Shown here one piece after another: positions 1 through 64,000 of a stretch of DNA of 64,000 bases. The notes beneath the pieces were generated by a model. The model made no database searches. It was not told the DNA's origin and was given only the letters and a program-made list of their open reading frames with translations. The stretch comes from Macrostomum lignano. Taxonomy: Eukaryota. Position 1 is the stretch's first letter, and the number at the start of each line of letters is the position of its first letter. The DNA lies in contig NIVC01001347.1 of NCBI GenBank assembly GCA_002269645.1, positions 1 through 64,000 of the forward strand. The letters run 5' to 3'. Both the position numbers and the translations under genes were made by a program.

Positions 1-2477
1 GCTTCAATCATACACAGATGCACATGCTGATAAAACTATTTTGGCTAGTTGATGATTTCTGCAGGGGAGCACAACATTGTGTACTTTATGTACGGCTCCA
101 CACTGATTGGCTCGTACAGGCACCACGGACTGGTGCCGTGGGACGACGATATCGACATTATGGTGCCAATAGCTGAGCGGGACCGCTTTGTCTACTTATT
201 GAGAACCAGGTGAGACTAACATTAACTAACTAAAATTGGAAGGAACGTGTCGCAGATAATAATCAAAATCACCCTATAAATGTCCAAAACCATCTCAAAC
301 GAATGAAGCCATTCTAAACGACAGAAAGCATTCTTAATAGTCGAAACTATTTTAGATGACCAAAGTTTATTTTAAATGATCGACCCCAGTCACAGAAATC
401 AAATTAATTTAGATGGTAAAAGATCTAAAAAAGACAAATTTTCTGTAGTATTGATAGTTAAGCTAAAAAGAAAGTCAAAAACTTGCCTACTTCCAAACCA
501 GAGCAAAGCACCTCCGTCTGTACACCTGGGCTCATCACTGGAAACTGTGGTCACCGGACACAACTGTTAAGCTGCTATTCCGCAACTACGGCTGGCCCTT
601 TGTCGATTTATTTTTCTACGGCGAGAACAGCACGCACATACTCGAAATGGATCCGAATTATAACGGACTCGCATACAAAAAAGAGCACGTACTGCCGCTG
701 CACTACAGGCCGTTCATGGGCCGCTGGCTGCCAGCGCCCAGGGTACGTTGAGCACTTTCATCTTTCAACTTATTAAACTCAGTGTAAAAGAGTAAAACTT
801 GTAAGGAATACCAAGCCATTTTTTGCCACGCTATGGTACAGAGTTAACACACTCCAGTTCCGAATCTGAATCAGTGCCTAGTACAACTCTTTAAAGACAT
901 ATTTAAGTGCCTGTATTCCAAACGGATTTCTCAATCATCTGACAGACCTTCGGAAATCTATCGCCAATCTTCGGAAAAGATATTTACACTATAGAAGAGG
1001 CAGTTCCTGTCATCAAATTTCAAATTACCTGCCGCTTTCTGAGCTGAAATTAATTCCGTTTTTGGTACTTCGGGCGTGTCATAAGTAATGTTACTGCAGG
1101 CTTCTGTCTAAAATATGTAGGCACATGGACTTGTGGGTAGCGTAGCTGCAAAGGAGATACTTAGTGAAGCAATACCAGTGCATTTGAGACGTGCATAGGT
1201 TGTTTATGGCCCAAGCTATCGCAAGAATACGCCAAGCAGATTTAGCAAGTGCAACGCGATGAAAAATCGTCTATGCAGCGAAAAAAAATCACCATGAATC
1301 TCGACAAGACGCCTGCATCAAGCAGATCCGCAAGGTGTTCAGCAGGCGGGGCTTGAATGACATCCTAAACTGCCTGGTTGCTGAGGATGAAAGCTGGCTT
1401 CACCTGGATGGCAAGGGCAGCAAGGCAGACAATCGCTGCTGGCTGGGAGCTGGGGACTCCAGGGCGACTGTGACCAGGAAGTCCATCTTGGACAAGAAGA
1501 CCATGCTGCTGGTAGCCTTCACGCCAAACAAACGAGTCTCCATCTGCACAACTCCACCGAACACCAAAGTCGATGGCCAGTATTTTATCGACTTTATCCG
1601 GCACACTGGAGACCTCTGGCGCAATCTCCGGTCAAATCCATGTCACCTGGACGAGGTTCTGTGGCAGATGGACACCGCACGGCCGCACACCTGTAAGGCT
1701 TTTTCGAATTTTCTGCCTGCATGGCGAGTGAATCTGCTCTGACAGAGTCCCTACAGCCCGGACTTCAACTTTTGCAAGAGATTCCTGTTCAAATGGCTGA
1801 AGGCTGACTTTTCCAAGAAGAGTTTCGCAAACCATGAAGAGGTCAAACAGGCCGCGTTGCACTGGTTACGGCAGTTGGAGGAAAAACACCTGTAGGCTGA
1901 GGTGGACAAGCTGTATGAGCACTGCCAGAGGGTGATTGATATTGGGGGACTCTATGTTGTTGAGTGGTACAGTTTTGTTCATCTGCGATTGCAAGTTCGT
2001 CTGTTTTCACATCAGTGACATTACTTATGACACACCCGAAGTAGTTGCACCATTGCAAACCTCACCAATGCTAACATTGTTGGCATTGTTTTCTAAACAC
2101 AAACGCATCATTCACCAACCGTCCAATTGGACCAACCAATCCAAACGCAGGACACGGCCAAATTCTTAGTGCTGACGTACCGAGACCCGGACGGATGTCA
2201 CAGCGCGTATTTCTACCATGACGTTGAGAAAATGGCTAAACGCAAGCAGAAAACCCGGTGCGACATGCTCGCTAAACGATTCCCGTTTGCTCTGAAGTCG
2301 CTACCATCGTCAACGCTAGACAACGGAATGACCGGCCTAGTGGAGACGCTGTACATTAGCGATAGGCCTCTGTACAGCGTGCTGGTGCAGGAGCCGAGCG
2401 CCTCACTGACCTACAATTACTCGATGCTGCTGATTAACTCGGTTGGGGTCGAGTACCACGAACCGTTTTATAACTGA
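1..2477 (+). CDS. LicD-family (fukutin/FKRP-related) nucleotidyltransferase-fold protein, 5'-partial; exons <1-209, 502-742, 2151-2477
   Basis: Exon 1 encodes YFMYGSTLIGSYRHHGLVPWDDDIDIM (LicD G-T-L-G...H-G..PWDDD.D motif). AG|GTGAG donor at 210 and CCAG| acceptor at 501 (phase 2). Exon 2 encodes GWPFVDLFFYGENSTH...LPLHYRPFMGRWLPAPR. GTACGT donor at 743 and CGCAG| acceptor at 2150 (phase 0). Exon 3 runs DTAKFLVLTY...RFPF...VETLY to TGA at 2475-2477. Apparent 1-nt frameshift at GGGG 64-67. Confidence 0.85.
1068..2041 (+). mobile_element. Degenerate, internally shortened mariner (DD34D-type) DNA transposon in LicD intron 2
   Basis: ~29-bp TIRs (CTTCGGGCGTGTCATAAGTAATGTTACTG 1068-1096; CAGTGACATTACTTATGACACACCCGAAG 2013-2041; 2 mismatches), with TA on both sides (1066-67, 2042-43). 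Transposase remnant LVAEDESW...KKTMLLV...WQMDTARPHT...(stop)QSPYSPDFNFCKRFLF, with in-frame stops at 1740 and ~1893. Confidence 0.92.
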
Positions 2478-3505
2478 TTGCTTTAGTAGATAATTAGAAC
2501 ACATTTTAACAAGCGCAGAACTGTGTGTGAAAAGCAGTGTTAGGCAAAGTTCCGGCGCAAAGACTTTGGTAACGGAAGTTACTTTTGATAAGTCCGGTAC
2601 CTCCGCTACTTGGAAATGGAAATTTAGGTGCCAAACTGCCAATTTAACACTTAATATTCCCCAAAAGTGCAAAACTTTCACCAAAATTCAATTATACAAA
2701 GGTAACTACTCGTACTCAAACAAATTAACAGAATGACTTCTCCAGTGTAGGAGTTAAAGATAAAGGCAATATCTTTAGGCTTTGATGCGCTGTAAACCTG
2801 AACTTTACAACTTAAAACATGACGTGCAATTAAATTTCTGCGAGGATCGAAAAGCATTCCCCTTTAATGCTTTATGCTCGTATTTGTTTCTTTTGCTTAT
2901 AAATTGCTTTGTTAAACCCGACTTATCCAGAAACAAGATACATTAAAAACAATAAACATCCTTGTATAACAACAACTCCTTGCAAGTTTTCTAGCAAGGA
3001 CCACGTCTAGCAGTACAGCAGTACGCTCCACTCAAGATTCGTGGAAATTTTTCTAAGGCCGATTTATTCATTTCGTGCAGGACGAGCGATGCATTCTAAA
3101 AAGTGTTTTATGAGTAATTATATTTTTCTATTGCAGCGCGAAGGCAGTAATCAAATTGCAGCTGTTAGTTGTCATTTTATCCTTTTTCTTAATTGTTACC
3201 TGGTAATTCCAAGGCTGCCAGAAGATTATCATTGATTCTAAATGAGTAAGCGGTATAAAAGTATACTTATACTACTGTAAAAGTATAGCTGCTGTAAAAC
3301 TACAGCACAGTACTAGTAGAGCAACGAGAATGAGCCGCACGAACTAAAAGTCGGCTGAAGTATTCTACTCATTGTGACACAGCTACTGGCAAAAAATGAT
3401 CTCCATCTATATTTGTGAAGAGTAAGAATCAACATTTGAAAATCGGCCTCCAGACAAGTTTTTCCACGAATCACGAGTGCAGAGTCCTGATATTGAAGAA
3501 TATCA

Positions 3506-3850
<345 letters not shown>

Positions 3851-6379
3851 TCAGTTGGTGTAAGTAGTCGACTAGAGAGTCTGGTATAGTTTTCTATGCA
3901 TCAAAATGTGAGTTTAATTTTATTTTAGTACACAGGATAGACTTTTTAGCACTCGTCAACAACTAGCTCAACTGAACTCACGCTGTCACGAGATTTAAAT
4001 GCTACTCCATGCCAATCGGTGATTCACGGGTTCGAAGGGTTTATCAACCACTTAGTGACCAGGATGCTACACAGAGGCGTAGCCAATTGGGGGGGGGGCT
4101 TTACAGTATAGCTTTGGGGCTTTACAGTGTAGGGCCCTACTACACCCTTGGCACTACTACACCCCTACTTTGATGATGCCGCGACTAGCTACATCACTTC
4201 TAGATCTGCCCGCTCGTGGTTTTTCGTGTATATAGAGGAATCTCTTGAAGTATGCCTATTGGATAGAATAAAATGATAATGATGAAGGAATGCCAAGCTG
4301 CTATCAAGTGCAACAATCAAATCCAACCGCTTATACCTACGAGTAATACAATCAGGATCATGGGTATAAAGTTAAAACCTTGTCAGTCACAAAATTTTTG
4401 AAAAAGATGTAACAAACGCAAGTTAAAATTGTCGGTTTAAATGTGCTTAATAAAAACAACTTCAGAAATCTGTTCAGAATGAACTACTTTATAGTATATT
4501 TTAGCTGATAATAAAACTTATCTTCAAAATTGTGCAGACACCCACGGTTTATTAAATAATTTATCTGGCTTTACAACTTACGAACGGGAAAATGAAATTA
4601 ATTAACTTACTAGATCTAAAGTTACAAAAAACTATGCTGCAAAAAAACTGAGCAACTTAGTCAACCGTGCTTGCGATCCTCAGTCAAGTCAACGGTTTGG
4701 GAAAAAAGAAACAAATAGAAAACACACGACAATCTATATTCAGTATACTTAATAGTGGTTGCATTAAGGTTCATTTTATACCGCCATTAGATGAGGCATC
4801 AGTTTACGACTGATGTACAACGCGACGAAAAATTATGTACACGCCACACAATGTGACCGTGCAAAATTGGCCGTATTTGATGGAGGCGTTAACAAGACTT
4901 GAGAGAGGCTGATGTAAAAACGAAAATATTTTTTTAAACTTGCTCGCTGGACATAGATAGGTGGGCTGGGGAGGAAGGACTGTCCAGAAAATCGATAGTA
5001 CAATTAATTCTCAAACAGCACGACCGGGGATAGAAAAATGGGTTGGGGTGGGGTTGATGGCTGACCAAAAAAATCGATAAAACCTTCAACCAGTGATATG
5101 TGACAGGAAGGGATGGGAGGGAAGGTTGTAGAGGGCTTGGCTTTGGGGGCCTTGGGGCTGACCATAAAATCGATAAACCCACCCCATTAAACATACGTTT
5201 AATATAAGTGTTTTCCAGATTTAAAAAAATTATGCTGTTAAAGCTACTGGATTGAGATAATAAAATCACAGCTTTTTACTATTAAATTAGACTATTATAG
5301 ATCTTAATATGCAGACATTTTAGCACAGAACTATAAAATGGACGGCAAAAAATATAAACTGTTGTATTGCGTGCACCAGAATCGGTTTGCGCATTTATTG
5401 CAGATTTATACTTACTTATGCTACTTAGCTCATAGTACACTGTAGTAGTATACATGGAGTCTTGACAGCTGTACAATTCTCGTACGAGCGTATAACAACT
5501 CGAAGCAGACAACGAATGAATCTGCGCGTTATCATGATGCGACACAATGGTCTACATGACTAGAAAACAAAATGACAAAAAACTTGTTTCACCAGACCAG
5601 ACCAGGGAAAACTAATAAATAAAGTTTAGCAACCGAAAGCGTGCGCCATGTGCCATTAGCAAAATTGGATATAAATATTGCAGGCTGGAATGTGGAAACG
5701 GATCAGAGAAAAAATACAAGATTGAAAAACATTTCAAAATTGTTAATCATAAAGAGCATCTGAGTGATCGGAATTAATTGACAACTTGTGAAAGTCTTAA
5801 TAAAGCACTATACGAGTAAAGGAAATCGAAAATGTAAAAAACGCAAATTATGTCAGATACAAAAATATTCAATAAAAGCAAGCTGCAACAAAAATAAGAA
5901 GCAAAAATAGGTTTTTTATTCATCAAAACTGTTAAATTCACAACTGCAACAAACTGCCAATTATTCTGTGATTGAACAGAGACAATCAACAGAAGAGTTA
6001 TAGCTGAAAAAATTAGGCTGTATATCCAAGGTAGGAAATTTAACTAAAAAACAGATACCAAGGCCCAGTAACTCTTCTGCTTATCTCTAGTAGATAGGCA
6101 ATTAGGCTTCAATAGAGCTTTTATCAACGACAATAGACAGGAGTTGGCGATGCACTAACAAAAACATACACGATTCTTTCACTCTTCATACAATCTGTTC
6201 ATGTGTAATATGAATTTTGGAATGTGTGGAATGTGATAGTACTAGCTAAAACATATTGCCATTTCGAATGTGCTTTCTTTTCCTTTTAAAACGTTGCATT
6301 TCGGAGCTTTGGGTAACTTTGAGAAACACGAACTTTTACACGAATATAGACAGTAGGACAAAGAAGCACAATTCATAAT

Positions 6380-8069
6380 TTAGAAGGCTTCAGTCCTGTC
6401 TCCACCCAGGCCTAGCTGGGAAGCGCTAGACGGGCCAGCACCGAAGGCAGTCACATCGTAGCGCTTGTTTGTCTGGGCAATATAAGCCGTAGGATGCGGC
6501 GCGGTGTCCACAGTGTACATGCACCGACTGTCGGGCCTCTGGCTCAGTCTGGGCAACAAGCAGGCGAATAGAAAGTGCGCCAACACTAGAATGGCCGCCA
6601 CTGGGCAGGCTGACGTCATGACGGCCATGTGCTGGCGGACGGCGAATTTCACCGGCCCAATACAGCCCTGGCCGTGCACTCGGTAGGGCGAGGACGACGA
6701 TTTGCCGTTTAAAGACAGGCCACTAACTGGGACGCAGTTTGGTCCGCCACTGCCATTGTAGCTACCCGACTGTTGCCAGTTGTGAGACGGACAGGTGCAA
6801 GAGCTAGGCGCAATCAGGATTAGCTCGGCAACAACTAACACGCCTGTGCCTGTACCGCCGGACGCTGTGGTAGTAGCGTCTTCAACGGTGGACGATGACT
6901 CGCTAGGCGTTGGCGCGTCACTTGTTGACAAATCGGACGGCGTGACAGTCTCGTCAAAAGAGGTTGGCACAGACGGTCGCGGCGAGTCGTAGTAGCGAGT
7001 TCCGTTACGATAAGAGTACCAATCGGCGTAGGACTCAGCGCCGCAGCAGCCGAATATGGACTGGAGCGATTCCCAGCACAGCAGGACGCTGGACGCTGTG
7101 GTGGACAGCGATGAAGAGGAACCGGCACCGCCGCCGCCTCCTTCGCCTCTGTTTAGGCCGTCCATATAGTCTAGCTTGGCTTGAACAAACAGGCTCTGCA
7201 CCTCTTGAGCCGTGTCTCGGGCCTAAAAATGTTTAAACACAAGTAAAAATGAATATGTTAGCCCGGGAGATCTCTACGACAAGGGTATTTACGTCCTAAA
7301 GAAGCCCTTTGTTAACAACGATCTTCCCTACATTCCGTCCAAATATTTGCATCTGCAGAAGCTTCTTTGGATTTCTATTGCACGTAAACAAAAATACCTT
7401 TGATTAAATAACACAAAAGGTTCCCAAAAAGAAAAACTCCCATACACGATCGACTTCCAAGTTACTGTAGCAGAGTTGAACCCAGGCAGTTTGACGAAAG
7501 TCAGGCGCGTTTAAGCGCTGAGCTACGCCCCCTATTGAAGCTTAAGAGAATCTGAAAAGAAAACGCACCTGCGCCTCGTTGCCATATTTAGCAGACAAAA
7601 CCAGAGTTCCAAACAGGCCGCACACGGACAATACAAGCAGCGCCAGCAGGACGGTGGTCACCTGCTGCATCAGAGCCTGCTGCTGCTGCTGCTCCGGCTG
7701 TTGCTGGTGCTCTGGCTGTTGCTGATAGCGCTGCTGCATACAGCAGATAAATAGCAGGCCGAGCATGCCGGAAGCCAGCAGCAGGATACCAGAGGCTAAA
7801 AATATCCACATCGGAGCGTAATAAGCAGCAAACACTGGGCAGGTCCAGAGCCGGATGCCAAGCAGCCAGGCTGACAGGCCCAGCAGGGTGAGGCCGGCTA
7901 TCAGAAAGGAGGCATAAAAGGCGCACAGACAGAGGCCGAGTAGCTGCGAGCGGAACGGCTGATCGCGCAGCCCACCGCCGCTGCCGCCGTCGGCGGTCGG
8001 TTCGGAGACAGCGTCAACGTCACGACTGTCGAAGCTTTCGTGTATTGTAGCAATCCGACGGCCCGACAT
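6380..8069 (-). CDS. Tetraspanin-family protein; exons 8069-7569 and 7222-6380
   Basis: Three hydrophobic helices in exon 1. The large extracellular loop carries the CCG motif (FGCCGAESYADW), further Cys, and GC just before the fourth TM (GCIGPVK). CAG|GTGCGT donor and TTTTTAG| acceptor are both phase 0. Confidence 0.85.
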
Positions 8070-8590
8070 GTCGATAGTTGACAAGAGCAGTCAGGTCAAG
8101 ATTAGGTAAGCTCGAGCTTGTTAGAGTTTAAGCAGAAATACAACCCAAGTCTTGCCAGTAAATAATGAATTTTCATAAGTATCATGTAGTCTACTACATC
8201 ATACCCTATCTATATTACTTATAGCGGACACATAAAACCTGTTAAAAACCCTACTGAGATTATTCAGGATTATGAAAGCTACCACACACTACTACTGAGA
8301 TGATCACGCGCTCTAGGGAAAGCCGTCCCATACTACTGAGATGATTATGAATTCTGACACTATCCTACAACAATCTACGACTTTCAGTCAATGCATCAAA
8401 TTTAATCTGAAGTGACGGGAACTATGCTTCACCCCTGTACAGCAAAAATTTATACAGTTAAATAAGATAAGAAAACACATGGAAATTACAAAGTCCGCAA
8501 TACAAATTTCTAATTTCATCCAGCATAACCGTATACTCGCGAATGCACACCAGTGTATTATAATAGTAACAATTAGCTATGCTCAAACAA

Positions 8591-9010
8591 CTAAGAATAC
8601 AATGGCATGCGCTGAAAGTGCACAGGCAAAGACGGATAGAATCTCGGACAGCTGGCCGAGTCCATCAACGAGTGCAGATGAGAAAACCAACGGGTGATGT
8701 TAGCAAACCGCTCCTTCTCCTGACAAGTCCAACGTTCCGTAACATAGCCGCCAAGGTCTTTGTACAGCAGCAGATCGATAGCTGTTAACCGTTCCCCTAA
8801 CAGGTAGGTCTGCCCAGCCAGGTAGCGTTCGTTAAGCAGCCGCAACGCTCTCTGCTCGTCCGCTTCATTGGCCATGCGCCTGAGCTGCAGAGCTCGGAAC
8901 TCGAGCAGCTCGTAAGTGAGCAGCTCTTCGTCCGGCGTGGCGAAAGTCAATTTTCGGCCGGCCAGAGAGCCGCCGAATTCGCGCACCGTAGCCTGGTATG
9001 GGGCGAGCAT
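8591..9010 (-). CDS. EEF1E1: AIMP3/p18 (EEF1E1)-like GST-C-fold subunit of the multi-tRNA-synthetase complex; true start uncertain
   Basis: LLNERYLAGQTYLLGERLTAIDLLLY...TCQEKERFANITRWFSHL matches the AIMP3 pattern LN.YL....YL.G...TLAD.LLY...T.QEKE...NVSRWF.H. Confidence 0.8.
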   Translation of the reverse strand: MLAPYQATVREFGGSLAGRKLTFATPDEELLTYELLEFRALQLRRMANEADEQRALRLLNERYLAGQTYLLGERLTAIDLLLYKDLGGYVTERWTCQEKERFANITRWFSHLHSLMDSASCPRFYPSLPVHFQRMPLYS

Positions 9011-9258
9011 GGCAACGGCGGACAGAGCAGCAGCTCAGGAAGCTGAGAAGCTGTTCAGCATGAAACAATGCACGAGGGACGAACAAACTCTAATAAGCAT
9101 TGTTGCAAGCAATGGAGAGCTGCAAGCACATACAGCAAGTCTGTAAACCAATAATCCTTGATTTATTCATTATATTAAAGGTCACAACCTGATAAGACAA
9201 GGACGATTTAAGTAGTATGATTAGCACTTAATTTATTGCGTAAAATGAAAAAACTTTT

Positions 9259-9280
9259 ACACACACACACACACACACAC
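9259..9280. repeat. (AC)11 microsatellite
   Basis: Read directly from the sequence. Confidence 0.95.
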
Positions 9281-9356
9281 TATAACCAGTATACTTTGTT
9301 TTTTTTGCAAAAACAAGTAAGACAACCACTGTACCCTCACAGTGTCCCTAGAACCC

Positions 9357-9770
9357 CAAGACACATTGGTCCCAGAGAACCCAGAGACATTGGCCTTAGA
9401 GACCCCAGACACATTGGCCCTAGAGACACCAGACACATTGGCCCTAGAGACACCAGACACATTGGCCCTAGAGACACCAGACACATTGGCCCTAGAGACA
9501 CCAGACACATTGGCCCTAGAGACCCTAGACACATTGGCCCTAGAGACACCAGACACATTGGCCCTAGAGACCCTAGACACATTGGCCCTAGAGACCCTAG
9601 ACACATTGGCCCTAGAGACCCTAGACACATTGGCCCTAGAGACCCTAGACACATTGGCCCTAGAGACCCTAGACACATTGGCCCTAGAGACCCTAGACAC
9701 ATTGGCCCTAGAGATCCCAGACACACAGAGCCCCAGAGCCCCAGAAACAGTGGCCCTAGAGCGCTAGACG
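9357..9770. repeat. 24-bp minisatellite (CAGACACATTGGCCCTAGAGAC[A/C]C), ~15 copies, intergenic
   Basis: Direct tandem copies; produces 8-aa periodic ORFs in several frames. Confidence 0.95.
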
Positions 9771-10518
9771 CAGTGGCCCTAAACCAAAAATGTGTATCTA
9801 TAAGACTCAACCTAGTTGAATGCTCTTTAATTTTTAGAAAAATAAGCCATAGAAGTGAACTCTCACCAATAGTTTAAAAAATGAGTATAACGGTTTTACT
9901 TGTTTCTTTGCAAGCAATAGTAAAATATACTGTATTAGAATAACTTGCTTACAAGAGAGAAAATGCTAACAATGAAAGAAGCTTTTAATCGCAGTTAATA
10001 TTGGCACTCTAAGAGCTGGCTGTCTCATTCTAAGACTATAGAGTTTGATGCGTTTTCTGTAAAGACATATCTTTCTTAGTGCAAAATATCAGTGCAGAAA
10101 AGTACCAGCAGCGACTCACTACTGTTTAACAAGTAGTATAAATGTAGCAGGACGTAATATTTCAAACTGCAGAAAATTATGAGAAGGCTCAACCTCGCTT
10201 GCAAATGATTTTAATTTTCTTAATTTATAACTTAAATTAACTTACTATTAACTATTAATCTGTGTTGCAATTATGGATAACTAAAATCAAAGGACGCTAT
10301 GCTCGCAAATGGGCAATATCTCACCTTTTGGACTTCCAAATTGCGTGCCTGTGCCCCATCTCTCCCCGAGGTGAATTTGCAAGTTTGTCAAACTATTTTT
10401 CCTGCAAGCTTCCAGTGTTTTTATCTGGCGTTCAGCAAAATTTTGCACGGGTTGCAAGTACAGCATCTTTCTACATTAGTTGTCCATAGCTATGTTCTTG
10501 TACAGTGGCCATCAGCAA

Positions 10519-13500
10519 TCAGCTGAACTGCATATCCCTTAACCGAATCTCCTCCTTAGCCGGATCAACCGAGTCAATAACGGCGATAAACCTGGCGCCC
10601 AGGTGAAGCCGACTGCGCCCGGCCGGGTCCCGAGGATACCTGCTGACGTGCAGCAGAGCTGAGCAGGCGCAGCCAATATCGCAGAAGGCGCCAAATTCAG
10701 CTACATTTTTTATTACACCGGCGACGGACTGGCCGGCCGACAACGAGGCAACGTCGGTGACGCCGTCTAAGAATAGCGGCGCGCCTGGCTGCCCAGCCTC
10801 CGCCGATGTCGGACCGGCACCGGCTAGCAGTTCCAGAAGGCGCCGGTCATCGTCTGAATAGTCGGCATTAGCTGCCGACTGCTCGAGGAACTGACGACAA
10901 ACTGTCGACAAATTGGGCGCGTCGGAGCGCAAACCCAGCCGAGCTAGCAGGCGCTCAGCTGCCGCGTAGGACTCCGGATGGACGCAGGTGGCGTCCAGCG
11001 GATTGGGTCGGTAGCTGACCGCCGACCGCTTGGCCCGCTTCCCGCCGGCCGTGTCCGGGCCGTCGTCGGTTGTCCGTTTTCGCTTGCCTCCCTTTGCAGC
11101 GGCTGGCGGAGGCGGCGCCGGCAGAGGCTGAGAACAGTCGTCAATGTCCATAGGTTCCTCCTGGTGCTGGTCGGGCACCTGCCGAAATGAAAATTAGTCA
11201 TGTTGTTAGGAGTTGCTTAGATGGTAGGGAGGAGAGTGGGAGACAGATTCACCTGGGTATGGTGGGGAGAGTGGGAGGTAGATTCACCTGGGTATGGTGG
11301 GGAGAGTGGGAGGTAGATTCACCTGGGTATGGTGGGGAGAGTGGGAGGTAGATTCACCTGGGTATGGTGGGGAGAGTGGGAGACAGATTCACCTGGGTAT
11401 GGTAGGGAGGAGGTTGGGAGACAGATTCACCTGGGTATGGTAGGGAGGACAGTGGGAGTAGATTCAGATTAACAAAAAAGTGAAGATTTAGAGATGGTAT
11501 CCCGACAACTCTGCTACAAGAGCAGGCCAACAGAGAGAGGACAGAGGCCCATTGCGCACCGAGTGATCCCCGCTGGCCGGTGCCGGCGGAAGGACGCGAA
11601 CAAATCCGGCGCACTGGTCGAAGATTGCCGGCCCGATGCCGCGTACCTCGCGCAGCTGGTCGCGGCACACGAAGGCACCATTGGAGCGTCGCCAGGCTGC
11701 GATTCGAGTTGCTAGGCCGCGGTTGAGTCCGGCAACGTGGGCTAACAGGTGCTCGGGTGCGTAGTTAAGATCGACGCCGGCGAAACTGATCACCTCCTGT
11801 TGGACGGCGAGTGCCCGACGCTCCAGCGCCTTCTCGCTGATGTCGTGCTGGTACATACCGACGCCCAGATGGCGGGCGTCCAGCTTGGCCAGCTCAGCTA
11901 GGGGGTCCTGACCGGGAAACAGAAGCTTTTTATTAGAGACAAGAGGCAGGATTGTCACAAAGCCGGCGAGAGGCATTACTGCCCATTCCATAGACTCCTC
12001 TGAGCAGGCACACAAATCATGTACACTTCACTGTGCCTTAGGGGGAGGGGTTGGCTCTCAAGGGCGTTAATTGCACGAGCAGAGCCAAGCCGAGATTCCA
12101 ATTAATGTGACTGCATTTGGAATCGAGCCTGGACCGCTGGCACATCAGAGCGCCGCGCCAGACCACTGGGCTAAGTTTTAATACTTATTGTTAATCATCA
12201 TATTCATGATCATATTCAGGTTCATGAGGCAATATCGGAGCGGACAGGCAAGGGACACTCAACGAGATAAGAGTGTTAAAGTGACACACCTGATACTACC
12301 CACAAAACTGATCCAAAACACCCCAGCTAACCCTAACTGAACCCTATACGAATTAGTCCGCCACGTGATTGAAACCAACCTGCAGTCGGCGAGCGATTGA
12401 CACGGCACCCCGATGGGCGATGTCCACATTTGGTAGTTCTTTAACAGCCAGATCGGAGGCGCTGTACACCGAGGCGCCGTCCTCTGATACCAGAGCGTAG
12501 CGAACTCCGCCAGGCAGACTGGGCAAGCAGGCGGAGACGAATTGCATAGACTCGCGCTTGCCCTGTGGTTAAGTGGGGTGTGCTTGAAATTGGGGCCTGC
12601 GGTTTGGTCTGAGTGGTCTGAGAGGTGTCTGAGGTTTGGGAAAAAGGACAGTGTCTGGGGTTTGGGGGACAAGGACAGTGTCTGTGGTTTGGGGGACAAG
12701 GACAGTGTCTGTGGTTTGGGGGACAGCGTCTGTGGTTTGGGGGACAAGGACAGTGTCTGGGGTTTGGGGGACAGCGTCTGTGGTTTGGGGGACAAGGACA
12801 GTGTCTGTGGTTTGGGGGACAAGGACAGTGTCTGTGGTTTGGGGGACAAGGACAGTGTCTGGGGTTTGGGGGACAATGACAGTGCTGGTTTCTGTGGTTT
12901 GGGGGACAGCGTCTGTGGTCTGGAGGGATAATGTCTGTGGTTTGGGGGACAGCGTCTGTGGTCTGGAGGGATAGTGTTAATGTGGTTTGGGGGACAGCGT
13001 CTGTGGTTTGGGGGACCGTGTCTGGAGCTTGGGGTACAGTGTCTGTGGTCTGGAGGGATAGTGTCTGTGGTCTGAAGGGATAGTGTTTCTGTGGTCTGGA
13101 GGGATAATGTCTGTGGTTTGGGGGACAGTGTCTGTGGTTTGGGGGACAGCGTCTGTGGTTTGGGGGACACTGTGTTAGATTCTAGGGACACCGTGCCTGA
13201 GGTTCGGGTTTAGGGGCGACTTTTTCAGCAATCAGGCTCACCTGTCCATCGCCGATAGCAATGTAGCGAAAGCCGCCGCTCCGCTTATACAGGCCGACCA
13301 GGGCTGCACAGGCGGCGGCTTGTCGCTGCTGGCCGCCGTTAATATGCAGCGTCTCTGTGGCAACTACGCCGCCAGAGGCGTCAATCACGGCCAGCTTGCA
13401 GCCGTGCCTATAGCCAGGATCCCAGCCGGCTATCTGACAGCCGCGCACAGGCGACTGCAGCAGCAGATGGCGCAGATTGTCGGCGAACACGCGCAGCGCC

Positions 13501-15495
13501 TCCTCCTCGGCGAAGCGGGTCAGGGTGGCGCGCGCCTGCCGGGTCATGAACGGCAGCAGTAGCCGGTCGTAGCCGTCCTTGAAAGCGGAGCGGAGGAATT
13601 CGGCGACATTGTCGGGACGGTTGGCCGATAGGAATCTAAAAAAGGAGAAAAACAGTCCTTTAGATTACTTAGTCGGTAACTTGAAAGTAGCTAGCTAGCC
13701 TATTACCCATAGCTTGGAATACCTCAAATGAAAGGAAGGTTCTCCCAGTATGTTAGCTTGTTTCATGTTTTTATCTTTGTATATTTAATGCATTTTGCTA
13801 TCTAGAACCAGAGTATAACTTTAATAGCTTGAATAAAAAGATCTGAACTGAGCGATTCTCTATGAGCATTTGAAAGCTGCGACCAATACCGTAATACCCA
13901 ATGACTCAGTCTTGGTGCCTTAAGAATACCCAATGACTCCACAATCCTTAGCATCTGAGCAATACCCAATGACTCCACAACCCTTAGCATCTGAGCAATA
14001 CCCAATGACTCCACAAGCCTTAGCATCTGAGCAATACCCAATGACTCCACAACCCTTAGCATCTGAGCAATACCCAATGACTCCACAACCCTTAGCATCT
14101 GAGCAATACCCAATGACTCCACAACCCTTAGCATCTGAGCAATACCCAATGACTCCACAAGCCTTAGCATCTGAGCAATACCCAATGACTCCACAACCCT
14201 TAGCATCTGAGCAATACCCAATGACTCCACAATCCTTAGCATCTGAGCAATACCCAATGACTCCACAAGCCTTAGCATCTGAGCAATACCCAATGACTCC
14301 ACAAGCCTTAGCATCTGAGCAATACCCGATGACCCCGCCGCTAGCCTTAATTAACATCTTAGCAATACCCGATGAACCCTCCGCTAGCCTTAATTAACAT
14401 CTGAGCAATACCCGATGACCCCGCCGCTAGCCTTAATTAACATCTTAGCAATACGAAATGGCTCAGGATATTTTCCCAAACCTATTCAAAGACCATTTAA
14501 GCTAGCTACAGGATCACACGACTGCATAAGCGGACGCACCTGCGATGCAGATGCAGACAGTAAAGCTTGTACACCTGCTCGGGAAACTCCAGTTTAACAG
14601 TTAACAATTTCTTAGCCTCAAATCGATTTATTTTCAGTATCTGATGAGCGCGCAGGTGTTTAACATTGCAACGAAACTGCTCGCCATATTGGCCAAGCTT
14701 TTGCGCGTCTCGAACTAAGCGAGCAGCATCTGGCGCCGACAGAGACTGTTGCTGCTGTTGCTTCTGCCGCGACTTGTCTCCAGTCAGCAGCTTGTTGGCT
14801 AAGCGGCTGCGCTGACTGCACAGAAACGGGGCGTACAAAGTGCACAGCCATTCCAGTTCCGCTAGCACTTCCGAGTCCTTAGCAACAGCATCCGCTACGA
14901 TGTGGCGCATGCCAGCTAGACGCTGCTCATCAACTGAGCCTAGCGATGAACATTCGCCTCTGAGTAGGGCCAGCGCCGGCGCCTCCAGACCCTGTTGGCG
15001 AGCGCGCTGCGCCAGTGTGGCGCCGCCGCTATCAGCGGATTTCTTACTAATTAGCGGCTCGGAAGCGGCCAGGTAGGCCACCTGCTGAGGCCGGGTGCAG
15101 CTGCGCAGCGCTTGCAGCAGGCTGGGTGCCAAGCCGGCGCCACCACTGCCACCGCCGCTGCTCTGCACTTTTTCAATTTTTTTCACCGTCTTCTTAACCA
15201 GCTCTGTGACTTCCATTAGTTCTTCGTAGCGCTCCTTGACCTGGCGCAGGACTTCAGTTGGCGCGTCTCTGGTCTGATCGCGCCTATACCGGGCTATAAA
15301 TGGCACAGTGGCGCCCTGGCTGAGCAGGCCGGCCAGATTGCGCGCCACTCGCGGCTCCAATCGGTAGCGCTGCTCTGCCGCCGATTCGCAATAGTACTCA
15401 TCTTGGCTGAGCACCTCGGCGACTGTCCACGACACGGAGGCTGTGTTGCTGGGCACGGCCGCCGCTGCCGTAGTGACTGCAGACTTTGATGCCAT
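10519..15495 (-). CDS. SRBD1: S1 RNA-binding domain protein 1 / Tex-family protein, 846 aa; exons 15495-14540, 13635-13242, 12562-12380, 11907-11560, 11178-10519
   Basis: Tex motifs [29 protein letters not shown] (YqgF), [12 protein letters not shown]...[53 protein letters not shown] (HhH), [13 protein letters not shown], and a C-terminal S1 domain ([16 protein letters not shown]). All four introns are GT-AG and in phase; total 2541 nt. Confidence 0.93.
11221..11466. repeat. 35-bp minisatellite (GATTCACCTGGGTATGGTGGGGAGAGTGGGAGGTA), ~6.5 copies, SRBD1 intron 4
   Basis: Period 35 measured between GATTC at 11246 and 11281. Confidence 0.95.
11935..12176 (-). mobile_element. tRNA-derived SINE-like element, copy 1 (SRBD1 intron 3)
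   Basis: The reverse complement carries an A-box-like GTGGTCTGG and a B-box-like GGCTCGATTCC, and aligns over ~240 bp with 50183-50495. Confidence 0.72.
12630..13170. repeat. G-rich minisatellite of mixed 27-bp (GGGGACAAGGACAGTGTCTGTGGTTTG) and 21-bp variants, SRBD1 intron 2
   Basis: Direct tandem copies. Confidence 0.93.
13920..14450. repeat. 36-bp minisatellite (CAATACCCAATGACTCCACAACCCTTAGCATCTGAG), ~11 copies, changing to a derived unit after ~14325; SRBD1 intron 1
   Basis: Direct tandem copies; 12-aa periodic ORFs. Confidence 0.95.
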
Positions 15496-16447
15496 GCATT
15501 ATGTTATGTTTGCTGATTATTCATCTTAAAATCTTTTAAAACTTGCCAAAAATTTGGACTTGCTCCATGAGTCAGCTACTTGTTAAAGTCCAGAGTGAGT
15601 GAGAATACCACTCGATGCCCTTAGTGTAGCAAGGCCTCTATACTAAACCATGACCAAACTTACCTAATTAAGCCACATATTAAACTAAAGGTTATGAATT
15701 TATTGAGATTTTACTTGCTACTTGGATGTGTTATTTCCCTAAAAGTTTTTACTTAGACAGACAGTTGCGAAAGAACTAATGAAAATCTGCCATTATGAAA
15801 TATCGGCCTTCAAAAGATTTCCTTCAATGCATCGTATTATTACCGAAGTAGTTGGTTCGCTGCCACTCAAAACCAAAGGCGACAGTCGATTGATTCACAG
15901 TCATTCATGAACACGGATAGAGGGGACATGACTTGCGAGCGACTGTAGGCTAATTTTTCACGAGAGCCCAAAATTGATGGGACTGCCCAAGGATGCGAAC
16001 CCGGGTTCTTAGCCGGGTCTGTACGCTAATGGCCCACCTATGCAATAACAACTTATTTACAAAATGTTTTTACTGTCGATAAAACGCTTAAAGCAGTCTG
16101 ATAATGTAGAAAATAATTCTAAGAAAAAACGCTTGAAATACTTGAAACAGAACTTAAACAGCAAAATATATAAATCAACTACTTTGTATTTTGTAAGCAC
16201 AAGAGAAGTAAAAAATGATGTAGCACCAAACAACCATCAACCCATAGGAACTGCAGTAATATAGGAAGGAACACAGTATTCAGTGCAATGAATCTTGTGA
16301 TATTAAGATTCTATGGAGTCTTAGAGATGAGATAAGAGAGCCTCACATCAATGATTTTTGCGGGATCACACGTGAGCTTGGGCAGGCGGGAAGATTTCAT
16401 TTATAAAGGAACTAACAAGATAAAATAATAGATATTATATATAATTA

Positions 16448-17303
16448 ACTAGAAATGAGCACTCGCAATTAATGTTGTGAAAAAGTCGAGCATTTACTTT
16501 TATTTTCCAGTAGTTTGTCTGCGCGGTGTCGCTTAAAATTATTCTGTCAGCTAAAATTTTCTTTCCTTCCTCGGGTTTTTTTGCCTCACGACCATGCGTA
16601 TGGGTTTCAGAGTTAACAGCAAGCATTTAACTCAATGTGCACAAGTGAACGGAAGGCGGACGAAATTCAGTCAAAGGAGCAGGTCCAATCTAGCTCAGCC
16701 AATGAGAGAGCAGTAAGGAGAAAGGTCAGTCTGGGGAGGGGGGCAGGCCCAATCTAGCTCAGCCAATGAGAGAGCAGTAAGGAGAAAGGTCAGTCTGGGG
16801 AGGGGGGCAGGCCCAATCTAGCTCAGCCAATGAGAGAGCAGTAAGGAGAAAGGTCAGTCTGGGGAGGGGGGGCAGGCCCAATCTAGCTCAGCCAATGAGA
16901 GAGCAGTAAGGAGAAAGGTCAGTCTGGGGAGGGGGGCAGGCCCAATCTAGCTCAGCCAATGAGAGAGCAGTAAGGAGAAAGGTCAGTCTGGGGAGGGGGG
17001 CAGGCCCAATCTAGCTCAGCCAATGAGAGAGCAGTAAGGAGAAAGGTCAGTCTGGGGAGGGGGGGCAGGCCCAATCTAGCTCAGCCAATGAGAGAGCCAG
17101 TAAAGCTGTCTGGAGTCAGTAAAGCTGGGTGAAGATGCTAATATAATGTATCTGCTTGTAGAAAGCCAGAAGCAATTGTTGCAGCTTCAAAAGCTTGTAA
17201 AACTTTTAAAAAGTTTTTTAGTGTTACAATTCTAAAGACAAAAGCGCTAGTGTTGTCACTGAAAAAGTATATAAGTGCATTTTTTGCGAGTGACATCTCT
17301 AGT
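16448..17303 (+). mobile_element. Non-autonomous element with inverted ends and an internal 64-65-bp tandem array (~6.5 units), copy 1
   Basis: Ends ACTAGAAATGAGCACTCGCAA and TTGCGAGTGACATCTCTAGT, TA on both sides. Units start at 16680, 16744, 16808, 16873, 16937, 17001 and 17066. Homologous to 48631-49235 and 54880-55317. Confidence 0.8.
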
Positions 17304-17649
17304 TATTCCAGCTAGTACGAGTACGAGCTATCTGTGGATAAAAATAAAAAGGCAGCCAACAAAAGAAAGTAAAGCAGTTATAGGACCGGGAAAGTAAACA
17401 GTAATTCAAACAGATACTCCTCCACTGGTAAATATCAACGAAGAAAAATTCGTTCCTAACAGTTAAACTAATAGATCAAATGCAGCGACAGCAATTTGAG
17501 AATGCCTGTGCTAATATTTTTAAGACAGTTTTGCAGACAACAATGTCTCATTGTGCTAAGGATCAAGAGAAGGCCGACTTGGTGCCACGTATTCTGAAAT
17601 GGGTCAATGTTATTTTACTGTTTAATAAAGGCTCACTGTTTCCTACTTT

Positions 17650-18095
17650 AGAGACCCGGTGAGAGCAGGTAACACAGGTGAAATAAGAAAGGACTCTAGA
17701 CGACTCTAAAACGACAAGATGTCCCGCTAAAAGTCGCCAAAAAGTCATCAAAGAGACAATTTGAGGCGTTTTATTGTCTGCGACTCTGAAACGACTCTGG
17801 GACCGTAAAGTCGCATCTGCGTCACTTTATGAGTTAGAATCGCATTTATAACAAATATATAAGTCTATTTGGGTTAGTAGAAAGTTAAGAGCTAACACGA
17901 CTCTTGGACGACTTATTTGCGACTTCTCTACGATTCTACAACTCACGTGATGCGCTCGTGACTCAAAAGTCGCCTCTCCATCGCATTGCAATCATCGAGT
18001 TGTTTAAAATCATAAGCCACCCTGAGTCGCAGGAGTTGTTTGCAATGACTATTTAGCGATTCTTTTCAGGGTAACGTTTCTAACGGGAGATGTAT
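17650..18095. mobile_element. Possible degenerate MITE with many GACTC/GTCGC subterminal motifs
   Basis: Dense GACTC, GAGTC, GCGAC and GTCGC motifs. Only weak inverted similarity (CCCGCTAAAAGTCGC vs GCGATTCTTTTCAGGG); no clear TSD. Confidence 0.35.
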
Positions 18096-18141
18096 CTCAT
18101 TCTTTATTTCAGATGACTGACTAGGAATATTATAAGTCCTC

Positions 18142-21100
18142 TTAGGTCATGGCTGTTTTACCAGGCATCTCTACCTCTACTTTAAATGCCCATTCTGCCT
18201 CTCCGGTGTCGAGAATGCGGAGAATTTCATCGGTGAACGCCCCGCCTTTACTCAGAACAGGCTCACCTACCTCGGCCCAAACCTCGGCTCAAAAACTCAA
18301 AGTGGGCGCGAGCATGCTATAAGATGAAGCTTAATTCACTCTTAACCCAGGTTCCATCAAGAGAGACTTTAACAGTTTAAACTCACCCTCTTCCTTGTAT
18401 TTGTTATCGGAAGCATGTAGATCTTTGAAGGAATCAACTACGCCAATGATAAAATAATGAGTCTTGTCCTGACGCACCATGTCTTTGCAGGATTGCACGT
18501 CTAAATAGTCTTTTAAAGCGTCTGTTGTTCTAATGTAGTCTTGGATGCTGGAAACTAGGCTAGGACCGACACCAATCATACTGCAATAGTGCAGTGGCAT
18601 CAGCTGGGCCAACGCGTTGGACAAGGCGCAGAGTAGCTGGAGGGATTTTGGAAATATAGTGCATCAATTATACTTGTCATATACGAGCGTAGGAATGCCG
18701 AGCCACCCATCTTAATCGTGAACCCTTTATTATTTGATCAGTTACTGTAAGTAGCAAAATACGAGTTTTAGCGCAATTTAGCATTCGCAGCAAATATTTT
18801 CAAAACTTTTACCTTAAAGAAGCACCTGTCCCGGCAGTCGCGATTGAGTAGAGTCAGACCGATATCGGGTTTGTGCAGTCTCTCCATGGCGATGCACTCG
18901 CGTATGAGACAGTTAATTGCATTGATAAGATGCAGCAGAGCCGGTTCCGGTCTGGTGTCAGGCCGGAGCTCAAGGCTCAAGACCAGTTCAGCAATACGGC
19001 AGGGATCTGCAAATTGCACGACATTTATGACACTGAATGTTGAATGGGCCACTGATGTGGCACTGAATGTGTCACTGATATGGCACTGAATGTGTCACTG
19101 ATGTGTCACTAAATGTGTCACTGATGTGTCACTAAATGTGTCACTGAATGTGTCACTGATGTGTCACTAAATGTGTCACTGATGTGTCACTAAATGTGTC
19201 ACTGAATGTGTCACTGATGTGTCACTAAATGTGTCACTGATTTGTCACTAAATGTGTAACTGATGTGTAACTGAATGCGTCACTGATGTGGCACTGAATG
19301 TGTAACTGAATGCGTCACTGATGTGGCACTGAATGTGTAACTGAATGCGTCACTGATGTGGCACTGAATTTGTCACTGATATGTCACTGAATGTGTCACT
19401 GATATGGAACTGAATGTGTCACTGATGTGGGACTGAATGTGTCACTGATATGTCACTGAATGTGTCACTGATATGGAACTGAATGTGTCACTGATGTGGG
19501 ACTGAATGTGTCACTGATATGTCACTGAATGTGTCACTGATATGGAACTGAATGTGTCACTGATGTGGGACTGAATGTACTATTAATTTGCTATTTTTAT
19601 GGTACTGAATCGAAGATGACATTGACATGGCACTGAATGTGTAATTATATACGTACCTGTATGACATTGAGCGGGTACTGAATACTAATACAAGAACGAA
19701 AAACGAAATTTCGAAAGTCGCTTATTTAAAATACTGTAATAAAAAAGACTCACCATTGTGCTCAGCCAAAGTGACGTAGCCGTCCTGTCTGGAGTGCACA
19801 AGCGTGAGTATCTTCACGTACAGGGTGACAGTGGGCCTGTAGCGCGATCGTAAAAGCCGCTGACGCACTTCCGGATCCAGGCCGGTGCAGAAAAACTCAA
19901 CTAATTGGTGACGCCGGTTTTCAGGCAGGCGCAGCAGTAGATAATGCAACACCTGCAGGCAGCAGTGCAGAGCTTCCGCATCGCAGTCAGTCACATGGTC
20001 GCCTGGAAGCAGGCGGACCAATTCGAATACATCGGCCACTAAAGCGGTCTCTCGTCGGCCAACATTGCGCAACAGGCCGAGCGCCGCTTCGTCAGACAGC
20101 TGGCAGAGCCGCCACAGCTGGCGCAGGGCGTCCAGTCCCAGCTGAGCCAGCTGCACTGGCGTCGGCATCGATCGTCGTGTAGGCGACGCGTCGGCCGAGG
20201 AGAAACCGCCGCCATCGACGGAACTGAAAGAATCGTCGGCTGAGCCGGCAGCGTCGAGCGACAAGGCCAGCTGCCTGGCGCACACGCCGGGGCTGGAGCC
20301 GCGCAGCCGCAGCGCCATCAGGTAGCCGGAGAGGCGGCTGCGAATCGGCGCCAAAAGTCGCTCAGCTTCGGCAGGTCCGCAATTGGAGCTGGTCGAACTG
20401 TCCGACACCAGCGTCGGATCCAGCTCTCGCGTAGTCAGCCTAGCTAAGCAGTCTAGAGCGTCGGTAACTTCGCTGCGAGCATTCGGCGACCAAGCCGCGG
20501 CCGGCATGTCGTCCAGTATGTCGCCTGGCAGCAGGCGCTGATGCTGGAACTGCTGCGGCCGAGTCAGACAGCGAATAGCTCTGTCCGCGGTGGAGCACTG
20601 GACCAGCAGGCCCGGGTACAGAGCCAGCAGCTCGGCGCGACGCTTATGCCAGCCGGCCGACTCGGGCTGCTGGGAAACCGCTGGCCAAGTGTCCGAATCG
20701 TCCGATTCACCCGGCGTAGCCGACATTGAAGCGGCGACGTCCTCGTTCTCATCAAATTCCATGTCCTCAGTTGTGACCGAAGCGGTTGGGGAACCCGCTG
20801 GTATGGAATGGGGCGGCGGAGGCGGCGGCTGCTGCTGCTGTTGCTGTTGCGGTCGCAGAGGAGTGTGCGGCGAGCGCATACTCAAGGGCACAGGGCCGGA
20901 TACAGGGCTGCGGCTGCAGAAGCTGGCCATGCTAGGGAATTGCTGCTGCTGGAACTGTGGCTGAAAAAACTGCGTGGCCGGTATTACATCACGATTTGTT
21001 AGCTGGGAAAACTGAGTTTGCTGCTGCTGCTGCTGCTGCTGCTCTTCCCTCTTGCGCAGTCGAATACTAAGAGATTGATTCTCAGATTGCAGCGATTCAA

Positions 21101-21941
21101 TCTCTTTAGCGTTGAAAGTTCGTTCTGTCTCCAATTTTCTAACGTCTAATTCGGCTTTCTGCCTGGCAGCCCGCTCGTTGGCCAGGGTCTGCTTTAACGC
21201 CTCAACGGATTCGTTCAAAGCCACGTACTGGCCCTGTACAGTGTGCAGGCGATCGCGCAATTCTGCGACAGCATCGGGCCCGGAAGGTTTTCGCATAGTG
21301 CTAGCCGAAACAGCAGCAGCGGCGGCAGCAGAGCCGCCGGCGGAATACCTGACCGTGGATCCGGACTGCGAAGGTGCGACTGCTGGCGCCGCGTGCGCCT
21401 GCGGCGGCGGATGCCTACGCGTCTGAAAATTATAGTACTGCGACGATGAGGTTGACGAAGTCGGCCGAGGACAGGCGGGAGCAGCAGCGGATGCACCGGC
21501 GGCGCCTGAGGCGTATCTGATGCCGGAGGCTGCCTGGTTGGATACGGAGCGGCGAATTGTCGGACTAGAGGCCACGGTTGGTCTCGGCTGCTGCGGTTGC
21601 TGATGAGGCTGCTGGGCGGGTAGCTGGAGCTGCTGCTGATGCTGCTGCGGCTGACTAGGATGCGAGCTTCTCCGATTAAATTTATAATCAACAACAGAGA
21701 TATTTTGCGAGCAGATCTGATCGAATTCTCGAACAAAATCGTCATCATCAAAGATGTTATCGTCGCCCCAAGGATCCTCCTCGTTGCCAATCTTATTAGC
21801 ATTACTAATAATTGCATTATTATTGTTATTGCCGTGGCCGCCGCCGCTGCTACTAGAAGCTGCGCCGCCAGTGGTCGGAGGTCCCGCGGTCGATGCCGCG
21901 CGGGCATCGAATCTAAACCGCTTTGACGGCGGCTCGGCCAT
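18142..21941 (-). CDS. ATRIP-like coiled-coil protein (tentative), 918 aa; exons 21941-19754, 19006-18813, 18636-18387, 18266-18142
   Basis: Three GT-AG introns in consistent phase (1,0,1), total 2757 nt. Acidic N-terminal motif (DDDDFVREFDQICSQ; compare ATRIP DFTADDLEELDTLASQ) and a coiled coil (GQYVALNESV...KLETERTFNAKEIESLQ) followed by a Leu-rich helical region. The gene model is solid; the ATRIP identity is inferred. Confidence 0.6.
19050..19580. repeat. 11/12-bp minisatellite (CACTGA[A]TGTGT) with higher-order periods, intron 1 of the ATRIP-like gene
   Basis: Direct tandem copies; a 69-bp higher-order unit marked by GATATGGAAC at 19401, 19470 and 19539. Confidence 0.95.
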
Positions 21942-22280
21942 GTTTTTAGCGCGCTGCGAGCTGTCTATGGCAATTCCTGAATAGTGGGGGGGGGGGTAAA
22001 GTTAGCAATTAATGGACTAATCCAAGGAATTCTAAATCCTACTAAATTTAGAATTCCTTGACTAATCATATCAAACACAGTTCCTAACACTTTAACTCTA
22101 AAATTTGACTCAATTCAAAAATACCAGCCTAGTATTTGGGCTAGGTCTCTACCTTTGGGCTACACCCCTAACCCTTGGGCTACACATCCCTTGGGCTACC
22201 GCCTACATCCTTGTTTATTAATCTAGACTCGACTCTGTGGCGTTACACATGTATATCCCTGACATTTCAGCTTAAAATAG

Positions 22281-22715
22281 GCCTCTGACCCTTGAACTCG
22301 ACCCCTGACCCTTGGACTCGACCCCTGACCCTTGAACTCGACCCCTGACCCTTGGACTCGACCCCTGACCCTTGAACTCGACCCCTGACCCTTGGACTCG
22401 ACCCCTGACCCATGGACTCGACCCTGACCCTTAAACGACTAGAACCCTGACCCTTGGACTCGATCCCTGACCCTTGGACTCGACCCCTGACCCATGGACT
22501 CGACCCTGACTCTTAGACGACTAGACCCCTGACCCTTGGACTCGACCCTGACCTTTAGACGACTAGACCCCTGACCCTTGGACTCGATCCCTGACCCTTG
22601 GACTCGACCCCTGACCCATGGACTCGACCCTGACCCTTGGACTCGACTCCTGACCCTTGGACTTGACTCCCGACCCTTAGACGACTCGACGCCTAACCCT
22701 TGGACTAATCTCCCG
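22281..22715. repeat. 20-bp minisatellite (ACCCCTGACCCTTG[G/A]ACTCG), ~20 units including variants, intergenic
   Basis: Direct tandem copies. Confidence 0.93.
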
Positions 22716-23830
22716 TCTTTTTAGGACTAAGCCCTCTGACCTCTGGACTAACTACCTTAATACTATCACACGTATTTGGTATTTGCGTTTAAACTAGATA
22801 AAATAAATTCAATCAACAAGCCTAAATAAGACTAAAAAATTCAGGTATTGTATGCGTATGCAGCTATATTTGCTATTGTTTCCGCAGTGCCAAAACTGAA
22901 CCTAAAAAAAGTTTTAAAAAGAGAATATATATATGATAAATTATCAAATAGAGGCATAACGAACTCAATACATGCGATAATCGATTAGTATCAATAGAAA
23001 CAATAATTGGCAGTGCGAGCCTAGAGGCTGGTGTTAGACTTGGTAGCAATACCTAATAAACCAATTGACACTGTCCAGCAGACAATTATTAAATAGTCAG
23101 GCGGATTACATAAAAAGTGCATCGAATTCAATCTAAGTCTTATCTCATAAACTGTTGATTTACGATGCGATCCAGTTTAAACTTGAGGTGCAAATTTCTA
23201 AATTTGAGGTGTTAAAAAATTCCGAGTAAAGTACATTACATACTACTGTTTACCAACCTTGACTGTGTTACATAGTAGTACTCAGAAAGAATCGCTACAA
23301 AAATGGACCGGAAGCGTGAATATTATTAATTACTAAGCATATAGTGGATTAGTAAAGCAACAAGACAGTCCACTAGATAACAGAAATAAACACAAAAACA
23401 TTGATTTGAAAGTTTGAAACCAAACGCATGCAGAATACGGAAACGGGGGTGATCAAATCGGCTGAGAGGTGAGTACAGATCTATTTATATATATAATATA
23501 ATATATTGGTTTAAGGCTTGGATATGCGATTCGTTTCATTTACTAGTAGGCGCAGGTAGCAACCATTCAACCAAGTTTTGCCAAAGACTCCCCCGTCCAG
23601 TTTGTTGAAAACTGAAAACCGTATCCATAGCGGAATCCTTCCCGTTGCTCTGCAGCTAGATATAAAAGAATTACTTCGACTCGCAAACTGTAGTCGGTGT
23701 GGCAAAAAGGCTAAGGGGTAAGAAAAAAGGCAGAATATTGGGATTTAGCAAGTAATTAAAAAAGCACAGACACGCCCAGTCTAGTTGTGCATCCAGATTC
23801 CAAATACTGTTCATTCTCTTCTTGTGAGAA

Positions 23831-24274
23831 TCAGCCGCTCATGATATTCCTGACCAGATCTTCGTAATTAATGTTGCCATGAATGTCGTCCATGCCAGCT
23901 AGCAGCTGTTCCACCTCTTCGTCCTTGAGCTTCTCCCCTAGCGAGGTCAACAGGTGGCGCAGCTCGGCGGCGCTAATAGTGCCATTCTGGTCCTTGTCGA
24001 ACACGCGGAAACCGTCGATAAATTGTTCGGGCTTCACTTTGTCGGCATTCTTAGCCAAGTCTTTGTAGATTGGTAGAAATGTTTCAAAAGTGATGCGCGT
24101 GTCCGGCTGTTTATCGTAGCCGGCCTTCTTAATCTCGGCTTCGGTCGGATTGAGGCCCAGAGCGCGAACAACTTCGCCAATTTGGCGGGCCTCGATTTTC
24201 TCGTCGCCGCGAATGTCAAATAGGCGAAAAGTGTCGCGAATCTCTTCAGTATCAAGCTCCGGCATCCTTGACAT
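23831..24274 (-). CDS. Myosin essential (alkali) light chain, EF-hand protein, 147 aa, no coding introns
   Basis: [35 protein letters not shown]...[53 protein letters not shown] is the MYL6/Mlc-c pattern. Confidence 0.93.
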
Positions 24275-25916
24275 TATATTAGAGTTTGGACTGTCCGCCA
24301 AGCTGCGGGGAAGCAAGATTAGTTAGGTGACTATTAGTTTGCAGAGGGTTTAGTGCACTGCTGCAAATCACAGGCGACAGTTGGCCAGTCAGGGGGAAGT
24401 GGATATGCCCATTCCACTGGCCGCTGAGCATTTTGTCAGGAGCGTGCACTCTGCATGTTGGACGTTAGCACTCATGGGAACAAATCGCACAAGGTCTTAT
24501 TGAATTTTAGAATATACCACAGATACTAAACAGCTATATATGTCACTTACAAAATTGTGCTTATTTACTGTTTCTCTCTTAATAGCAAAATTTGCATTTT
24601 TTGCTAATTTTGTCCATTTAAAAAACATTTCTTATGACAAGGCCTTTAGGGTAAAAAAAACTTATAAGTGCTAAAAATCTAAGTAATTCCTAAAGTTAGC
24701 TACTAAAGGAACTTCTGTTGGTAAAGAAATGTCTCCATGATCTACAAATGCAAGATTATCTCTACATTGCATGCAATCATTTTAATAAATAATCATTTTG
24801 ACTAAAGCATTTATATGAATATACTAAACTAAAATACTAATACTAAAATACTATTACTAATACTAAAAACTACTATACTAAAATTTATATATTTAAATTG
24901 CCAAGTGAAAAACAGCCTATTGAAGAAAATTGATGACACTGGCAAGATATACAAGATTAAGCAAGATAGCCTAAGCAGGAAAGAATTTGCCACAACATCA
25001 ACTTGAAGATGAGATGAATAGTCCATACCTAAAGAGAGAATTTGTTGTCAACCAGACCAATTAATGAGTGGCCAATGTTGTGGCCAATAGCTAAATTTAA
25101 AATTGTTGAGGCTGCTAACCAGATGAAAATGAGATGAAGATGAAAAACATATTAACAATATAAAAGATGAGACTAACAATTATATAAGCAACAAGGCAAG
25201 CAACCAATTGACAGATAAGAGAATAATGATTTGACAAGAAAACTAATAACCAATGCTATGATAGCATAGCATTTGCCAGCCTAACTGAATTTAATTCTAA
25301 TTTCTAATCTGTATTATAGGTATTTTTATCCTTGTGTGCAGGCAAGTTGCCACTAATTGTTATTTTCTGTTGATTTTTGAAACTTAATTTTTTGTCAAAA
25401 CATTTTTTGAATGTTTCAACCCCTGGAAATTTTTCTTTTTTCCAAATCTTTGTCTATATGTCATTTTTATGGTTGCTGTCTTGTCCTTGTACCAGTTGTA
25501 GTTTTCTATTTTTCTCACCTTTGGCTTTGTTTTGCCCTATTTTTGGTTGCTTAATATTTTGTCATTGCTTCCTTCATCTTTCTTAACTTTGCTTGTGCCC
25601 AACTCTTTGTCCACCTTTTGTTCTATGCTTGTTCAAGTCCTGTCCCATTAGTTGGAATTGTTATTTTTGCCTATATATTTATATTTTGTCTCCAATGCTA
25701 ATGTCAGTATACTGTTGGTCTCCCTCTCTACTCAGTTACATTTGATTAACCAGATTCTGTCAACTAAGTGACCATATTTTATTTGGCCTCTGTGCATTGC
25801 GGCTCTGCCAGATTTATTTGGTCTCATGTCTTGTGATAATATGAGCCAGCCAGTTCTAGAAAAGTGAGTTTGATTTAGTTAGCAGTTGGGGTTTACCATA
25901 GACTATAGTAAAGAAA

Positions 25917-26740
25917 CTAGCAATCTTCGCCCCCCCCCCGTTGGGGGACATCTAGATAGAATCTCTGTTCTCTACAAGTAACAAAAAGACAGCCAAATAA
26001 AGCCTTCACAAAGATGACAGACAAACTGCTCAAATAAAGTGTAATGCAAAAAGAAATCATCCCAAGACAGCAAGCATCCCCCAGATAGCAAGCATCCCCC
26101 AGATTGCAAGCATCCACCAGATAGCAAGCATCCCCCAGATTGCAAGCATCCCCCAGATAGCAAGCATCCCCCAGATAGGAAGCACCCCCCCCTCCCGGAT
26201 AGCAAGCATCCCCCAGATAGCAAGCATCCCCCAGATAGCAGGCATCCCCAAATAGCAAGCATCCACCATACAATAAGTAGCTAGTGCTACAATTTCCTTA
26301 GCTCTATAGTGGCTCCTTTAAAATTAGCATAATGCTTACTTTTACGTTTGAAATTGTGTAAATTTTATGTTTGACATGGTGTCTGTTTATCGTTTGACAT
26401 AGTGGCTCTTTTTATGTTTGACATGGTGGTTCTTTTATGTTCAAGATGGTGGCTCTTTTATGCTTGACATGGTGGCTCTTTACTGTTTGACATGGAGTCA
26501 CATATATGTTTGACATGGTGGCTCTTTTATGTTTGACATGGTGGCTGTTTTATGTTTGACATGGTGGCTGTTTTATGTTTGACATGGTGGCTCTTTAATG
26601 TTTGACATGGTGGCTCTTTAATGTTTGACATGATGGCTCTTTTATGTTTGACATTGTGGCTCTTTTATGTTTGACATGGTGGCTCTTTAAATGTTTGACA
26701 TGGTGGCTGTTTTATGTTTGACATGGTGGCTCTTTTAAAA
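25917..26740 (-). mobile_element. Non-autonomous Helitron-like element (3' part) carrying 18-bp and ~22-bp minisatellites, copy A
   Basis: The minus strand ends CCCCC-AAC-GGGGG...AAGATTGCTAG followed by T (hairpin plus CTAG terminus). Contains GATAGCAAGCATCCCCCA repeats (26060-26270) and ATGTTTGACATGGTGGCTCTTT repeats (26365-26735). Inverted homolog of 37180-38266. Confidence 0.6.
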
Positions 26741-26899
26741 ACACAAACAAACACAACACAACACAAGACACAACAAATTATTGTTACGATGCTTCACTTT
26801 TCAACTCAATCAACAATGTCTTCAATGTCTTTCGTGGCAATGCAGTGGGGTATGTATCGAAGGCTCTCACAATGCCAGGCTTTGCAGTGAGGCAGCTGC

Positions 26900-27060
26900 T
26901 ATACTGACCTCCAGTTCATGCTCAAGAAACAGAGAATAAGGTGATAAAGGCTTGAACTCTTGCTCTACCTCCATGGCTGCTGGATTCCAATGGGCATGAG
27001 CATTGTCAAATAGAAGGCAGAACAGCTCATCAACCAATGCAGACAGTTTAGCTATGAACT
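26900..27060 (-). pseudogene. Short IS630/Tc1-like DDE transposase remnant
   Basis: The minus strand reads CLLFDNAHAH...EFKPLSPYSLFL, resembling DNA.IH...LPPYSPFLNPIE; no long ORF. Confidence 0.4.
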
Positions 27061-28769
27061 CTGCAAGCCATGAACTCTGCCGCCATTATGACTAAATAAA
27101 ATTCACTTTGACTAAAATCAAGTCATGGAAGGTTTTAAATACAAGTAATGACTAAATTAACTTCACTTATGTCCAAAAAAATTCTTAAAAGGTATAATAA
27201 CTAAGATGTTAACCATATTTATTTGTTAACCAATTAAGCCCATAGCTTATCTTGAGTTATTTGCCTGCGGGGCATAAAACAGCCATAAAGTTCTCATTTC
27301 AAAGAAAGCTCTAAAACTTCAACATTCTGTAATATATAAATTATGGTGGTGGAAGTGCTTTTCTACTGAAAGTAATCAGCAAAGCATTACAATGCACATT
27401 GACTTCAGTGTCTCAGGACCCAATTTGAATGACTATGCCTATTAAAAAAACAATCAATTACAATCATGACTACCCTCCCCCAGAATTGAGGACCCTTGCA
27501 GCCATAGTAAAACAGGATAATTGTCTGTATCTTTGTTGAGATTTGTCTAAACAATTATTCTAGAATTATTTGTGCAAACTCAATGCCAATGGAAATTCAA
27601 ATTATCATACTGTCCCATTTTGTGTCAGCAATCGACAACCACCAGAAAAAAAATCTTTTCTCTGCCCCCACCTCACTTGTTTAGATGTCATAAAAAGAAA
27701 AAGCCTAGAATACTTTTTAATTAGGGATAAAAGCAAAATAATGTGGCAGCCAGATTGTACTAGTGCTGCTAGTCGCATATAGTCTGGCTGTCACAATAAA
27801 CAATAAGTAGGGCAAAGGGCCCAATTGCCAAATGGATATAAGAAAAGAAGGCTAAAGAAAAGAAGACTAAGAAAGAGGCAAGATTGAAGAACCAACCATA
27901 AAGCAGGAAGAAATAGATAAGAATAATAAGATTAAACTAGACAAAAAGAAGAAAAAAACAAAATAAACACAAATGCAAATAAACTATAAAACTTAGAAAG
28001 TCATGACAAGAAATTAAAAATATTGATTTAAATGTTGATTTTGATTTCTTAAAAAAATTGCCAAGTTATTTGTTTTTTTAAATCTGCTTTGATTTAAATC
28101 TAATGCATTTATTGATTATTTAAATGCATAATAGACTTAATGTCTCTTTTTAGACCTAGTCTTAAGTTTGTTTTCTCAAAACATAGGTCTGGAAGTTTTT
28201 TTATAAAAAAATAATTCTTATTTTACCCAGAATAGCCAATATTGATACTTTAGAAGATATCATTTATGACAGATTTTTCTTATATGCATTTGGCTTAGTA
28301 AGCATTTTTTGCATTAGGTTCTGGCATGTCTTTTACACTTATTGCAAGACTAAATATGATCTAGAATATAGGCTTGATATTATCAAGGATACTACTTTAA
28401 TGCAGTTATTTAATAATGATTTAATTATTTAATAATACAAGGTCCTAAAAAGTATAATACTATATGCATAGCATGCATAAGGAAGTTAATGTTTTTTGAT
28501 ATGCACCTTATAGAAGTATGTGCTAAATTGTATGTGGGTATAACTTTTGTTCTCTGGTATCAATTTTAAAAATTCAAAAAGCAGTCTGTAGAAGAGATTT
28601 GCCGCTATCAGTTCATAAAATTTTAAATCACAGGAAGCTACAGAATGAGAGCTACAGTTAAAAGTATCGCTACTTTTTGGACACCCCTCGTATTACACAT
28701 CAGTCATCAGAAGCACTTGGCCTTATGCCATATAGTTTCAGTAAGTACTTGGTTAAAAAAAATTCTACA

Positions 28770-29135
28770 AGAAAGATTTTGCAAAAATCTTTCAAGCAAA
28801 CTTTGTCAGGGCAATTTGCAAGCAAACTTTGGCAAGTGAATTATTGCAAGTAATCATTATACAGGCAAAGTTTGGCAAGCAAATTTTGTCCAATAAACTT
28901 TAGCAAACACGCTACAACAAGCAAACTTTAGGCCTAGCAAGGCAATTTTTGCAGGCAAACTGCTATAAGCAAACTTTAGCAAGCAAATTTTAGCAAGCAA
29001 ATTTTCAATAAACAACATTTGGCAAGCAGACTTTAGCAAGTAAACCTTTTAAAGCAAAATTTATCAAGCAAAATTTGGAACACAAACATTGGCAAGCCTG
29101 GCAATACCTGGCAAAAATCCTTGGCAAGCAAACTT
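28770..29135. repeat. Degenerate tandem repeat built on GCAAGCAAA(C/T)TTT
   Basis: Recurrent imperfect ~18-20-bp units. Confidence 0.7.
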
Positions 29136-32100
29136 TATACTTTTCTTCTTGCCTACCTTGCAAACAACATTTTTCTCAATAAACCTAATATTAAATAAAT
29201 ATTACTAAGAATGACTATATATACCTTAATTATTCAACATTAATTATCAACCAATATAATACTTGAACTAGACTAAAAAAGAGAAAGTAGGTCTAGCCTT
29301 AGCTGCATAAAAATGTTTGCCAATATTGATGGCATATAGCAAATAGTAATAGGACTAAGCTATAAAAAACTATACTTGATTAAATTTTGGCTAGGCCTAT
29401 CTACCTATTCCCTTTTTATGTGACTTATCAATAACTAAGATTTAAATAAGTGAACATTTGAATTATAACTAGACTAGAATATAATTTAAAATGAAAAAAA
29501 TAAAATAAATTTGAGACATGCTAGCTGGTTTTTTTTAATGCAAAGTGTATATACACACCTTAAACTTTGAAATTGCTTTCTCAAATTAGATATAGGCACA
29601 ATATGCAACTTTGCATTTGTATATAGTCTTTTGCCAAAAAAACTTGCATGTTAGGCATAAGCTTTAAAGTCGAAACCTAATAATTAGGTAATGGTCCATT
29701 TTGGTGACAAACCATTCTAGCATCTAATAATAGCCATTTCAATAACAACTTGTTATAGCAACAACCTATTTGGCAACATTGTTGATATAGTCCATCAAAT
29801 ACCATCTAAATGAAGTGACAAACTTGCTATGCAAATACTATGATAGTTAAATTAAAAAAAGAAACATTTTATTAATATAGGGCCCTATATGATAATAACT
29901 TTTAGTGGTTCTTGACATTGTAACTTACTTTAGGTAATTGTTAACTATTATCTTGTAATTTAACAAATGTCTTCTACATGACCATAAAAATAGCCATTTT
30001 GCTTCCTACCTATGATGACTGTAAAAAAACAGTTTTGCTATTTATATGATTATGTTAAGTAAAGACCATAGGCCCGCATAATGTTTTATGCATTAACTAT
30101 AAAAATAACTGTTTTATTATTTATATGGTCACTGCAACAATAACAACAGTTAATTAATGATTATTAAGAATTACTGATAATTAAGAATTTATTGAAGATT
30201 TGTTACATAATTACACTTTGATTTGCTGCACTTTTTGTATACTGTGCCCATGATTTTTTGGCTTTGTTTTGACTCTATTTATAAATTATTACTTAATTAT
30301 ATTTTCTATATATGGCTTTGTTATATCTGCACTAATTTGTTGCAATTTTGGTTTGCTTTTCACAGTTGCTTCCTGTTCCTACTCTAATCAATAATAAAAT
30401 AAATTAAATAATATTTGCAAAATAAAGCTATATAACCTACCATGTTGCTGCTATGGATTTTTGGTCTATCGCTAAAAAGGTTGATGAACCAAAAGGTTGT
30501 CATTATAATGACTTGTTGCCTAAATGGATGTCACCAAAATGGTTTGTTGCCAAAATCGACTGGATTCAATGGCTGCCCAAGTGTAATTAATGACAATTTG
30601 GTTTGCTTAGACATAAAACTTAAACAGAGGCTTTTCTAAACAGAATCAATGAAAAAAATATTATAAGAGGCTAGAACTTGTTACCATTTCAATTTCAAAT
30701 TCTATTAGTATTAGGCCAATAATTTCTAGTGACATTTTGCATTATTTTATACTAAATAAAGGCTTCTTCAGCAAAATTTAGTAGGCCTAGCATAGATTAG
30801 GGCCTATATCAATATTGGAATTAAAGCTTAACTTAAGGTAAGGGGTTACACCGAATTTGTCAATACCTAATTCGTCAATAGACCTAAAATGTGAGAAATT
30901 GGAAGAAGTTGAATTCATCAACAGTTAAAACAAGCTGAGAGAATTTGTCAACAAAATGAGGCAGAATTACTAAAAGTTGTTTCGTATCTCAATAATGTAA
31001 ATTTCTTTTAAATTTAAAGATTTAGTATATAGAAAGATAGTATATTTGGAAGATTGAAGAGCCTTTGTACATCAGAATACACAAACCCAACTTGAATGTG
31101 CAACTAGCTGGCAATGGGGTGGAGCGTGAGCTAATTGAGTTCTGTGAGCAATGCCGTACCTATTTTTTCTCTCTCTCCCTTTAGTTTTGTACTAAGGCTC
31201 TTTTGAAGTTCTACCAGACTGTCTTTGACCCGCCTAAGGATTGTACAGTTTGTTGTTCTTAAATATATTGGCGTATTGAATTAAAGTGAAGTGAATTAGC
31301 TCTGACTCTGTTAAGACGAGCACTGCACTTCTACAGTTCTTTGGACCAAACAAAACAAAGGTAGGCCCTATTGTTTAGACTTCATATATCACTTCGTGAA
31401 TGTTATGCATGCAATAAAAAATTGTACATAGTTGAGTATCCAGATACATAATTGTATATTGTACAACGCACATGTACATGTATATCCAGAGTGGCAGATC
31501 GCCAACTTAAGGCGTAGTAAGTCTGTCTACAATACAAGCTATGCAACAAGATTTTACATGGGTCATGACTGTGAAAAAAAAATGAAGCAAAGGAACCTAG
31601 CACGAAAAACTATTGTAAAAATACGCCACGTGAGTTGCGACAACATATTACCAATTATAAGAGTATCATTTACTCAACATGCTCAATTGAGTCATTCATC
31701 TGCATTCAGCCGTCCTAAAATTAGATCGCAGCTAAAGGAAGAATCTTTCTAAGAAAGGAAAAAAAATATTACGAAATTCAAACTTAATTTGATTTAGAAA
31801 CAAAACTAGTAATCCTTAATGCTAAATCTGAAAGTTTTTAAATTTTTCGACTTTCAAGATAACAATTTTGACGAAATATTATGCTACTACTTTGATTATT
31901 GCATCGCATTAAGATAAAGCCAAGATCTTGCTAGGATTTTTTTACTGTTGCCTTTGACGGGTTTAGTGAAGTCTACGGGGTGAGGGTGTAGACCAGTTTA
32001 GCCAAACGGCCGTTCACTACTAGCCAAATCCTCATCACCAATAATGCTAACAATGCGTCAGAGGCCTATACTTGTACGTACTTGTACACGTAGCCATACT

Positions 32101-33194
32101 AATGCTTGATTTAATTTTTCCACCAGAAGTACATGGCAGGTTCTAAAAATTGTGTCAATTAGCTGAGTTGAAAGCAAATTGGTGGCGCCAGGGGTGTGGG
32201 GTCTGGTGACACACCCCCTTATCCAAGTACCACTGTAAAAAATCCAAGCATCAATGTGCATTCTCGTACGTTTTTAGCGCACATGCCTTGCTCTCCTAAT
32301 TCTAAAAATTCGCTGAGGGAGAGGCAACCTCACCGCGGGAGCTGCGCGCCGCCACTGGTTGAAGCTAGGTTGAAAGCCACTACATAAAGAGCTGAAATGA
32401 CTATATCCAAGGCCTACTAACAGATGCTAGTGGTACTAGTAAACGCCATTATAACAATTTAGCTATATAGCTACTTAAAAATAACAGAGGCCAGGCGGCC
32501 CATGCCAGGGCTGCCATGTTTGTAATGTTTATCGTTTGCATTCTGCGAAATATGCGTTTATCTATTTTCCGTGCTTAAAATGGTTTGACCAACTTGAGAG
32601 TCCTTTTTTGGTGTTCTTCAGTCAGTCAGTATTTTATAACCTATGGCTAGTTAATTTTCATGCAATATATATAGTATTACATTGCAATTTTTAGAGCCTT
32701 ATCGACAAGCATACAAACCTTAGAGATTTAGTATATTAAGATTGTATTATTATATATATATATATATATTGTAATAACAATGACAATAAATCGTGTTTGT
32801 TTTAAGTTTCTGAGCCAAAATCTTAGCTTTTTTCATTATTATCCAAGCCTTTCCCTACTAGGCCTAAATCAGGAAGTTGGCAAAGTCTATATAGCCAGCC
32901 TAGGCAGGTAGTATAGGCCTAATAATTGTGCACTGTTTGTCTTGTTTGTCTTCGATTTTACTGTCTAGCTAAGTTTTTCAAATTTGCTTTAAAACAATAA
33001 TTCACTTAAGCAATCATGTAATTGGGCCCACTTTTTATGAAAAAATTAAAATAAGAATAGGCCTAAATCTATATAAAAAACAATGTTTTTAAATTTAACC
33101 AGTTTAGTTCAACCATTTAAGCCTCTTTTTTGGGCATTTGGCCAATGTATTAATGTAGAATTACAATAGGCCTAAAGCTAAGCCTAGAAAGTTT

Positions 33195-33385
33195 TATAAC
33201 CCATTACATGCATACATGATACATGCACAACAGTTGGCCAAGTTGGCCGATATGGCCAACCAATTTGTCAGCCAACCAATGCAAGTAGCAAAAATGCCCA
33301 TCTAAATAAATATCCAAGTAATACTAAGTGAGACTAAGTAAATGATGAGGCATTTTGCCTTAATAACATAGTCATCATTATTCCT
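33195..33385 (+). mobile_element. Left half of a decayed copy of the MITE at 44803-45111
   Basis: Aligns with 44803-44965; the differences are mainly CpG>TpG/CpA. Confidence 0.8.
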
Positions 33386-33536
33386 AGTCCTACTGTCTGG
33401 GTTTTTTGTGCGAATGAGTGCAAATAGCATCTTGGTCTTAAAAATTGCACCCTAAAATTTTACTCAGGATGTAAAAAGTGCACTAGATTTTTTTGCAAGG
33501 ATGTGATATAGATTTTACAATTTAGTGTTATGGACA

Positions 33537-34250
33537 TCTATACCTATAAAAATGAAAACTCTGTGTGTCTGTGGACAATTTTGATCGCTATGGACTCCCA
33601 AACCGCTCAACCAAATGACACCAAACTTTACACCCACCCTAAACTTACTACGGAGAATGTCTTAGGCTACCTTTAAATTTCCTAGACTCAAGTCTTCCTA
33701 CCTAAAAGTACAAAAAACTGCTCAAAATGCGCGATTTTTTCACTAAATCCCCCATAGCGCCGCTCCACTTCTACCGATTCTCTTCAAATTTGACACAGAT
33801 AATCTTAAACTATTTTGACACAATCATGTAAAATTTCAAGTCTCAAAGTTAATCCTGAAAGCCGCTGTGCACTTTTAAAGTTAGGCTGTTTTTTTCAGCG
33901 AGGCAGCCACCCCAACCTCCACCCGCCTGCCTTTCTTTCCCGATCTGGGCAAAGGGTGTGAATAGGTTTTAAAATGCCTAACTTTCGGCTGCCATAGTTT
34001 TGCTCCACGTGAAGCGATTGACTTCACATTTGACACTATTCTTTATTGACTCATTATCTGCCTACATGTAAAGTCTCAACTCTGTATCTCAATCCGGACG
34101 GAAACTGTAAGCATGTGAATTTTGTCTGCTTTTTCTGTTGTTTGTGCCACTCACTCACTCATTCCCCCAGCCTAGACAAAGGGTCAGGCGATAGGGCTCA
34201 ATGTACATAGCGAATGTACAGTGTTTTGGAATAACTTTTTAATAGCCTTC
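33537..34250 (+). mobile_element. Non-autonomous Helitron/DINE-like element (5' end; 3' end not defined)
   Basis: A|TCTATACCTATAAAAATG start, a TGTGTGTCTGT microsatellite, then AAACCGCTCAACC...ACCAAACTT core-like motifs repeated internally. Same architecture as at 38267. Confidence 0.45.
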
Positions 34251-34719
34251 TCCGCACCCCGCGCGTGGAGAGGCTACGTTTAGCCATGACAGTTTAGCGA
34301 GAGATTCAAACCAGTGTCCTCTGTATAGACAAGTCTGCAGCAGTTTAACAGTGGATGGCAAATCAAGGCGATATGGGATGGTTTGTAAAAGCGAAAAATT
34401 TATAACTGATTAGTAGTGATTACAATGCAATCCTACTAAATTAGTTACACCATGAAAATTTTAACATTAAGATTCGCATAAAGTACTTTAAAATTTAAAT
34501 GGCTCCTAAGAAATACGTATTTCCTTGGTTGTTAGACTGCTGCAGACTGTGGTGGTGGAGCTGGGCTGGAAGGAGATACACAAATTCCTCTCAGGGCTGC
34601 TAATTGGCCAGAAATATGTGATTAAAGCATAACAACCATGAGAGTACTACGTCCCACAAACGCTTTCGAAGTGGGGATTGGCAGACTTTAACCTCAAATG
34701 CCAGATAAAGAATGCAGCT

Positions 34720-36030
34720 CATGGCTGATGAGATGAGAGTTAAAAGGAGAAGCAATAGACTACAAGAAGAGAGGAGAAGCGAGAGGAGGATAAGAGAAAA
34801 GATAGAAGACAAGAAGAGAGATTATGGGGTAAGGATAAGGAGTGAGCAGATAATATTGGAGTAAGAAGCGAGAGGAGAAGAGAGAGAAGAGAGAGGAAAG
34901 AGTAGAAGTGAGAAGAGGGAGAGAGAAGATGGGAGAGATGAGACAGGATCGATGACAGAGGAGAGTAGACAAGAGTGAGAAGAGAGTAGAGATGAGAGAT
35001 GAAGGAGGAGAGAGCAGAGTGCAGAAAGGCGAGAGAAGAGAATAGAGGGGAGAGAGTATAGTAGAGAGAAGAGGAGTAAGGAAAGAGAGGAATCAGAAGA
35101 GGGTAAAGAGAAGAGTACACTGAAAATTGGAGAGTACAGATGACAGAAAAGAGAGGGGATGAGAGCGAACACAATATCTGAGAGGAAAGAGGAGAGAGGA
35201 GTCAGATGAGGGGAAAGAGAAGAGTACAGAGGAGAGAGGTGAGAACATACGAGTATACGAGAGTAAAGATGACAGATGAGAGAGGGAAGATAAGACTGAG
35301 AGAGCAAAGACAAGAGATGGGAGAGTAGAGAAAAAGGATAGATAAGAAATAAGAGATGAGAGATGAAAGGTGAGACAAAGGGAGAGAGAGAGAGAGAGAG
35401 AAGTGAGTGAAGAAAGAGGCGGGGAGGGGAGAGAATCGAGAGGACAGGGGAAAGAGGGGAAAGGATGAGAGAAGGAGAGATAGAGGTAGAGAGCATGCAG
35501 AGAGAAATGAGAAGAGATAAGAGAGAAAAGATAAAAGAAGAGAAAGGAGAGATAGATAAGAGAGCAAAGACGAGAGAGGAGAGGCGAAGGAAGAGACGAT
35601 AGAAGAGAGGAGAGGAGAGGAGAGAGACGAGAGAGTACAGAGTACAGAAGAGGGAGGAGAGGAGAAAGGAGAGAGGAGAAGTGTTCGGAGAGGGTAGAGT
35701 AAAGAGTGAGAAGAGGGGAGAGGGTAGAGAGAATAGAGAGCAGAGAGAAGAGAGTAGAGAGCAGAGAGAAAATAGAGTAGAGAGGAGAGAGAAAAGAGAG
35801 TAGAGAGCAGAGGGAAGATAGAATAGAGAGCAGAGAGAAATAGGAAGAGATGAAACAGGAGAAAGGGAGAGATAAGAGAGCAGAGAGGAGAGGAGAGGAG
35901 AGAAATTATTAAGAGGGAGTAGACAAAAGAAGAGGGGATAGAAGAGAGAGAGAAGAGACCACAGACCAGAGAGAAGAGAGAAAACAGAAGAAAAGGTAAA
36001 GATAGAAGTTTCTAAGGATCCAACTTCCAA
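34720..36030 (+). repeat. ~1.3-kb GA-rich polypurine low-complexity tract
   Basis: The plus strand is almost entirely A/G (AGAG, GAGGA, GAAGA words) with no fixed period. Confidence 0.95.
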
Positions 36031-36984
36031 GGGACACAAGGAGAGGCAGAGGCCATGAGTTTGCCTGACATTCTGTGCAGCACCCCAACCAACAATATTA
36101 ATGTTTGCTTTAAATACTAATTGTACACGAATGTACTCTATTTTATGTTTAACTCTATCCTAAATTCCTAACTATTAACAAGTTTTTGTTTGTGTATGGC
36201 CTTAGATTTCAGAATACATGCAAAAGTAGTTCCGGGTATTGGAATTCCCCGGGTTCAAAATCCGCGGGTTTCAACAGCTTGTTGAGTATTATAAGGCCTA
36301 TGTTAGACCAGTTTTTGTCTGCAGCCATAGTCCGGAAGAGGCGTGGTACGCCAGATTAATCCGGCATACACTTGGTATACAATTTTTTACTTTTTGAAAT
36401 CTGGCATACTATCTGGCGTATAAAAATGCATATTCAAAAAGTAGCGTACATGTTCCTGCAGTTGTGGAATCAAATCAAATAGTCTAAGGAAATAGTGTGC
36501 ATGCAGTTAATAAAATCACGTGGAAGAGTTTGTGAAAAGTGAATAAAAAACATGAAACAATTTTATTTTTAAGCAATTTTAAGCTTCTAGGTTTTTAAAG
36601 CTTGTAATAAAAAATTAAACAAATCTTTGTGTGTATTAAGTTTCCGCTATAAATAAAATCAGCAAAAAAGCAAAAGTATTAACCAAATTATCAGCTAAAA
36701 AAATTATTTTATGCAATTTAAAAACAAAATAATTTTTTGTCGCAATGTAAAAAAGGTCATTTATTGTCGCAACACCGGCATAGTTTTGAAAGTGGGCGTG
36801 CACTTAAAATTTGGCGTACACTGGTGTACCAAAAAAATTGTGAAAGATTTTAGTCTAGTATACATTTAGGGTGTTCCGAACTATGGGTCTGCAGCAGTGT
36901 AACGCATCCTGGTCTTGAAAATTGCACCCTGAAATCTATCATAGGGTACAAAGTTGCACCCAAGTTATAGACAAAAAAACCCAG

Positions 36985-37131
36985 CCTGCCATTTACCCAA
37001 AGTTGCCTTAGGTTTGCTTAGGGTATTTTACATGTAAGGCACATTTTTGGCCAAAAACTACATCGCATTTTTGTTAAAACTAAGTCACATGGCCAACCAA
37101 ATTTTGGAAGTTGCACATATATGATTGTATG
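36985..37131 (+). mobile_element. Right half of the decayed MITE copy, separated from its left half by ~3.6 kb
   Basis: Aligns with 44964-45111 (CCTGCC.TTTACCCAAA...GGCCAAAAACTAC...GTTGC.CAT). Confidence 0.8.
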
Positions 37132-37179
37132 GCTTTATTCAAAAAGGTATATATTATAGTAGAAACATGTCATATCAAA

Positions 37180-38266
37180 TCAACATATCATGTTAAACAT
37201 TAAACATATAAAAGACACCATGTCATACAAAAGGGAGCCACTATGTCAAACATAAAAGAGATACCACGTCAAACATAAAAGAGCCACCATGTCAACATTA
37301 AAAAGCTACCATGTCAAAAATAGAAGAGCCACCATTTCAAACATAAAAAAAGCCACTATTTCAAACATAAAAAAGTGTCATGCCAAACAAAATAGAGCCA
37401 CTATAAAGCTAAAGAAATTGTTGCACTAGCTACTTATTCTCTAGCAGATGCTTGCTATTTAAGGATAAATACTTGCTATCAGAGGGATGCTTGCTATCTG
37501 AGGGATGTTTACTACTGGGATTACTTGCTATTGGGAGATGCTTGCTCTTGGGGGTGGATGGTAAGCCTTATTTGCTATCTGAAAGGGGGTTGCTAGATAT
37601 CTATAAGGTCTCTTTTTATCCAGGTTATGTTTGCTATCTGGGGTTGCTTGCTATCTGGGGAATGCTTGCTATTTGGGGTTGCTTGCTATCTAGGGGATGC
37701 TTGCTATTTGGGATTTGCTTGCTATCTAGAGGATGCTTGTAATCTGGGGATGCTTGCTATCTGGGGTTTGGGGGGTATAAAACTTGCTATTTTGAAGGTT
37801 CATTCAATAAATTGAGTCTTCATAGTAAGTGACTATTTTTTGGCTACTAGCCAAATGAACAAAAGCAACCAGCAAGTGCACTTTCCCTGGAGAGACTGAT
37901 GATTATATATTGCAATACTTTAACCAAAAAAAATCAATTTTTTTCAATAAATAGGATGGGTGCTGCTGAACATTAATAAATGGGATCTAGGGCTGAAACA
38001 TACGTATTCCAAAATTTTCAGATATGAAAAGTATGCGTAGGTGAATGAAAGTACATGTAAGCCATCTCCTAAGCACTTGCTAGCTTGGGGATACTTGCTA
38101 TCTGGGGTTGCTTACTATCTGGGGGATGTTTGCTGTCCTGGGATGTTTTGTTTTTTAGAGAGAATGTCTGTTGCTTTTTATGAAAGCTTTTTCACTGTTT
38201 ATTTGTTACTTGTAAAGAACAAAGATTCTATCCAGATGTCCCCCATCGGGGGGTAAAGATTGCTAG
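37180..38266 (+). mobile_element. Non-autonomous Helitron-like element, copy B (inverted relative to copy A)
   Basis: Same order of ~22-bp repeats, spacer, 18-bp repeats and unique tail as copy A. Ends CCCC-ATC-GGGG..TAAAGATTGCTAG|T. Confidence 0.6.
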
Positions 38267-38789
38267 TCTATATATTAAAAATGGTTTGTTTGTTTGTACA
38301 AAATCAATTATCTCCCAAAAGGCTTGACCAATTTCTTCGAACTTGCACTGTTCAATCAGAATTTTTTTTGTGATGGTACATGCATCATGGCCAAGAAATT
38401 ACTCCATGTTAAAAGGATTAAATATTTAAAAAAACATGCTTTCTTGCAAAGGTCAAGCAGCTCTTTCAACTTGAAATGCATTGTAAGGATGCTAGAAAGA
38501 AAACTGACTAGTTAAATTCTGATTCTTAAATAGATTGCATCATACCAGGCTTTTTATTTATTCAGTCTGTGTACTGGCTAAATTTTGACACTGAATTGAA
38601 TTGCATCATAGTATTGAAAATGCAATGTGGAAGCATAGTACAATACTTGATTTATATTGCAAAACCACAATGCTAACTTTGTTAGAGACTGGTACTGACT
38701 TGCCTAAGAAATTGATTATGTCATAACTGCTTTGTGTGACTTACTCAATTGACTTGTGAGTGTTGAAATATAAATGCTACTGTCACCAA

Positions 38790-39120
38790 GGATTATTGCA
38801 CTTGATAAACCAAAGATTACTGCGCTTGATAAACCAAGGATTACTGCACTTGATAAACCAAGACTTACTGCACTTGATAAACCAATGATTACTGCACTTG
38901 ATAAACCAATGATTATTGCACTTGATAAGCCAAAGATTACTGTACTTGATAAACCAAGACTTACTGCACTTGATAAACCGATGATTATTGCACTTGATAA
39001 ACCAAGGATTACTGCACTTGATAAACCAAGACTTACTGCACTTGATAAACCAATGATTATTACGCTTGATAAACCAATGATTTATTGCACTTGATAAACC
39101 AAGGATTTCTGCACTTGATA
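38790..39120. repeat. 24-bp minisatellite (CACTTGATAAACCAAGGATTACTG), ~14 copies
   Basis: Direct tandem copies; 8-aa periodic ORF. Confidence 0.95.
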
Positions 39121-39129
39121 ATATCTAGG

Positions 39130-39350
39130 GGGGTGCTTACTATGTGCAGGATACTTGCTATCTGGGTGGATGCTACTACAATATTTGGGGGATGCTTGCT
39201 ATCTACAGGATGCTTACTGTTTAGGTGGATGCTTGCTATCTGCAGGATGCTTACTGTCTAGGTGGATGCTTGCTATCTAGGTAGATACTTGCTATCTGGG
39301 TGGATGCTTGCTATCTGGGTGGATGCTTACTATCTAGGTAGATGCTTGCT
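39130..39350. repeat. Further block of the 18-bp GGATGCTTGCTATCTGGG family (another block at 40770-40992)
   Basis: Same unit as in the Helitron-like copies A and B. Confidence 0.8.
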
Positions 39351-40992
39351 ATTGTTGTGAAATGCAAAATCTCTGGTGAGTGGCTTGTGATCCTCAAGCA
39401 GCTACGGCCTCCTAAGACTAATACCAGAGTACAAGTACCCCTTCAAGGTGGCAAGCCAGTGATGGCATCCAACATTATCCAAGCTGCTGGTGTCAGGCAG
39501 TGCGTACTATCGCTTCTTGTTCCTAGCCAGCAGCTCGTCCCTACAGCAATACCCAATACAGTATGTCCCATACCAAATAATGAACAACACAATGAGACTC
39601 AAGTTCTTACTGAGGAATAAACATGGCAAGAGCAGTGGCAAAAGATTAGCCGGTAGCGCGGATTCTCAGACATTACGTACCCATAGGGGCATCTCAGTTC
39701 TAATTGATATAGGCAGTGGAAACTCAGAGGGCCATTCCATATAATTATGGTCATAACATGACAGACTATTTTTACTTATAAAATGAAATCTAATAATAGA
39801 ATATACTAAACCAATATTTTGAATGAAAGATTATTTTGTCAAGAATATGTTTATAAAGTTTCATATAGATATCATCATTAGAATAGATGCTATTAAACCT
39901 GGAATGGCACTTATAGTTGTAACAACAGGATTTTTGACATATAGAAACTAAAAGGTAAAAGTCTTATAACATTTTTTATTTTTAATATTTTGCAATAATT
40001 TTTTTAAAATTTGACTAAGAACATCTTTAGAACTCATACTCTTTTATTAAAATATATAAACTCAAAAAGGCAAAAAAAATAAAAAAGAAAAGGCAACCTT
40101 ATGGTCGTAACATTATGGTCGTAACATATTTTTTTCTGCAATTCAGTAACTTTGAAGTACTAATATATTAAAAATATAATGGATTATATGGTTGCTAATG
40201 TTTTTATCTAATGATGCAAGTACTATAATTTTATATATAGTTTGTTTTAACCTTCTAAAGCTTTCTATTTGTTTTTAAAATGTACATAAACTTAATGATG
40301 TCTTTTGCTTAGAAAATGTCCAATTTTTTTTACAAAAATAATTTTTTGCCAATTGATAACATACTAATCCAACATTTTATCATTTATTTATTCTTAGATT
40401 GTATACATTACATACAAAAAAGATTTGGTAAAAAAATTGGCTGATAAGGCAATGACAAGCAAAAATATTGACTTTTTTCTATTTTCCAAATATGTCTATC
40501 TTATATGGAATGGGCCCAGAGCTGAGTTGAGTTGAAAGGTAGCAGCCACAGTTGGTCTCTCACTGCTGCTACACCGCACTAAATATATATTTGGGTTGGC
40601 CAGCTAGGCCGCAGGGTATTGCCCCCCTTTCCCCCCCCCGCGCCCACCCAACTAGCCACACAACTAGCTTAGCACATTATAGCTAGAAAGCTACTGATTG
40701 GCCGGCACATGAGAGAGGTGACCCGTACCAATCAGCAGCTGCGCAAGAGAGAAAACTTGGGGGGGGACGCTTGCTTGCTATCTGCAGGATGCTTGCTAGC
40801 TGGGTAGATGCTTGCCACAAGTATTAAGGGATGCTTGCTATCTGGGTGGATGCTTCTACAATATTTGGGAGATGCATGCTATCTGCAGGATGCTTGCTAG
40901 CTGGGTGGATGCTTGCCACAAGTATTAAGGGATGCTTGCTATCTGCATTTGCTTACTTTTGGAGGGGTGCTTGCAATGTGGGGGGATGCTTA

Positions 40993-41724
40993 CCCCTATT
41001 GGAATAAGTTTCAAAAACCCGCGGACGCGCGACACGGGTGCCAAAATTGTGCCCTCAAAAGTGCGACGCGACACCAAATTTTGTTGACTAGGGGGCAGCG
41101 ACGCACGACACAACACCAATGTCTGATGACCGGGGGGGGGGCCACAGCAGCCACGTTGCAATTGACAATTCTCGTTCTGCCGTTCACTCCCGACACCAAG
41201 ACCATGGAGCAAGGGACGAGAGTATTCCTTTCAATTTCGTGGAAAAAGAAATGAAATTTAAAAACAATAAACAGTAAAACAACAAAGGTGCAACAGTTAG
41301 AAAAACAGCGCATGCATTGTAACTAACAAGTAACATTTCTAAAAATTATATTTGAAGTATTAGTTATTTTACCGTCAAAATAAAAAAGAACAATTCAAGA
41401 ATTTGTTTTTATCCAACATGTTTGAAACATTTAAATACCGAGAAACAACCGTGAACATATTATTACAATGAAACACAGTTTGCGAGGTTTTGGCTGCAGA
41501 TCTAGGCCGCAATGCGACATATGACGACACTAGCCGCCAAGTTGCCACACTTTTGCGTCTCGTTGTGTCGTGTTGCGCAACACGACGCATGACGACACCA
41601 GGTTTCCACAGTGTCGCGCGACGCGACACACCACTTGACACCACTGTCGCGCGACGCAACACCAGGAGAATCCAAAAATGCGACGGACAGTTGTCCGCGT
41701 TTTGTCAACTTATTCCAATAGGGG
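40993..41724. mobile_element. 732-bp non-autonomous TIR element with a 7(-8)-bp target-site duplication
   Basis: Perfect 18-bp TIR (CCCCTATTGGAATAAGTT / AACTTATTCCAATAGGGG). ATGCTTA on both sides (40986-92, 41725-31). Subterminal GCGACGCGACAC-type motifs. Confidence 0.82.
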
Positions 41725-42060
41725 ATGCTTACTGTCTTAGGAATATTTTTTATTTAGCAGAAATACCTGCTATCTTTGTGAAAGCTATATTTTGTTGTCT
41801 GTTTTTTGATTTTAGAAAAAAAGAGATTAATAGCAAATATCATTGTCTGTGACAATTTTACACAAATAAGGTGATTTTTAAAAGTGAAAAAGGAATTGGT
41901 GTTTAAGAAAATGTGCTTTTTTATTGTTTTCCATGGACTATTTTTGCTCCTTGCTTATTGGGAGTCCCGAATGGGTGCCACACTAGATTGCTATTTAGTA
42001 ACTAATTTTGTAGTTTGTTAGCAAAAAATATTGTTATATTGCCATGTTGCTAAAAATAGA

Positions 42061-43532
42061 TAGTGAAAAAGTTAGTGAACATATTTCAAATACCAACAGT
42101 TAATACTTTGTAACTCCACCCTTCGCATCAATAACAGCCCAAAATTGATTTCTGTAACTGTCAATCAGTCAGCTGCACCACTCTGCAGGAATCTTTTCCC
42201 ATTCTTCAATGCAGAACCTCTTTAACTCATCCAGATTCCAAGGTCTGCATGCATGAACAGCCTTCTTCAGATTGAACCAAAGATTTTTAATAACATTCAG
42301 ATCTGGGCTTTGACTTGGCCAGTCCATCAGCTTCACCTTTTTGTTCTGAAACCATGTTTGAGTTGATTTGCTAGTATGCTTTGGGTTGTTATCTTGCTAT
42401 ATCAGCCAATCACGCCTAAGCTTCAGCTTTCTTATGCTAGGTTGGACATTAGCAGCCAGCAGCCATTCCCTGATACATGACTGAGTTCATAATTCCATGA
42501 ATTTGGACAATGTTTTTAGTTCCACTTGCAGCGCAACAGCCCCATAGCATGATGCTGCCACCTCCATGCTTTATAGTTGGCAGTACATTACTTTGTTTAA
42601 ATGCCTAATTTGGCTTTCTCCGCACATATCACTACAAAATATGCCCAAACAGTTCAATTTTTGTCTCGTCTGTCTATAAGATATTTTGCTAATAGCTATC
42701 TAGCTGCTGCAGCTGCTGTTGAGCAAATTTTAGGCAAGCTTGGCAATGCTTTTTGGATAGAAGAGGCTTCTTGCAAGCAACTTGTCCATGGCATCCTTGA
42801 TAGTTCAAAGACTTCTACACCATTGATTTGTGATTCAATTGTGAACCTCTATTCTGCATTGAGCAAGCTGATGTTGCAATTGACTAGCAGTCACAGTTGG
42901 ATCACTGTCAACAGTCTGAGCTAGTCTCCTTGCTGTGCACTTAAAAATTTTGGCCTGTCATCTATGTCAAGGCAGTAGAGTCACAGTGTTGTGCCTCTAC
43001 TATTTGTGTATGACAGCTCTAATAGTAGAAGCACTGAGTTGAAGTTGGCTGCCAATTTTCTTGTATCCAAGGCCAGTTTTGTGAGCTGATACAACAAGTT
43101 GCTTCAAATGCTCTAGGTGCTCTTTGCTACAATACATGTTGGCATAAAGTACTGCTGTTAGCTAGCCTGCCTCTGAGGCTTTATATAGCTTTGTACAAGT
43201 GTATAATTGCATTCAAACTACAATGGTGCAACAGATTTTGTGTGCAACATGCCGTAATTGTCTGCAATTGTATCATGCATTGTGGTTTCAATGGTTTGAA
43301 TGATTACAATTAGCTTGTTTGTAGTACAAACTTTTGGCTTTACTAACTTTTTTGATGGCAGTCCAACTGTGTCCAAACTTTGTGATATTTTTGCTAACAA
43401 TATACAAAATCAGTTACTAATATAAATACCTTTATTTGAATAAAATCTGAGAATATTTTCCTTAGGCTAAAAGAAGTTATTGGAATTTTTGTGACAGTTC
43501 AGTCAGGGTTCACTAACTTTTTCTTGCAACTG
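42061..43532 (-). mobile_element. Decayed Tc1 (DD34E) transposon, ~1.47 kb
   Basis: Minus-strand remnants KKPLLSKKH, TDETKIELFG, TIKHGGGSIMLWGC, QDNNPKHTSK, WPSQSPDLNVIKNLW, with many stops and frameshifts. The right end TA|CAGTTGCAAGAAAAAGTTAGTGAAC is partly mirrored at 42065-42080. Confidence 0.9.
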
Positions 43533-44802
43533 TATATATTAATAGACAAATGTAGGCCTTGGTGCACAAATTTGTATTTTAGCTTTGCACATAGTGCACA
43601 CCAAAATATGCTAAAATATATTATTGCATACATGTGACACCTTAGGTATAGTATGCATAATACTCATAGGCTTGCATTGTGTAATATTTTTATTTTTTGT
43701 TTATTAGTCTAATATTATTGTTGCTAAAAGGTTAGGCCCTATAAAGCTAACCTAAAATGCATTTATATGGAATGTAGATAAAATTAGCCTTTTATCAACT
43801 CCTAATAAAAACCTACTCATATTGCTAAAAAGTGCTATTATCTTATTTGCTATTTTATAACACAAAGGATAATGCAGTTGCAAATATAAGGTTAGTTAAG
43901 AGCATTGGAGTCATAACTTGAATGTCAGGGGTTTTTACTAATAAAAAATTAATATAAATTTTTTGTTCTTTTGTTAAATATTTGGTAATTTTTTAAAACA
44001 ACCTAAAGTTATTGCCAGTATACTTTATTATGTTACTTAAGCATTTATTACTGATAGTCATATTGTCAAAGTAACTAGTAGCCCTTGGTGCTAGATATTT
44101 TAGTATTACCATAGTCTAGTTTATAACTAGAGCAAAGAAAAAAACTTATCCTATGTAAAGGCCATCTTCTAGACTATGAAGTATAGTATTTGAACTTTTA
44201 GTGTTTATCATTTTTTTATTTTAAAGTTTCCATGTTAAATCTTCTAAAAGCAGTCTACCAGTAAAAACATGATATAGATTTGAACAACAATTGTCCAATT
44301 ATCTGGCATTAGCATTGCTATTTTCTTTATTCATTAGTATATTGACATGGTTATTAGTTGTATATAAAATATATTATTTTGCCTTAGAAATATAAAGACA
44401 CTAATATAGTATTGTTCTACTTTGTTCCTTAGCTTAGATTTGGTCTTTTTATTTTTAGTTTTTAAATAGGCATTTGACTGTTTCCTTATAGCAGTAAAAT
44501 AAATTTCCCTTTTGGTACTTAATAAGTTTCATATAAATGATATTAGCATCTTTCAATAAGAATAAGATAGCATAGCAATAAGATTAGCTAATGTCTTTCT
44601 TTGGCTCTAAGTTTAATTATGCTTGTCTTTAGAGACCAGAATAAAGGGTTGCTTAGTGCTCAAAAAACAGGCTTAGCTTGTTTGTTAATACCAAAACACT
44701 AGTTTTTTAAGACCAGATGTTACCTTTTCAAATGCCTTGCTCAAGACCATATCAAGAACTACTCAAATAGAAAGATGAGAAATAACATTACTTAAAAATG
44801 TT

Positions 44803-45111
44803 TATAAGCATACATGCGCAACAGTCGGCCGAGTCGGCCGATCCGGCCGACCGATTTGGCGACCAACCAAGGAAGTCGCAAAAATGCCCACTCAAAAAAC
44901 ACCCTAGTAGTAGTACTAAGTAGCTGACGAAGCATTTTGGCTTAATAAGAGAGTCATAGTTACTCCTGCCGTTTACCCAAACTTGCGTTAATTTTGCTTT
45001 ACGGTTTTTTTACATGCAAGTCGCATTTTTGGCCAAAAACTACGTCGCATTTTTGTTAAAACTAAGTCGCACGGCCGACCGAATTTTGGAGGTTGCGCAT
45101 GTATGTTTATA
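44803..45111. mobile_element. ~305-bp MITE, intact and CpG-rich, with TA-type ends
   Basis: TATAAGCATACATGCGCAAC ... GTTGCGCATGTATGTTTATA (19/20 inverted match). Confidence 0.88.
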
Positions 45112-45979
45112 AGGCTAGTTTTTTTCAGAATATAGTTACCCAGGTCACAAACCAACTGTCCTTTTAGTATATGTCTAGCACCTAAAAACCATTAAAATGG
45201 CACAGCTCAGCTCGTTGCTTTTATGAATCTATTTTATCATTCTTAGCAGACTTTGTAATATTTATGTGTAACAAAAATGATAAAATATATTCATAAAACC
45301 AATGAGCCAAGCTATGTCATGCATTTTTATGATTCTTAGATATAGGGAATGTATATAAAATAAAACATTAGCATGAATCCTATTTCTAAATCAAAATCTT
45401 TATGAATACCAATAAAGCTATAAAAAGAAAACATATGAAACAATGTGTGCTGAAAAACTGAAAATTTCATGCCATAGTATTTTTTAAGAAATGTAGTTTT
45501 TCATCTTTCTACTTAAGTAGTCCTTGGAGCACATTAGTTGCTTGCTACTAGTCACTTAGTGCCAAGACCATGGCTTGTTGCTGGGATAGATTTGCCTTAA
45601 TGCTATAAATATAACCAATAGTGTCTTTGACATCAGTGCTAGAGCCTACAGCTTGTGGCCAATGGTATGCATAACTTTGATATTAGCAATATTTTGATGC
45701 CTCTGAAGTCTGAATGTTAGGATCCATTTTTAACATTAGCTTACTACTATGGAATCATAAAAACAAAACAGAATATTTACTAAAGTGTCTAAGGATTTAA
45801 AATTATTCTTGTGTATGAGTAACACAAAACAAAGTTATGATTTTTGCATTGGTATTGCTTGGAACTATTCAAATTTTGTTGAATTTCATGCTTCTGCTAA
45901 TGCTTGTAAAAATATGGTAAATGAGAGGCTTTATTATCAGTATTTTTTCTTATCTCATGCTGTAAAGCATCATAAATGG

Positions 45980-46372
45980 ATGGATTCTGATTCTGATGCT
46001 GAATGTACAGTAGTATCAAAAGATTGCCAAAAACGGTTAGATCAAGTTGGTAAACTTGGCTTCAAAGAGGGTGCAGCAAGCAAAAGTGAACTTGATCAGC
46101 AAGTTTGCTTTGACGAAGCCTTCAAAGTTTCGGAGCCACGCGCTGAAAGACTCGGTGCATTGAGGGCGCGCTTGTTGTGCAAACGCCAACTTGTCACTAA
46201 TACTGTGGCCTTTGATAGTGTCCTGAGTGATATCGAGCAATACTGCTTGCGTGAATTACCAACAAAGCTTCTTGTCAACGACACATTAAGTATTGATAAC
46301 CACATCGATCAGCTAGAAACTCTTGTGGACTTTTTGTTGTTATCCGCTCAGACTCCAAGCAGCAATGTTTAG
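45980..46372 (+). CDS. YAE1-like (Yae1_N domain) small protein, 130 aa, single exon
   Basis: LGFKEGAASKSELDQQVCFDEAF...RLGALRARL fits the Yae1/Lto1 pattern G(Y/F).EG...G.E...Q..FD.GF...G.L.G.L, preceded by an acidic MDSDSD start. Confidence 0.65.
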   Translation: MDSDSDAECTVVSKDCQKRLDQVGKLGFKEGAASKSELDQQVCFDEAFKVSEPRAERLGALRARLLCKRQLVTNTVAFDSVLSDIEQYCLRELPTKLLVNDTLSIDNHIDQLETLVDFLLLSAQTPSSNV

Positions 46373-48567
46373 TGACAACGAGGCGCAGGAGTTTACAGCT
46401 CAACATTGGAAACGGCTGGCGCATCTGGCTGTCACTTATAAACAGTCAGGTGATGACAATCCATTGCGCGCTTTTCTAACTAGGGCTTTTATAACAGATG
46501 GAAAAATTTACGACGGAAAATTTCATAAAGAAAAGCAGAATGAGGAGTGTCAAGTGGAGGTTGGCAAAAAATATGACGATTCGCTGAATCCAGATGAAAG
46601 TGATGCCCAACCTGTTGTAATGGCCGCAGTGCCTGCTGATGCCGTTTCTGACCGGCTGGCCGAATTGTGCATTTCAGCCGATTCTGGCACTGCCTGCGAC
46701 GGCGAAGAGGAGACTCGTACTACAGAAAAAGAAATTGGGGCGTCTACTAACTCGGAAATGAACAAGGAAGCCTGCGAAGTAATGAGTCCAGAAGATGAGG
46801 AGCGAATGATGGCTATGCTGGGTCTGCCAACTAATTTCGCTGTCCGTCAAAGGCGGCAACGCCGAGATGGCGGCGATTCAAGTCGAAAACCAGGAAAACG
46901 TCCAATGCAGCACCAAGATCGAGATGCCCCATTAATGGAACCAGAGAAAAATATTTTAGAGACTGCCGACGAGTCGCCAAAGCGACGCAAATCCATTCCC
47001 GAAGTTGTTTCTGAAGATTTCAAGGAAGACGCCAATGAGGAACAAGTTTACCACGGCCCGCACTGGCCAGACTATGAATGGATTGCTGGCGAGTTCGAAC
47101 GCTATTGGAACGCTAATCGCGATCGCTGCATCTGGCTAGCTTGGGTGCGCCGTTTCGGTGCTTACATGACCGAGGAGAGCTGGTCTGGTATGCCAGCTAG
47201 CCTGCGCGAAAATGAGGAGTTTCTGCAACTGCTGCGCGAACAACAAGGCTCGAATTCGTCATCTGCCGGGTTGCCTGTTCAAGACTGGGATTTAGAGTGG
47301 CAGAGAAACAGTGAAACAGCCTACTGGGCCGAGATTCTCCGGTTTGTCTCCCGCTACCGACCAGGATCTGGGGCCAAACAGTCGGCCCTGAGACTGGCTA
47401 AGCGGCTTGGATTTGTTTACAAAGCTCATCTTGATCAAGATCATGTGTCGGCTAGCAACTACCAGCTGCTTCCCGCTGGAGAGACTGCCGCTCATCTATC
47501 CTACAAAGACTATAAGGCGATTGAACGAGATGCCGAAACAGAGGTATTTTTGACCTTTCTTATTTCCCTGCATATTAAAATTATTGAAACTCATGTACTA
47601 TTTCTTGCTGCAGACTGTACAAGTTATAATGAGTGAGGTACAGTATTCAACCTTAGTTTTAATACTTTGTGGGAGTCAGAAGAATCACTATAGACAAATA
47701 GGATTAGATTTCTGTTAACCTCTTTATCACGCTTTGTTCCTGTGCAGTTCCATACTGGTCTCTTAAGATCGTAACTAAAGCCTTCTTCAACTAAAAGCCA
47801 CCTTTTTGAGATTAGAGAACGCCGTTCCAGTTTACCTGTTGTCTTGTTAAGTTCCGCTACCTTCCTTCGTGTGTTTTATTTTATAGGCTGCTGAGGCTAA
47901 AACCGCCCTGCAAGATCCAATACTGAACAAGTACTGGAATCAGCGCTACCGGTTCTTCGACAAATTCGACGATGGCATCCAGCTGGATAGAGAGGCCTGG
48001 TTTAGCGTCACGCCGCAGAGAATCGCCCGCCATCAGGCTGAGCGACTAAAATGCCCTGGCATCCTGATTGATGCATTTTGCGGCGCCGGCGGCAATGTTA
48101 TTCAATTTGCCCAGCTGAGCGGCCACGTTATCGCCATAGACATCGATCCCAGCCGCCTGGCCATGGCCGAGCACAATGCCGGCGTCTACGGTGTGCTTAA
48201 CAATATCAGCTTCCTGTGCGAAGATTTTTTCGACGCTGTGCCCCGTCTCGGCGCCATTGCCGATGCCATCTTTCTATCGCCACCTTGGGGCGGTCCCAGC
48301 TATCTAGACAAGGACGTATTCGATCTGGACGAGCCGGTTCTGTCCGGCGGTCGCTCCGTTGCCGACTGCGTTCGCTCCGCCCTGGCCCACTGCGCCAGCG
48401 TTGCTATCTACCTGCCCCGCAATGTGGACCTGGGCCAGCTGACCCGCCTGCTGGCCGGCTGTCGGGCTGGTATTGTTGAGGTTGAGCAAAATATGCTCAA
48501 TGGCCGGCTGAAGGCTATCACAGTCTACACCGGTGGCCTTGTGGACGCAGTGACTGCTGACTATTAA
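46365..48567 (+). CDS. TGS1: Trimethylguanosine synthase (PIMT-like long form), 619 aa; exons 46365-47543 and 47887-48567
   Basis: KYWNQRYRFFDKFDDGIQLDREAWFSVTPQRIA, IDAFCGAGGNVIQFA, IAIDID, IFLSPPWGGPSY and YLPRN are TGS1 methyltransferase motifs. The N-terminal MAMLGLPTNF and YW...IW..W motifs resemble PIMT. Phase-0 GT-AG intron. Confidence 0.93.
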
Positions 48568-48630
48568 TTAGTGAAATGTACTGCATAATGCAATATTATT
48601 TTCTTATTCTGCTTCGCAGATACTAGAATA

Positions 48631-49235
48631 ACTAGACATCTCACTTGCAATTAAATTTGTGAAAAGATAGAGCGTCTACTACTCTTTTTCAGTAGTTTGC
48701 CTATGAAGTTAGGAATAAACAGCAAGCATTCAACCCGATGTACACAAGTGAATGCAAGATGGAAAAAAACTCAGCCTGGGGGGAAGCCCAATCTAGCTCA
48801 GCCAATGAAAGAGCAGTAAGGAGAGAGGGCAAAGTCAGACGGTCGAAACTCAGCCTAGGGCAGGCCCAATCTGGCTTAGCCAATGAGAGAGCAGCAAGGA
48901 GAGAGGTCAAAGTCAGACACGAGTGGGCGAGAGGAAAGCCAAGCTGTAATGGAATGGGTGATGGAATGGGTTTATCGGCCTGTCTGGGGGCTGTGGAGCC
49001 ATCCCTTTTCTCTCTTGCTCGTTACGCACAAGCACTGGATTATGGCTTTTCATGTTTTCCTGCAATCTTCAGTCGTGAATCAATTATTTTTTTAATTATT
49101 TAAAGTCTGAGCAGGCTGGGGTTGGTATAACAAGGTAAAGAATAAACATGCTCAAAATTAAAGAGGCAAAAAACGCTAATTTTATACTGAAAAACCAGTA
49201 GACAAGCACATTTTTTGCGAGTGACATCTTCTAGC
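48631..49235 (+). mobile_element. Copy 2 of the CCAAT-array element (2 units)
   Basis: TA|ACTAGACATCTCACTTGCAA ... TTGCGAGTGACATCTTCTAGC|TA; internal CCCAATCTAGCTCAGCCAATGAAAGAGCAGTAAGGAGA. Confidence 0.8.
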
Positions 49236-50182
49236 TATTCTAGGTATTATGTGATCTGTTCTATCAGTTATATTTATGCCTTGAGACAATTTGCAATGTG
49301 AGTAAAAAAAACAGATTTTTTCGAAGCTCAGTCAGACAATAGCATTTTACTTTGTGTCTGAAATTTAAACGAAACTGGTATAAGATGATTCAAAGATACT
49401 GAAAACCTTCGTCTCGTAATAATTTGCTATTTTTCAATCCAGGAAAGCATCGTGAGCCAACCAACCACTCTCCCTGTTTTCGTGTTTTCTGCTTTTGTCA
49501 TCAAACCACGATTTTGTTTGCCAGCTTAATCACCTCATCACTGGTTACGGGTCCGTTTAACAGCTTTTCTTTTGACTATACGGTATTTTTCATTTTTCCA
49601 TTCATCATCATCATCACCCATCCGTTGATTGCATTCGATTCGAGGCTAAATAGCTTGTAATTCTTACCATAAATGATGCACAAGCATAGTTATTATTTTC
49701 TACTTTTTCTACTATATTTCCTACAAATTAAATTATGAAATCTTCTGGAAAAGAAAATCTAATATTATTTATTGAGTCTCCGAGTGCTGTTTCAGCCAAA
49801 CCGGTCCTTTATTGTTGCGAATCACGCCCTGTAATTGCTGTATCCGTTTTGCTAGCTGTTTTGTGTTTGCTGATTCGATAATTGCTAATATAAGCTGAAA
49901 GTAAGCTCTTTGTTGTTTTCTTTAATATTTTGATTATTATTTCGTCGTTCTGTTCATTTTTGTTGTCTTGTCGTTAGGTTATAAAGTCAAGGATCACACC
50001 TGTAGACAGATAAAATAAAACACAAAATTAGATGACTAAGCAGTGTCCTATCATAAAGTAGTCATATTTACTCTCGCCTTTTACCTAGGCAGTCTGTTGA
50101 TTAGAACATAGAATGTTATTTAAATACGTTAATAAATTGCTTATTTAGCTACTTAGGAACTGAAACAGCCAGTAGTAAAAAC

Positions 50183-50495
50183 TATCCGGTGGTCTAGCCC
50201 GGCGCTCTGATGTGCCAGCGGCCCAGGCTCGATTCCTAGTGCATTAATTTGGGGCTGAATTGAAATCTCGACTTGGCTCTGCTCGTGCAATTAACGCCCT
50301 TGAGGACCAGCCCCAAGGCACGTTGAAATGTACATGCCTAACGATAAAGTCAGGGCCGCTGTACACTCCTGTGTCAGTTTGTACCTGCTCAGGGGAGTCG
50401 GCGAAATGGGCAGTAAGGCCTCTCGCCGGTTGCGTGACAATGTCGCTTAAAAAGCACTAGGGTGCACACAGCCCCTGACTCTATCTCTAAAAATA
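50183..50495 (+). mobile_element. tRNA-derived SINE-like element, copy 2
   Basis: GGTGGTCTAG (A-box-like) and GGCTCGATTCC (B-box-like), followed by a body shared with 11935-12176 (CTTGGCTCTGCTCGTGCAATTAACGCCCTTGAG; ATGGGCAGTAA.GCCTCTCGCCGG). Confidence 0.75.
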
Positions 50496-50548
50496 GTATA
50501 AGCTACCTATCCACCTCCTTCAGCAATAAATCTGTCCCAATAGCAACA

Positions 50549-50947
50549 ATGGCCGGTGGCAAAGCGGGCAAAGACAGCGGCAAGGCCAAGCAGAAGGCCA
50601 TCTCTCGGTCAGCCAGGGCCGGCCTACAATTTCCAGTCGGCCGAATTCATCGCCATTTGAAGACCCGAACAACCAGCCACGGCCGGGTTGGCGCCACCGC
50701 CGCCGTGTACAGCGCCGCCATCTTGGAGTACCTCACCGCCGAAGTGCTGGAGCTGGCTGGCAACGCTAGCAAAGATCTGCGCGTTAAGCGCATCACGCCG
50801 CGCCATCTGCAGCTGGCTATTCGAGGCGACGAAGAGCTGGACACGCTGATTAAAGCCACCATCGCGGGTGGCGGCGTGATCCCGCACATTCACAAGAGTC
50901 TGGTGAATAAGAAGGGCGCAGCCACTGTGCCGCCAAAGGGCCATTAA
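50549..50947 (+). CDS. H2AZ: Histone variant H2A.Z (H2Av), 132 aa, no coding introns
   Basis: [93 protein letters not shown] is diagnostic of H2A.Z. Confidence 0.98.
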
Positions 50948-51449
50948 ACTCGCTAACTGACTCAAATTCGTTGTCGCGTCGATTATGTTCTTTTTTCAAG
51001 CCCGCCGGCAGCTTTAATTAGTTTTCAGGTAACCTCAGCCTCCTTTGTTCTCAATTCTAATCTATAATACTACTACTATAAGTCTGTCGAGTTTCTTATT
51101 TTTGTAATTCTTTTTAATTTTTCCCTATTCATTTGACTAAGTATCGTTTTTTTGCCTATGTTGTTCCACTGCTTACATGTGCTATTGGTTAATCTGCAAT
51201 GCAATTCTTTTCTGCTTTTAGCTAATTCTGTTTTAACAAAAACTACATGCTACAATAATACTTATGCTGCCGTTTTTAGCATAATTTAGTCATTTTTAAC
51301 TTTTAGTATTATGCCTGACTACGCGAAGCTGTTCTAATTAATTATTACACAATACATCAACTGCGTGAGTTGGACCCGTAATATATCGCGTTTAATTATG
51401 CAATTGTTTTGTGTGTTTTGCTTTTTAACTTATTTTCACCAGTCATCCA

Positions 51450-52345
51450 CTGATCCCTTCAAACTTATCAGTGACCCTACTGTCCCTGCAGATCCATCAG
51501 TGACCTCATTGTCCCCCTGCATATCCACCAGTGACCCCACTGTCCCAGCAGATCCATCAGTGACCCCACTGTCTTTGCAGGTCCATTAGTGACCCACTAT
51601 TAATGCAGATTCATCAGTGACCCCACTGTCCTTGCAGGTCCATCAGTGACCCACTGTCCCTGCAGATTCATCAGTGACCCCACTGTCCTTGCAGGTCCAT
51701 CAGTGACCCCACTATTAATGCAGATTCATCAGTGACCTACTGTCCCTGCAGACCCACCAGTGACCCCACTGTCCCCGCAGACCCACCAGTGACCCCACTG
51801 TCCCCGCAGATCCATCAGTGACCCACTGTCCCCGCAGATCCATCAGTGACCCACTGTCCCCGCAGATCCATCAGTGACCCCACTGTCCTTGCAGGTCCAT
51901 CAGTGACCCCACTATTAATGCAGATTCATCAGTGACCCCACTGTCCCCGCAGATCCATCAGTGACCCTACTGTCCCCGCAGATCCATCAGTGACCCACTG
52001 TCCCCGCAGATCCATCAGTGACCCCACTATTAATGCAGATTCATCAGTGACCTACTGTCCCTACATATCCATCAGTGACCCCACTGTCCCCGCAGATCCA
52101 TCAGTGACCCTACTGTCCCCGCAGATCCATCAGTGACCCACTGTCCCCGCAGATCCATCAGTGACCCACTGTCCCTGCAGATCCATCAGTGACCCACTGT
52201 CCCTACAGATCCATCAGTGACCCCACTGTCCCCGCAGATCCATCAGTGACCCACTGTCCCTACAAATCCATCAGTGACCTACTGTCCCCGCAGATCCATC
52301 AGTGACCCACTGTCCCTACATATCCATCAGTGACTCCACTGTCTC
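51450..52345. repeat. 28-29-bp minisatellite (GATCCATCAGTGACCC[C]ACTGTCCCCGCA), ~30 copies, between H2A.Z and MCM4
   Basis: Direct tandem copies. Confidence 0.95.
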
Positions 52346-52675
52346 TGCAGATCTCCACGACTCCTTTGTGAATCCATCACTGTCCTCACTACTCCACGTA
52401 AATCATCTGTGACCCCGGTACAACCCATCTAAAGCATCATTGACCCTTAAAACCGTGAGTTATTTTGCTTAGGTTGAATAATTAGACTAGTCCCTACGTA
52501 GCTGATCAAAACCACCTATATATTACTACTAATCGATATAAATAATTAATTTTGCATTACTTGAAGTAGTACGCTATTTAAATTCTTTTCACTTCAGTTC
52601 AGCAAAAAGTTGCTAAATAAAGCCCGGCGTTTCCGCAGCACCGAAGCCATCAAATAGGTAAACAAAGCGACAGCC

Positions 52676-55600
52676 ATGTCCGAAGCGGACCGTCAGCAGT
52701 ATCAGCGACCCGGCGGCGAGCCGAGTGGCATCCACGACTCCGAGGTTGACTACAGCTCCCCGCTGCGCTACGGAACCGGCGGCGCTGGCGGCCCGCCGTC
52801 CGAGCAGCAGCCGACTTCGGTCTCCGGGGCCGGCGTCTCGTCCAATCGGTCCACCCAAAGGCCCGGCCTGCGCGAGGATCAGGCCGAGCGGCGCACCATC
52901 GCCTTGGAGCCGAACGCCGAGGACGGCGGCGTTGTCATCTGGGGCACCGATGTGAATGTCAGCCGGATTGAGCGGCTGTTCAGAACTTTTATTACTACAT
53001 TCACTCCGCAGGTGAGCGCTTCAGGAGAGTTGTGCTGAAATCTATATCGCCTTCCGCATCCTGATTCTGTAAATCACCTTCCGCATCCTCATTCTGTGAA
53101 TTCCCTTCCGCATCCTCATTCTGTAAATCACCTTCCGCATCCTCATTCTGTAAATCACCTTCCGCATCTCATTCTGTAAATCGCCTTCCGCATCCTCATT
53201 CTGCAAATTCCCTTCCGCATCCTTCTGTAAATCACCTTCCGCATCCTCAAATCGCCTTCCGCATCCTCATTCTGTAATCGCCTTCCGCATCCTCATTCTG
53301 TAAATCGCCTTCCGCATCCTCATTCTGTGAATTCCCTTCCGCATCCTCATTCTGTAAATCACCTTCCGCATCCTCATTCTGTAAATCACCTTCCGCATCT
53401 CATTCTGTGAATTCCCTTCCGCATCCTCATTCTGTAAATCACCTTCCGCATCCTCATTCTGTAAATCACCTTCCGCATCCTCATTCTGTAAATCGCCTTC
53501 CGCATCCTCATTCTGTAAATCGCCTTCCGCATCCTCATTCTGTAAATCACCTTCCGCATCCTCATTCTGTAAATCACCTTCCGCATCCTCATTCTGCAAA
53601 TTCCCTTCCGCATCCTTCTGTAAATCACCTTCCGCATCCTCAAATCGCCTTCCGCATCCTCATTCTGTAAATCGCCTTCCGCATCCTCATTCTGTAAATC
53701 GCCTTTCGCATCCTCATTCTGCAAATTCCCTTCCGCATCCTTCTGTAAATCGCCTTCCGCATCCTCAAATCGCCTTCCGCATCCTCATTCTGTGAATTCC
53801 CTTCCGCATCCTCATTCTGTAAATCGCCTTTCGCATCCTCATTCTGTAAATCGCCTTCCGCATCCTCATTCTGTAAATCACCTTCCGCATCCTCAAATCG
53901 CCTTCCGCATCCTCATTCTGTAAATTGCCTTCCGCATCCTCATTGTGTAAATTGCCTTCCGCATCCTCATTTTGTAAATCGCCTTCCGCATCCTCATTCT
54001 GTAAATTGCCTTCCGCATCCTCATTTTGTAAATCGCCTTCCGCATCCTCATTCTGTAAATTGTCTTCGGCATCCTCATTCTGTAAATCGCCTTCAACATC
54101 CTTATGCTATCAATCGCTTTCCACATCCTCATTCTGTACCTGTCTTCCTTAATCTCTTTCCAACTTCGTCTGTAGCCTTCTGTACTACGGCGAATATTTT
54201 CTGCAGTTGCACATCTTGTTACTCTGTAGGAAGGCGCCCCGCCGCACTACATGGGCAAACTAGAAGAGATCTACGTGCTTGGCGATCGTCACCTTGACAT
54301 TGATTGCGTCCACCTGCGCCAGTACTCCGCTGAGCTGTACCGCCAACTGGTCACTTACCCGGGTGAGGTGATTCCGGCTCTGGACGTGGTCACTAATGCC
54401 ATGTTCGCCGAGCAATACAGAGACGCAGTGCTCGAGCAAGAGATTATGGTGCGACCGTTTAACTGCGATCGGGCCAGGTCTCTGCGCGCCTTGGATCCCG
54501 AAGATATTGACCAGCTGGTGACTGTGCGGGGCATGGTCACCCGGCTGTCTCCCATCATACCGGAGATGCGAGTAGGCCTGTTCACCTGCTCCCTGTGCGA
54601 CCAGCAGGCGCAGAGTGTGCTAGACAGGGGCCGTATTGTTGAACCGGTGCTTTGTCCCACCTGTCAGGTGTGTGATTTATGATAATTGTAATTGTATCGA
54701 ATTAGGCTTTACTGTAGACAATTTTTCGAACGATTTATAATTTGCCAGTCTCCGGCGGGTTATTTTAATTAAATATCGAAAGTCGATAATATAAAAGCTA
54801 CTTAAGACGTGAGTTATGGAATTTTCCGAATTTAGTTTATTAATTTATTAGATAGATTTATTCATTCAGAGAAAAAAGGCGCCCCAACACCCAGCTAGGC
54901 CGATAAACAGTTTGACTTGTGTCTGACTTTGCCCTCTCTCCTTACTGCTCTCTTATTGGCTGAGCCAGGTTCGGCCTGCCCCCTAGACGGAGTTTCGTCC
55001 GTCTCACATCTCTCCTTACTGCTCTCCCATTGGCTCAGCTAGATTGGGCATTTCCCCTATGCGGAGTTTTGTCCGGCTCACATCTCTCCTTACCGCTCTC
55101 TCATTGGCTGAGCCAGATTGGGCCTGCTCCCATAGGCTGGGTTTCGTCTGTCTGGCGTTCACTTTTGTACATCGAGTTAAATGCTGAGCAGATCTGAGGC
55201 CGAGGAAAGCAAGGGAAATTTCAGCTTCCACAATAAATTTTAAAGTCATTGCGTAGACGAACTACTGAAAAGAGTAGAAGCTACTTTTTCACAATTTTAG
55301 TTGTGAGTGACTTTAGGAGTTTTTCTAAAAAAGATAGAACGATTTTCCGGGATACTATTTACTTTTATATCTTATGTTTTTTTCCGAGATGAGACTTGCC
55401 TTTTTCGGGAGCTATTTTTGTAAAACCTCTACATAAAAGTGTGTGTATAAAGGCTTCAATGATGACAGCTTGTAGCAATTTAAGTCCAGCTGTCGAAGAG
55501 CTAAAATATGCAATGCCATCCGACTATTCAGGGTCGCAACAGTTTCGATCTGGTGCACAATCGGAGCAAATTCACCGACAAGCAGCGGGTTAAACTGCAA

Positions 55601-58600
55601 GAATCGCCGGATGAAATGCCAGCTGGACAGACGCCGCAGACTTTATTGGTATACGCCTACGGCGATCTGGTTGACACTGTGCTACCTGGAGACCGGGTCA
55701 CCATCACCGGGATCTATCGGGCCACGCCAATGCGAGCTAATCCCAGGTATGAATGTCCAGTTCTAGGCTTAGCATCGATACTAATTAAAGTGAGCTGTTT
55801 ATGCATTCTTTAAAGCCGTCGCATCGCCCACCCCCACCCTACGCAGGCAGACGTCCATTCTGTCCGTGTTCCAGACCCACATCGACGTGGTGCACTTCGA
55901 ACGCGAGAAGAGCGGCCCAGACGATATTGGCGACGGTAGCAACTGTCTGAGCCCGGCCCGGGTTGAACAGCTGCGCTCGCTCAATCAGAAGGCCGATCTG
56001 TACGAGCGACTCAGCGCGGCCATAGCGCCGTCAATCTACGAGCACGAGGATATTAAAAAGGGCTTATTGCTGCAACTATTTGGCGGGGCTGATAAGCACT
56101 TTAAAGATGCTGGCCACTTCCGATCAGAGATTAACATTCTGCTGTGCGGAGACCCGGGCACGTCCAAGTCTCAGCTGCTGCACTATATCTACCGGCTCAT
56201 GCCCAGGGGCCAGTACACGTCTGGCAAGGGCTCATCGGCTGTAGGATTGACAGCCTACGTTACTAAGGAGCCTGACACTGGCCAGGTGGCTCTGCAAACT
56301 GGTGCCCTGGTGCTGGCTGACAGGGGTAAGCGCTTAGTTGCTGGCGGCTGCGTGTGCGTAATGTTGCATGCCGACATGTCTGTCTGTCTATTTGCATGCC
56401 CATGTGTCTTAGTGTCTGCTTGTATGCATGTCCATGTGTCTTAGTCTGCTTGTATGCATGTCCATGTGTCTTAGTGTCTGCCTGTATGCATGTCCATGTG
56501 TCTTAGTGTCTGCTTGTATGCATGTCCATGTGTCTTAGTGTCTGCTTGTATGCTTGTCCATGTGTCTTAGTGTCTGCTTGTATGCATGTCCATGTGTCTT
56601 AGTGTCTGTATGCATGTCAATTGTCAATGTGTCTAGTGTCTGCTTGTATGCATGTCCATGTGTCTCAGTGTCTGTCTGTATGCATTTCCATGTGTCTTAG
56701 TGTCTGCTTGTATGCATGTCCATGTGTCTTAGTGTCTGTATGCATGTCAATTGTCAATGTGTCTAGTGTCTGCTTGTATGCATGTCCATGTGTCTTAGTG
56801 TCTGCTTGTATGCATGTCCATGTGTCTTAGTGTCTGTATGCCTGTATGCATGTAAATTGTCAATGTGTCTAGTGTCTGCTTCTATGCATGTTTATGTGTC
56901 TTAGTGTCTGCTTGTATGCATGTCCATGTGTCTCAGTGTCTGTCTGTATGCATGTCCATGTGTCTTAGTGTCTGCTTGTATACATGTCCATGTGTCTCAG
57001 TGTCTGTCTGTATGCATTTCCATGTGTCTTAGTGTCTGCTAGTATGCATGTCCATGTGTCTTTGGGTCTGTCTTCTTGTATGCATTTCTATGTGTCTTAG
57101 TGTCTGCTTTTATGCATGTTCATGTGTCTTAGTGTCTGCTTGTATGCATGTCCATGTGTCTTAGTGTCTGCTTGTATGCATGTCCATGTGAATAAATATG
57201 TGTCTGTCTCTATCTCTGTTTTTATGCCTGTAGTATTTCAGAATCACCGACCGGTCGTTTCTACTGAAAGCAGGCACACACGTGTGGGTGGCTACTCACA
57301 CGTGTTTGTGTTGCAAGTATAAAAACGAATGGATTGATTTCTAAAGTTGTCCAAATGTATTTGTATGCCGTTCATTTTCTACCAAGCCAGTCCTCATCCT
57401 TCAATTAATTAATCAACAGGCATCTGCTGCATCGACGAGTTCGACAAGATGACCGACCACACCCGATCGATTCTGCACGAGGTGATGGAACAGCAGACCC
57501 TGTCTCTGGCCAAGGCCGGCATTATTTGCCAGCTGAACGCGCGCACTTCAATCCTAGCCGCTGCCAATCCTGCCCACTCCAATTGGGACATGCGCAAGAG
57601 CATAGTTGAGAATGTTCAACTAGGCCACGCCCTGCTCAGCCGTTTCGATCTCATCTTTCTCATGCTGGATCCGCAGGACGAGATGTACGATGCCCGTCTG
57701 GCCAGACACCTGGTCAGCTGCTACTACCGCGGCCAGGACGCCATGGCCGATGAGTCGGCCGACGCGCAGCTTATGCGCGACTACATTGGCTACGCTAAGG
57801 CCAACTTCCAGCCGAAACTGTCCGAAGAAGCGCGCATCTATCTGGTGTCCGAGTACGTTGAGATGCGCCGCATTGCCGGCCGCGGCGCCGTGTCCGCCTA
57901 TCCGCGCCAGCTCGAATCGTTGATCCGTCTGGCCGAGGCGCACGCCAGGATGCGCTGGAGCAGCGAGGTCACCAAGACCGATTGTCAGGAGGCGCGTAGA
58001 CTGCAGCGGGAGGCCTTGAAACAGGCGGCCACTGATCCGGCTACAGGGCTCATTGATGTTAATATTCTCACTACGGGTGAGTGTTGCTTGTGTCTAGTGT
58101 AGACATTTAGGCTTTTGATCCCTTCTGTTGTCTGTTGATCTCGCATCGTGTCTGCATTTGTCTGTCTGTTGATATTGTATCATTTCTGTATTTGTCTGCT
58201 GTAAATCTCGAGTCTGTAAATTTCTGCTATCAATCTCGAGTCTGTAACTGTCTGCTGTCAATCTCGAGTCGGTAATGTCTGCTGTCAATATCGAGTCTGT
58301 AACTGTCTGCTGTCAATCCTGAGTCTGTAACTGTCTGCTGTCAATCTGGAGTCTGTAACTTCTGCTGTCAATCTCGAGTCGGTAATGTCTGCTGTCAATC
58401 TGGAGTCTGTAACTGTCTGCTGTCAATCTCGAGTCGGTAATGTCTGCTGTCAATATCGAGTCTGTAACTGTCTGCTGTCAATCTCGAGTCGGTAATGTCT
58501 GCTGTCAATATCGAGTCTGTAACTGTCTGCTGTCAATCCTGAGTCTGTTACTGTCTGCTGTCAATCCTGAGTCTGTTACTGTCTGCTGTCAATCTCGAGT

Positions 58601-59800
58601 CTGTAACTGTCTGCTGTCAATCTGGAGTCTGTAACTGTCTGCTGTCAATCCTGAGTCTGTTACTGTCTGCTGTCAATCTGGAGTCTGTAACTTCTGCTGT
58701 CAATCTCGAGTCTGTAACTGTCTGCTGTCAATCCTGAGTCTGTTACTGTCTGCTGTCAATCTGGAGTCTGTAACTGTCTGCTGTCAATCTCGAGTCGGTA
58801 ATGTCTGCTGTCAATATCGAGTCTGTTACTGTCTGCTGTCAATCTCGAGTCTGTAACTGTCTGCTGTCAATCCTGAGTCTGTTACTGTCTGCTGTCAATC
58901 TGGAGTCTGTAACTTCTGCTGTCAATCTCGAGTCGGTAATGTCTGCTGTCAATATCGAGTCTGTAACTGTCTGCTGTCAATCTGGAGTCTGTAACTTCTG
59001 CTGTCAATCTCGAGTCGGTAATGTCTGCTGTCAATCTGGAGTCTGTAACTGTCTGCTGTCAATCTCGAGTCGATAATGTCTGCTGTCAATATCGAGTCTG
59101 TAACTGTCTGCTGTCAATCCTGAGTCTGTTACTGTCTGCTGTCAATCTCGAGTCTGTAATGTCTGCTGTCAATATCGAGTCTGTAACTGTCTGCTGTCAA
59201 TCCTGAGTCTGTAACTGTCTGCTGTCAATCTGGAGTCTGTATCTTCTGCTGTCAATCTCGAGTCGGTAATGTCTGCTGTCAATCTGGAGTCTGTAACTGT
59301 CTGCTGTCAATCTCGAGTCGGTAATGTCTGCTGTCAATCTCGAGTCTGTAACTGTCTGCTGTCAATATCGAGTCTGTAACTGTCTGCTGTCAATATCGAG
59401 TCTGTTACTGTCTGCTGTCAATCTCGAGTCTGTAACTGTCTGCTGTCAATCTCGAGTCTGTAACTGTCTGCTGTCAACCTGTCTACACGGCGGCACTGGT
59501 CAAATTGACAGCAGATAGCCACCGGACAAGTCCGTACACGAACCCTCAATAAGAGTCATGATACCATTTTGTGCAGGAATGTCTGCCTCCCTGCGCAAAC
59601 GCCGCACAGAGGTGGCCCAGGCTGTGACCGCCTATCTGGAGGACAGCGGCGCCAAGGTGCTGACGATGCAGAAACTGCTGGAGGAGGTCCGCTCCCGCAC
59701 AGAGCGACTCATTAGCCGCGACCTGCTGGAGGACGCGCTCAACCAGCTGCGCGTTGAAGGCCGGATCGACTGGAGCGGCAACACGGTGCGGCGCAGATAG
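52676..59800 (+). CDS. MCM4: DNA replication licensing factor MCM4, 782 aa; exons 52676-53011, 54230-54667, 55532-55746, 55847-56325, 57420-58076, 59577-59800
   Basis: [84 protein letters not shown] (Walker A), CCIDEFDKM (Walker B), [10 protein letters not shown] (Arg finger), [15 protein letters not shown]. All five introns are GT-AG and in phase; total 2349 nt. Confidence 0.97.
53045..54130. repeat. 27-bp minisatellite (CCTTCCGCATCCTCATTCTGTAAATCA), ~40 copies, MCM4 intron 1
   Basis: Direct tandem copies with recurring deletion variants. Confidence 0.96.
54880..55317 (-). mobile_element. Copy 3 of the CCAAT-array element (3 units, one end truncated), MCM4 intron 2
   Basis: Reverse complement of the unit (CTCTCCTTACTGCTCTC..ATTGGCTGAGC) occurs three times, plus homology to the left flank of copies 1 and 2. 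Confidence 0.75.
56385..57190. repeat. 32-bp minisatellite (GTGTCTTAGTGTCTGCTTGTATGCATGTCCAT), ~25 copies, MCM4 intron 4
   Basis: Direct tandem copies. Confidence 0.95.
58190..59480. repeat. 26-28-bp minisatellite (CTGTCTGCTGTCAATCTCGAGTCTGTAA), ~45 copies, MCM4 intron 5
   Basis: Direct tandem copies. Confidence 0.95.
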
Positions 59801-60661
59801 GTAGGGAGGACGGCCTGATGTGAACGGGCGATCTTGGACAAGAATTATCCATTCTAAATTGTGCCATTTTTAAGCAAATTTATTTCTCAAATATTTTACT
59901 GACTTCGCTAGTATTGCTGCATTTTCAATTGAATTATTTTTGCAATGTCCTTCTTTTTCAGTTGGTCTTTTTAGGCAATAAGTTAAATTAATTAACTATT
60001 TTCTTTAACTCCCAATTTTACTGCATTTTGCTGGTTTTCAACCTTCCGCGATTCAACATTTTCAAGTGCGAGCTAGCACGAGTATTTAGTGCTTAATAAA
60101 CTTTATTAAAATACAAATCGCGACTATGATACGATTGGTGCTTCAAACGGTATTAAACCTACAATACAGACATCGTTAGCCTTGCTTTTTCATTGCACTG
60201 TCTTCCTTCTGTGCAATTGGCATTCATACTATATAGCTGCAGTTGAATGAGGAGCACCTGAACTCGACATTGTACGAGCTAATGAAGTACGTTCTTGAAG
60301 TGACTCCCTTTAAGCCTTGCTCAATACCGCCAGATATTCGGTTGGATCGAAGAGGACTTGCTTAAAAAGTGCCGCTTGTACTATTGTTGCAAATAATTTC
60401 TGCCGTCGAGAGGCCTCGTACTGTCATGTCAATTCATCGTCTTCAATTAGGAATTTAGATTCCACTGGAATTGAGGGATTTCTTATACAATGTATTTTTC
60501 TCCCTCGACGAAATGTTCTCGTTCGGGAAATGTCTGTGAAGGAAGCCAATTTGACCTTATTGACAATGGTAGTTTGCGGCGCGAGTGTTACGGTCATTAT
60601 CTACGAGTACTGACGTAACCTACGACGCAACGGCATTTATAAATGACACACATTGGCCATG

Positions 60662-61003
60662 ATGTCAGGTCATCAAGGGTGGCCATAATGTCAGGTCATC
60701 AAGGGTGGCCATAATGTCAGGTCATCAAGGGTGGCCATAACGTCAAGTCATCAAGGGTGGCCATAATGTCAGGTCATCAAGGGTGGCCATAATGTCAGGT
60801 CATCAAGGGTGGCCATAATGTCAGGTCATCAAGGGTGGCCATAATGTCAGGTCATCAAGGGTGGCCATAATGTCAGGTCATCAAGGGTGGCCATAACGTC
60901 AGGTCATCAAGGGTGGCCATAATGTCAGGTCATCAAGGGTGGCCATAATGTCAGGTCATCAAGGGTGGCCATAATGTCAGGTCATCAAGGGTGGCCATAA
61001 TGT
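60662..61003. repeat. 26-bp minisatellite (ATGTCAGGTCATCAAGGGTGGCCATA), ~13 near-identical copies
   Basis: Period 26 measured (60662 to 60688). Confidence 0.96.
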
Positions 61004-61526
61004 CTATGCCTATGCCTGCTTATGCCTAAAGCTTTGTGCAACTCAAATTCTCATTGATTTAAAGCCTATAGAAAGCCATGTCTAAGTGTCGTTTGAGTCA
61101 TCAATGCTTGCTCTTTTTAGATGCTGATTCATATTGCAATAAAAAATACGTAAATAGATTCCCATTCCCTTATCTGATTGATGGGGAAAAACTGTCGAAA
61201 ACAATTCGATGGGCAGGCGAAAGGTTAGAATTGAATTTTCCTCTAAATATTAACGAAAATTTCTATCTCAGTTGCCATGGTAACAGGGCGAAGGAGGTGT
61301 CTAATTAACACAGACTGCTGGAGCCCGGCCCTGTTTCGTTTTTTTCTCCAAGCACGCGAAAACCTAATCCCCTGGTGATAGCCATCTCTCCTTCATTGGC
61401 TGGAGTCTGGCTGCTCATCTGAGAATAAATCTTAGCTGCTCAGACTGCTCAGACCCTGGCTCGCTAGGAAAACATCCATCTTAACCTCCTATACGTTTGC
61501 GACAGCCATCCTAGCTCAGTTCGAAA

Positions 61527-63896
61527 ATGGTGAGTCTTAAATTAATATGCATAGTGCATTTAAAACCAAATGCAACTCCTGCGATCTTAGCAATCAAGTT
61601 TGTTCCCGACCTGTATATACATGAAGGGCAGTCCATGACCGAGATGTTTGTCTATGGTACAACCCCACATGCACATGTATTTCCATCCGTCCAGCATACT
61701 AAAAGTGAATGCGCGTGTGACACGTTCGTTTGAAAGCGAACCCTTGGACTGATCTACTCCATTTTTGTACCATTTAATGATTTGATCATATATTGTATGA
61801 TTCATTTTTCTTTGCTTGAGTTAATGAAAAGTGCCTCTAAAAGGTCCTTAATTTCATTTCCTTCATGTCCATTTGCTTTGCGTCTATTGTTAACCGAGCT
61901 TTGCCATTGACCAACTTCCCCACTCAGACCCAATAATCATGATTGTTCAACGGTAGACGGATGTCTATGGCCACGCCAGGCCACGCCAAACAGATTGGCC
62001 TTTTTGACTTTATTTTAGGCAAAAACGAATTGAAACGATTTGAAACAATTAGCGCAATTGAAACAGTAACGCAACTGACAGCAGCATGTGCTGCACTCCC
62101 TCTGTCCATTGTCAAAATACAGATGCAGATGCTCAGTGGGGCTCCTGGGGCGGTCCGATCGTGAAAGTGCAGTTGGTGAAACTTTGTTGGTCTTTGGCAA
62201 CGATTGCACCTCCGCTTCGTCCATCTCCTTCTCCGCTCCAACTTTCGGAACACCGTCGGGTCCCACCTCCGGTAGGATGACGCCCAGAATGTCGTCGTCA
62301 TTCTGCCCGGGATCTTCCAGGTAGGCTATGAAACGAGAAAGGTCGTCGTCGTCCCTATGATCGGCCGAACTTAGATGCGTCAAGAGTCGCAACTCTGGTG
62401 CGGTGACACCGTTTAAGGCGTCAACAGGTAGATTAGCCCAATTTATCATTTGCAAGTTTAAGGCGCTCACTGGTGGTTCAGACTGTTCAGGCTTGGGGCT
62501 TCTACTCTTGCCTTCCTTCCTTCCTTCCATCCTTCCGTCAGCTTTAGCCAATGTTTTTTTGTCTATGGTCCATCCTTCTCCTCTGCCCAGCCAATCCTCA
62601 CGAACAAGTAGAGCTATTTTTATACCGTCATTGAGCAACGTTGCTCAATGACGGTTTGTGCAACGGAGGAAATCTTGTCGGGTGCGTTTGTCAATGTTGT
62701 TGTGTATGCGGTTGCCTCATAGACAATAAGAATTGTCACTCGTGGCTTCGCCACTCGTGACAATTTCTTATTGTCTATCTCGGCAACCGCATACACAACT
62801 TACCATTATTCTATGGCCTACCCGAGCCTTAATGATTGTCCAAGGAACGCCATTATTCCAGGCTTCCAACGCGCATTTCAACCATAGACAATACAGTTTA
62901 TTTAACAGAAGTGACGATAAATACACTAGGCAATTGAGAATATGCTCGTACATACATGTAAATATAAAACATGCGTATTATAACCTGGCCCTGCCTTAGA
63001 AAACAGACCCTTTAAAGAGTCTTTAGTCTAGGAAAATCATAGTCCATGGTCGACCGAATACCCTCTAACTCTTCCCTTTAGTCTTTCTATCCAAGCTCTA
63101 AAATTGATCGCGGGACTCGGGTAGGCCATAGAATAATGAGCGTTTTTTGACGAGTGGCAGTCGATCATTATTTAAGGCTAATACATACTACACAATCTAC
63201 CATTGATACTTGAAGACTGCCCTGGAATTGTAACTTCATACGAGACAACAGCAGAGCTAATTGCGGCTGTTTCTCTTGCTGAAGGTGCCTTAGGTGCATA
63301 TGACATAGTTTCAACACTCATACATCTCATTCTAAATGTCAATCATGAAATTTATCAGCGAGAGATGCTACTAATATCGAAATGCTTCGTTTGATTGAGA
63401 GAGGACACACCCCTACGAGGTACTCAGCCATCTGTAATTACTCTTCGTCTCCTTTACGATCGGCATAGGATGCGTTATAAATCCCTGCGTATTTTTGACC
63501 CCGCAATCAATCGCGATTCCTTTGCACTTCTGATGCATCAAGTCAGCACTGATGGACACGTCATGCAGTCAATGTGGGTGACTATAACTGCTTTTTTCAT
63601 GTGCAACTCTACTTGAATTCCCAGTTCGGCCACATCCACTTCTGCGCCAAACAGATGGTGCTGGAGAAATTCGACGAGAAGACCTGGGCTAAAATCCTGT
63701 GAGTTTCAAAACAGTGAGATCGTTGCTTTCTAGAGATGATAGCACTCCGCAATCACTGCTGCTACTCAACTGTAACCTGTGAATGCCCATTGCAGCCTCA
63801 CGGCAGAACTCGACGACTACGAAGATTTCCAACTTTTAAAGGGCTACCCGGATCGGAAGACTTTTCTGCTGATTGAGACCATCTCTAAAGTTGTTG
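61527..63896 (+). CDS. H-NOX-domain soluble guanylyl cyclase subunit, 3'-partial; coding exons 61527-61529 (ATG, inferred), 63625-63698, 63796-63896
   Basis: ATG|GTGAGT donor at 61530. The exons encode FGHIHFCAKQMVLEKFDEKTWAKIL and LTAELDDYEDFQLLKGYPDRKTFLLIETISKVV, the H-NOX N-terminus (M(Y/F)G..H...W..I...Y.D..T..L). Exon lengths 74 and 101 nt with phases 0/2/1 match my recollection of sGC-beta gene structure. Not in the supplied ORF track. Confidence 0.8.
62015..62638 (-). other. Orphan 207-codon ORF (acidic middle, Cys-rich C-terminus) antisense inside sGC intron 1
   Basis: Open frame with an acidic segment (DHRDDDDL...QNDDDIL) and CSTCCCQLRYCFNCANC; family not recognised. The frame begins at TTG, with the first ATG further in. 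Confidence 0.35.
62624..62799. other. Two adjacent fold-back structures: a 32-bp perfect palindrome (62624-62655) and a 101-nt hairpin (62699-62799)
   Basis: ACCGTCATTGAGCAAC/GTTGCTCAATGACGGT. The hairpin has stems of 18+14+7+5 bp, small internal loops and a 3-nt loop. Confidence 0.95.
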
Positions 63897-64000
63897 GTAA
63901 GCCAATGCGCTGATTTGTAGGCGAAATTTTATGAATACCAACTCAAGTCTTTTGATGTACCGTCACTCTTCCCTGCGGGTCTGTGATGTACCGTCACTCT

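What the first reader, a model, noticed from the sequence alone, without database searches (positions are those of the whole stretch)
45980..46400. YAE1-like ORF overlaps the TGS1 start by 8 nt, with a splice acceptor for TGS1 inside the YAE1 coding sequence
Seen: the YAE1-like stop (TAG 46370-72) and the TGS1 ATG (46365-67) overlap as ATGTTTAG. A pyrimidine tract plus CAG (TTTTTGTTGTTATCCGCTCAG, AG at 46350-51) lies 13 nt before the TGS1 ATG, inside YAE1 codons. Known: flatworms use spliced-leader (SL) trans-splicing, and TGS1 makes the trimethylguanosine cap carried by snRNAs and SL RNA. Inference: one precursor could give mutually exclusive products, since splicing at 46351 removes most of YAE1 and yields TGS1 mRNA, while the unspliced form encodes YAE1. 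That would be a compact two-gene switch and possibly a feedback loop between TMG capping and TGS1 expression. Alternatives: a bicistronic mRNA with leaky scanning or reinitiation, or a single fused ORF split by an assembly indel (both frames are open over 46317-46372).
Basis: partly seen in the sequence, partly recalled or inferred. Interest (0 to 1): 0.8.

Follow-up and report, generated by a model that had tools for sequence, protein, structure and literature searches.

The report
Overlapping Yae1-like and TGS1 genes
In the flatworm Macrostomum lignano, a small conserved gene for a distant Yae1-like protein ends 8 bases after the start of the cap-methylating enzyme gene TGS1, an overlap also seen in a related species, so the two proteins must share one RNA precursor, though how each is made from it is still open.

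Summary
A 130-codon ORF runs from ATG 45980 to TAG 46370-72. The TGS1 ATG is at 46365-67, so the two overlap as ATGTTTAG. A pyrimidine tract plus CAG ends at 46351, 13 nt before the TGS1 ATG.

The window is Macrostomum lignano. Three genomic copies carry the identical arrangement, and a spliced RNA contig from a second, diverged species (L002) has the same layout: an 11-nt overlap, the same frame relation, and CAG|AC again 13 nt before the ATG. This refutes an assembly indel.

The upstream ORF is a real gene (63% amino-acid identity, dN/dS 0.14). It fails Pfam Yae1_N and has no database homologue, but profile comparison places it in register with Yae1 (P about 1e-4).

The mechanism is unresolved. 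The conserved orphan acceptor, and the published M. lignano annotation, which flags a TGS1 gene as trans-spliced, favour spliced-leader trans-splicing inside the upstream ORF. Three features favour translation of TGS1 from a dicistronic mRNA, as in Drosophila moi-Tgs1:
- an ATG-poor upstream ORF;
- weak upstream AUG contexts;
- an RNA contig that spans both ORFs.

Nothing supports the proposed feedback loop. I rate this a new variant of known kinds and of moderate interest.

The parts
45976..45990 (+). AUG1 mini-ORF (ATG GAT GGA TTC TGA, 4 codons), out of frame and overlapping the start of the upstream ORF. T at -3.
   Evidence: Identical in all three M. lignano copies and in L002.
45980..46372 (+). 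Upstream ORF of 130 aa, a divergent Yae1-like protein. Its only Met is the initiator, and the AUG context is weak (T at -3, G at +4).
   Evidence: identical in 3 copies; 63% aa identity, dN/dS 0.14 against L002; hhalign to Yae1; no Pfam hit.
45996..46013 (+). AUG3 mini-ORF (5 codons plus TAG), out of frame, C at -3. It is the only internal ATG shared by all copies and by L002.
46006..46364 (+). ATG-free stretch of about 360 nt between the 5' AUG cluster and the TGS1 AUG.
   Evidence: About 7 ATGs are expected from dinucleotide shuffles; 2 are observed in the window copy, 1 in L001 and L003, and 1 in L002.
46331..46351 (+). Pyrimidine tract plus CAG: a candidate orphan 3' splice site (spliced-leader acceptor) inside codons 118-124 of the upstream ORF.
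   Evidence: CNCAGAC is the only conserved block in the diverged 22 nt before the TGS1 ATG. There is no GT[AG]AG donor upstream within the ORF.
46352..46364 (+). 13-nt would-be 5' UTR of a trans-spliced TGS1 mRNA. It has the same length in L002.
46365..46372 (+). 8-nt overlap ATGTTTAG (TGS1 start plus upstream ORF stop). L002 has the 11-nt ATGCCAAGTAA with the same frame relation.
46365..47543 (+). TGS1 coding exon 1 (aa 1-393). The AUG has G at -3.
47544..47886 (+). TGS1 intron (GT...AG, 343 nt), absent from the L002 contig.
47887..48567 (+). TGS1 coding exon 2 (aa 394-619 plus stop), carrying the Methyltransf_15 cap guanine-N2 methyltransferase domain.
50516..50522 (+). CCTTCAG, a consensus M. 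lignano spliced-leader acceptor (YTNCAG) 26 nt before the H2A.Z/V ATG (50549). H2A.Z/V is the next gene on the same strand and belongs to the same transcriptional-unit name cluster (Mlig033998).

Best explanation
A conserved two-gene unit on one primary transcript. The small Yae1-like gene and TGS1 are co-transcribed in an operon-like unit that continues to H2A.Z. TGS1 mRNA is made by spliced-leader (SL) trans-splicing at the orphan acceptor ending at 46351. That cut discards all but the last 7 codons of the upstream ORF and leaves a 13-nt 5' UTR. The Yae1-like protein can only be made from RNA that escapes this trans-splicing, because its stop codon lies 21 nt beyond the acceptor. That RNA is either the full dicistronic RNA or an RNA polyadenylated inside TGS1 exon 1. 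Each precursor molecule therefore yields one product or the other. Shown here: the overlap, its conservation, selection on both ORFs, the conserved acceptor motif, and an RNA contig that crosses the junction in a relative. Inferred, not shown: that the SL is actually joined at 46352.
For: 1. All three M. lignano copies are identical across the ORF and the overlap.
2. The orthologous RNA contig L002 keeps the ORF (dN/dS 0.14, dS about 1.8), the overlap, the frame relation and CAG|AC exactly 13 nt before the TGS1 ATG, in an otherwise diverged tail.
3. A site of this strength is the only one in the upstream ORF, and none occurs in 1.86 kb of TGS1 coding sequence.
4. No consensus donor lies upstream in the ORF, so it is an orphan acceptor. 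PMC8629364 states that this is sufficient for SL trans-splicing.
5. In M. lignano 30-39% of genes are trans-spliced and operons are common.
6. A TGS1 gene (Mlig019700.g1) is flagged TRANSSPLICED.
7. The NCBI TGS1 copies are named Mlig033998g2 and g6, and the trans-spliced H2A is Mlig033998.g8. This fits TGS1 being the second gene cut out of a multi-gene unit by the TBONE pipeline. No other gene is called within 10 kb upstream.
8. At copy L001 the upstream ORF is recorded as a gene of its own, although TGS1 there is intact.
9. The neighbouring H2A.Z has a consensus acceptor 26 nt before its ATG.
10. SL acceptors inside coding sequences are documented in flatworms.
Against: - No SL-containing read or transcript was available here, so use of 46351 is not demonstrated.
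- The site matches only the CAG of the YTNCAG motif (one search compared).
- The TRANSSPLICED flag belongs to a gene ID that I could not tie to this locus, and the SL site could lie upstream of the small ORF.
- The T-rich tract and the CAG are also codons (Leu/Phe-rich, Gln-Thr), so protein constraint may explain part of their conservation.
- The only RNA contig found runs straight through the acceptor.
- The ATG-poor upstream ORF and the weak upstream AUG contexts have no role in this model.
- After trans-splicing, the SL's terminal AUG would open a 7-codon ORF (MTPSSNV*) that overlaps the TGS1 AUG.
Confidence: 0.5

Rival explanations
1. A mature dicistronic mRNA translated by leaky scanning, with reinitiation after the tiny ORFs. 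Ribosomes that pass, or quickly finish, the three weak clustered 5' AUGs meet no further AUG for about 360 nt and start at the TGS1 AUG. This is the same logic as the Drosophila moi-Tgs1 dicistronic gene. It could also operate alongside trans-splicing.
For: - L002 is a cis-spliced RNA contig that carries both ORFs.
- Only 1-2 ATGs lie between the two starts, against about 7 expected (P 0.005 and 0.0002 by dinucleotide shuffle). All lie within 25 nt of the ORF start and open ORFs of 4, 5 or 16 codons.
- The upstream protein has no internal Met in either species.
- AUG1, AUG2 and AUG3 all have a pyrimidine at -3, while the TGS1 AUG has G or A at -3.
- The recorded upstream gene model is 5'-partial and starts only 6 nt before the ATG, which suggests a very short leader.
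- Drosophila Tgs1 is the second cistron of a single mRNA.
Against: - With the protein sequence held fixed, the ATG deficit is weak (P 0.45 and 0.09).
- ATG-free runs of 360 nt or more cover about 9% of the window, and the H2A.Z coding sequence is also ATG-free.
- A de Bruijn contig can merge an upstream-gene mRNA and a trans-spliced TGS1 mRNA if they overlap, so L002 does not prove a single molecule.
- This model does not explain the conserved acceptor or the separate gene models.
Confidence: 0.3
2. Termination-reinitiation: ribosomes that finish the 130-codon ORF at TAG 46370-72 back up 5 nt and restart at AUG 46365. This is the mechanism used for calicivirus-type overlapping stop and start codons.
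For: The stop and start overlap by 8 nt in M. lignano and 11 nt in L002, with the same frame relation in both species.
Against: Reinitiation after a long ORF normally needs a TURBS-like element. No UGGGA motif lies in the 170 nt upstream in either species, and the local folds are not more stable than shuffled sequence (z -0.6 and -1.0). The overlap length itself is not conserved.
Confidence: 0.07
3. The acceptor at 46351 is used in cis. A leader exon upstream (for example the GTAAAG donor at 45962) is spliced to 46352, removing the whole small ORF as an intron to give a TGS1-only mRNA without the SL.
For: GTAAAG lies at 45962, just before the ORF. Sharing of acceptors between cis- and trans-splicing is reported in flatworms.
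Against: The donor lacks the +5 G of the M. lignano GT[G/A]AG consensus. The sequence around it varies among the three copies and is not conserved in L002. No such junction appears in L002.
Confidence: 0.05
4. An artefact: a single fused ORF split by an assembly indel, or a chance ORF that is not translated.
For: Both frames are open over 46317-46372.
Against: Three independent copies are identical. The orthologue keeps two frames with a different overlap length. dN/dS is 0.14, with differences of 31, 27 and 66 at codon positions 1, 2 and 3. The TGS1-frame sequence upstream of the ATG is not conserved as protein, while the TGS1 N-terminus aligns from Met1.
Confidence: 0.01

Closest known systems
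Drosophila melanogaster moi-Tgs1 dicistronic gene CG31241 (PMC7289441, PMC7605716; Komonyi 2005 and 2009 and Raffa 2009 as cited there)
   Same: TGS1 is the downstream cistron. It is immediately preceded on the same transcript by a small ORF (under 200 aa) for an independent, functional protein.
   Different: Moi is a fast-evolving telomere-capping protein with no identified domain, and no similarity to the flatworm ORF was detected. Drosophila has no SL trans-splicing. I could not check whether the fly ORFs overlap, and shared ancestry is untested.
Spliced-leader-resolved operons of M. lignano and other flatworms (PMC8629364, PMC5730564, PMC12582326)
   Same: Same-strand genes in one transcriptional unit, an acceptor a few nt to tens of nt before the downstream ATG, and a neighbouring trans-spliced gene (H2A.Z).
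   Different: Typical intercistronic distance is about 100 nt, with the upstream poly(A) site before the acceptor. Here the distance is negative (-8 nt) and the acceptor lies inside the upstream coding sequence, so resolving the operon destroys the upstream message.
C. elegans SL1-type operons (Williams, Xu and Blumenthal 1999; cited from my own knowledge, not read here)
   Same: No intercistronic spacer. Making the downstream mRNA and making the upstream mRNA from one precursor are mutually exclusive.
   Different: In the nematode the trans-splice site abuts the upstream poly(A) site, downstream of the stop codon. Here it lies upstream of the stop codon, and the coding sequences overlap.
Internal SL acceptor sites within coding sequences of flatworm genes (Boroni 2018, cited in PMC12582326)
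   Same: An SL acceptor placed inside an ORF.
   Different: Those sites truncate one gene's own product. Here the site would release a different, overlapping gene.
Yae1 (deca-GX3 adaptor that, with Lto1, delivers Fe-S clusters to ABCE1/Rli1; function cited from my own knowledge)
   Same: Similar size (130 aa, against 141 in yeast). An N-terminal acidic SDSD motif lies about 20 residues before a 39-residue segment that aligns without gaps to Yae1_N. Positions at period 4 are mostly small residues.
   Different: Only 3 of about 10 motif glycines are kept (G27, G31, G59); the others are A, S, C, K or D. It falls below the Pfam threshold, and its function is untested.

Membership tests
Yae1 / Pfam Yae1_N (PF09811) | Match to the Yae1_N HMM at or above the gathering score (27.5 bits) | tested here: not met
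   No hit even at E<=10, for either the M. lignano ORF or the L002 orthologue.
Yae1 / Pfam Yae1_N (PF09811) | Deca-GX3 motif (Gly every fourth residue over about 39 aa) | tested here: inconclusive
   Residues 27-63 at period 4 read G, G, K, D, C, A, S, A, G, A in M. lignano and G, G, K, D, L, A, S, A, G, A in L002. Three glycines are kept and most other positions are small residues.
Yae1 / Pfam Yae1_N (PF09811) | Profile-level similarity in register with bona fide Yae1 proteins and specific to them | tested here: met
   hhalign of A1 against two Yae1 sequences gives P 1.2e-4 and score 33, against 12.3 +/- 2.4 (maximum 23) in 300 column shuffles. Each sequence alone aligns in register (P 1.2e-4 and 5.5e-3). 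The Lto1-type control shows nothing (P 0.63).
Yae1 / Pfam Yae1_N (PF09811) | Binds Lto1 and recruits ABCE1/Rli1 | not testable with these tools
   Needs biochemistry.
SL trans-spliced operon (flatworm type) | Same-strand genes on one primary transcript | tested here: inconclusive
   The L002 RNA contig spans both ORFs. TGS1 and H2A share the transcriptional-unit name Mlig033998. There is no direct M. lignano read evidence.
SL trans-spliced operon (flatworm type) | SL joined at an acceptor just upstream of the downstream ATG | not testable with these tools
   The motif is present and conserved, and a TGS1 gene is flagged TRANSSPLICED, but no SL-bearing reads or contigs could be retrieved.
SL trans-spliced operon (flatworm type) | Positive intercistronic spacer, with the upstream stop and poly(A) site before the acceptor | tested here: not met
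   The upstream stop (46370-72) lies 21 nt after the acceptor (46351). No AATAAA or ATTAAA occurs before the intron at 47574.
Dicistronic mRNA translated by leaky scanning (Drosophila moi-Tgs1 type) | One mature mRNA containing both complete ORFs | tested here: inconclusive
   L002 is intron-free and contains both ORFs, but an assembled contig is not a single molecule, and it comes from another species.
Dicistronic mRNA translated by leaky scanning (Drosophila moi-Tgs1 type) | Weak upstream AUG context and an AUG-poor interval before the downstream AUG | tested here: met
   Pyrimidine at -3 for AUG1, AUG2 and AUG3; purine at -3 for the TGS1 AUG. There are 1-2 ATGs against about 7 expected. Significance is moderate only.
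Termination-reinitiation (TURBS type) | 18S-complementary UGGGA motif upstream of the stop-start overlap | tested here: not met
   No TGGGA in the 170 nt upstream in either species.

The most novel reading that the evidence does not exclude
The small-ORF-plus-TGS1 dicistron may be ancient rather than a flatworm oddity. On this reading the Macrostomum Yae1-like/TGS1 unit and the Drosophila moi/Tgs1 unit descend from one ancestral protostome arrangement, and the fast-evolving, domain-less telomere protein Moi is a runaway Yae1 derivative. Nothing here excludes this. Moi has no known domain or origin, no paper in the library links Yae1 with Tgs1, and I had no Moi sequence to compare.
Probability: 0.07. 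Interest if true: 0.8.

Novelty: new variant of a known kind. Interest (0 to 1): 0.5.

Why it matters
If the spliced leader is joined at 46352, this is an operon with a negative intercistronic distance. Resolving it necessarily destroys the upstream message, so the ratio of two unrelated proteins would be set by the efficiency of a single splice site. One is a Yae1-like Fe-S/ABCE1 adaptor. The other is the enzyme that makes the TMG cap of snRNAs and of the SL RNA itself.

If TGS1 is instead read from the dicistronic RNA, flatworms and flies would both express TGS1 as a second cistron. That raises the question of whether the coupling is ancestral or convergent, and why TGS1 in particular.

Either way, M. 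lignano has stable transgenesis, so the locus is directly testable. It is also a practical warning for annotation: the published record carries only one of the two genes at each of the two copies examined.

Tried and rejected
- **Pfam scan of the small ORF and its orthologue:** nothing at E<=1 or E<=10.
- **Word-indexed homologue searches, single sequence and two-sequence profile:** only the ORF itself.
- **Exhaustive phmmer against 1.84 billion representatives:** only the ORF itself plus a spurious repetitive 1442-aa protein.
- **PDB sequence search:** one insignificant bacterioferritin hit.
- **AlphaFold2 on the single sequence:** five helices, mean pLDDT 62. The Foldseek search against PDB gave no match below E about 2.
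- **Exact-protein look-up of the 130-aa product in RNA assemblies:** not on record. No M. lignano RNA-derived contig could be retrieved, so the SL junction could not be checked.
- **Supplements:** those of the 2016 eLife transcriptome paper hold no TGS1 or YAE1 entry. No paper mentions run SRR30276804, so the species of L002 is unknown.
- **Internal poly(A) signal for a short upstream-gene mRNA:** L002 has AATAAA 152 nt after the stop, but M. lignano has only CATAAA at the aligned place. Not convincing.
- **RNA structure around the overlap:** a similar long-range stem forms in both species, but it is no more stable than shuffles.
- **Rfam:** no known RNA family anywhere in the window.
- **Rejected ideas:** fused ORF or assembly indel, and Lto1 rather than Yae1 identity.
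Full report
**Observation**

- An ORF starts at ATG 45980 and ends at TAG 46370-72 (130 aa).
- The TGS1 ATG is at 46365-67, and the two overlap as ATGTTTAG.
- TTTTTGTTGTTATCCGCTCAG occupies 46331-46351, with its AG 13 nt before the TGS1 ATG.
- The nearest stop in the TGS1 frame is TAG 46314-16, so both frames are open over 46317-46372.
- TGS1 has two coding exons (46365-47543 and 47887-48567) separated by a GT...AG intron of 343 nt. The second exon carries the Methyltransf_15 domain.

**Origin of the window and the copies**

The locus belongs to Macrostomum lignano, assembly GCA_002269645.1. The window is one of at least three near-identical genomic copies. Copy L001 (NIVC01002124.1) is 98.4% identical across the locus and copy L003 (NIVC01000487.1) is 99.5% identical.

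All three copies encode the same 130-aa protein and have the same ATGTTTAG overlap. The only difference inside the ORF is a silent GAA/GAG change. An assembly indel is therefore excluded.

**A second species**

The only other relative of the TGS1 N-terminal region in the protein collection is P0003 (51% identity). It comes from a 2,414-nt Logan contig of run SRR30276804, here called L002. I could not identify the species.

L002 lacks the TGS1 intron and ends in an Illumina adapter, so it most likely derives from spliced RNA. It carries both ORFs:
- an orthologous 131-aa ORF (ATG 21 to TAA 414-416);
- TGS1 from ATG 406.

The two overlap by 11 nt (ATGCCAAGTAA), with the same frame relation as in M. 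lignano.

**Is the upstream ORF a gene?**

Yes. The two orthologues are 63% identical, which is more conserved than the TGS1 N-terminus. dN/dS is 0.14 and dS is about 1.8. Differences fall 31, 27 and 66 at codon positions 1, 2 and 3. The public record also holds it as a called gene at copy L001, with a 5'-partial product that starts 6 nt before the ATG.

**Is it Yae1?**

Direct tests fail.
- There is no Pfam Yae1_N hit even at E<=10.
- There is no homologue in two indexed searches or in an exhaustive phmmer search of 1.84 billion representatives.
- Nothing was found in the PDB by sequence or by fold.

A targeted profile comparison is positive. hhalign of the two-species alignment against two Yae1 sequences gives P 1.2e-4. 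The score is 33, against 12.3 +/- 2.4 (maximum 23) for 300 column shuffles.

Each Yae1 sequence alone aligns in the same register, with G27 of the ORF on the first glycine of the motif. The yeast-type sequence also matches the N-terminal SDSD acidic patch. An Lto1-type sequence that also carries Yae1_N shows nothing (P 0.63), so the signal is not generic GX3 composition.

Only three motif glycines survive, and most other period-4 positions are A, S or C. I read the protein as a probable, strongly diverged Yae1 relative. It is not a demonstrated family member.

**Evidence for trans-splicing at 46351**

Background from the literature:
- M. lignano joins a single 35-nt SL (…TTATTGCATG) to 30-39% of its genes.
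- It has many operons, and the top acceptor motif is YTNCAG.
- An acceptor with no upstream donor is regarded as sufficient for trans-splicing (PMC8629364 and PMC5730564).

What the locus shows:
- The site at 46351 has 15 of 20 pyrimidines before CAG. Sites that strong occur 0.4-0.7 per kb in the window, never in the 1.86 kb of TGS1 coding sequence, and once in the upstream ORF.
- No GT[AG]AG donor precedes it in the ORF.
- Between the two species, the 22 nt before the TGS1 ATG are largely diverged, except for CNCAGAC at the same 13-nt distance. The T-rich tract is also kept.

What the published annotation shows:
- A published table flags an M. lignano TGS1 gene (Mlig019700.g1) as TRANSSPLICED.
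- The NCBI TGS1 copies are named Mlig033998g2 and g6, and the trans-spliced H2A.V/Z is Mlig033998.g8.
- Gene names of this kind come from a pipeline that cuts transcriptional units at SL and poly(A) evidence. The numbering fits TGS1 as the second gene of a four-gene unit whose first gene is the small ORF. No other gene is called within 10 kb upstream. This last step is my inference.
- H2A.Z, 2 kb downstream on the same strand, has a textbook CCTTCAG acceptor 26 nt before its ATG.

The upstream stop codon lies beyond the acceptor. The Yae1-like protein therefore needs RNA that was not trans-spliced there, so the two products of any one precursor molecule would be mutually exclusive.

**Evidence for translation from a dicistronic RNA**

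- L002 runs uninterrupted from the small ORF into spliced TGS1.
- Between the two start codons there are only 2 ATGs in the window copy, 1 in L001 and L003, and 1 in L002. About 7 are expected (P 0.005 and 0.0002 by dinucleotide shuffle). TGS1 itself has 7-8 ATGs per equivalent length.
- The surviving ATGs sit within 25 nt of the ORF start and open ORFs of 4, 5 or 16 codons.
- The three clustered AUGs conserved in all copies and in L002 (45976, 45980, 45996) have a pyrimidine at -3. The TGS1 AUG has G in M. lignano and A in L002.
- In Drosophila, Tgs1 is the second cistron of the moi-Tgs1 mRNA (PMC7289441 and PMC7605716).

Caveats:
- If the protein sequence is held fixed, the ATG deficit is not significant in M. 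lignano (P 0.45) and only marginal in L002 (P 0.09).
- ATG-free runs this long cover about 9% of the window and include the H2A.Z coding sequence.
- A de Bruijn contig can fuse two overlapping mRNAs, so L002 does not prove a single molecule.

**Weighing the models**

The conserved acceptor and the ATG-poor interval are each only moderately unlikely by chance. Each is unexplained by the other model, and the two mechanisms are compatible with each other.

| Model | Confidence |
|---|---|
| SL trans-splicing at 46351, with the upstream protein made from unspliced RNA | 0.5 |
| Dicistronic translation by leaky scanning as the main route to TGS1 | 0.3 |
| Termination-reinitiation | 0.07 |
| Cis-splicing from an upstream leader exon | 0.05 |
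| Artefact (indel or chance ORF) | 0.01 |

The biology of the organism and the published gene models tip the balance toward trans-splicing. Termination-reinitiation has no UGGGA motif and no unusually stable local structure. The cis-splicing donor is weak and not conserved.

After trans-splicing, the SL's own AUG would be in the frame of the upstream ORF. It would open a 7-codon ORF (MTPSSNV*; MTKCENAK* in L002) that overlaps the TGS1 AUG. Its context would be weak.

**The feedback idea**

No evidence supports a loop between TMG capping and TGS1 expression. Being trans-spliced is ordinary in this animal. A fall in SL supply would lower TGS1 rather than restore it.

**Comparison with known systems and novelty**

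Operons, SL acceptors inside coding sequences, mutually exclusive processing in nematode SL1-type operons (my own knowledge), and a dicistronic Tgs1 gene in flies are all known.

What I did not find described is an operon with overlapping coding sequences, where the acceptor for the downstream gene lies inside the upstream ORF. I also found no link between Yae1 and Tgs1 in the library.

I classify the locus as a new variant of known kinds and of moderate interest. The most novel reading not excluded is common ancestry with the fly moi-Tgs1 unit. Moi has no known domain or origin.

Noticed in passing
L001 9977-9986; window 45950-45961; L003 about 9586-9597: Just upstream of the small ORF, the three otherwise 98-99% identical copies differ within one hexamer. 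The window has CTCATG, L003 has CTTCAG (a consensus YTNCAG acceptor), and L001 has TGCATG. This makes L001 read TTATTGCATG, which is identical to the last 10 nt of the M. lignano spliced leader. It is joined exactly where the L003 acceptor would join it (before CTGTAAAGCATCATAAATGG). It could be chance, since the 10-mer also occurs elsewhere in the loci, or it could be a footprint of conversion by a trans-spliced cDNA.
   Followed up: partly
window 46318-46326 with about 46397-46405; L002 359-367 with 438-446: In both species a 9-11 bp long-range stem (AAACUCUUG pairing with CAGGAGUUU in M. lignano and CAAGAGUUU in L002) encloses the acceptor, the TGS1 AUG and the upstream stop in one loop, with one G-U to A-U change between species. 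Both arms are conserved coding sequence, and overall folding is no better than shuffled sequence (z -0.6 and -1.0).
   Followed up: partly
window 45974-46003: The 6 nt before the small ORF and its first 8 codons are almost invariant at the nucleotide level between the two species: one synonymous difference, where about five would be expected at the observed dS. This covers the two overlapping mini-ORFs and their stops. It may reflect a translation-start or transcription-start element.
   Followed up: partly
L001 (NIVC01002124.1) and L003 (NIVC01000487.1): The public gene calls hold only one of the two overlapping genes at each of these copies. At L001 the small ORF is recorded but not the intact TGS1. 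At L003 TGS1 is recorded but not the small ORF.
   Followed up: partly
window 38785-39121, 51467-52353, 53046-54138, 56393-57190, 58185-59477, 60654-61004: Six minisatellite arrays with periods of 24-32 nt and 13-47 copies lie in the non-coding stretches around and inside the downstream H2A.Z and MCM genes. They account for the long ATG-free runs there.
   Followed up: no
window 34001-36000: A strong strand asymmetry (GC skew +0.53, AT skew +0.44) marks a purine-rich stretch of unknown nature.
   Followed up: no
window 48738-49103: A 121-aa ORF just after the TGS1 stop contains an internally repeated segment (…[23 protein letters not shown]… and …SLGQAQSGLANERAARREVKVR…). It is probably a repeat-derived, non-coding part of the spacer between TGS1 and H2A.Z.
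   Followed up: no
L002 2393-2414: The RNA contig of the related species ends in Illumina adapter sequence (AGATCGGAAGAGCGTCGTGTAG) directly after …GAGTGAAA. The 3' end is therefore a fixed fragment end, about 100 nt past the TGS1 stop, and the last 22 nt are not biological.
   Followed up: no
window 50549-50947: The H2A.Z/V-like coding sequence has no internal ATG in any frame (a 436-nt gap). This shows that ATG-free coding stretches of this size occur in ordinary genes here.
   Followed up: yes
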